Shown: positions 1-52,866 of the stretch, one piece after another | Layout: the number at the start of each line of letters is the position of its first letter | How positions within the stretch are numbered: the stretch's first letter is position 1 | Source: Thelocarpon superellum | Taxonomy: Eukaryota | Assembly (NCBI GenBank): GCA_026025795.1 | Contig: JAPEUG010000006.1 | Span: 62,001-114,866 of the forward strand | DNA length: 52,866 nt | Direction: 5' to 3' | Position numbers and translations under genes: made by a program | Notes under the pieces: model-generated | What the model was told of the DNA's origin: nothing | What the model saw: only the letters and a program-made list of their open reading frames with translations | The model's database searches: none

Positions 1-280
1 ATGCACGCGGCCGTCTGATTCGCCAGCGCGAGCACCACCACCGGAACCTCGTTGACTTTCCAATCCCAATCCCCGCCAACACCATCATTCATCCTCCAGC
101 GTGACTGTCGTCCATGGCCGAGCAGTCCTCCACGCACGCCTCACTCCATCACCTCGACTTTGCCCGTCCCTCATGACCCTTGACGCTGCCGGGGCTCCGC
201 TGATGGCGAGCTGATGCCGTCTGATCGTGACCGCGACCATCCACCACTGTGATCCGGCGTCTCCGGCGCCGCCACACACC

Positions 281-3200
281 ATGGCCTACGAACAGCGCAC
301 TCAGTATCACCCGCCGTCACGCTCGCACTATGACCATCATCAGCGACAGGCGCCGCTGCCGGCGCAGTATGGTCAAGCATATTCCGGCTACGACGACCAG
401 CACCGTGGTGGTGGCGATCCATATGCGAATGGCTACACCCAGTCCGACTATGGCCACGCCGCGAACGCGGACGCGAACGCGACCTATGGAGGTGGACGAA
501 CAGGAGGGGCCGTAGGAGGAGGCATGAGCGCCAACGGCTATTCTCACGAACAGTCCGCGAGCCATCAGGCCGGCCAACAGTGGGAACAGTATTCCTCCAC
601 CAATGGCCAGCACGCCCAGAATACCCAACGCGCCCACAACGGGTACGCGCAGGACAAATACGCGTACCCGCACGCCTTCGCGACTCCAAATTCAAATGCG
701 AAGGCAAATGCAAATGCGAATGCGAATGGCTTCCATGGCAATGGCGGACCTGTCGCCGAGGTTCCGGCGACAAACGGCCGATCGTGGCGAGAGCCCGAAA
801 GCCATGAACCACGATCTCAATCACGAGCGCGGCGAGATCCACCAGCGCCAGCGCCATCGATGGGCTCCACACCCGTGGCGGCGGCGGTTGACACGACACG
901 TCGAGGCCCACACGCAGAACCGACCCGGGCCAAACCTCCGCCATTGACGTCGACCATCCCCCGCGCCATCGAGCCTTTGCAACGCTCACCCGAGCTGACC
1001 AGCTGGGACAATCCATTTCCCGTCTTTCCCGGCGCTACTACTAAGAAGAAGCCGACACAGGGCGCGGCGCGCGAGAGTTCGAAGAGTAGCGGTTCAGGGG
1101 ACGGTCGGCCAGCTACAGCTCAGAGCAAACGGAGCCATACGCCTTCAAGTAACCATATGCGCCAATCGAGCGAGTCTGAGCGTTCGCACCAGGAGCCTCG
1201 CAATCACCACTATGAGAGTGGGGGTCGGAGCCAGTACCCGCACTTTACGTCGCCCTCGGAACTCGGCTTCGAAGACCGAAGAGGGCCCGAACAACTGGAC
1301 GACCGCTTTACTCCGCCTGCCTCTGCCGAGTACCGGGACCATGCCTATCCACTCGAAGACCTACGTCGCCCCACGCCTGGCCACGACGAACGACGGCAGG
1401 AGCCTTCCTATCCGCAGCGAACCTTCAGTCCACCGCAGCAGCCACCGCAGCAGGTCATGCGAAGTGCCTCCGACGACTATGTCAGCCAGAGGCCGCAGGT
1501 TGATCCTCGCCAGCCGACGGTGCGCCCCGGGGTGCCACCGCAACGGTCGAGCCCAACGGAATGGGAGAACCCCAACGTGCGACATCACCTCCCGCCTCGG
1601 CCCGCCACATCCAACACCAGCCGGCCGGCATGGCCAGACCGATCACAGTCCAGCGATGAGAGCAGGCCATCCGGTCATCAAAGAAGGGAGCCTGCGCCGC
1701 GCCCGGCTGAGCTCCCGCTCCGGCAGCCTCAACGATCCAACACTTATGATGCACCGCCGCAGCGCTCCCATACCTACGATCCTACTCTGGCGCCTTCCAA
1801 CCATTACGATCCACCCCAGCCCAGCCCCAACCTGGCACCACCATCGACCGGATATGATCCCTTTGGCCCACCGCCGAGGAGTCCGGAGGAGATGCCCAAT
1901 TTTGACGCCATTCCCATGCATCCTCCCAACCGACGTAGAGGCAGTTCTTTTGAAGAGCATCTCCCGCCCGCTGGACGTGATGGGCCTCCCCTTCCTCTGC
2001 AGCCCCCGGCCACAGGCCCAGCTTCCGCCTCTGGTTCCAAGTACACGGCATACAACGGCGGTGCACATGCCAATGGCCAGACGAATGGGTATGGGAGGCC
2101 AGCTGGCGGCTTCAGCGCACAGGCACACCGCAGCCGGTCGCAGCCGGACCTACGAGGTCAGAGCGCGGCACAAGAAGCGCGTCGCTTTCCTGCCGAGCAC
2201 GAGATCGGGCAAGCGGTGTCACCCATGACGGACGAAGCGATGGTGATCCCGCCACTGCCGTCGAGCGGACCTCGCGCCCGGACCCCAGGCCCCGGGCCGG
2301 GACTGGCAGGATATCAGCCAACGATCAACAGCGACACTTACCCTCCCCCGCGCCAACGCCGACAGCAAACACAGCCTCAGCCGCCGACGCAAAATTTCCA
2401 TCAAGGCCAAGGCCAAGGCCATTTTCCGCCATTTGCCCAAAACCAGTATCCGTCACACCCGAGCCCGCAGTTGCAAGCTCATCATCCCCCGCTTCAGCCG
2501 GCCACGCCACCGATGGGCCGACCAGGTGTCGAACGGATCCAGTCTCCATCGAACGTCCGGGAGCAGGGTCCGAGCTATGGGCGAGGTCCGCCACCTGCGC
2601 AAGACCCTTACTATGCCGGACGACGTGGACCGAATGCTGGCTTCGGAGGACCAACAGCAAGTCCAGGGCCCGGCATAATGCCGACCAACGGCGCACCCGC
2701 CCCGGCAACGCGGTCAAGTAACCCGGACGCGCTACCAGCACACCCAGCGCCGGTCCGACCGGGACTGATGCCTGGGTCGATGGCGAATCAAGCGATCAAG
2801 GCGCCACCGGTGCGACAGTATGCCAACAGCGGCCCGCCGTCCCAGTCGTCCGTCTCTTCCCCGCAGTCGCCGGAACAAGTGACGGCACGACGCCGGCGAT
2901 CGGACCCCGTCACACGTGAGGAACTGGAGCGTTTATCACAGGCCGTCAAAGCGAACCCGTCGGATCAAAAGACGCAGCTGAAGCTCGCCAAGAAGTACGT
3001 CGAGGCGGCCACGGTCCTCGCGGATGAGGGTGGCCGGGCCGACGCCAAGACGAAGAGTCGCAATCGGGAACGATACACGTTCGACGCGCACAAGCTCTTG
3101 AAGAAGCTCGTCAGCGCGGGTAATGCAGATGCCATGTTCTATCTTGCCGACTGCCATGGCTCGGGTGGCCTCGGACTACAACCGGACCCGAAGGAAGCCT

Positions 3201-4156
3201 TCAACCTTTATCAAGCCGCGGCCAAGGCCGGCCACGGGCAAGCCGCCTACCGCACGGCGGTCTGTTGTGAACTGGGCCTGGAAGATGGCGGTGGCACGAA
3301 GAAGGACCCGCTCAAGGCCATGCACTGGTACAAGCGATCGGCGAGCATGGGCGACACGCCGGCCATGTACAAGATGGGCATGATCCTGCTCAAGGGGCTG
3401 CTGGGTCAACCGGCCAATCCGCGCGAAGCCATCACCTGGTTGAAGCGCGCGGCCGAGCGGGCGGATGAGGACAATCCGCACGCCCTGCACGAATTGGTGA
3501 GTGCGATGCAGGACAAGGGCGGCAACGTGCTTCGGACTAACGGGACTCCAGGGCCTCTTGTACGAAAAGGCGTCGGGTCGCGACAACATTCCCCAGGACG
3601 AAGCATACTCGAGGCAACTCTTCACGCAAGCGGCCAACCTCGGATACAAGTTCTCCCAGTATCGGCTGGGGTGTGCGTACGAGTATGGCCTGATGGGATG
3701 TCCGATCGACCCGCGCCAGAGCATCGCCTGGTACAGTCGAGCGGCGGTACAGGAGGAACATCAGAGCGAGCTCGCGTTGAGCGGCTGGTATCTGACGGGC
3801 TCGGAGGGAGTGCTTCAGCAGAGTGACACGGAAGCCTACTTGTGGGCTCGGAAGGCTGCCATGGCAGGATTGGCCAAGGCCGAGTACGCCATGGGCTACT
3901 TCACCGAGGTGGGCATTGGGGCTCCGGCGAACGCGGAGGATGCCAAGCGATGGTATTGGCGGGCAGCGGGTAAGGAGAATGTCCGCCTGTCCGAATCGTG
4001 GGAGTGGGATTAACGTGAGATCTTCCAGCGCAAAACTTTCCCAAGGCCCGAGAACGACTCGATGAACTTCGGCGGAACGGCAGCAAGGTACAGAAGCCTC
4101 GAGAGCGGGTATCACGATCGAACGTGAAGCACGAGGGGGATTGTTTGATCATGTGA
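281..4156 (+). CDS. CHS4: Chitin synthase activator, Chs4/Skt5 family (Sel1-repeat protein, C-terminal CaaX); exons 281-3496, 3552-3969, 4029-4156
   Basis: Long Pro/Gln/Ser-rich N-terminus, then Sel1 repeats (AMFYLADCHG..EAFNLYQAAAKAGH; AMYKMGMILLKG; SQYRLGCAYEYG; AEYAMGYFTEVG). Two GT-AG introns restore the frame. The protein ends in GDCLIM*, a prenylation motif typical of Chs4. Confidence 0.9.
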
Positions 4157-5251
4157 TTTGGTGACCTTTCCCGTCGACGTGAGCCCTGGAGTGTTACGAT
4201 GGATGGAGTGAGTGGGGAGGGGATCTTTTCCTCCTTCCCGGCTCTTTCGCCCTTCTTGAACATCGGGCTCCCCATCACATCACACTACGTCGCCTGCTTT
4301 GCAGCCGAAGACTTTGTTGCATATTCGAGCCAGGCTGGAGCTGGGCATTTCTCTTTTCGTGTTTCGCATTTGGGAGTGCGGAGTGGTGGGACGCGGAAAG
4401 GTACTTTTCTTCTTTGCATGCTTGCCGGTGTCACTTGTCTCATTCGCAGTCTGCCTGTCTTCCCTCCCTCTCTCTTTGCTTTCTCGACCGTAATGCATGT
4501 ACGATACGAACGGAGACGATGACCACTACCGACCCGATAGATGGATACGATCCTAAGGTAATAATACTTGCAACTGCCTTACCTGCAGCGGAGCGATAGG
4601 GTGCCTGATGACATTGAGTGTGTGGATGTTACGAGGCTGGAGAATGAGCCGCAGCCCGTTAGAAGCAGCAAAGCAGACCGAGACCTATCATATTAGTCAG
4701 CGCCGGAAGCGGGACAGTTGCAAAAGAGTCGCTAGGCAGAAGGAAGGTCTACCGGCTGCCCCCCAGTTTTCGAGACTTGGGGCGCCCCAAATTTATCCTG
4801 GAGCATCTCCCCTCTCACAGCATATGTGATAACATAGACTGACGACAGTGCACTCGGTGCTGCTGTCTGTCCGTGTCCATTGTTAGTGCAAGACGACCGA
4901 GCGATGTCACTCGACACTCCTGGAGTGCTCTACCTTAATTTGTGTGACATTACACAACATGCTACCTGTTCCAGTGCTACTGATACTGCATTCATCATTG
5001 TGCTTTGATCCTATAGATCCGGGAGCAGATCTCTGATGCAAGTCTCTCGCTGAATGCGTGAACTTATCCAAAGATATCCTCAAGGGATGAAAGTACCTGA
5101 TATTTAAGAGAGATTCACTTCGTCATGTCCTCCTGGAACGTCTCTTATACGACCCTCTGTCGCAATCTCATTCCATGCAGTCGATCCAGACTGCGACCTC
5201 GATCCCACCCGTACCTCTCCCCCATTCGAGTTCCACTTCCAAGGCCCAAGA

Positions 5252-6538
5252 ATGCCCCACATGAGCAGTCCCGATGAGCTCCAAAAAGAAGTGTTTCTAT
5301 CATGCCGCACAGTATTTACGGGGGAACAAGCGCGCATCCGCCGGCCCGGGAAAATCCGTGCAGTGCTGGGACAGCACCGGAGCACACTGGGGTCTCTCGA
5401 GGTGAAGTACGATTGGGAGCAGATCGCGGATAGCGCGCGTCTGCTGCTACAGAGAGAAGTGTTTGAGTCTACGCAGCGCGCGAAGAGAGAATTTCCGGAG
5501 CTGTTCACACAGTCTGCATCACGTGGACAGCAGCGCACGGCGGCGACGACGCAGGTGAAGCAGGCTCCTACACGGGCAGCACTGGTACGAGTGCAAGGAT
5601 CAGGCGACGTGGCGAGTGGAGCAGCTCCGGGTGCCATCAAGACCAGGCACGTTGCCGGGACGAGTACAGGAACGAAGTCAGCCCCACCAGTCCAATCCAA
5701 AAGACCCTCAGCAGCAGCCCCTTCTACGGCGGCCCCTTCCACGGCGGCCTCCTCAATCTGCCTACCCTACACAAGTCAGCACCAGGCTCTGTCACAGACG
5801 CAGGCGGTCCTCGAACGCGTTTGTTTCGACTTTGCCACGAAGTGGCTCCCAGACATCCTGCAGAAAGAGAGATGGGATTGTCCCGAGGCTGTGGAACTCA
5901 GCGTGTGGATGCGGACCCTGGGCGCCAACCGCGCCCGGATCCCCACTCACGCCCTGAATGTCAGCCAGGGCGCGGGCGAGGCCACGCTGGGCGACACCGT
6001 GCTTGCTAAGATCAGTAAGCTCCGACACACAGCCGTGCACCGCCTACCCATCTCCGCGACGGAAACGATCCACTTCCTCGAGGCCGCGACCAGCTTCGCC
6101 GCGCTCCTCAACGACTCGGCGCGCGCCGTTTCGATCGCCGCTGTGAGCAATACGGTGGCATCGCACACACGCGACCGCGAAGCGCACTGCGCCCTACTGC
6201 AGCTTCGCCTCGAGCGAGAACTGCGCGCTCTGAGCGATCAGAGGGCACAGCTGGATGGAATCGAAACAGAGGCAAGGAGGGCCGTGTGCCGTGATGAGGC
6301 CGCTCATGCTGCTTCTATGGAAAGTACTTTGAACACCGCTATGACGCGACTCCTGTGTGACTCCGTCGAGATCCCAGAGATTTCCGAGTGTGGGGACGTA
6401 AGGCAGGGACCCGGGGTGCCTCACGGAGGTCTCCTGAGCGGATCTCGTGCTGGGGACAATGTCAATATCGACAGCGACGGTGGCTTTGGCACTGAAGATG
6501 GCGAAATTTGGCTTGAATTACTAAAGACAGTCATGTAG
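5252..6538 (+). CDS. Intronless fungal hypothetical protein (428 aa) with putative HEPN-like RxxxxH motif and C-terminal coiled coil
   Basis: Uninterrupted 428-aa ORF; globular segment LERVCFDF..WDCPEAVEL..KLRHTAVHR, followed by a heptad-rich helix (LERELRALSDQRAQLDGIETEARR). Confidence 0.7.
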   Translation: MPHMSSPDELQKEVFLSCRTVFTGEQARIRRPGKIRAVLGQHRSTLGSLEVKYDWEQIADSARLLLQREVFESTQRAKREFPELFTQSASRGQQRTAATTQVKQAPTRAALVRVQGSGDVASGAAPGAIKTRHVAGTSTGTKSAPPVQSKRPSAAAPSTAAPSTAASSICLPYTSQHQALSQTQAVLERVCFDFATKWLPDILQKERWDCPEAVELSVWMRTLGANRARIPTHALNVSQGAGEATLGDTVLAKISKLRHTAVHRLPISATETIHFLEAATSFAALLNDSARAVSIAAVSNTVASHTRDREAHCALLQLRLERELRALSDQRAQLDGIETEARRAVCRDEAAHAASMESTLNTAMTRLLCDSVEIPEISECGDVRQGPGVPHGGLLSGSRAGDNVNIDSDGGFGTEDGEIWLELLKTVM

Positions 6539-7025
6539 GGCAGCTTCATTTTCCTGCGTGCGATAAATGAATGGAATGTTGATCGTGATTTCATCAACAA
6601 ACAGTCCGTTGCAGGAATTCAGTGTTGATCGGCGCGGCATCGTGGTGGTGACATCGCTTCAGCCAATACGGGGACACTACTTACTGAGGGCTGGTCAGCG
6701 CGAGTCGCTTAATAATATCGGCCTTGTCGGCGACTAACGAGCGTGCCGACCGAGATCACATGACAGCAACGGTCCGGATACATAATTATTAATGGAAAGC
6801 ACCATTGACACTGAGCTGATGTATATAAACGCGTGGGAGGGTAAGGGCGTTTCGTTCCCATGCATGTCTTTGATGGGTGTCATTCCAGTGGGCAAAAACC
6901 GACATAGTGGAAAGCAGCCGCCCCCAGGGCTGTGACATATTTTGTATTTCCCTATCTGGCACCAATTCTCAAGATCTCTCCCGGACCGTTCACAAAGGAA
7001 ATCAATCCATGAGAAAAGCGCTATC

Positions 7026-8139
7026 ATGCTTTGGAAATTAAGCAATGAAGAGGCAGCCCCGAAACGAACTCCAGTGTATTTTTTGAGTCATGGCGGGGTG
7101 GGTGGTCCTGACTTTCGTTCACCCAGTCACTGTTCAGAAGATATGAGCAATGGAAGAACGGCTGACCGGCGGTGCATGTCAGCCCAACATCGTGGTACGG
7201 ACGGCCTTTCGATCCCACTTCTCAGTGCGTCCGACAAGTGGAAGCATTCTCACGTAGGCATAGTACGACACAGACCACCCTGTCTACGCACGACTCCAGG
7301 GAATAGGCAAAGAGATTACGACCAAAGTGCAGCCAAAGGCCGTCGTGGTCTTCTCTGCCCATTGGCAAGGGGGCGAGGACAAGATTCTGGTCAACGAGGC
7401 GGTGAAGACGGATCTGATCTATGAGTGCGTTTGCTCCCATGATCTGGGCGATCTTCCGTCAGTTGAAGCCATGACCAGTTTCTTCGGGTTCCCCAAGCAC
7501 TATTACAAAGAGATCTTTCCAAACGTGGGCAGCAAGGATGTGGCGGATCGGGTGAGGACGCTGTTGAAGAGTGCCGGTATTGAGAGTCAGGGAGTCAAGC
7601 GTGGGCTGGATCACGGAGTCTGGTGCTGCTTCAAATGCGGTGGGTCAGATGTTCTGCTGCGGGGATGGAGAACATTGGGCTCAGGCAAGGACACAGCATT
7701 CCATCCCGACGAAAACCCCCTGGACGTGCCGATCGTCGAGGTCTCCCTCTACAACAACGAAGACACGGACCAGCACTATCGGCTGGGCGAGGCCGTGGCG
7801 ACACTGCGCGAGGAGAACGTTGTGGTCGTAGTCTCGGGCATGGCGGTGCATAATCTGCGAGATCTGCGATTCGCCATGGGTACTTCCGACCCCCTGCCAT
7901 ACGCCAAGAGCTTCGACGACGCGCTGAAAATTGCCGTCACGGCGGACCCCGGAGATCGCCAGAAGAAGATGGCGGCATTGCTGAATAGACCAGATGCCCG
8001 CCAAGCTCATCCTCAGTTCGATCACTTGCTGCCCATCTTTGTCGGAGCGGGCGCAGCTGGCAGGGACAAGGGCAAGCAATTGTGGACACTGCCGCAAGGC
8101 AGTATGAGCTGGGCTCAGTACCGATTTGGGCAGGTGTGA
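7026..8139 (+). CDS. Extradiol ring-cleavage dioxygenase, LigB/DODA-type; exons ~7026-7097, 7183-7194, 7264-7424, 7479-7639, 7697-8139
   Basis: Spliced motifs PVYFLSHGG-PNIV, AVVVFSAHW, RGLDHGVW, SGMAVHNLRD and AHPQFDHLLP are the metal-binding His motifs of LigB-family enzymes. Confidence 0.9.
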
Positions 8140-8179
8140 TGGAAGCGTAGATAAAGACACTGCGGCTCGGCGAATATAA

Positions 8180-8665
8180 CTATATTCCATTCTTGACCAA
8201 GCTCGCGACCTTTTCCTCAATCTCCTTGTCCGTGAGACCTATCGCGATGGCTAGTGTCAGCAGCTCGAGACGTCGATTGAGTAGCATTCGATGTGGACAT
8301 ACCAGCCAACGACTGCTGCTTCTCCTTTCCAAACTCTGTCACACTCAGCGGCCGGATCAGCAGGCACCCTCAACCCGAAAGCTCTCGCCAAATACCCACC
8401 GTATCGTGCAAAGACTCGGGGCTCCGTTCCCAGCGCTTCTCGCAACATGATGGGCGTGTGTGGGTTGTTCTTCTTCATCGTGGGATATGCGCGGGTTAGG
8501 AAGGACCTGGTGCGAAACATGAGCGCTTGTACTATCTCATCCATGGGATGATGAAGGGTGGCGGCATGGCATGGCCTACCTCGTCGCAGAGCTATGGTCG
8601 GAGGTCTGACAGAAGAGGAATCGGACTTCTCTCAAAGCCGTGCTGAATGCATATTTGCCGGACAT
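8180..8665 (-). CDS. NDUFA2: NADH:ubiquinone oxidoreductase 10.5 kDa subunit (NDUFA2/B8), 4 exons
   Basis: MSGKYAFSTALREVRFLFCQTSDHSSATR / SFLTRAYPTMKKNNPHTPIMLREALGTEPRVFARY / EFGKEKQQSLAG / LTDKEIEEKVASLVKNGI*. Confidence 0.92.
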
Positions 8666-8957
8666 GTTGATGACGAGCGGCAGAGCGCCGAAGTCGCGGG
8701 TTGAAGTCGAATTGAACGGGTGGGGATTGTTCGATTTGCTCTGCCATTCTCGCTGTCGGGATCGTCTGTAGATTTCATGGCCGCACGCAATACGGCAGTC
8801 GAAGCGCGCAAAGGCTGCATAAAAGTTATGCACATGCGTCACACGCTCAACTGAACCTAAAGATCATTGTTGGTGGGTCAGTTATTCAACGTCTCACACT
8901 ACCCCCTCTCTTCATCACCGACTCCCGGGAATACCTTTCATCTCGCAATTGTTCACC

Positions 8958-9747
8958 ATGCGTCCAATGATGCGCCTGCTGCCGCGAGGCGGCACGGCTT
9001 CCGGCTCCACCTCGAGATGGACCACGTCCGGACGAGCGCCGTGGACTCCGTTCTTCCAGTCCTCCTCCTCACCTGCGTTTATCCTTCGATCTCGGTTTCA
9101 GTCCACTTCTGCCGCCGCCGCAGCCGCTTCACCTGCAGCAGCACAGAGCTTGCTCACCAAGTTATGGACGAGCCCTGTCGGAGTCAAGACGGTGCACTTC
9201 TGGTGCGTGTGCCCTGCGACCGATAATCGTCTCTGACGTGTTCGAACCCCGTCACTGACGTTTTGGTCTCTCCAGGGCTCCTGTGATGAAGGTATGATGA
9301 CAAGAGGCCACCAACGATGAATAATTCAATCTCATGCCTTGAGTAGTGGGCTTTGGTCCTCACCGGCGTCAGCGACTTCTACCGACCAGCGGACAAACTC
9401 TCGCTGACGCAAAACGTGGCTCTCACGGCGACGGGCGCCATCTGGACGCGATGGTGTTTCATCATTAAGCCGAAGAACATGCTGTAAGCTCCTCGTTGCC
9501 AATCCGCAGCTGCTCCCCCGCACCAAGCCCCTGACTCACCCTCTTGGCGAATAGTCTCGCGGCCGTCAATTTCTTCCTCGGCTGTGTCGGATCCGTCCAA
9601 GTCTTCCGCATCCTCTCCTATCAGCGCAGCGTCAAGAATCAGCCCGGCGCGGCAGCGGAGATTCAGAGCGTGGCCAAGGACGCCAAGAGTGAGATCGAAG
9701 GAGCAGTACAAGATCCCAAAAGCGTCGTCGATAGGGTGGCAAAGTAG
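8958..9747 (+). CDS. MPC2: Mitochondrial pyruvate carrier subunit, MPC2-type; includes a 16-nt exon at 9276-9291
   Basis: Spliced sequence SPVGVKTVHFW-APVMK-WALVLTGVSDFYRPADKLSLTQNVALTATGAIWTRWCFIIKPKN-LAAVNFFLGCVG. FWAPxMKW is MPC2-like. The N-terminus is Arg/Ser-rich, like a presequence. Confidence 0.9.
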
Positions 9748-9874
9748 GTTGATGCCGTGGAGCAGCTGAAAGACGTCTTTCAATTGCAGATTATTCTAGC
9801 CATGGAGATGATTGAAATAGAGAAAAAACTTCCACGAGAACTACCGCAGCTATGTAAGAAGGAGAAGGCATGAT

Positions 9875-10880
9875 TTAAGCAAGCCGGGCTTTCAACCACG
9901 CCTCCAAGTCATCCATCTCTTTCAAGTCGACCGAATGCCCAAGATCTTTGTAGGATTTGAACTCCACGTCCCAGCCCCACTCGCGCAGTTTTGCGGCGCT
10001 CATCCGGCCCCACTCGAACTTGACGAGCGGATCGTCCTCCCCGTGGCCCATGAAGATCTTCAGCGCCTTCTTGTCCACCCCTTCCGGCACCAGACTCGGC
10101 ACCTTTTCGCCCAGGAGCAGGTATCCGCTGAGCCCGAACACGCCCCCCAGCGGCTCCTTGGACGTGAGGCCCGTGAGCACCGCGACAGCGGCACCCTGCG
10201 AGAACCCCCCGACAATGACACGGGACGAAGGGATCTTCTTCTCCACCGTCTCCGCCCGAATCAGACTCCGGATGTATTCGCGCGATCGCAAGATGCCTTC
10301 TTCGTCGGCCGATTTCTGCGCCAGGTCGCTGAAGTCCGTGATATCGTACCATCCTGGCATGCGCATGCCGCCGTTCTACGGCAGCAGAAAGAAGAAAGCA
10401 GAAGGTCAGCTTTGTGGACGCACGAAGCGATCTGACGTGAGGCGTGAAAGGGGAGCGCTCCGTACAACTGTTATAGGAATGACTGGCGCGTTGGGGAACA
10501 CAAATGACACTTCGTTGAATTGTTGGCGTCGGCGGAAATTCTGCGCCAGAGATATCCTGGGTGGTGGTCATTCGTGAGTGGCGGCACTCATGTTGGGGAT
10601 GTGGGTTGATTATTGAGCTGCTTCATGAACAGAGGGAGGGGAGAGAGAAGAGACGGGCGTCTGTACCAGCCAGATCCGCTGTGTGAGAGCGTCAGTGATC
10701 ATTGATCGACAGTTCTCTTGAGGTGGTTCAGGATAGCTGGTGCACAACCACAGGATGACTGCAGTGGTCGTGAAGGGACAACACCCGCAAGTACGGAACG
10801 CACCTATCCCCAAGACCATGTGCCATGATCACCGTAGCCGTATGTTTCCCCACCGCTGGGACCACTAAGGGTGCTGGCAT
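9875..10880 (-). CDS. Acyl-protein thioesterase 1 (phospholipase/carboxylesterase family); includes a 12-nt exon at 10667-10678
   Basis: [77 protein letters not shown]..LGHS (Ser-Asp-His triad). Confidence 0.92.
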
Positions 10881-11278
10881 CTTGCAGCAGTCGATGAGGT
10901 GTGGAGCACAGCGAAGAGAAATCTTTGATAACTTTTGCCTTGGGAGACGCGCGTTTGGAAGCTGTCTGTTCTGTGTAATGATTGTTGATTTGAGAGTGAC
11001 CGCGGACGATTACCGACCGCTGCAAGCCAATTAGTTACTTATCGAGAGCTCGCCCCACGTTCATGGTGGGGGTACTTCCGGGGGCCTCGCCTTGATTATT
11101 TGCGCTACACTTGTACCAATAATTTCAAATTCCACTTCCGCACATTTTCTCATCGCCAATTTGAAATGCGGATGGATTATGTGTACAACCCAAACCAAAG
11201 ACTCTGTTGTCTATTCGTACAGGCCCCCTGTGCTCCTAGTATCACCAGTAATCGGCGCGACGTCTTAGCAAATTGCCG

Positions 11279-12310
11279 TCAATACCCATGTTTGGCCAGC
11301 TCCTCCTCCGTCCAGTTCCACAGTTGAGCGGCCAGCGGTCCGCTCTTGGCAGCAGGAGTTCGCAAGCCCTTGACCCCAATGGGAGTATAATAAGTCCCGC
11401 TCACCACATCCTTGCTGACTGCCGCCCACAGCTGGTTCTTGGCGCCGGTCGGAACGTCGGACATCATCAGGCCTCCGGCTACCATCAACCCATAACGCAC
11501 GATGGCGTTGCTCTCCTTGTTGGAGGTGTAAAGCTGTGCGTCAAGCCAGGTCAGTTTGACGTCGTACAAGGCCATGCTGTGGACGTTGGTGCTCACATTC
11601 GTGTGGATCAGACCCGGATGGATTGAGGCTGAGGTGATATCGGGAAATTTCTTCGCGAGCTCGTCCGTGTACAGGATGTTGGCGAGCTTGGATTGACCGT
11701 ATCGAGCCCATGTGCCGGACTTGGACAGCGCGAGATCGTCGAAATCAATACCTTTCCATGGAGCCAAGGCATTTCCGGCCGAGGACAAATTGACGATCCT
11801 CACGTCCGCCTGGGGTCGTTTGGCAGTCTCGAGGAGCGTAGGCAGAAGCAGCTTGATGAGCAGGGCATGCCCAACGTGATTGGTCCCAAACTGGACTTCG
11901 TAGCCGTCCTTGGTGGTCCCCGGCGGCACGGCCATGATCCCAGCGTTGTTGAAGAGGATGTCGAGTCGATCGGACTGCGCTTTGAAGTTCGTGGCAGCTT
12001 TTGCCACGGATTCAAGCGACGTGAGATCGAGCGGTAGGAACGTGAGATTGGCTGAGGGCACTGCTGCTCTGATCTCTGCGATGGCTTCCTCGGCCTTGGA
12101 AGGTGTGCGTGCAGCCAGAAAAATCTGCAATGGCTTGTGCTTGGCCATCTGCAGCACCGTTTCCTTGCCTAAGCCCGTGTTGCCTGCAGCCCAGTAAGCT
12201 TCTGTCAGGGGCATCGGGCACAGGTGCTACCTACCACCCGTCACCAGAATCACCTTCCCCGAAAGATCGGGGATGTCGGTGTCCGGGTTGAAAGACTTGC
12301 CGCCGAACAT
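11279..12310 (-). CDS. Short-chain dehydrogenase/reductase (retinol dehydrogenase/WWOX-like)
   Basis: MFGGKSFNPDTDIPDLSGKVILVTGG-NTGLG (Rossmann motif), NNAG, FGTNHVGH, YGQSK catalytic YxxxK. Introns at ~12185-12233 and 11534-11596. Confidence 0.9.
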
Positions 12311-13368
12311 GATGTGTGTAAATCGATGGTATATCAATGGAAGAGCGGATGAATGCGGGAAGAATTAAGTACAATAAATTCTTAACCGCAATGGTGGACG
12401 TTGACTGAATGCTTCGAGTGATCATGAGAACGATCGGACTAAATCGACTTTCGTCCAGCTTGCCTTTATAGTAGGCTGCATCTCTCAGATCAGGTTTTAT
12501 CCAGGGGCCACAATAGTTGCTTGGGGCGTTGAAGTCATGAGAACATCCATCCGCGTCTGGTGCGGGACTCGGAACTGCTGTTCCTCCGCATCTCGAGCGG
12601 AGTGGCAAGCCCGGAGCTGATCCTTGCAGATCTACTACAACAATCAGTACTTACTAGTGGTAGGTTCTAGTGCAGCAGTCGACCCGTGAACAGTCAAGAA
12701 GAAGTGAGATACCTCCAGAGACCCTGTTGACTTCGGCCGTATCGCGGCCCCGCTTATCGAATGGGTTTTCACTGTTCCTCCGTTCCCACGTCATGATTGC
12801 AAGACGGTCACATGATCAACCGTACGGCCGGTGGTCGGATATGCTGTACAAACACGCCGGATTGGAACGCCACAACTCGTATTCATGGACGTAGAAGTTG
12901 ATGGTCTTACGAAGGTACTCGCAGGTGATCGCGGCCGTCCATTGGACAAAGTGGTCGAGAGTAGCCCGTTGCCTAGCCGTGGGTATGGTACGCTCCATCG
13001 CGGGGCATGATGGTCCGAAGGGGCCCCTGGTCCCTCAGCCATTTCACCGCAGCTTTAACCGAGGAGCGCACACAACTCTAAAATTCCGGTCCTCGTCCAT
13101 CGAAAGCATCGTAGGACCTCCTCCCGGCGAACAGACAGGGAAGCAGTCTACGACGGTGAGGGTGCATTGGAGCGAGCCACTTGAGCGACGTAAGTGATCT
13201 TTTGTGCGTGACCGGTCAAGCTTCCTCAGGGGCTATTGTCGTATTGGATGGAGCCAAGCGTTGACATTGCCCCCTTCCAGTCTCCCCGCCTCGCTGCGCG
13301 CCTCCAAGAGGCCTTTGAATCACGGAGACCTGAGGGGTCCTGGGTGACGGTGAATCCCACTCGCAATC

Positions 13369-14062
13369 ATGGATCAAGCCAAGCTTGCCAAGATGCAGCA
13401 GTCGGTGCGCATAGGTAAACGCTATCAGCCCTCCCACGTGAATCTGATCCACTTGTTAGCAACACCCTATTAATTGATCATTGCCTTGCAGGGTAAGATC
13501 TCCTTCCAACATCCACAACCCCATTCGATCCAGGCACCTAACATCACTTTTCCCTGCAGAGGTAAAGGGACGCCGCGACGAAAGATGAAGAAGGTCCACA
13601 AGAGCGCTGGCACGGACGACAAGAAGTTACAGGGGGCGTTGAAGAAGCTCAACGTGCAGCCCATCCAGGCCATTGAAGAGGTGAACATGTTCAAGGAAGA
13701 CGGGAATGTGATCCACTTCTCCGCGCCGAAGGGTACGTTGTGTCCAACCCCACGATCTTCTCCGCTCCGACCAGCTTACACCTCCCTTGCTGCACGTAGT
13801 GCATGCCTCCGTACCCGCCAACACGTTTGCGATCTACGGACACGGCGAGGACAAGGAACTGACGGAGCTGGTGCCGGGCATCCTGAATCAACTGGGCCCA
13901 GACTCGCTGGCCTCGCTACGCAAGCTGGCCGAGAGCTATCAGTCGATGCAGAAGAAGGAGGGCGAAGACGGCGCGGACAAGAAGGGCGGCGAGGACGACG
14001 AGGACGATGACGATATCCCCGATCTGGTACCTGGCGCCAGCTTCGACAGCAAGGTTGAGTGA
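13369..14062 (+). CDS. EGD1: Nascent polypeptide-associated complex beta subunit (BTF3/EGD1); exons 13369-13414, 13492 (1 nt), 13560-13732, ~13799-14062
   Basis: [93 protein letters not shown]. Confidence 0.95.
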
Positions 14063-14644
14063 ACGGGATCTTGCTTCGAGCATGGTGGAAGTGGAAGTGG
14101 AGGCGGCCGTGGAGGCGCAGGTAAATGGAGCAAGCGATAAAGGACTCTTTCGATCTCGACGTACGGAGGACGGAGAACGAGGGCGAGAGTGAGGGATTCG
14201 CTTCCATCGCGGTTCATGTACGCAGGACCATGTACGACATATCCTGCTCTACTTGGCGTGACATGACATGGCATGGAACAGGCTGGATATCTCCGCTCAC
14301 GCTACTCTCTCTAATCTCCAACTTTGTTCGCTCTACTCTCCCCGCTTCATCTCATCCATCCGCCAGTTACTTCACCTCGCTCGCTCCTCTGCCCTTCTCT
14401 CTCGCTCTCCTCAGTACGTGAGTGCGTCACGGTGGCGGCCTTGGTGTATGTCACGGGGCTACGAACACAGAATCGTAGAACCTCACGCTCAATACCGACA
14501 AGCGATCACGCACTATTTACGGGCGAATGGAATAGCATCGCGTCGTACTCGTACTAAATCCAACGTTGCTTGGCTCCAGCTACGACACTAGCTCGAGCGC
14601 AGAAGAGGCAAAATGTCGAAAAGTACTTGGCCTCCTTTCCAGCC

Positions 14645-16533
14645 CTACAACTTCGCGGCCGGTCCGACGGTGGTGATCTCGTTGTACAAAAGCCTATGAG
14701 ACACACTAAGTCAGAGTCGTTGTCCCGTCTGTAAAGAGGCGAAGAATGGCCTTACGAGGTCAGGAAGTCGGCATAGTCTTCGCCCGTCACCTGCCCCGCA
14801 AAGTACTGCGCGGCAAGGTGGTACTTGTTGCCCTTGGGCGCCTTGGACGCTAGCTCGTCCGCTTGCTCCTTGAGCAGTTTCTGCGCGTAGGCTTTGTCGA
14901 CGCGCTTGCCCTCAGCGGTGATGACGCTGTGGCGGCACCACTGCCACAGCTGGCTGCGGCTCACTTCGGCCGTCGCTGCGTCCTCCTACGTTGGCTGCGT
15001 AAGAAGGTGGAAGGGGATACTGGCGGGTGTTTACGTACCATTAGGTAGTTGATCGGGACGCAGCCGATACCCTTCAGCCAGCCCTCCATGTAGCCCAGGC
15101 CGATGTTGAGGTTCTTGCGGATGCCCTCCTCCGTCACCTTGCCAGGCACGTTCATGTTCAGCAGGTCGTTGCCTGTGATGTTGACATCTTCCCGTCGTAC
15201 GAAAAGCTGGTTTGGCGTGGGCATGTGTTTGTTGAAGACCTCTGTGGCAATCGCTGCTAGCGCGGGATGAGCCACCCACGTTCCATCGTGCCCCGCACGG
15301 ACTTCGCGCAGTTTATCCGCGTATACGTTGGCCATGGCTGCGTCGTTGGCCCGGGCGTCGTCCTTGATGGGGATCTGCGCCGCCATTCCGCCCTGGTCTC
15401 CGTGTCAGTCTGATTGCCATGCAAGCGGTGCGTCTGCTCCCCACCATCGCATGAACGCCTCGCCGATGGCAGGTCTTGATGAGGAGCTTGACATATGCGT
15501 CCATGAACGGTACCGTCATCGTCACGGCCGATCGATCGGGGAGGACAAAGTTGGAGTTCTGCCGAAATTTCTTAATCACGCTGAAGATGTAGTCCCATCG
15601 CCCGCAGTTGAGACCCGAGCTGTGATCTCGAAGCTCGTAGATGATCTGGGTCGAGGTTAGCCTCTGCTGTCGTATGGTCTTTCAACGCCGCCTACCTCAT
15701 CCATCTCAAATGCGGCCAGGATGGTCTCGATGAGCACGGTGCCGCGGATGGTGCCCCGTGGAATGCCTTGGTAATCCTGCGCGAGGTTGAACGCGTCGTT
15801 CCACAGCCGGGCCTCGAGATGTGACTCCATCTTGGGGAGGTAGAAGTACGGGCCCCGCCCCCGCTTGACCAGCTCTTGGGCATTGTGGAAGAAGTAGAGA
15901 CCGAAATCAAAGAGACTGGCAGAGATGGGCTCGCCATCAACCGTGAAATGCTTCTCCTCCAGGTGCCAGCCGCGAGGGCGGACAATTAGGGTGGGCAAGG
16001 TCCGGTCCGTCCGAAGCTTGTACGCCTTGGGTCCTTGCTTGAAGTCGACCTGTCCGCGAATGGCATCGTAGAGATTCACCTGGCCGTTGAGCATATTGTC
16101 CCAGGTCGGTGCACTCGAATCTGGCCCGGGTCAGCACCATGCCTGCAGACGAGACGTAAAAGTCTCACATACCTTCAAAATCGGCCATGTAGGTCCAGAC
16201 GTTGGCATTCAATGCATTGACCACCATCTTGCGGTCGGTGGGCCCGGTAATCTCCACCCGTCGATCGATCAGACCGGGGGCCGGGGGGGCACCCTTCCAC
16301 GCATCGTTCTCCCGAATATGTCTTGTCTCGGGGAGGAAGTCAGGGAGCGAGCCTCGATCGAGCTCGCTTTGACGGATAACTCGGCGTTGCAGCAAGGTTT
16401 TCCGGGTGAGGTTGAAGGATCGGTGCAACAGGGTCAGAAAGGCCGTGGCCTCCTTGCTCAAGATCTTGCGAGTGGAGACATTCAGCGGACCCAGGATGGT
16501 CACGCCGGTGAGGATGTCATCAACAGTGGCCAT
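14645..16533 (-). CDS. acuE: Malate synthase, glyoxysomal (multi-exon; PTS1 -AKL)
   Basis: [77 protein letters not shown] and [20 protein letters not shown]. The last exon ends GPAAKL*. Confidence 0.96.
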
Positions 16534-16583
16534 AGCTACTGGCGATGCGAGGTGGGATCACAACGTAAGAAGTGGGCACGAGA

Positions 16584-17043
16584 CCGAGGAGGAGGAAGGG
16601 GTGGGTGATTCACGTTCCTGTGGAAGAGGGATCGGTGGTATATGAGGGACGAGGGGAAAATCCAGCCGCGACAGCATTTTCGGATCCCCTCGTCAAGATG
16701 ACTATCATGCTTAATCTAGCGCCGGATCGAGGGATGGTCCATTCGCAATTGACTCCCGCGCGGTCCCTCTCCCCACCTTCGGCTGTTGCTTGATGATACT
16801 CGTCCTCCGTAGACCCCCGCCCTTGACCTACGTCAACCCCATCGCATCACTGTCATCGACCCCGCCCACGACCGCAGGATATGATGCCAACGCTCCGGAT
16901 CACGCTCATCTGCATTCCTTCAAACACATTGTCGACGTCGAGTGCCCGACATCTCGCTGGCCACGCTCTTTTTTGGGGCCCCTCGCGCCGTTCTCGGCCG
17001 ATCACGAGCGCGTAGTGGATGCTTTCGTTGCTCCGGACCTCGG
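16584..17043. promoter_or_regulatory. Candidate carbon-source elements upstream of malate synthase: CCGAGG/CCTCGG (16584-16589, 17038-17043) and CGG-N6-GGA (16723-16734)
   Basis: Matches to the FarA/FarB core (CCTCGG) and a CSRE/FacB-like element. Short motifs in GC-rich DNA, so specificity is weak. Confidence 0.35.
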
Positions 17044-17336
17044 CTAACACATTCCGATCGTATCCGAGACGTGGTTCCGGCGCCGCCCGATTGGCGAATG
17101 AGAGGACACGCAACGTCTCTTACAACGAGTACTTCACCAGGAACCTAGCACACTTTCTTGCAAGTCTCTGGTCGTATCTTGCCGCGCACGACATGCCGTG
17201 GTCTTCAGTGTGATGGAATTAGGGTCATATATAAATGTGCTTTGACATCACGCAGATGTCGGTGCTATTCCCAAAATACAAGATGGTATCTCAGGCGATA
17301 TCGGTCAGAGGAAGGCCGTGTTCCAGATCATCTGGC

Positions 17337-18177
17337 TCAGATGCCTACGCTCTTGTTATCGATCTCTTTGAATCGTTCACGCTCAGCGCGCGTCTTGGCC
17401 AGCATCGCCAAGCACAGGAACAAGATGAAGTCGAGGACTAGGTCATGGCCATCAGTCGACGCGGGGGGAGCGGTGAGCGGCGAGCGGAGCATGCACTTAC
17501 TGTTGATGATGAAGATGGCAACAAAGACCTTGTCAAGGAAGGTATCGGCAAAGTCGCTAAACAGGCCGACACACCCATTACGCTGTGCCGCCTGCAGTGG
17601 ACTAGGACAGGTCACGTCTTTCACGAACGGGGGAGTCGCGGCATCGAGATAGCCGCAGCAGTTGAACTGCGCCGGTTAGCAAGGTAGCCTAGCGATCAAA
17701 GAGCGGGTGGAGACCTTTTGTTGTAGGAGACTTTGCACTTCGCTGGACTGCTGGCCCCATACCGTCAAGAGGCTGGCGCGAATTTTCAAGGTCGAGAACC
17801 AGATATCCAGGCCGATGAAGAGGGTGAAAAGGCAGCAGAAGACGATGGCGTAGGCTTGTACTTGCACCCATAATCGATTTTTCGGAAAGGCCACGATGGG
17901 TATGGCGAGGAGGAAGGTCAGGAAGATGAAGACGGCATTTGCGATGGCAGCTGCGAGTCACATCAGCGACGGCGGATTAACAAGGAGGCCGCGGAGACGC
18001 AGGAGACGCACCATCCAATGGCGCTTGGGCCAGAAGCAGATTCGAGGCAACCGTATCTATGGTGGGTCCATTGGCGATGTTGCTCGTCGTCGTCACCGCC
18101 ACGCCGAAGATGAGTCCGGCCGTGCCGATGAACAGCACCTCGGCGATTATGAAGCAGAGTAGCACTTTGTCCTCCAT
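17337..18177 (-). CDS. PLS1: Fungal tetraspanin Pls1 (4 exons)
   Basis: Four hydrophobic segments; large loop contains LLQQK-FNCCGY..FVKDVTCPS..GCVG; C-terminus RERFKEIDNK. Confidence 0.9.
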
Positions 18178-18701
18178 GACGGAGGCGGCTCGTTGGACCC
18201 TGCCAACGACCAGCGTCGGTTTGGGAAAGGGGACGACCGCAGGCCTCAGGGACCTCGTCCACCACGACACGGACGAGCGTCGGCAAGCAGATCTGGTCGA
18301 GTGAGGCCAAGCATCTTCGCGCGCCAAGCAGGCGATGAGAGAAGCTTGAAGCTAGGCACGCTGCGAGAGAAATAAGAAGCGGAATGGAACAGGAATCTAT
18401 GAGCGAATGCACATAGGTAAGCGTTGCGAGATGGCTCCGCTCTGCGTGGATGACTCGCGTAAGAGAGACAGCGTGTAGCCATCGCTCGAACGAGTCTTGT
18501 CTCAGACCTGCCGCACAAGCGATTCTGTCTATTTATGCGAGTGATCGTCGGCATGCCAGTGATCGTCGGCGTCGAAAAGCGTGGACGCATGATGGCATGA
18601 AGATCATGGCGAGCATGACGGAGCATTCGGTGAAGCGGGCCTCCCCGTGCTCCCGCCGTCTCGTGTGAGATGTCGTGTCCAGGCTCGGCATTGACGTCGG
18701 A

Positions 18702-18717
18702 TTTCCTTGTTGGGAAA
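18702..18717. promoter_or_regulatory. Candidate Mcm1/SRF-type MADS-box site TTTCC-TTGTTG-GGAAA in the PLS1/MCM1 divergent region
   Basis: Pseudo-palindrome matching the extended Mcm1 consensus TTTCC(N6)GGAAA; a TGACGTC core lies immediately upstream (18692-18698). Confidence 0.4.
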
Positions 18718-20944
18718 ATACTGGTCCAGTCCCATGCTATTGCCCGGGACGGTGGGCGTGGTGGGTGATCGCGCATGTGGTTGCCGCTGGGGACTCCGGT
18801 CCTTCACACGCGTCCTCGGTTTTGCCACTATAGCCACCTATGCTAACCTTCGTCCACCACTGGTGGCGGTGGACGAAGGCGGCGTGGGCGGGTAGTGTTG
18901 TCAGACCACACCCCACACACCACACACCACACGTCACTTGTAACAGGGCACCGAACGCGGACGCGGGCGCAGCTTCGAGCACTCGTGCCCTCGTACCCCC
19001 GCGCCTATCGAGCCTTTCCCTCCCGCTAGTACTTCGTACACGGTCGTAGCCGGTGCTGACTCGATGGCGTCTGGAGCCCTAATCCCCCGGGCCCATACGC
19101 GGAGCCGTGCCGACCACCAACGCATATGCGTATGCCCATGCCGTCTGTCGCACAAACATGGTCCGAGTACGGGCACGCTCCTCCTCCTGGTTGCGAGGCA
19201 TGTGACTGGCCAGCGCCGGGGCGGTTGCCGAGCGCCTTACCTAGGCATTCAGTCTCCTAGCACGCATGCGGGCCACCGCTTTTTTTTGCCGTCGCGCGCA
19301 CCGTTCACCTGAAGGTGCGACTCGAAGTAGCCGTAGATCGCCCATAAGAGTGCAAGCTGCCCAGCTCTGTCCCTGTTCAATCCTCTTTTCCCCTTTCGTT
19401 CGCCAGTCATCATTCTGCGAGGCAAATCATACTTCATACGGGCATAGTACTTCGTCCCTGCGGCGCATCTTCGGCCACGCCCATACGAGACTCGCTCCCT
19501 GCGCCCGGCGTCCCTCCGCGGCAGCGTACGCGAAACCCTCCACATTCGCGACGGTGCCCCAGTTGTGCAACCTGTGCGCATCACGAAACCCAGCTGGAAC
19601 TTCGAGGTTTAGGACCACGGGCATTCCACACCGACGCAGACATCGAGTAAGTGCATATCGGCGCGTGGTCGGTCCAGCATGGTGCTCGCCCCCATCATTG
19701 CCCCACCTTCACACTCTCCGCGTCTTCAGTCCTTCCTTTTTGAGCATATTCATGGGCGATGCGGCCTCGCATCAACTTCCCTTTGATCGTTGCGCCCGCG
19801 CGCCACGGCTAGGCTCGGCTGGGCATGGGACGGGCGTGCAAGAGGGCCAATGATGACCCGCCCCCCAGCCGAGTGACTTCCCTTTTTCCTCCTGCTCCCG
19901 ACCTCCCGTTTCCCGTTTCGTGGACTCGCCCTCGTTCTCTCCTCACCATACCACACTGAGCACTCGCCGCCACCCCCCGAAACAGCGAAGACCCCGTTTG
20001 TCACGGCGCGAGCAACGCGACCTTGTCTCCTTCGAGACCCGTTCGCGACCGGTCCGCATCGGAAGCACTTGCTCTCTTCTCTTGTCGCTGTCGACCGTCG
20101 GCTGCACCTGATCGTCCGACCGTTTGCCCGTGCGGCTGCACCGCTGTCCTGCTACGCTGCTGCTGTGGTTGCCGCTGCTGCCGCTGCGGCGGTCCTCGAT
20201 CCTGCTGTGCTCGCTTCTGCTCATTCCATCCCCCGGTACGACACTGGCCCAGATCCCTCCTAGGGCGTATGGGGAAGTGCGCGGCCCTCGGTCGCTCGGT
20301 CGCACTGTTGCACGGTCGCACGCATTCTCGTCACTTGTCTAACCCGGCCGCGGTGACCGTGGCCAGCCCCTCGCTTCCTTGCATTGCCCTTGACCTCGCT
20401 CCTACTGTGCCCCAGTTCCCGCGCACCCACACCGACTCTGCACCCACTCACGTCCTGCGCTTCCCCCCAGCATCCGAACCATCCTCTTTTCACTCATCCG
20501 CAGTAGAGGCTGCCGTCGCCCTTTGCCTGATCAATCATTAATTCGGGTCCCCGTTCAGGAACGAGCGTTGCTCCACACTGTCTACCGACTACGCCGTAAG
20601 CTCTCTCGACCTTTCTGCACACCTCTGCGCGACATCGATACCGTCGTCGCGCCGCCGCCTGCCTGCCGCCCGCACCCCCCTCCCCCCAACGCCCTTGTGC
20701 CCACACGCCCCGTACAACTGCCGTGGCTCGGCTCCCTCGGCGGTGTGATTCGCGACCGCGCTCAACGCCTTGCTCGAAGCAGATTCTCCCACCCACCCCC
20801 CAGCTCGACCCACTCTCCTACGACGGAAGGAGAAAGCCTCAGCAGGGCGACCCCACAATTTCCCCGACGCACGCCCGCATCGAGTAAAGCTCAGGGTCTA
20901 GCAGCCACGGATCGCTGCGCAGCGTCCTCGGCATTTTCATCGCC

Positions 20945-21761
20945 ATGACGGAGATTACGGAGCATGAGCAACAGCCGTCGCCGTCGGCCGCGGATGACGG
21001 CGTCACGGCCGCGGGCAACGGGAACAACGGAAGCCTCCCGCCGACCGACGTCAATCGCGGCGTCAAGCGACCGCGACCCAGCGCCGCGGCCGACGACGAC
21101 GATGACGACGACGACAAGCCCGGTCGCGAGCGACGGAAGATTGAGATCAAGTTCATCCAGGACAAATCGCGGAGGCACATTACCTTTTCGAAGCGAAAGG
21201 CCGGCATCATGAAGAAGGTACGTGCAGACGAGGACGGGAAGACGGGAGGTGTGTGGGCGCGCGAGTCAGCTGCTAACGCGGCGCGGTGGCAGGCCTACGA
21301 ATTGTCGGTGCTCACGGGCACGCAAGTACTGTTGCTGGTGGTGTCTGAGACGGGCCTGGTCTACACCTTCACCACGCCCAAGCTCCAACCGCTGGTGACG
21401 AAGCCCGAAGGAAAGAATCTCATCCAGGTACGACGACGGTGGCGTGGCGACGGTGGTGGGACACGTGCTGACCTTGTCCCAGGCATGTCTGAACGCACCC
21501 GAACCCACGTCGGGCAACGAGAATGGCGTGGAGGGAGAGCCGGTGGTGGAGTCGCCCGAGGAGCCCAGCCACGCGCCGCTCCCGCCACAACACGCGGCGA
21601 TGCCGCGGGCGGGAATGCCGTCCGGGTATATGACGGAACAACAGCAACGACAAGCAATGGCCTATCAAAGCTACATGGCACAACAGCAGCAACAGGTCGC
21701 GCAGGGCAACTACCCCATGCCCCCGCAAGCCGGCATGGCGCAACATCCGCCCCAGGCCTGA
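20945..21761 (+). CDS. MCM1: SRF-type MADS-box transcription factor Mcm1 (3 exons)
   Basis: RERRKIEIKFIQDKSRRHITFSKRKAGIMKK-AYELSVLTGTQVLLLVVSETGLVYTFTTPKLQPLVTKPEGKNLIQ-ACLNAPEP, then a Gln-rich tail. Confidence 0.97.
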
Positions 21762-24156
21762 TGCGCGATGCCACGCCGAGCGGAGTCCTGCCCTCTCCGT
21801 CCCATCTCCCTTGTCACCATTCCTATCTTAATCTGCCGTTCCTCGGTCTCCGATCCGTCCATGGCCTGGGATGGCGTCTGCCTCATCCACCATCCCGCCT
21901 CCGACTACTCACGCAGGCTTCGCAAGGCCAAAAGGTCGCGGGCAAAATCCAAAGTGAACGTGTTTTTCCGGTGTTGGGTCTCGGAGGTGCCATCAGTTGT
22001 CACGTCCCACAGTAGGGGATCTTTCTCTCCACGCTCGTCACGGGGGTGTCAATTGTCCCCTTCCATCTCGTTTCCTCCGTCTGTCCGCCCACCTCCAGCT
22101 CGAGTGAAATTTGTGGATCTGTGTATTGCGGCTTGCTCTCCCCAAACAATCAGCCCGCCTCGCTACCGAGTCTCATGTAGACGCTCTGATACGGGTGCCC
22201 TTGACAAATGATAACGGAAGGTCCGATGCATGATCATGGCCCACGCTCCCTCCATCAATTTCTCCGTACCGTGACGGGACGAAATAACGACCACGTGTGG
22301 CACGTGTGGGCACGTCGGAGTAAGTCTTGTACCCGTCCCCACCAAGCTACTGTTCAAGGTCTAGTGTCCAGCGCCCAATGCTCTTGTGGTGAATACTGGG
22401 TCCTATGGCTTGATTCGAGGGAGCGGCACCATCTCTCCAAACTCGAATCTACCAATACGAGGTTCAAAGTTCGTCGTTGACGTAGGCACCACGGTCCCAA
22501 TTGGTACGAAGGCATCTAGACCCAACTAGGCTCCCTTGCCGATGCTTGACATGTTCTCCCGCCATGCTGAAAGGACGACGCCACACCAAGGTACGAACCG
22601 GCGGACACTGGTCTGCACACACCCAGCTCTTCCATTGAACAGCCAAACACTTTCTGCATCTCAGAGGTGCTCCTTGCAGCTAGATATGTTCCGTGTCCAG
22701 ATGATAGGGATGCTCCGGATGACCCACATAGGAAACTGGAAGGCCCCCATTCGCTGTGCGCACCGTTTGCAGTACCTTACCACCAACAAGAACTAGAATC
22801 TGAGCACTGCGAAAGCGCGCCCGTCGTAAGGGCACTCGCGGCTTCCGAGGCCAGCACTGCTGGCTGATCTTAATCTGGATCGGCGAGGCGTAGACTGATC
22901 CAGGATAGACGCGGCGGGCCAGAGGGCATGTCTTCGTGCAGGCTATTCATTAGGTAGGCTCCTGCCGGTCGCGATGTGAGCGACTGCAGATCACCGCCAG
23001 GTCATTGTGACCAGCGGAAGGTTGGGTGCCGGTTGACACAGGGGAAGCGTGCCGAGTCGTATGAGGGCGAGTAAGCCGAAGCGAGCCGACCACTCAGAAT
23101 GCCTCCGTCTCCGTCTCGGCAGCAGCCAGACGGGTGGGGATGGGCAGGTGACAAAAGTCGAGTGGCTCTGCACGATCTATGTTAGTCCACGGTGGATCAC
23201 GTCAGCGTCTGCGCGAGCTGGTGGTCGGTCAAATTGCGTGCTGAGTATGTTCCTGCCAAGATCATCCATCGTCGCAGAGCTTCCTCATGACCCGGAGACG
23301 CAAAGATGCTCTGGAAGTTGGCATCACGGTTGGATTGAACAGTACAGTGTGCACAATCTTATCCCCGCGGCGGATTGCGAGCGATAAGTGTGGCTGTCGT
23401 CTGGCCTGCTGTGACCAAGATCGTCGGAACATAACACGAAATGGGTTTGCTCACAGGCCTCAGAGACTTCTGTTTGCGTGCTGGCCTTGTCGTGCTCTTG
23501 TCTACTTCAGGCTACCGACGTCGATGGCTCTGATTCATTTGCTATCCAGCCACGAACTCCCACACCCTGACTCTGGGCGGTGGATCATGACTACACATTC
23601 TTGGCTCATTCACTCATTCATCCAGTGCCTCTCGACGTTGGTTCATGACTGCGGTAGTTGATGCTCAAAATAAAGCGTTGATGTTCACTTACCTCCGGGC
23701 ATCTATTTCGTTTCTTTTACAGCGGCGATTATACCCTCCTTAGGCCATGTGGCTTTCTGGTGTTGCAACAATCCTCTTGGTGTGGTCGGCGGTTTCGGCG
23801 CCGGCTGTGTAAGCAAGCTTCGCCGACTATGGACATGCACATACTCTTCTATTCTATTCTCTTCCACGTCTACAACTGGTCCCGTTGGGCGGTGTATGAT
23901 GTCGTTATTGGTTATGTCAGGGTTCCAACAATCAAACAATCCCTGTAAACGGTCCATTCAGGGGAAATCCGCGCCACATGCTATCGCTCATACCTACCTA
24001 CGCTATGGACAAGTGACAGGTCAAATCGCTAGATGGGATGCGTGAAAATTCTTCGAAAAGGGAGACGAGAGACGAGAGGAGGTTCACCAGCATGCTAAGT
24101 GTCACACTAGTAGGAGGAGGAGGAGGTGTAGAAACTCGAGATGCGCGTCAAAGCGG

Positions 24157-26231
24157 CTAGGAAAGAAGAGCTGACGAAGGGCCTGCTCTATCGTCCCCCT
24201 CCTCTCCCTCTTCCTCTCCCTCTTCCCTTTCCTCCCCATCAGGATCTCCGCCCCCATTCCTGTCCCCATCGCCATTCTTGTCTCGTTGTGGATGAGAGGC
24301 CTGCCTTTCCCGTCCTTCTGCTTCTTCGTCACCGTCCCTTCTTCGTCGCTTCCACCATCGGAGTCGCTGCGGTATGGGTACAAGCCATGCTAGGCTCGGG
24401 GACGAAAAGGACGGTAGGATCGATTGTATGCTGTAGTTGGTGCTGGCGCTGGCGCTGGCGTGGCGGGTAGTAGTGTCGTGAGGGCCAGGAGCTGAGGCAA
24501 AAGACAAGGTATGGAGACTGGCGTTGGGGCCGAGCCGACCATTGGTTCTCCCAAGAGGGTGAGAAGGGGTGAAGAGAGATTTTCGACGACGCCACCGGTC
24601 ACGATAGGGTCCTAGGGTGTTGGTACGCAGCAGGTAGGTTCGTTCGTTGACGCGGTTGAGATCGTGCCGACTGCCGCTGGCACTGACACTGCCACTACCG
24701 CTTGCGCCGGGGCCGCCGTGTGGATTATGGCCTGCGCCGGGGCTGTGGAGGTGCAGAGCGGTGGTGGAGCGGCGACGATGGCGTGGCGTGGATTCAAATC
24801 GCGGGCTGGTGTCTTCGAGCTCGTCCCAGATCTCGGCCGCTTCCGTGGCCGAGCTGTGGCGGAAAGAGTTGGTGGCATTGTTGTGAGAGTGAAGAGAGCG
24901 AGGCCGCGGCGTGGAGGGATTAGAGGGTAGGAGCGGTTGGGATTCTGCATCCGTAGTTGGACTTGCGTCAATGCGATCATGTTCGTCGTCTGTGACGTCG
25001 TCCACAAATCCGAGGCCAGGGGTGAGTGCGTTCTGGCCCGCCGGGGGAGAGGTCTCGTTGTCGGTCAAGCGCCATGAGAGGGCGAAGACGCCTGCGAGAA
25101 GAATGACTGTTCCTAGGGCGATCTGGGCTGGTCAGTTCTGATGGTTTCACGAAAGGGAGACAGAGGAGAGGGACCGTACGAGAAGGGCGTGGAGGAGGGA
25201 CAGTTTGGAGGTTTGGCGAAAGTAGATCAGTCCGTCGAGGATGGCGATGATGTTGTAGATGCAAAAGACAAACGGATACAGAATGCTGGTCGACACGAGC
25301 TTCAAGCCGCGGTGAAGGTAGTATAATTGGCACAAGGCCAAAGCCACCAGACCGAGTAGCGTCACCCACGACTGCCAGCGGTTGAATTGATTGACGCGGT
25401 CCACGATTGTGCGCACCAGCAATTCCACCGCCGATTTGGCCACTAAGAGAGAGTGTGCCGAGAGAATCCCACTGACCGCCCCGTAGGCCATTCCGCGCCA
25501 AAGACGGGTCCTGGGACTGTTGACCGCCCGAGGGCTCATGATGCGCACGAGCTTGGAGGCACCAATGATTGCGATGACCAGCACCGCTTGACCGATCATC
25601 CAAAGAATAAAGGGGCGTCGACCTAGAAGGTCGAGTAGTTGGTCGAGAGTATGCGCCGGCTCTTTCATCGCGCCAAACGTCGCAATCAGCACCGCGCCGA
25701 CACACACCAAGATCGTTCCAACCAACGACCATCGCGTGAAGGGCTCGCCGAGGATGACCGTGGCGCAGATGGAGTTGAACACAAGTCCCGACTGCCCGAG
25801 TCAGTCGTCGCTCGGTCGTCCTTCATATGAGACACGTACCGCTTGCAGGGTGGACAGCACCGGCAGGGGCAGAGTGGTGATCTGGATGGTACTGCCGAGC
25901 AAGTTGGACACAACAAACATGAGCATCCCCAGCTGTACAGCCGTCGTCAGCCATCCAGCTTTCGTCCTCAATACGTCTCCAATCCCTCTCACCTGCCATC
26001 GTCTCCGTCGGTGCGGCGGACGCCGGACAAAATGTGAGTCTTTCTCATCCTCGAGAATGTGCGACTTGCGCTGCAGCGTGAGGCCCAGGCTCTGCACACT
26101 GGTCGACATCAACCCCACCACCACCCCCAGCTAGACCGGGACACCGTCAGCGGCACCCGGAAACTCGGGCCAGGTGATGGTTGACGTACCGCGACCGAGC
26201 CGCTCGGCGAGAGATCACCGAATTGCCCCAT
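24157..26231 (-). CDS. NIPA/DUF803-family (putative Mg2+) transporter, multi-exon
   Basis: MGQFGDLSPSGSVA-LGVVVGLMSTSVQSLGLTLQRKSH..RRRRWQ-LGMLMFVVSNLLGS..LPLPVLSTLQA-SGLVFNSICATVILGEPF..QLYYLHRGLKL..; multiple TM helices and a long disordered C-tail. Confidence 0.85.
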
Positions 26232-26847
26232 GCTGAGCAAGGAGACCGGGGTTGGTGGGTGCAGCGGGGCACAATCGCCACGGCATGTCCATCGAGTTGG
26301 TTGGACCGAGGTGAGGCTGTCACCTTCTGTAACGAGGTGAGGAGGAGAGACGGAGAGGACGAGGGAGATAGGGTCGATTCCTCCAACGTGGACGACTGCC
26401 AGCTTCTAGGCCGTCCAGGTTGGATGATCTGGCAGCGATTGCGGCACGCGGCATGAAAGGCCCGCCGTAGTGGTGGCAGCTCCGGTGATGGTGCGCTACG
26501 GTGACCAACAGATACACCTAGAGCTTGGCGGTGGTGGTGTCGTGCTGCACGGTGGATCACAGGATTGGGTCATGAACTCTGACCTGCGACTGTCACCAGT
26601 CTAGCATAGCTGTATGGTCGCAGTCGAGACGGCAATACTCGCATTCGCGTTCGCCCTCGTCCATCCTCTGCAATCCCCAGCGTGCAGCATCATGTTCTAA
26701 TCCTGTAGACCTGGATCGTCTTCCTACTTCGTCGCCCGCCATCGTTAGAGCGACCGCCGTTAGATCGCCATCTAACCCGGCAGCCCTTGCTGCCCGGCAT
26801 CGCCGTTCGAAGCCCATCTACCATTATCCCTCCCTTCGTGTCTCAAG

Positions 26848-27666
26848 ATGTCTCAACATGCGTTATCAGATGATCAGGTGAGTGGACCGGCCTCGGCAGA
26901 ATGGGACGGACTGTCCACGAGGAAGATCGCGTGCTAATCTGAGGTCGGGATCACGCTAGGTGGCGGGGGAGTTGAAGAAGATGACGGCTTTCATCCGGCA
27001 AGAGGCCCTGGAGAAGGCCCGAGAGATCCAGATCAAGGCCGACGAGGAATTTGCCATCGAAAAATCCAAGCTCGTGCGCCAAGAGTCGGCCGCCATCGAC
27101 ACGCAGTATGAGAAGAAGTTCAAGCAGGCAGCCATGTCACAGCAGATCGCACGCTCGACCGTGGCCAACAAGACCCGATTGCGCGTGCTCAGTGCGCGGC
27201 AGGAGCTACTAGACGATCTGTACGAGAAGGCGGGGAGGAAGTTGGGCGGATTTACCAAGGACAAGACCAAGTATCAGGCCATCCTCAAGAACCTCATCCT
27301 CGAGGGCGCTTACGCCTTGAACGAGAGCAAGATCCTCGTGCGAGCACGCAAGGCCGACTACGACCTAGTCAAGCAGGCCATCGACGGCACACAGAAGGAG
27401 TACGAGGAGAAGACGCACAAGGAGGTGTCGGTGACGATCGACGAGAAAAACCCGCTTCCCGACGGAACGTATGTGCCTCAACATCCCTCACTGAGACCGT
27501 GTTGACCCCCTTTAGCGCCGGCGGCGTCTCCATCGTCGGCGGGAACGGGAAGATCGACATCAATAACACCTTGGAAGAGCGGCTCAAGCTGCTCGAGACC
27601 GACGCGCTTCCCGTCGTGCGAACGACCTTATTCGGCACCAACGAGCACCGGAGATTCCATGACTGA
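26848..27666 (+). CDS. VMA4: V-type ATPase V1 subunit E (3 exons)
   Basis: [58 protein letters not shown]..-AGGVSIVGGNGKIDINNTLEERLKLL..LFGTNEHRRFHD*. Confidence 0.96.
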
Positions 27667-27945
27667 GTGAGACGCTTGCTCCGATACTATCCTAAAAAGG
27701 CTTCCCGGCCTGAGTGGCGTTCAAAGAAAGACGCGGTCGTGACCTCAATCTCCCGCCCTTCCTCCATTCCTAGCAGTTTGCATTTCAGCGGAGATTCTGT
27801 ACAACGCGTGTGTGTGTATGATAAGTCGCCGGGAAGATGAGATCTCGAGTATCATCCATGTCAACGCAGGGTGTCTCCGATCACGCTCAGTTGGCGCCTC
27901 CAACGCCACCTAGAACAGAGTAGATCAAGCCATGACACACATCTA

Positions 27946-30318
27946 TTACTGACGCGCAAGCCATGCATTTGGTGGGGGCGAACGACCAGTGCGCGATGAG
28001 GCCAACAAGCGCGCCACAATGCCCGAAGCAGGGTGTGAGGCAGCATCATCAGCATCGTCATCAGCACCGGCCGCGTTGACCGCCAGCGTGGACTGGAATA
28101 GGTGCTGCTTCGGCCGCGACTTGGTGCGCACACCGTAAACCAGGCGGTAGTGGACGCGCTCCAGGACCTCCTTGGCCTCGGTGCGGGTCATATGAGCCGC
28201 GCCGCTATCACTGATTGTGGTGAACATGACCTTGATCTTGCGCGCGAGCTCGTCCACGGCGCCATTGAAAGCGCGCTCCTGCGCCGCTATCGTCACGTCC
28301 AAGTCGCAGCTGCTGCAGCCGTCATCGAGCCCAATGTCTAGGATGGACAGTAGCGCCGCGAGCTCAGTGTAATTGGTCTCGTTGCCGATGTCGAAGCGGC
28401 TATCGTCTAGTCGCGTCATGATTCGCGGAAATTGCACGAGTGGGCCAGAGGGCGTGTCGAGAATGGAGCGGTCCTCGAAGAAATACGCCATCGCCAGTCG
28501 ACGCCGGAGGGCGTAGAGGGGCCCCGGCGAGATCGGAATGTGGTTCAGCATCTGAAGCCGCAGAGTCCCGTACGTCGTGTATCCAAAGACGACGCTGCTG
28601 ACCCGGATCAGCTGGCAAGTATCAGCTCGGTGAGGGGTGGATCGCGAGCGTGGAGATCCTACAGATAGTGGCAACCCCTCGTCGGCGAGAGAGGCTGATA
28701 GGGACTTGATGGCCAGCTGGATCGCGTGTAAGATGTCTGCTTCTCGCACCACGTTCGAATCGAGCGTCAGGCGCAGCAAAAGGCATATGGCGTGCTCACG
28801 CGCGGCGGAAGTTAGACTAGATTAGGTCAGAGCTGGCAAGCATGGGAGACGTTGCACGATTCCATCTACCTGTGAGGCACGCCGCCCATGACAGCAATGA
28901 CCGACCGCAACGCCATCCAATCTCGACGGTCGTCATCTTGGCAGGTTAGCATAACCGTGCCGAAGAGCGTGGGCCTGAGACATACTGCTTCGACCCTCAG
29001 GCATGGGATGGATCTCTTGCATCAGGTCGATTGCCTCTGGGGTCGCCTGCAGACAGGCCAGCAGACCATCCATCGCGTCAGGCTCCAGCAAGCGGGTGAT
29101 TTGGTCGCTGCAGGACTGCTTTTATTCTCAGTCTTCCATCTCCTTCCTTCTGCATCATACGTACTCCCAGCGTGGTTTGATACGCCACGATTAGATCTGC
29201 ACGCGACTCATGACATACTGCAGAGCAAAGGGTTAGCCGCCGTAAGTGGGAGGAGATGCGAGGCCCACTAACGTTCGTAAAACATCCAGCGAATCAACTC
29301 GTCAGGTAAGGGATCGTGTAGGACCATCTCGGCCACGAGGCCTGAAAGGAAGGTGATTTGTCGGGAGGAACGATCTAGACCATAGAATACGAGTCAGTAT
29401 CGACGTACGAGGAGCGGAGTGGCCAGAACAGTGACCCTTCAGCAAGCTTTGCCATCCACGGTTGCGTAGAACTTTGGCCGGAAACGGAGGCGGGGTGGAT
29501 GCCTTCTCCGACGTCCTTTCCTTGAAGAAGAACCAGACTTTGGTCCGATTTAGAGCTTCCGTTCGTTGCATCGCGTGCATAATCTTCTGCACCTCGCTTC
29601 CTTCGCGGTCGGCCGCCACGACCGAGGCCAGGAGCGAGTCGTCCGTGGCGCCACCCTTCGGCGCCGTGCTGGCCGTCGCTGCATGGGTCCGTGCCAATGA
29701 CGAATCTTGGTCGATGATAATCTTGGCTTTAGCCACCTCAGCCTCGGATGCAGCATCTTTCTCGGTCTGGCCAACGAGGGAGGCGATAGAGTTCCTGTAT
29801 TGGGGGCGCACGATCGACCTTGTCGGTTGCCGGTTGTTCGTCGATGCCATCTGAGCGCGGGTGATTCGAGGCTCCTCTCGTCGGGATACGTCCCTCGCGA
29901 GATCAAGAACGGCTGCCGGGGCCATAGTCTCGGGCCGCGGGGCAAGGAGTTGCTCCAAGGTGTCGAGGGATGACTCAGAAGAGGCATCTTCGTCGTCGGA
30001 GCTTCGGATGATGCGGTCCTTGCCTTTTGTCGCGGGATGGTGGGCGGCGGCGAGAGCGGGGCTGCTCACGGGGGCAAACCTGCCGGCCGCAATCTCGACG
30101 TGCTCGTCACCGGAGGCGACATGAGCGTTGCTCGATTTGGTCGGGTCGCTGGATGCGATAGCTTCTTGCTTGGCGGAAGACGAGATGGCCTGCAGACGTG
30201 TGGAGGCCCGTGTTGGGATTGTGGGGCCCTGGGGGCCATTACTGGCGTCGGGTGCGGTCGTCGGACGTGGGTGGGAGAAGGGCTTGAAGAAGTCAGTGAC
30301 TCTCCGATTGCCTGACAT
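27946..30318 (-). CDS. Conserved fungal nuclear protein, multi-exon; possibly Nse6/SLF2 (CANIN-domain)-like
   Basis: Two long same-strand ORFs (338 and 277 aa) bridged by smaller exons. Disordered N-terminus, LPDELIRWMF segment and C-terminal ISDSGAAHMTRTEAKEVLERVHYRL. The family call is from recollection only, and internal exon boundaries are unresolved. Confidence 0.6.
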
Positions 30319-30787
30319 TCAGGCGTTGATGGCAAGACATCCACGCCGCACCGGACGTTGGGTCCAACTCGGGGCGCGCGGTGGGGGTTGGGTGAAAGGT
30401 CGACGGGCAATATCGCGAGCAGCTGTCGCGTGGAAACGTGACTTGATCAATCGCGACGACTAAGTTACTTCGTGCGCCATGTGGGCGTGATGTCGCTAGC
30501 TACCATGCTTGCACGCGGATAATTGGAGAAGAGTTGGCATTCCCGTCTGCCACTACGAGGATTGTGCACTCCTCCAAAATGCTTTTCCTTCATTGGCGAA
30601 CCACGCCCCCTCAGCCTCAGTTCCTCTTCAGCTGTCACACCCGGACAGAAGTCCACAAGTACCACTTAGGGTAGGTGGACGATTGGCCGATCTGACGAGG
30701 TTGTGGCTAGTTGCCGAGCAATACTCGCGGTGCCTCAGTACGATTCTGGACTCGTTAGGGTCCGCGGGCCGTCGCGCGCGACAGGTA

Positions 30788-32804
30788 GGAGTAGCTACGG
30801 TCAATTCTGTACAACCACCAATTCTGTACAGAATCGGGGTCAGGAGGCCTACAGATCAGATTGACAACACAATTGCAAAGTAGATACATTAGATAGCTAG
30901 GAGAGAAGGGTCTATAGACTGGTAACTCAATTCAAAGTCGTTTTGATCCAATTGGGCTACTTCTTCATCATCTGTAGCCTCTGATATCGCTTCTGTCCCT
31001 ATTGTCTGACTTGCTTGTTGGCTATTCAAGGCCTCTTCCTTTGCCACCTTGACCTCTAGCCAACACTTCTTGCACTTGTCCTTCACAATTGACACCTGTA
31101 GCTTGAGATCCTGTTATTGCTGGCATTGACCTTCCTGGTTCTGCCATTGTACAACCTCTTCCTCACATTCCAGCTCTTTCTGTCAAATGAGCTCCTGCAC
31201 TTCCTCAACACAGAGCAACCCTCCACACTGTAGAACAGTCCAGCAATGTGTGGAATGTTGCACCTGTTCCTTGATTGACTGGTAGAGGTTGTCCAGCTCT
31301 GATTCCATTAGTATTGCACATGACATTGACTGCTTAGTGCTCTGTACAAGCTTCAGCAACACCTCTGGAAGGTGAGGGATGTTGTCAACAGGTTCCACAG
31401 CCAGTAGCAAGGCCTCTGTGTGTTGTTTGATCTGCTGTAGTGTTGTAGGGGTCTGGAGTAGTAGGGTAGAAGGGCCATTGTCATTGTTGTTGTTGTCATT
31501 GATCAGAGGTGTAGCAGGTTGCAAGGCTTTGTTCAATTGCTGCAGTATAACATCTGGATCATATAGCACAATGCCTGTCTTCTGGAAGGCCAACTTCACA
31601 TTTGATTTAGTGAAAGCTTGCTGGCAAACATGTGGCAGGATTGACAGGAATTGCACCTTGTCAATAGCCTTGTTGCCACATTGCACAGCATTGTCAACAG
31701 CACAGGTGTAGTAGTGCTTGTAGGGCTGGAAGCAACTGACATCCAACAGCTGCAGTAGGTGGCTTGTATAGGGTGGTAGGCAAACCAGGATGATATCAAG
31801 GTCCTAGGCCTTGATCACAAAGTCTGGGGTGATGTGACTGCCATGGCCATCCATCAGTAGTAGTTGATATCAGCCATGGGCACTATCCTTTGTGAAGTGG
31901 TTGAATATCGATTTGAGCCATTTGATGGTGATGGTGTCTGTGGTCCAGCCCTTGGGTGATGTTGCTATTGTCCAGTTGCTTGGAAGGTTGGCCTTGTGCA
32001 AATACCATGTCGCAGGGTGTTGTTGGCCAGGCATGATGATTAGCAGAGGCAGAACAGAGCCATCAGATTGGATACACTCAACAGCTGTTATCCATGTACA
32101 GGTGCCAGGCTGTGTCACCAATGCCTGGCACTTCTTTGAGCTAGAATAGCAGACAACTCTCATATGTCTGGCAACACTACTAAGGAAGCCTGTCTCATTG
32201 ATGTTCCATATATTGTCCTCCACAACACCATACTCCTGTATGATGTCCTGGAATTGCTGAAACCACCTGTTGACATGGTTCCTGTTGGTACAGTTGGCGT
32301 GTATGCTATCCAGAGGTTGACTTGGTGTTGTTGTATACTCCAGATGACACTTGACAAAGCGATTGGCCCAATTGATGCCAACAGACAGTGTGGTGTTGTC
32401 TTCTGTATGATTCAACTTGGTGAGGAGCTTGTTGGTGTATCCACAGATGATATCCAGCTGTAGAGGAAAGCCGGCCCTGATCAATTGATCAATTGACACC
32501 TTGAGTGCTTCCTCCTGAGGTCTTGAGAGCTTCTGATTGTGCCTGCTGTTCAGAGCTCACAGTTGGTCACCATTGGCACATCCTAGGAGCTGGCAGTAAG
32601 GAGTGTGGTAATAGGCTGTGGCCTGGTGAAGGGATGCGAATTGACCTGTGTTATATGTGTCATAGGCCTCCTGGATGAGGCTCTCGGAGTCTTGAGCCAA
32701 TTGCTCCATTCTGTGTGGCATGGTGGTTGATCCTAGGTCACTGTGGGGGGGTTCACAATGCTGTACAGAATTGGTGGTTGTACAGAATTGACCGTAGCTA
32801 CTCC
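30788..32804 (-). mobile_element. pogo/Fot1-type Tc1-mariner DNA transposon, full length, inactivated
   Basis: Perfect terminal inverted repeats GGAGTAGCTACGGTCAATTCTGTACAACCACCAATTCTGTACAG, each containing two AATTCTGTACA direct repeats; flanked by TA at 30786-30787 and 32805-32806. Confidence 0.92.
30889..32721 (-). pseudogene. pogo/Fot1 DDE_1 transposase (one ~611-codon frame broken by transition-derived stops)
   Basis: VGINWANRFVK (HTH), IWNINETGF, GWTTDTITIKWL, LLLMDGHGSH, LQLLDVSCFQPYKHYY. The ORF fragments 31870-32499, 31183-31746 and 30889-31095 share one frame. Confidence 0.9.
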
Positions 32805-33380
32805 TACCGGTCGGTCGGCTTCTGTCAACCGATGTCCAGGGACAGGGCCACGTTCGTGCAATCTCATTTGTAGGAAAGAGCAGATCTCACGCACCACCTA
32901 ACATTGCAGTTGCCATCGCTATTGGTTGACAGAGAGTTGTAGCCTGCTCTCGAATTCACGCAACCCCCCACGTGGGCGTTGTCGAAGGCAGCGCCAAGTT
33001 GAGTACCCACTTGAGTATTTGGGAAGATCTGGGAGGATGTGCCCCAAGCAACGAGCACGTACTTTGTAGCCGAGGTTTTACCACAATAATATGCTCCGCG
33101 GATAGTCTGCGGATCCTTCTTTCTAAGGCACGGGACCACGGTCCAACCACCGTAGAAGTACAGCCATTACTACCCACCTAGACATGATCACAAAGAAGTT
33201 TTGCCTGTTCCGCTTCTAGCTTGACATTGACCATATGATGGACCCAGTTCTTTGTGCAAGGTGGATACATCAAACTTTCTGTGAGATGCGGGTTTCAGAC
33301 AGGCTAGTAGCAGCAGTCATTTGCCTGACGACCGGAGAGCCTCTCGTAGGTTAAGGGTCAGCACCCGGTTTTCCCCAATC

Positions 33381-33410
33381 GCCCATGCCCATGCCCATGC
33401 CCATGCCCAT
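33381..33410. repeat. Hexanucleotide microsatellite (GCCCAT)x5
   Basis: Five exact tandem copies read directly. Confidence 0.9.
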
Positions 33411-34265
33411 CATAGCCGATCGTGTTGCGGTGACGACGCCATTAGAGGCCCATATCGGTTGGCTAGAAGCTGAGAGCTGTGAACTACCAAAATAATGGCG
33501 CCACAAGCACCGGATGATGGAGTCCCTCGAGCACTGCATCGGGGCCTGCCAACTCGATGGCTATAAGCGAGGAAGAGGTGGGAGTGGAGGATGGCGGAGA
33601 AACGGGTGGGATCCTGGAGCTTAGCCGCAGTCACGCGGACCCGATCTGTCCCAGATTTCCTTTGATCGCGCCGAGAGCTTCCAGAATATCACCAAAGCTC
33701 TATAGATCATCGCGCCCCGCTGACCGTACGGAAGAGGTGTTCTGTTCTTCGATTGATCTCCATTTTGGACATGCTTTTCCATACCCGTTTGCCCTCGCAC
33801 CGCACTCTGCTCGCTCGCGAAAGATTATTGTATCTAACGACATTTCACTGGCGTTAGTTTTGGAAATTGATGCCCCAGAGTCGGCCATGGCCCATGAATG
33901 CTTCGCCCATGCATTATTGGTAGCTTCGGAATCTTCATGAAAACGTTCCTCGCTCTTTTTTTCGAACATAGCATGGTCGCTAGCAGCGTCTCTCTCCTAG
34001 AGCTGCGTTGCTAGATGATTGAAGTGTTGGTGGTACTGTACCTCCTGATCCTCTTTCTGTGAGCGAATTTGAGTTCTTCTCGCAGGAGGCCCTTGACGAA
34101 CTACACAGCAGTCAGTCTCGATGCCTAGAGTAGAAGGGAGGAAGAGAGCCGTAAGGAACCAACATTTGTGAGAGACAGTGTCGTTGCTAGGAATATAATA
34201 GAGCTGTGCCTCCTCTAGGTGGCCATGAACTCTCCCCAATCTTGAATAACAGTCTTCTCACCAAG

Positions 34266-34456
34266 TGTGACACCGGGAGCTCCACAAGGATAGGATTGAT
34301 CACATGATAGCCACGTGATGGTCACATGATACAGCACATGACCTGGCACACTGTATATAAACCAAGTCCCGCTGCGAGCTAGCAGAGCCCCAGCGTTCAA
34401 CTCGAGTGACATGAGGAGGCAGGTCATAGGTCTATGAGCCCTAGGAGCCACAGAGT
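34266..34456 (+). repeat. Solo LTR of the Gypsy A family, left part (split by the Harbinger insertion)
   Basis: Aligns with 36806-37062 and 51320-51576 up to ..GGAGCCACAGAGT; the remainder resumes at 52074. Confidence 0.9.
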
Positions 34457-34717
34457 AGAGTGGTTTCGCCACAGGAAAGACAGAAATTCTAAAGAGTGGA
34501 AATGGGATAGGTGTGCTGATCATTGCCTATTCTGGTTGTGATCCCTGTCAACAGGGATCACAACTTCAGCAGAGTTCCAAAGTGCTTCAGATCTCTTCTA
34601 AAGACCTGTTATAGTTAGGGCAGTCCTATTGTAGTTAGCTGTTGCAATCAATTGTGTCAATTCAAATGTCAGACTCACCTGTGTGTCTCCATTGTTGCCT
34701 TGATATTGTGATATAGA

Positions 34718-35889
34718 TGAATAGTATAGCTCAGTTGCCTCCATTTCGATTTGATCCACCTGCTGTATTGTCAGCTGTATTGTTAGTAGTCTCTTGGAGT
34801 CCTAGTCCCACACCCCAGGCACAGTCCCAAGACTCCTTCCCACCTCCTCCACTCTATCCTCCATCATCAGTGTGGTCTAGAACCCAATCAGGAGACTTGC
34901 AAGGGTCTTAGGATGGGTTCCAGGTCCTAGTGTCATCATTTGATAGAGGCAGGGAGGAGATCAACTCACCTCTCACCCCCTGAGCCAGCCAATTCCCTCC
35001 CAACAACAACAATGATGACAACAATCCCACTCCTGAGCCAACACTACACCAGTGGCAGCAGCAGCAGCAGTGGCAGCAGCCACTTGAGTTCAGGATCAGC
35101 CCTGTGAGACATCAGCAACAGGTCAATCTCTTAGAAGATGAGGAACTCACCTTGATCCAGATCTGTGCAGAGAATAGGTTAGCATTTGTTAATAGGAAGA
35201 AGAGAGCCTTCTAGGATACTATTGCAAGGCAATTCACCACTGTGACAGGAAAGCAGTATAAGAACTGCGATAGGCATATAGCAATGTTGGTCTAGAAGAG
35301 AAGGCTGCAAATAGCAGTAGAAACAACAGGGACAGAGTAGACAAACAACAAGTAGACAATTGCAATCAATTGGTGGATTGAGTGCTTGGACCAGCTAAAA
35401 AGAGAAGAAGAAGAGAGAAGAGAAGAACAAGACAAGAGGAGCAGCTACATGGCAAGGGCAAACAAGGTGAGAGGTGACCTGTTGCTTGGTCAGAGTGCAC
35501 AGCAAGTGGCAGAACAAGCAAGGAGGATGGACAACTCACCTGATATTGATAATGGCAATGTTGAATTAACTGCCTTGTCACTGTTTGCCTCCTTGTCCAG
35601 CATATCTAGTGCATCAAATCACCAGACCTGTGCTCAGAAGCAGTGACAGGCAGATGATGTGATGGAGGTGGATCTGGTGGAGGACAAGCTTGGCACTGCT
35701 GTTGAGAAGTTAGTCAACTTCATGACAAGTCAACAGGGGAGTGAGCAGGCATGTACCAAGGCAATTGTGAAGGAAGTGGTCAGGGACAAGATTGGTCAGA
35801 TCCATGAGATGTTGGTAGAGGAGACAAGGGCACAGGCAGGCATGCTTTGCCAACAGCTTCAGGAGAGTCTAACATTGGGGCTGTGGTAG
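34718..35889 (+). pseudogene. Harbinger Myb/SANT-like DNA-binding protein remnant (start approximate)
   Basis: LEDEELTLIQICAEN..KKRAF*DTIARQFTTVTGKQYKNC..NWWIECLD followed by a coiled coil; position matches Harbinger ORF1. Confidence 0.6.
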
Positions 35890-36805
35890 ATGATGTTAGC
35901 AATCAGAAGCTAGAACAATCAGGAGGGAGGAAGGACATGAACCTAGCTGTAGATAGTCCTCAATTGATGGTAGCATCAATCCAAAGATCAACTCTGTCTG
36001 CTATAAGAATCAGTAACAGTTAGCTAGTAGAACTGCTATGAGGAAGTACACAGTGACTAGGCTGTTGTGTGACTACAGTGTAGTTGCAAACTGTGTTGAT
36101 CTCCATAGATTAGTGGTGTTTCCAAAGGCATGCTCAACACTGATGTGGTAGCTACTCATCACAGTGTTGAACACCATGCATTTGTCATTAGTAGTACTGC
36201 TCTTTAGGAAGGGGTTGAGGATGCTGTAGGTGTTGTGGTATGCCTTGTTGCTGTATATATACAGATCTTCACAATCTGTATAGACCTAGAGAGTAGTGGT
36301 TAGTAGGTGCTCATGGAGGGGACAGGGACTCACTCAGTGGAGCTCTTGCTGGACTCCACTGTCTAGAAACATCCACTAGTTGTTATTTGGAGCCTGATAA
36401 GGCCTGGCCAGTGATGTGACCAGGCTGTCAGGTGTTAGAATTGCTTGGTATTTGAAGCTGTGTCAATGCTTGTGTCCAGAGTAGTGATCCTGCTAGTTCT
36501 CTGACAGTCAACAGAACAGATTGAATGTCCTGTCAACAAAGCTGAAGATCTAGTTGCCACTGTAGCCAGAGCAGTGTCCAACAGCAGTGCTAAAGGAGTG
36601 TAGGAGGTTGTAGTTGTTGAGACAAGGGTGCTAATAGAGGAAGCGCTAGTATCAGGTGTAGAGGTAGGCAACAATGTTATTGTAGACACTTGAGAGGAAT
36701 GCAGACAAGTGTCTGAAGAGCCTACTCTGTTGCAGCAGACAATCTAGGTACACCAGGTGTGCTAGTAGTAGGCAGATGGCTAGGTCTGGTAGGGCAGAGT
36801 ATTGA

Positions 36806-37062
36806 TGTGAGGCTGGGAGCTCCACACCTCACCACAAGGATAGGAGTGATCATGTGATGGCCATGTGATAGTCACATGATACAGCATGTGACCTAGCATG
36901 CTGTATATAAACCAAGTCCTGCTGTGAGCTAGCAGAGCCCCAGTGTTCAACTCAAGTAACATGAGGAGGCTAGTCATAGGTCTATGAGCCCTAGGAGCCA
37001 CAGAGTCAACTCCATTGACTACATCTACTGTTTCTGCCTAGCTGTAGGCCTTTGTTGTCATA
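36806..37062 (+). repeat. Gypsy A 5' LTR
   Basis: TGTGA...GTCATA (terminal CA mutated to TA); TATATAA at ~36904; direct repeat of 51320-51576. Confidence 0.93.
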
Positions 37063-37119
37063 GTTTTGAATGCTCAGATACCCAGCAGGGTGCTAGCTAG
37101 AACCAGTCAGACAGGCACC

Positions 37120-38433
37120 ATGGTGGAGACTTGAGCAATGTCCTACCTAGGAGCCATGCAGGGGTCAAGCAGACCTGACACTGAGACCAGGATCAACAAC
37201 ATCAACACTGACACTGAGATCTTAGCAGATGGCTAACAAGACTATGAGATCCAGCAGGCCTCAACAAGCACAGAAGCCCCTACACCACCTACAGCCATGA
37301 TATCCTACCTACAACACAAGCAGACCCTCAAAGAACAGCTGCATGTCCTCAAGGAGGAAGCCAATATTCGAAAACTAGAGCAAGAGATTGCTAGGTGGCA
37401 AAGCTGCACAACAGACACCACACCTGGAGAAACTGCCAATGAGACCTCCAGAGAAACACAGCTTGACACTGCACCCAAGCAGACAGCCAGGAATGCTCCT
37501 CAACAACAACCCCATTCACCTGACTTGTCCACATCCTTAGGCACCACACAGAAGCAACACAGAGAGGAGAAGGACAGGGATGTGGGTAATCCACCCTACT
37601 ACAACAGTCACACCTACAACAAGTGGCAATACTGGGTCTACCATGTCAAACACCTTCTACAAACCAAGCCATACACCTATAAGACAGATGAGGACCAGCT
37701 TACCCTTGCAAGCAACTGGCTAGAACCTGGCATGGTCAACCAGTTTGTACACAAGCAAGCAGGGGCCACACCACTGACAACCTAGAAGGAAGTCAAAGAC
37801 TTCTTCCAACTTTTGATCAACCCTGGCAACACCCAAGCCAACAGTGCAGCACAGTCATACTACAGAGCAAAGCAGAAGCCAGGACAGGACCTATTTCGCT
37901 TTGTATCCTACCTGGAATCACTAGAGGACCTCATGGACCCCATTGACAACACAGCTTGTGTTGGAGTGCTACAGGCCAGCTTACTACCAGAGATACAACA
38001 AGAACTCGACACTAAGGACAAACACCCTACCAATCAAGAGAGCCTGATAGTAGAGGCATCCAAGGTTCAGCAACTCCTGAACCCTCAGGCTGCAAGCAGG
38101 GCCCTAGGGCTAGGCTTGGGACCCAAACAGGGCTGTGGATCAGCACCACAGCTACACAGAAGCAGTCAATCAATGTCATGGTCAGGCCAATCCCTACTGA
38201 ACCAGTCAACAGGAGGGAGCCATACATGGAACCACACATCCACCCTATCAACATCGAACACCTCATCCATGTCAACTAAGCCCCAGGACCATAGCAGCAG
38301 TTCAACCCATACAACATCGAAGGGGTTCAGTAGTGAATGCAACTAGTGCAGCTACAAGGGCCATAAGGAGAAAGACTGCTATGGCAAGAAGCAAGGGAAG
38401 CCAGCACACAACCCAAAAGCAGGGGCTCAGTAG
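37120..38433 (+). pseudogene. Gypsy A gag (CCHC zinc knuckle)
   Basis: ORF fragments 37297-37785 and 37813-38346 share a frame; CN*CSYKGHKEKDC knuckle at ~38338-38379. Confidence 0.85.
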
Positions 38434-41400
38434 ACATCATGTCAGCACTACTGAGTCACTATTCTAAGACTGACACAAGACAATTGGTCATCCTGATTGA
38501 GATCCTGCAAGACAACAGGACAGTCACAGCCACAGCGCTGATCAATTCCAGAGCAGAACAAAACTTTGTATCACATCTGCTAGCTAAGGAGCTGCAGCTA
38601 CATGACTGTGACAAGCCTGCCCCACAGGTAATGGTATTCAGAGGACATTGCATCCCTACATATAGGGTCAAGCAGTTGACCAGCCATGCCAGAGACAGCA
38701 AAGGGCAGGTCCTAGACTCAAAGGACTCCTTTGTGGCTACACCATTCAACCAGTACAAGATGGTTCTAGGTTACCTGTGGCTTGACAAGCACAACCCAGA
38801 CATCTGCTAGACAACAAAGACATGGACTCACAGGGGCAAGGTCCTGCAGCAGTGCAACAACATCACAATTGTGAAGGCCTGAGAGCTGGCCACTGCAGTG
38901 GAGCAGGAGCACATCAGCGTCCTCACAATCCACATGTCCTACAAGGACAACAGCCAACACAAGCACTACATCATGGTAGCTGCATCTGCCAGTCAATCTA
39001 TACCACCTGAATACTCTAACCTTAAGCAGGTCTTCTCTGAGAAGCTAGCAAACCAGCTACCACAACACAGGCCACATGACATAGCCATTGACCTCACAGA
39101 GGGAGAGCCACCATGGGGGCCCCTCTACAACCTATCAGCTACAGAGCTGAGTGTCCTCAAGGACTACATAGAAACCAACCTAGAAAAGGGGTTCATCCAG
39201 CATTCCAAGTCACTAGTAGGAGCCCCAGTCCTCTTTGTGCCTAAGCCAGGTGGGGGACTGTGACTCTACATGGACTACAGGGGTCTCAATAAGATCACCA
39301 AGAAGAACCAGCACCTACTGCCATTGATCAGCAAGTCACTAGATCAACTCTTGTAGGGCAAGGTGTTTACCAAGCTTGATGTACACACTGTGTACAACCT
39401 GATCTGCATCAAGGACAGGGATGAGTGGAAGACAGCCTTCTGAACAAGATATGGACACTTCGAATACCAGGTGATGCCATTTGGGCTTGTCAATGCCCCT
39501 GCTACATTCCAGAGCTATATCAATAGAGGACTAGCAGAATACCTAGACAATGTCTGCATAGTATACTTGGACAACATTGTTATATACAGCAAAGTCAAGG
39601 CCAAGCACACACAGCATGTGTGCAAGGTGCTCAAACACCTCCTACACCTCAGCCTATTTCTCAAGCTAGAAAAGTGCTAGTTCAATGTCAACAGAGTCCC
39701 CTTTGTGGGGTATGTCATCATGCCTCAGGGGGTCTATATGGACCCTAGCAAGGTGGAAGCTGTTGCAGAATGGCCAGCTCCTAAAACAACAAGGGATATC
39801 CAATCATTCATTGGATTTGCAAACTTCTACAGGTGCTTCATCAAGGGCTTCACAGAGCTTGCACAGCCACTCAATGCACTAGTGAAGACACTAAGCAAGA
39901 AGTCAAACACACCTGTGGTGTTGACACAGGAAGCTTGCCACTCCTTCAAACAACTACATGACACCTTCACCAAGGCACTAGTCTTAGGCCACTTTAATCC
40001 CTGCCTCCCCCTATGGGTCAAGACAGACACCTTGCAGATAGGCATCTCAGGAATCCTGTGCTAGCAGCACCAGGAAGACAAGAAGCTACACCACCAATAG
40101 CAACCCATTGCATTCTACTTGCACAAGCTCAGAGATGCTGAGTACAACTATGATACAGGCAACCTGGAGATGCTAGCAATTGTTGCAGCATTTGCACAGT
40201 GGAGACACTACCTCCAGGGTGCAGCATACCAGATCGAGGTAGTGACAGATCACAACAATCTCCACATGTTCACCTCAGCTAAGACACTGAGTGGACACCA
40301 CAAGAGGTAGTATAGCAACCTATCTGAATATGACTTCTAAATCATACATCAACTAGGGAGATTGAACCTAGCCAATACTCCATCAAGACATCCAGACTAC
40401 AAGCAAGCTGCTGCCCCTAAGCAGGGAACTCCCATGTGGTTTGTTAATACCATGGCTGGCCACAACCAACCCCATGCAAGGGGTGAACCAGGCAGAGCAG
40501 CAGCACTCACCCTGATGGTTAGCAGTGGCAGCCATGTGTGCATTACACCACAACAAACAGTGATCACAGCATCACACACCAAGACAGCTTACAGCAAAGC
40601 TACAAGCAATTTCTGCAAGGTCCTTGCAGAACTGCAGCAAGCAGACCCTGACATTGTACATATGACACAGAAGGGCTTCCCACAAGACAACACTGATATG
40701 TTGACACAAGGATGCAACAACCCTGCAGAGATGTGGAGCAAGGACACAGACAGCCTTGTGCTCCACAAGGGGCACCTGTATGTCCCTGCTCAGGGAGCAG
40801 GACACTTGGAGGTTATGTGAACCCACTATGACAACCCCTTAGCAGGGCACTTTGGTGTACACAGGACTACAGAGCTGGTCTAGCAAAAGTACAGCTGGCC
40901 TACTGTGGCCTAGGACATTGAGGAATATGTCCTTACCTGTGCCATGTGCAGATGAATGAAGCCAGCAAGGCACAAGCAGTATGGAGAGCTACAATCACTT
41001 CCTCCACCATTAGAACCATGGAAGGACCTAACCATGGATTTTGTCACCAACCTACCCCTGAGTGGTAGTAGTGGGAAGGCCTATGACTCTATCTTAGTCA
41101 TCATGGACCACTTCACCAAAATGGTATACTACATTGCAGTTTGCAAGACAATTGACATGCCTGAGCTGGCAGATGTCTTCATCAAGCAGGTTGTTAGCAG
41201 ATATGGGCTACCAAGCTCCATAGTCTCTGACAGAAGCATAGTGTTCACAGCAAGCTTCTGGTCTGTGCTGTGCTACTACACAAGGATCAAGCACTGCTTG
41301 AGCTCTGTGTTCTATCTACAAACAGATGGACAGATGGAATGACAGAACCAGACACTTGAGCAATACCTTTGCAGCTATGTCAACTGGCATCAAGATGATT

Positions 41401-42131
41401 AGGTCCAATGGCTACCCCTAGCCAAATTCTCCTACAACAACAGTTGCCATGCCTTGTTGGGAGTATCACTGTTCTATGTGATGTACAGCTACAACCCTGT
41501 GCTTGACCTGACTAGGGATCCACCCCCTTGTGAGGTCCCAGATGTCACACAGAGGGTTAGCCACCTACAGGAGCTATGAGAGGAACTTGTGCAGCAGCTC
41601 CAGGAAGCCTAGAAAACACAGGCTAGATACTATGATCACAAGACAAAGCAAATGACATACACAGTTGGACAGCAGGTGTGGCTATCAGTATGCAACATCT
41701 GCTCTACAAGACCAAGCAAGAAGCTTGACACAAAATACTATGGCCTATTCCACATATTGGAAGCAGTAGGCAGGCAGGCCTACTGATTGGACCTAGGGAG
41801 CAAGCTGGGCAAGATACACTCTGTGTTCCACATCTCCCTGTTAGAACCCCACAGGCAGAGAGACAACAGTGATGAGGAGCAACCAGGCCCCATCCAGATT
41901 AATAGCAAAGACAAATGGGAAATAGAGTCTATACTAGCAGAATGCAAGCAGTATAGGAAGCAGCTCTACCTCATATGATGGAAAGGCTACTTAGAGGCTC
42001 ACAACTCCTGGGTGCCTAAGGAAGACCTGCTACACTCCTGAGACCTACTCAACAAGTTCAAACAATGTCAACACAAGTGTCCTACAGCTCCTACAAGACA
42101 ATTATAGGCACAATGCTAGGCAGTTGATTAA
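38412..42131 (+). pseudogene. Gypsy A pol (PR, RT, RNase H, integrase, chromodomain)
   Basis: ALINSRAEQNF (protease), MPFGLVNAPATFQ, VYLDNIVIYS (YLDD), LEMLAIVAAFAQWRHYL, PWKDLTMDFVTNLP, IHSVFHISLL, WEIESIL..LYLI*WKGY..NSW. Confidence 0.92.
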
Positions 42132-42718
42132 GAATGGATTCAGTCCCTCTGCAGGGAAGGTGTAGCAACCTAGGAAGCTAGTGGCATGTGGGCTTAGCCC
42201 CTAGTGGCTGGGGGCCCAGGGCCCAACCATGCAGCAGGAGATACAAAGATCACCTTAATGGGAAAGGACCTGCAAGGTGTGACCAACAAGTAGCTAGTTG
42301 TTGGCTGGAGGACAACAGGAGGCCTTAGCTCTGTCAAGAGCCATGTGGGAAGCGCTGGATGCTGTTTGGCCATGTGGTTGAGGAGTTGCAGATCACAAGG
42401 CCTAGTAGCTGGCGCTTGGGGATGGCTCTGAGGTCATTGTCCCCCCTGAGGGACCTTGACTTGGGGTTGAAGTGCTAGACAATGGAGACAAGGGAGTGTC
42501 TTGGGCTGATCTGTGACCACAGCTGCGATGCCTAGCAGATCAAGAGCTGGGGTTTGTGCTGGGGTTGACTCTGCCAATTGTGAAACCACACACTCAAGGA
42601 GTGGCCTCACCCTCAAGTGGTTTGTCTAGAAGGTCTGGGTCCTCATCAGGACTGAATGGGTAGACTGCAGGGAATCGATTCTGCCACAATGTGAGCAACA
42701 CCCAGCAAGCAGCAGAGA

Positions 42719-42910
42719 TGTTATGTGTGAGGCTCTGTAGAGGGTCATGTGGTTGTGTGGGCTCAGGAGAATAGTCAGGTGGCCCCATGTGACCACCTGC
42801 TGCCTGGCTATTAACCCCACTTTCACTTAATTCCTTTTCCTTTCCTTAAGAATCAGTGTTGTTACTATGAGCGACCTCAGTTAATAGACAATTCAATCAA
42901 GGATGTTACA
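42719..42910 (+). repeat. Gypsy B 5' LTR
   Basis: Direct repeat of 50273-50464 with TG..CA ends. Confidence 0.93.
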
Positions 42911-42989
42911 GTCTGATTCTTCTCCTACAACTGACTCTATCACAAAGAACAACAAACACCCAAACTTCCCCAACATCCCACCAACCTTC

Positions 42990-44270
42990 ATGGATGTCCT
43001 TGGGATAGACAAGCTGACACCTGCCTGTTGAACTCGCTCCAAGCCAGCCAAACTTCCACCTATGGAGGAAGCTCACCAAGATGCCCCAGCCCCCCCCACC
43101 CTCAATGCAGAGGACCTTCAACAGTCTGGACAAGGCTCCTGCACAGTCAATGAGCCAGACAGCAGCCCTGCAAGCTCTTACTGTGACTCTCATCAATTGT
43201 CAAGCCACAGCTCACAAATGGAGGCACAACAACAGCAAATAGAGGCCCTCCAATTGGGCCAGAAGGAACTCCTCAAGGTTCTGAAGGGAATGAAGGCTCA
43301 ACTGGAGGTGTCAAACACTGCAAGACCACCTGTCGCTTCCCAGGCTGCCCGACCACCCACACTAGTGGAAGGCGAGGCTCTGGACAAGTTATGGGATCCA
43401 GCCACCCATGACAAGGCACTGCGACAATTGACAAGCTGACATACTATACAGACTTCAGTGTTGTCTGTGGTAGGGGGATCCTTCAAGGCCCCCAAACCCC
43501 CACTCTTTGATGGAAACACATGTCAACTCTGGTCATGGCTTGTGGAGTTTGACAAATACCTCAAACTGGTCAATGTGGGCAACCCTGAAGTCAAAGCCAC
43601 TATTGCTGTCCACTACACAGCAGGGGTGCTCAGGATGAGATTCACAGGTATGAAACAAGTGGATTCTGAGAATGTCATCTTCAAGGATTGGGAGATCTTG
43701 AAGGAATGGCTCTAGGCCAACTACAGTCTAGTGGACGCCCCTGGGGATGCAGCCAGAGCCATGGGCAAGTTGGTCATGGGTGCACAGGAGCCAGTTATGG
43801 ATTTCATCAATCGATTCAAGACAGTGTGAGCCAACCTCCAATGGAACAACACAGCTGTATGCAATGCTTTCTGTGATAGGCTTACTCAGCTGATACTTTG
43901 CAAAGTCCTAAGCATGAGAGCAGGGATGCCACAAACCTTTGAGGAGTGGAGAAGGACATCACAGCTTGTAGAGCAACACCTCAAGCTGTCACAGCACATC
44001 CTCCAGGAAGGCCACAGTAATGCACCAAAGCATGTGCACTAGGAGGAGGAACATGGCCCAAGGAAGAGAGTTTTTGGTCACCTAGACCCACACAAAGGAC
44101 CATCCATGTCCACAAACCCCTGACAGACCAATTTTCCCCAGCTGCATCCTTCTGACTGGAAATGGCAATGTGAGAACAATCACTGCATGAATTGCAGCAT
44201 GAGTGGCCATTGGGCCAAGAAGTGTTTCAAACCCTTCTGACTAGGGAGGCAAGCTCTGCCAAAAAACTAG
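42990..44270 (+). pseudogene. Gypsy B gag (CCHC zinc knuckle)
   Basis: KAPKPPLFDG..LWSWLVEFDKYL; CMNCSMSGHWAKKC; ends CCA AAA AAC TAG. Confidence 0.85.
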
Positions 44271-47200
44271 GCCACACAGTTGTAGGGGTGATGGGCTGCA
44301 GACTTTCAGACACAACCCTGTCTCAAGACAGTGCTACCCCATTGCTTCCCCTCAAGCTAGATGCCATTGCTTCATTACCCCCTTCAAAAGGGAGCTGTGA
44401 TCAATCCCCATCAATAACAGAGCCCATCATCATTGCCCTCGCTTCACCCTAGACACCGACATCTGTGGAATTGCTCCACATTGATATTTTTGCTCTCAAT
44501 CAAGGATCAACAGAGCCTCCATTCACCATCAACACTCTAGTCAACTGCAGGTTAGTAGTGAACAGTATCTCAACCTCACTTCTCCTTTGCTTCCTGTGCA
44601 AGCCCATCACAATAGACAAACCTCAACCTAGCATTTTCAATTGCCAGGGTCGTCAACTAGCGCCCAGCACAGATTATCTGTACTGGGTCGACATCTCCAC
44701 AGTCGACTCACCCAGCAGCAAACATCCATTCAGGGCCATAAACATGCACCACAACATGATCCTTGGTCTACCATGGATGTCAACTTGCAATCCCTGCATT
44801 GACTTCTGTACACAAACAGTAATACTCGACCCACCTGTGACGAAACCACCTCTGTTAGCAGATGGATATGCCCCACTCCTAGCCATGAGGCAGGGAACTG
44901 AAGTCACTACCACAACAACACACACTAGTCACAGGGTTCTGACAGAGTATGTGGACCTCCACAAAGTCTTTGACAGCGAACTGGCAAACTCTCTCCTACT
45001 GGTGAGAGGATACCTAGACCATGTGATAGTCCTCAAACCAGACCACAAACCACTGGTTGGCCCATGTTACAATCTCAGCCAGACAGAAATGGGGGTGCTC
45101 AGGGCATACATTGACAAGAATCTAGACAGGGGATTCATCCAACAATCCAAATCCCCCTATGCCTCACCTGTCATGTTCACCACCAAGAAGACTAGAGACC
45201 TACAGTTGTGTGTGGACTACCAGGGGTTGAATCAAATCACAGTGAAGGACAAATACCTGATTCCACTCATTTCGAACATCCTGGACTGTCTGAAGAGAGC
45301 ACCAATCTTCACAAAGCTGGACCTATGGGGGGCCTACAACCTCATTCAAATTCAGCCAGGCAATGAAGAGAAGACAGCCTTTCAGTGCCAATATGGCCTG
45401 TTTGAATACCTGGTCCTGCTGTTCAGGATGTGTAATGCACCTGCGACATTCTAACACTTCATTGACAGGAAGCTGCAGACTGTCATTGACAAGACCTGTA
45501 TTGTCTATCTCAATGATATTCTCATCTTTAGCAAGGACACAGCGCAACACACCAGAGACATTCACAAGATCCTATCCCTTCTCTTGCAGGCAAAGCTGTT
45601 TTGTAAGCTGGACAAGTGCACCTTCAGCACTAGCAAGGTTGAGTTCTTAGGCTATATGCTTGGTGGTAGACAAATAGCTATGGACCTGAGTCACATCCAG
45701 ACAATCACAAGCTGGCCCCAACCCACAAAGCTCAAGGACATCCAGGCCTTCCTAGGATTCACAAATTTCTATCAGTGGTTTATCCACAGATACAGTGAAA
45801 TCGCAGGAGGCATGACAAATCTCACAAGGAAGTCCACACCATTCCAATGGACACCTGAGGCCACAACAAGTTTCAAGAGCCTAAAGACAGCATTCACAAC
45901 AGCACCCTTCCTCAAGCACTTCTACCCTGAATCACCCTCTTTTGTAGAAACCAACACTAGTGTCTATGCCCTTGGAGGAGTCCTATTGCAAAAACATGAC
46001 AACAACAGACACCCTGTTGCATTCCATTCAAGAAAGTTCACAGACACCAAGACAAGATACCAAACATACAACCAGGAAATGATGGCAGTGGTGGATTGTT
46101 TCAAGGCATGGCAACAGTACCTCAAAGGGGCAAGTCAGAGGATCACAGTTCTGTCTGATCACACCAACCTCCAATATTTCCTCACTTTGAAGGTCCTGTC
46201 AAGGCAACAGGCTGGGTGGGCAGAATTCCTGTCAGTGTTTGACTTTGACATGAAACACCAGGCAGGGAGACGAAACCCTGCAGACAGCCTGTCCAGACAA
46301 CCAGATTACCAATCCCTGGACAAAGGCCAACCTAACACCTTCAAAGATATCCTCACTGGAGGCACAACTACAGTAAACACAACCATGTCTATGAACAACT
46401 AGGAGGACTCAACAACAGCGCCAGGAACAACAAACAATCACATTCTCACATAGACCATTCACCTGGCCTGCATGACAATGGACTGTTGCAGGGCCACCAC
46501 TGTCCAAGTCCTCACTGACAACTCAGGAGCTTCCACAGACACACACATGTCAAATGGGAAGCAGGCGACCACTGAGCTGCAAGCAGCTTATACAAAGGAC
46601 AACCAAGCCCTTCTAGCAAAGGACAACAAATTCACTATCTGTGACAGCCTTGTCTTCTACAAGGGTGACCACCTGTACATCCCAACCTGAGCAACACAAC
46701 AAAGGATCCTCAAGGAACTCCACAACTCTCTGACAGTGGGGCATCATGGCATCAAGAAGACCATTGCTAGAGTAGCACAATGGACATTCTGGCCTGGGAT
46801 GAACAAGGACATTGAAGATTATGTCAAGACCTGCAACATTTGCCAACAAATGAAACCCAACCAACACTCCCCTTACAGAGAACTGGCTCCTCTACCAGTC
46901 CCCAAAGGTCTGTGGATCAATATAGCAGCTGATTTTGTCACAGGACTACTGCTGTCAAACACAACTGCAACACCTGCAGAAAAGCTGTTTGATGCCATCC
47001 TTGTTGTCATAGATCGATACTCACAAATGGGTCACTTCATTCCCTGCTATGTCAACACAGACACAAAACAGCTGGCCTACCTGTTCATTCAAGAGGTTTT
47101 CCACAGCCATGGATCACCATCCTCCCTTACCACAGACCATGGATCTCTTTTCACATCCCACTTCTGGACATCCTTGTCAAAAGGACTGGGAATGACACAG

Positions 47201-47989
47201 AAGCTATCCACAGCTTTCCACCCCCAGACAGACAGAAGCACTGAGCAGCTCAACCAGACCCTGGAACAATACCTGCACAGCTATGTGAACTGGAGACAGG
47301 ACAATTGGGCAGACCTACTGCCACTAGCCAAGTTCGCATACAACAGCAGTCCAGGCAAAACCACAAGACAGTCACTGTTCTTCATTTGTACTAGGACAGA
47401 TCCAAAACTGCCCACTATAGTGCACATCTGCAGAAGTGCAACATTACCAGCAGTCCACAACTTTGCAACCAGAATGGGCGAACTATGCCAGATGATGATA
47501 CAAGACCTGAAGCACACCCAGAATGTGCAAGCAGAGAGGCACAACAAGCAACACACCACTGTTGAGTTCAACATTAGGGATAAAGTCCTCCTCAGAACAA
47601 CACACCTCCACACTGACAGACCCTCACAAAAACTCAAAGTGAAGAAGGTAGGGCTGTACACAGTTGTGGCACACTACAGTACACAAGCATACTGCCTAAA
47701 GGTCCCAAAATCGTTTAGAGCACACCCTGTCTTCCATGTCAGCTTGCTTGAGAAGTGGCATCTGAGCTTGCCTGGGCACATCCAAGAGCCCCCACCACTG
47801 ATCAGGGACATCAACAATGACAGACAGGACAGACAGGAGTACAAGATAGATGCCATCTTGAAGTCGAAGAGGGAAAGAGGACAACTAAAATACCTTGTCC
47901 ACTGGAAAGGTTACAGCAACCATGAAAACATGTGGCTACCTGTGAAAGACCTGGGCAATGCAACCAAGCTTGTTAACAAGTTTCACTAA
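44261..47989 (+). pseudogene. Gypsy B pol (PR, RT, RNase H, integrase, chromodomain)
   Basis: LCVDYQGLN, VYLNDILIFS, HPVAFHSRKF, GHHGIKKT..CNICQ, AFHPQTD, HPVFHVSLL, EYKIDAILKSK..KYLVHWKGYSNHENMWLP. Confidence 0.93.
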
Positions 47990-48442
47990 CAATTCCCCTC
48001 TGATCCACATCCTGAAGAGATATAGCTGTGGAGCAAAATCACTGTTAGGCAAAAAGGCTGTGAAGCAGAAAATCCCTATATATCTATAGCTGAAAGTTAA
48101 AAAGAGCTACTAAGCAAGAAAAATGGTGTGAATCCATGACACGAAGTCAATGTGAATGGCATGTGACAGAGTCACTGATTCCCAGTGGGGAAGATGGCCA
48201 CAGTGGCATCATGATCATTGAATGACACCCACAAGCCCAACCCACCCTCTCCCTAACTATCACTTTGCCCCCCCCCCCCTCCTCACCCTCACCTGATCAA
48301 AGTTCTTTCCACTCAACACTTTCCCACCACAATACCTCAACCTTCACAAACAAGCGCATGCAGCACTGGTCCTCAACAATGCCTGTAAAGAAGAGATGGG
48401 GTATCACCATCCTAGTCCCCCTAGATCCAAGCGCATACTGCA

Positions 48443-50194
48443 ATGTGCAAGATCATCGCTGCTGCACATCCGCAGACAAGAGCAGCAGATGTGAAAACAA
48501 CCAATAACATCAACAGACTCCCTTCAACATACAACAAGGAATGGGTGACACCACAGCAGTCATTGTCCTCATTCCAAACACCAGCTCTGGCACCTATGCC
48601 CACCCCTCCTTCATCCTCACAGCCTACTAGTACACCTGCGCAAGCCACCCATCACAACCCAGATGTGGACAACCTGGTGGGTCAAGGAAGCAACATCGCT
48701 TCCCTGTTCCTATCATCAATTGCCAGTTCAAACAACCTAAGCGTGGTATCTGAAAATGATGAGAGAAACAACACTCAGGATGACAAAATGGAAATAGACA
48801 TAGCCCTGCGAACATGCATGAGAAGCTGTCCACTGCTTAACAGCACCTACAGCACAAGCTCATCCAACCAAGACTGTGGGTGGACAACAATCCCACATCA
48901 TCCAAGAGACAGACCTCCATTTGCACCATTCCCTGCAGACCCTGACACATTGATGACAGACACCTGTTCTTCAAACCTCAGCCACCATGGCTCACACTGG
49001 ACAGCGTCATCAGAGAACTTGCCTCAGTCTGAAAATCACATGTTTGTGACAAAAACAACCACCACGACTTGTGGACAACCAAGGCTCCCTTCAGTGTCAG
49101 GGGACACAACTCAGTCAGAGCGCAGCAGCCAACCCTGCAAGGACCCGCAACCCACCCAGCAATGTATTCCACTACTGACAAACAACCCTCCAGATTGAGT
49201 TAATTGCCAGAACGATCACAGCAACACTGCGCTGACCTGTGACCCAGGCCCACCACTGCTGCTGGTAGCCTTCTCAACCCAGCAAACCCTGCCAACAGCA
49301 CCAAGGTCCTATACACCACAGCCCTGTTGGTGTGGTAGACTGGAACAACAAGGCACAGGTTTTGATGTCACTCATGAGTGGAACATCCATGGGTACTAGG
49401 AGAGATTTGATACAGATGAACAAGCAATCGATTTCATCAAGGCCATCATTTGCAAATGTGTATGGACAAGCACATACAACATTGAATGAGAGGAACTTGT
49501 GGATATCGCTCATCTCATCTACCAACACTGAATGATACATAGCTCCACAGACCACCACCACCCCACCACCTTCACCACAAGTCAGGTCCAGAAGATACTG
49601 AAGTTGATAAGTCAAGGAAGATGGAACCCTCAAATGAAACCCCCCCTTTGACAAGACCCTACCTTCAAATCAAAGACTGATCAATGCTTATATGGCCATC
49701 TCACAGAAGATTGTGACAAGCCAGTGGCCACAGCTAGGGACAGATGAAAACACAACTGTTTGATCACAAACCAGGCAGACTACTAGGAACAACCACCTGT
49801 CCTGGTGGAGTGCTGCAAAGGTCAACTGGTTTATGCGCAGTTCCAGGCTTTGGAAGGATTCGCCAACTAGCAACTTGTTGATGCAAAGAGTCACTTTGTG
49901 TCTAGCTGGATTGTACAACCCTTCCCTGATTAACAAAAATTTGCTGACATGGTGCAAACGCTTATGGGAATTGACAAAGAACTGCTCAAGCATACCTAGA
50001 CAACAAACAAGGCCTGGTTGGTTAACCACATGAGGTGGAACATCTACACCAGCCAATCAACAAACCCTGACCTCTGCAAAGCTCCAACTGGACCCTTGCA
50101 CTTCCTTGTCCATACCAGTCAAATGGATATAGTCTGATCCTTTTACACCACTTTCCTCGCAGTGGTTGACCAACAATCACAAGACACCAACTAG
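48443..50194 (+). pseudogene. Gypsy B extra sense ORF3 (~580 codons, unknown product; ends approximate)
   Basis: The frame of ORF 48443-49198 continues without frameshift to ~50194, interrupted only by TGA/TAG/TAA codons explicable as C-to-T or G-to-A transitions. Confidence 0.6.
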
Positions 50195-50272
50195 CCAACA
50201 CAAACAACCACTGATGATGGAGACAACAACACTAAGTTCTCGAGGACGAGAACACAAGGGAGGGGGGAATGG

Positions 50273-50464
50273 TGTTATGCGTGAGGCTCTGTGGAGGGTC
50301 ATGTGGTCATGTGGGCTCAGGAGGATAGTCAGGTGGCCCCATGTGACCACCTGCTGCCTGGCTATTAACCCCACTTTCACTTAATTCCTTTTCCTTTCCT
50401 TAAGAATCAGTGTTGTTACCACAAGCGACCTCAGTTAATAGACAATTCAATCGAGGATGTTACA
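50273..50464 (+). repeat. Gypsy B 3' LTR
   Basis: Direct repeat of 42719-42910, preceded by the PPT. Confidence 0.93.
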
Positions 50465-51319
50465 AGAGACAACACAGACGCCTACCAAGTAGCACAGCTG
50501 GTTCAGGATCTCCATCAGGAGGAAGTTCAAATGCTCAGTCACAGCAAGAAGAGTGCTGCTGTCACACTGTCCACACTTGTTGAATTCGACAGTAGAACAG
50601 AACTTTGAGATGTGGAGCAGCAGGCTAGACCTATAGGTCTCTAGCTGCGATTCTGCTGTGATGGTGTTAGTAGGAGGATGATGGAGTGAGTTCATGTACT
50701 GCTCTTGCAGCCAGAAGATGGTGTTCATGTGTCCTACAAACTTTGTGGAGATCTAGTTGACAATGACAAATCAGCACAGCTACACAGCAGAGCAATTGAT
50801 GTACTGAGAGACAGGGGTGCCCAGTGATTTGGCACCTATTGCACTTCCTATACAGATTAGGCTTATGGCACCTATGGCTGTGGTTGTGGCTGATCCACTT
50901 GATGCAGTGTTGACAGGTGCTCTGATCCAACACAGGAGGCAGGCTAGGCACAGCCACCTGCTCAGGGAACACAGCAGACATTGTGAGGTTTGGCAAAAGT
51001 GGAACAGAGGCAGAAGCAGATCAATGGAAGCAGAACAGGAGCAGAACAAACACAGGATATTCTTGAACAAAGAAGCTACAACAATTGCAGATTGAGATCC
51101 TGGTTGATGAAGAAGCTGCAGAAGAAGCAGAGTGTTAACAGACCCACAACAAATATCAACAATGTGCAAATTAGCAGCAATTCACCACAACATGACAACA
51201 ACATGTTGCCCTAGCCCTACAGCACTATTGACAACCACCCCACAGGGCCATCCAGTTCAATAGCAGCAGGTGAATAGCTGTGTGCGCTCCTGGAACAGAG
51301 TGCTAAGGAAGAGGGTAAT

Positions 51320-51576
51320 TGTGAGGCTGGGAGCTCCACACCTTGCCACAAGGATAGGAGTGATCATGTGATGGCCACATGATGGTCACATGATACAGCA
51401 CATGACCTAGCACACTGTATATAAACTGAGTCCTGCTGTGAGCTAGCAGAGCCCCAGTGTTCAACTTGAGTAACACAAGGAGGCTAGTCATAGGTCTATG
51501 AGCCCTAGGAGCCACAGAGTCAACTCCATTGACTATGTCTACTGTTTCTGCCTAGCTGTAGGCCTTCGTTGTCACA
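51320..51576 (+). repeat. Gypsy A 3' LTR
   Basis: TGTGA..GTCACA; direct repeat of 36806-37062, preceded by the PPT. Confidence 0.93.
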
Positions 51577-52073
51577 ATCGATTCCAGAAGTTGATTGCTT
51601 CAAGGTCGAATAGTAGTAGGAGGTGATGGATCTCTAGCTTTGTAAATCTATAGATCACATCATGTCAGTATCATGTTCAAGCAGGCAAGGAACCTACCAG
51701 AACTAGTGATGGCACACAGAGTCTAGTAGTGATTCTATGGAGAACTCAAAGTGCTTGTGAGGTTGTAGAGGATGTGTAGGGTGGAGCCAGTGCTGGAGCT
51801 CACATCTGTGATGTAAGTGGAAGGCTACCAGAGTGAGGAGAAGAGCAACAAGGTGGGAGTGATGAGAAGCCTCTATTGCTGCAAGATTGTGAGATCTCAG
51901 TGTTGGAGGTGAGGAAAAGCTGGATTAGAGCTCCAGAGCTCCCTCCTGATTCCATCATTCAATCCATATATTGCCTATTATAGACTAGTGGCTACACTAT
52001 TCCTAAATTCACCAAAAACCACTATTCCCAAATAGCTCTTCCAAACTTCAGTGACTGGTGGCGAAACCACTCT

Positions 52074-52132
52074 AGTCAACTCCATTGACTACATCTACTG
52101 TTTCCACCTAGCTGTAGGCCTTTGTTGTCACA
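52074..52132 (+). repeat. Solo LTR of the Gypsy A family, right part
   Basis: AGTCAACTCCATTGACTACATCTACTG..GTTGTCACA completes the LTR begun at 34266. Confidence 0.88.
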
Positions 52133-52237
52133 CACAGCATGTGACTTTATCATGTGATGTTACTGCACTGCTTAGTAGATAATAAGTAGCAAGTTGGCAA
52201 AGTGTATAAACCATCTTAAAGCCTCATCTTCCTTACA
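52133..52237. repeat. Probable fragment of a different degenerate LTR
   Basis: CpG-free, contains CATGTGA motifs and TATAAA, ends ..CCTTACA where normal CpG content resumes; no second copy in the window. Confidence 0.35.
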
Positions 52238-52866
52238 CTATAGGCACAATATGAGCAGTGGGTGTGTAAAGGTGAGTAAAGGTGAGCAGCAGGGGAGGTC
52301 GAAGGCGTATTGCGGGTGTGCAGAGCAGCGACAGATGACTAACCCTAGCAGGAAAGCAACAACATCTTCGTAGGCCAGACCAGTGTGACGGTGGACAATT
52401 CGAGAGGACCAATTGTCAGGCGAGGAAGGACTTGGTCGTACATGGAGGTCCCTTCCCTGAATTCCAAAAATTCGGACAGATTGGTAATCGAGGGGTGGGA
52501 GATGGAGATTGGAAGGGCTGACCAAGACACAAGGGGTTCGTCGGACTTAACGTTCTACGACGGTTGGGCCTTTTCCGGCCGTGCATGACTCGGACCAAGC
52601 GTCATGGACCGGCAGGCGGTCTAGAAAAAAGGAGGGCGGATGGACGAGATACGAAGCAACCCTTTTACTCGTACCACTTCTGCTATTATTGGGTCCACGG
52701 CTACTGGTAAGTTTTACCCACGAGCCTGGACGAGTCAATTTGGCGGAAGCAGCACATGAACGCGCCTCCTGGAAGCATAAGTGCCACCGCGACTTGAAAC
52801 CCTGGCGGGCCGCCCCCGAATCTGCACGTTGCGCTGCCTGCCTCTGCCCTATGCGGTCGGCTGTGT

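Follow-up and report, generated by a model that had tools for sequence, protein, structure and literature searches.

An LTR retrotransposon of Thelocarpon superellum poses the question of whether it carries, between pol and its polypurine tract, a gene that runs against its own coding direction and contains introns, and, if so, what that gene encodes and where it came from. A sequence-only reading of the locus had proposed an intron-bearing antisense gene with a Zn2Cys6-like metal-binding domain. We followed this proposal through a stretch of 52,866 nucleotides of contig JAPEUG010000006.1, referred to below as the window, in whose numbering all positions are given.

Results

Two nested chromoviruses

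The locus contains two Ty3/gypsy chromoviruses, Gypsy A and Gypsy B, both of which have TG...CA LTRs, a 5-bp target duplication, the order RT, RNase H, and integrase, and a chromodomain. Gypsy A occupies 36806–51576 (7020 bp without Gypsy B), with gag-pol on the plus strand at 37297–42107 and pol in a single frame that ends at ~42107 with the chromodomain. Its Pfam matches are RVT_1, RT_RNaseH, rve, and SH3_Tf2-1, after which a chromodomain-like stretch can be followed only at its start, and 22 of its 1195 pol codons are in-frame stops. Gypsy B (42719–50464, plus strand, 7746 bp) matched RVT_1, RNase H, Integrase_H2C2, rve, and the Chromo profile; its LTRs lie at 42719–42910 and 50273–50464, flanked by the target duplication AGAGA at 42714–42718 and 50465–50469. 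By tblastn, Gypsy B pol gave three matches to Gypsy A, in one frame throughout. The 2.3-kb tail of Gypsy B also bears antisense ORFs; similarity between the Gypsy A and Gypsy B tails was looked for and not found.

The 5′ LTR of Gypsy A (36806–37062, plus strand, 257 bp, TG...CA ends) is 93% identical to its sister, the 3′ LTR at 51320–51576 on the same strand. There were 18 differences within 36806–37060, 16 of which form CA/TG doubles at 8 sites that were once CpGs; thus, the two LTRs were near-identical at insertion. The plus-strand polypurine tract, AAGGAAGAGGG (51305–51315), ends 4 nt before the 3′ LTR. The flanks, ATTGA on the left (36801–36805) and ATCGA on the right (51577–51581), are one 5-mer if a single decayed CpG is allowed. 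Gypsy A, tail included, retrotransposed as a single unit, and its sister LTRs and target duplication show that the whole element was reverse transcribed with the antisense introns described below in place. Elsewhere in the window, the Gypsy A family occurs only as solo-LTR remnants.

Structure of the antisense gene

On the minus strand, in the interval from the pol terminus to the polypurine tract, lies an apparent gene of three exons and 176 codons (50981–42594). Its leader (50982–51300) is pyrimidine-rich, with 71% C+T in the 99 nt preceding the ATG, and is a candidate antisense promoter region. Exon 1 (50805–50981, 59 codons) opens with the ATG in CACAATG at 50981, as the sequence-only reading had described, and is followed by the 52-nt intron that it had also recognized (50753–50804), with the donor GTACAT, a branch-like CTGAT, and the acceptor TAG. 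This intron joins the exons in phase 0 to ATC TCC ACA AAG at 50752, and an in-frame TAG closes the exon 2 frame at the acceptor. Exon 2 (50486–50752, 89 codons) encodes a helical module. The same reading had let this helical exon continue across the Gypsy B site. The frame there is indeed open once Gypsy B and one AGAGA copy are removed, but it is probably noncoding: the homologue described below lacks the 18 codons concerned, and these 54 nt begin with GT and end with AG. The best interpretation is a second intron, which contains Gypsy B and is split into a 5′ part of 16 nt with the donor GTAGGC (50470–50485) and a 3′ part of 38 nt with a branch-like GCTCAC and the ending GGCAG (42681–42718). 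Exon 3 (42594–42680) comprises 28 codons (42680–42597) and a TGA at 42596–42594. By their GT...AG ends, branch-like motifs, and lengths of 52 and 54 nt, close to the 47 and about 52 nt of introns in host genes of the window, both introns are of the spliceosomal type.

Introns that are antisense to the genomic RNA of an element are not spliced from it and so survive reverse transcription. The present introns have this orientation and were copied along with Gypsy A when the present copy retrotransposed, as the sister LTRs and the target duplication show.

A single relative of exons 2 and 3

A phmmer search with exon 2 returned one protein among 1,835,955,588 representative proteins (E = 3e-32), namely, KAI9835367.1, a partial hypothetical protein (M1838_005320) from a metagenome-assembled genome of T. 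superellum. Further relatives were found neither among these 1.84 billion representatives nor in metagenome scans. By tblastn, residues 128 to 216 of KAI9835367.1 align to exon 2 (50752–50486; 65/89 identical), starting at the first codon past the acceptor, and residues 217 to 244 align to exon 3 (42680–42597; 21/28 identical). The match thus begins at the intron 1 acceptor and skips intron 2, KAI9835367.1 being itself a predicted gene model. Identity over residues 128 to 244 is 73 to 75%, or about 90% when mismatches explicable by one CpG decay are set aside. The homologue backs the intron 1 acceptor, and the general proposal of an intron-bearing antisense gene inside an LTR retrotransposon is supported.

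The N-terminal 127 residues of KAI9835367.1 differ from the antisense gene. Residues 11 to 75 match the end of the Amidoligase_2 (PF12224) profile (E = 1.3e-4; 22.4 bits against a cutoff of 22), whereas the antisense gene has no amidoligase domain. No counterpart of this N terminus was found in the window, where a decay-aware alignment scored 63, compared with 49.9 ± 7.5 (maximum, 81) for shuffles. Exon 1 is consequently left without any homology support. The relative may itself be located in a transposon, or its gene model may be a fusion; the DNA contig that bears it measures 6905 bp, close to the 7020 bp of Gypsy A without Gypsy B, which is only suggestive.

Evidence for exon 1

No relatives of exon 1 were found in either protein length class searched. 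Frame openness alone is weak evidence here: the pol stop rate predicts about 3 stops in 176 codons, and the antisense gene has no internal stop. The 567 nt preceding the acceptor were shuffled 3000 times with dinucleotide content preserved, and a shuffle was counted if it had an in-phase exon that opened with ATG and reached 40 codons or more, together with a donor-like site, a branch motif, and an intron of 42 to 120 nt, criteria that were chosen post hoc. Such an arrangement occurred in 14 of 3000 shuffles, and in 8 of 3000 when at least 59 codons were required. Among the 27 GT sites located 40 to 400 nt upstream of the acceptor, the exon 1 donor alone is preceded by >19 ATG-started in-phase codons. 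Moreover, the exon 1 frame has a GC3 of 0.66 and an A3 of 0.05 (3/59 codons end in A), compared with a GC3 of 0.47 to 0.48 and an A3 of 0.31 to 0.33 in the other frames. The shuffle control and this frame-specific codon bias suggest that exon 1 is probably real.

CpG decay and the cysteines

Nearly every CpG has been lost from all transposons in the window. The observed/expected CpG ratio is 0.00 to 0.34 in the transposon kilobases versus 0.88 to 1.19 in host kilobases 1 to 31, and a nonrepeat island at 33 to 34 kb, between transposons, retains 0.87; the antisense segment has lost CpG to the same extent as Gypsy A. One CpG decay accounts for 16 of the 24 exon 2 mismatches to KAI9835367.1 and for 19 of the 31 amino acid mismatches in exons 2 and 3 together. 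The 10 arginines in residues 128 to 246 of the relative correspond in the window to Cys (4), His, Trp, Gln, Tyr, a stop, and one kept CGA. All four cysteines of exon 2 are arginines in the undecayed relative, whose module has no Cys, as would follow from the loss of essentially all CpGs in Gypsy A. The TGA at 42594–42596 aligns with Arg 245 and thus may be a decayed CGA. This copy of the antisense gene is dead, its Arg codons having decayed through methylation-type CpG loss to Cys, His, Trp, Gln, and stop and Gypsy B sitting in intron 2.

The six cysteines of exon 1 had suggested a Zn2Cys6-like domain. They are present, but the spacing is C-x2-C-x11-C-x8-C-x2-C-x6-C, with 11 residues where 12 had been counted. 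The Zn2Cys6 consensus is C-x2-C-x6-C-x5-12-C-x2-C-x6-8-C; as a Gal4-type protein (PF00172), exon 1 is alike in its six cysteines, its two CxxC pairs, and the spacing of its second half and differs in its first spacer, 11 residues instead of 6, on which a Zn2Cys6 assignment fails. Neither exon 1 nor the 109-residue unspliced ORF matched the Pfam Zn_clus profile or any other family at E ≤ 1. Foldseek against the PDB returned 0 matches, the PDB sequence search gave nothing below an E value of 1.5, and a Zn_clus cluster appeared in Atlas only at rank 12 with a score of 0.76, below the tool's lead level. In an AlphaFold model with a mean pLDDT of only 64.7, each CxxC lies in a helix. Exon 1 contains six TGY (Cys), six CAY (His), and three AGG codons; given the CpG loss and the Cys/Arg pattern of exon 2, the cysteines are most likely mutated arginines. 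The Cys and His codons fit decayed CGY Arg codons, and the second half of the exon, rich in Cys and His, was probably once rich in Arg. An exon 1 truly rich in Cys and His would look the same in this respect, since CpG decay leaves TGY and CAY codons unaltered. On these grounds, the metal-binding domain of the earlier proposal is not supported.

Codon usage and predicted product

None of the 10 arginines of the antisense module was an AGR codon. AGR makes up 24 of 180 Arg codons in six host ORFs, and 35 AGR codons remain among the 1193 codons of Gypsy A pol. Likewise, A3 is 0.05 to 0.16 in the antisense gene, 0.26 to 0.27 in pol, and 0.11 to 0.19 in host ORFs. In both Arg choice and third-position bias, the codon usage of the antisense gene is host-like rather than transposon-like. 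The predicted product would have had a strongly basic N terminus, three predicted helices, and a tail that is acidic and rich in proline, a build suggestive of a small nuclear or nucleic-acid-binding regulator and not of a Zn2Cys6 protein.

Discussion

Our preferred reading, to which we assign a probability of roughly 0.55, is that the tail of the chromovirus Gypsy A, from pol to the polypurine tract, carries a complete small antisense gene, probably taken from host genes, in a copy that is now dead. Its host origin is suggested by the host-like Arg codons and third-position bias and by the only relative, a Thelocarpon protein with an amidoligase piece at its start and the module at its C terminus. 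Several points weigh against this reading: the single relative may belong to a transposon or come from a fused model, exon 1 has no homologue and the N terminus of the relative is a different sequence, the shuffle criteria were set after the case had been seen, and unaltered TGY and CAY codons permit a Cys/His-rich exon 1. In addition, capture of an antisense intron-bearing gene needs a route at the DNA level or by read-through and recombination, and it would be unusual, transduced genes being mostly in sense orientation according to the review PMC7264820.

Alternatively, the gene could be a long-standing, family-wide antisense accessory gene of the chromovirus lineage, with its own promoter and a role in the cycle or silencing of the element, and the Thelocarpon protein either a fusion of gene models or transposon exons exapted by the host. 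We regard this as possible, if tentative. A leader, an ATG, two introns, and a stop make the gene look complete rather than a random fragment, it was mobilized with Gypsy A, the Gypsy B tail bears antisense ORFs too, and the contig of the relative is suggestively close to Gypsy A in size; antisense ORFs at such a position are, moreover, known and recurrent, the fungal Boty included (as covered in PMC7264820). The host-like codon choice argues against a family-wide gene, however, as do the amidoligase domain in front of the related module, a comparison of the Gypsy A and Gypsy B tails that found no similarity, and the lack of more relatives in 1.84 billion representatives and metagenome scans. 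A bolder version, which we consider doubtful, is a lineage of fungal chromoviruses encoding in all active copies a spliced antisense regulator with an Arg-rich N terminus, a three-helix module, and an acidic tail that acts on element RNA or silencing; its layout would parallel that of the retroviral accessory proteins Rev, Rex, and HBZ.

The remaining alternatives concern parts of the structure. A true Cys6 zinc-cluster-like domain in exon 1 strikes us as improbable: two CxxC pairs and two more cysteines within 35 residues, a C-x8-C-x2-C-x6-C half that fits Zn2Cys6, the helical placement of each CxxC in the low-confidence model, and the immunity of real Cys codons to CpG decay speak for it, but the first spacer and the profile, structure, and Atlas searches do not, nor do the decayed arginines behind 4/4 exon 2 cysteines. 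The 6:6 Cys:His ratio is also the 1:1 expected from CGY decay, and three surviving AGG codons under host-like usage (13% AGR) imply that many CGN Arg codons were lost. Still less probable is that only exons 2 and 3 derive from a gene, as the dead 3′ fragment of a host amidoligase-type gene, with exon 1 and intron 1 a chance arrangement. This would suit a homology that ends exactly at the acceptor, an exon 1 without relatives in either length class, and frames whose openness means little in decayed DNA; it is opposed by the shuffle result (14/3000), the third-position bias of exon 1 (3/59 A-ending codons), and an ATG in good start context behind a pyrimidine-rich leader. Finally, we give very little credence to a rearrangement that trapped host DNA between an LTR of unrelated origin and a truncated Gypsy A, an idea invited by a complex transposon nest in which Gypsy A at first sight lacks a target duplication. 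The LTR differences fall almost only at former CpG sites, the flanks match allowing one CpG decay, the polypurine tract adjoins the 3′ LTR, and the segment shares the CpG loss of Gypsy A while the island at 33 to 34 kb keeps 0.87.

Comparable arrangements exist. A study by Zhao in 2011 reportedly dealt with the antisense ORF of Boty. HTLV-1 HBZ is a spliced antisense retroviral accessory gene that encodes a bZIP protein and has its first exon in the 3′ LTR. The present gene resembles HBZ in running antisense near the 3′ end of a retroelement, with an intron invisible to the genomic RNA and a small putative regulator with basic regions as its product; it differs in having no homology to that vertebrate retrovirus bZIP protein and in having its exons in the internal region. 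HTLV antisense transcription is also cited in PMC7264820. Among Ty3/gypsy elements, antisense ORFs between pol and the 3′ LTR are reported for Boty (brtn; Botrytis and Sclerotinia), maize Grande (gene23), rice RIRE2, Silene Retand, and Phaseolus PvRetro13 (PMC7264820, PMC4227169). As these sources describe them, they match the present gene in position and orientation, in belonging to no known protein family, and in having a presumed promoter of their own, and Boty, like Gypsy A, is a fungal chromodomain-bearing Gypsy element. In contrast, the present gene has two spliceosomal-type introns, the word "intron" being absent from the main text of the review (PMC7264820), and it is known from one copy, whereas in those families the ORF is shown to recur across copies. 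Gene capture by retroelements is documented for maize Bs1 and sorghum LTR elements (PMC7264820) and for Drosophila TART-A, which captured nxf2 (PMC7785250). The likeness lies in host-like sequence inside a retroelement, here seen as host-like codon usage and a close relative in a non-transposon-type gene, but captured sequences are usually sense and intronless (PMC7264820), while the present gene is antisense, keeps two introns, and looks complete.

In repeat-methylating genomes, CpG decay converts Arg codons to codons for Cys, His, and Trp and can produce convincing false zinc-finger patterns; thus, Cys-rich motifs in CpG-decayed transposons should not be taken at face value. A family-wide spliced regulator, if it exists, would be the first antisense accessory gene with introns to be described from a fungal LTR retrotransposon, as well as a natural instance of orientation carrying an intron through reverse transcription. 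The present gene illustrates in nature the orientation rule on which engineered retrotransposition reporters rely. Extra antisense genes have been described from LTR retrotransposons, with no function assigned; one with two retained introns, host-like codons, and a single close relative inside a gene of host type would be an instance caught close to its origin.

Structure of the antisense gene and its relative

The tail of Gypsy A, an LTR retrotransposon at 36806-51576 with gag-pol on the plus strand, carries a minus-strand gene with predicted exons at 50981-50805, 50752-50486, and 42680-42597, which total 59 + 89 + 28 = 176 codons. The sequence-only reading had placed an ATG at 50981 (context CACAATG) at the head of a 59-codon exon, followed by a 52-nt intron (50804-50753; GT...AG with a CTGAT branch-like motif) and a phase-0 junction to 50752, and had found the frame open across the site of Gypsy B, a second LTR retrotransposon nested in Gypsy A, once Gypsy B and one copy of its target duplication are removed. 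All of these features were found as claimed. The sequence across the Gypsy B site had also been taken as coding, which did not stand. A phmmer search of exon 2 against 1,835,955,588 representative proteins returned a single match (E = 3e-32), KAI9835367.1, hereafter P0001. This hypothetical protein, partial at 246 residues, is encoded on a 6,905-bp contig of a Thelocarpon superellum metagenome-assembled genome, and its protein cluster has 1 member. In tblastn on the window, P0001 residues 128-216 aligned to 50752-50486 (65/89 identical) and residues 217-244 to 42680-42597 (21/28 identical). The homology starts at the first codon past the proposed acceptor, the preceding codon being the acceptor's in-frame TAG; this supports placing the exon boundary at 50753/50752. 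Between the two aligned segments, 54 nt (50485-50470 plus 42718-42681) have no counterpart in P0001; they begin with GTAGGC, end with GGCAG, and contain a branch-like motif, GCTCAC. They are a predicted second intron, with Gypsy B inside it. Both candidate introns are of local size, as two host introns in the window, inferred from frame junctions, measure 47 and about 52 nt.

Searched against 172 candidates of 135-431 residues, P0001 residues 128-246, the module shared with exons 2 and 3, found itself alone. Of 380 pattern matches to P0001 in a metagenome scan, 0 were confirmed, and a degenerate DNA pattern for the conserved exon 2 stretch gave 0 matches. All tests took the exons one at a time.

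Mobilization of the gene with Gypsy A

Over its final 22 kb, the window is a transposon nest, in which repeat searches and BLAST detected two LTR pairs. The LTRs of Gypsy A (36806-37062 and 51320-51576) are 257 bp long with TG...CA ends, and a polypurine tract, AAGGAAGAGGG, lies 4 nt upstream of the 3' LTR. Gypsy A spans 14,771 bp, or 7,020 bp minus Gypsy B and one target-duplication copy of the latter. Gypsy B is bounded by LTRs of 192 bp each (42719-42910 and 50273-50464; 183/192 identical), with the target duplication AGAGA at both flanks. Pfam matched RVT_1, RT_RNaseH, rve, and SH3_Tf2-1 in both elements and Chromo and Integrase_H2C2 in Gypsy B; these domains confirmed that both are Ty3/gypsy elements. 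Gypsy A is flanked by ATTGA and ATCGA, which differ at one decayed CpG and, with one such decay allowed, represent a single 5-bp target duplication. Given the LTR pair and this duplication, the LTR-to-LTR unit, tail included, therefore represents one retrotransposition event, which rules out that the tail segment is host DNA trapped through rearrangement. Comparison of the tails of Gypsy A and Gypsy B by tblastx and blastn gave no similarity below an E value of 0.02; the antisense gene is therefore not common to both elements.

Several further features of the nest were recorded. The pol of Gypsy A (38526-42107) contains 22 in-frame stops in 1195 codons and zero frameshifts, indicating that base substitution is almost the sole decay mode in this genome. 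Gypsy A is hosted by an element of about 2.8 kb (34457-36805 plus 51582-52073) whose terminal inverted repeats, AGAGTGGTTTCGCCAC, are 16 bp long and perfect; the target duplication is apparently 3 bp, AGT. Pfam matched none of its ORFs of 45 or more residues, and the element probably represents a non-autonomous DNA transposon. It splits an older Gypsy A-family LTR into complementary pieces (34282-34456 and 52074-52132) that cover LTR positions 27-201 and 199-255 at about 90-96% identity. Thus, the Gypsy A family inserted here at least two times, and the nest is four levels deep. At 31183-32556 on the minus strand, two ORFs, also CpG-stripped, match the DDE_1 transposase profile (pogo/Tc1-like). 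The 2.3-kb tail of Gypsy B, downstream of the chromodomain (47990-50272), contains a Ser/Thr/Pro-rich sense ORF of 251 residues (48443-49198) and two antisense ORFs (50056-49688 and 49654-49274); these three ORFs had no Pfam match, and the tail may hold another extra gene. The Pfam scan took in 64 ORFs, read from stop to stop and no shorter than 45 residues, from both tails and the flanking transposon, among which Peptidase_S46 was the only match at E <= 0.01; it was sub-threshold and taken as noise.

CpG decay of the repeats

CpG observed/expected ratios were computed per kilobase along the window. The host genes of kilobases 1-31 gave 0.88-1.19, and transposon kilobases 31-33 and 34-52 gave 0.00-0.34 (mostly <=0.20), with TpG and CpA in the transposons raised to about 1.3-2.0. 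The ratio was 0.87 in kilobase 33-34, a non-repeat island amid the transposons, and shifted abruptly at the right edge of the nest, from 0.12 at 52000 to 0.94 at 52400. Altogether, this profile points to methylation-driven decay targeted precisely at repeats. Between the Gypsy A LTRs (36806-37060), 16 of 18 differences are CA-versus-TG doubles at 8 common sites, which were CpG at insertion and decayed on opposite strands in the two LTRs. The LTRs were therefore near-identical sisters at insertion, and the active Gypsy A had normal CpG content, with nearly all of it lost since. The same CA/TG pairs at common sites rule out that mutation was driven mainly by classical RIP; Gypsy A alone additionally shows a mild excess of TpA (TpA/ApT 0.9-1.24), which, together with 11 TAG stops, constitutes a mild RIP-like signature. 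This mutational regime governs how the antisense gene must be read.

Cysteine residues of the antisense gene

Exon 1 had been described as resembling a Zn2Cys6-like domain, with x12 as the spacer after the first CxxC pair. The actual spacer there is x11, which is wrong for a zinc cluster, where 6 residues would be expected. Exon 1 matched no Pfam family at E <= 1, and its best PDB match by sequence had an E value of 1.5. The AlphaFold model of exon 1 alone (pLDDT 64.7) gave 0 Foldseek matches in the PDB, and its Atlas features were all under lead level (top score, 0.83), the Zn_clus cluster ranking 12 with a score of 0.76. The domain assignment thus failed all zinc-cluster tests, be it by Pfam, spacer, PDB sequence, Foldseek, or Atlas.

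The module of P0001 (residues 128-246) contains 10 Arg and 0 Cys. The window counterparts of these Arg are four Cys and one each of His, Trp, Gln, Tyr, a TGA stop, and a kept CGA; thus, all exon 2 Cys are decayed Arg. Of the 31 amino-acid mismatches to P0001, 19 can be attributed to one CpG decay each in the window copy, and codon inspection showed six more to be other C-to-T or G-to-A changes. In exon 1, all six Cys codons are TGY, all six His codons are CAY, and all three Arg codons are AGG; Trp occurs once and Gln four times. Decay of CGY is equally likely to yield TGY and CAY, and the 6:6 split is thus what a former Arg-rich stretch would produce. AGR codons make up 24 of 180 Arg codons in host ORFs, and the three kept AGG therefore imply many lost CGN Arg. 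With every TGY and CAY counted as former CGY, Arg would account for 15 of residues 22-59, or 16 including the Trp. TGY codons are themselves immune to CpG decay, so real Cys are possible; that the full Cys6 pattern of exon 1 is ancestral is nevertheless unlikely, and the zinc-cluster reading is most likely a CpG-decay artefact.

Evidence for exon 1

No homologue of exon 1 was found among proteins of 105-2000 residues (13 candidates) or 32-104 residues, so internal evidence alone bears on this exon. Between 40 and 400 nt upstream of the acceptor lie 27 GT sites, and only the one at 50804 ends an ATG-started, in-phase run longer than 19 codons. When the 567 nt upstream were shuffled 3000 times with dinucleotides preserved, a comparable exon plus intron, by post hoc criteria, appeared in 14 of the shuffles. 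Exon 1 has a GC3 of 0.66 and 3 of 59 codons ending in A in the proposed frame, versus a GC3 of 0.47-0.48 and an A3 of 0.31-0.33 in the other two frames; exons 2 and 3 in frame have a GC3 of 0.59 and an A3 of 0.16, the off-frame values of exon 2 being 0.34-0.43 and 0.33, respectively. Pyrimidines make up 71% of the 99 nt upstream of the ATG at 50981, and a pyrimidine-rich stretch upstream of the start codon is common in fungi. We consider exon 1 to be real with a probability of roughly 0.7.

Origin, parallels, and predicted product

A3 is 0.05-0.16 in the antisense gene, 0.26-0.27 in Gypsy A pol, and 0.11-0.19 in host ORFs. None of the 10 Arg of the module were AGR codons, and AGR is kept in Gypsy A pol at 35 of 1193 codons. 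This codon usage appears to point to a host origin of the antisense gene. In P0001, the module lies downstream of an Amidoligase_2 C-terminal end (E = 1.3e-4, just over the cut-off), and this amidoligase part had no window counterpart in searches that included a decay-aware scoring matrix. With decay discounted, the module in the window and that in P0001 share about 90-95% identity; therefore, the common exons parted recently, and the first exons are unrelated. An alternative is that the Thelocarpon gene model of P0001 fuses a host exon with transposon exons, an option kept alive by its contig, which at 6,905 bp is near Gypsy A without Gypsy B in size. The likeliest course is that host gene exons would have been taken up by Gypsy A and joined to the element's own first exon.

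Extra ORFs in antisense between pol and the 3' LTR have been described in Grande, RIRE2, Retand, and PvRetro13, with Boty (brtn; Zhao 2011 as cited) as a fungal case; they have no known function, and whether they arose by transduction or by other routes is debated (PMC7264820). Antisense ORFs of the Tat lineage have likewise been described (PMC4408406). The word "intron" is absent from the main text of the antisense-ORF review (PMC7264820), and by title and abstract we found no clear description of an LTR retrotransposon carrying an antisense gene with introns, although one may exist in print. The core of the sequence-only reading, an intron-containing antisense gene inside an LTR retrotransposon, holds and is strengthened by the second intron, the homologue, and mobilization as one unit. 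The gene may also be a dedicated accessory gene of the retrotransposon, as that reading proposed.

The present copy of the gene is non-functional and cannot work, because its Arg are mutated and Gypsy B enlarges intron 2 by 7.75 kb. AlphaFold placed helices at P0001 residues 131-150, 161-191, and 196-217 (pLDDT 41.2; too poor for a fold search), and the Atlas model of P0001 resembles generic helical bundles alone (TM 0.45-0.59). The product would thus comprise a basic N-terminal stretch, three predicted helices, and an acidic proline-rich tail, a layout that would suit a small nuclear or nucleic-acid-binding regulator.
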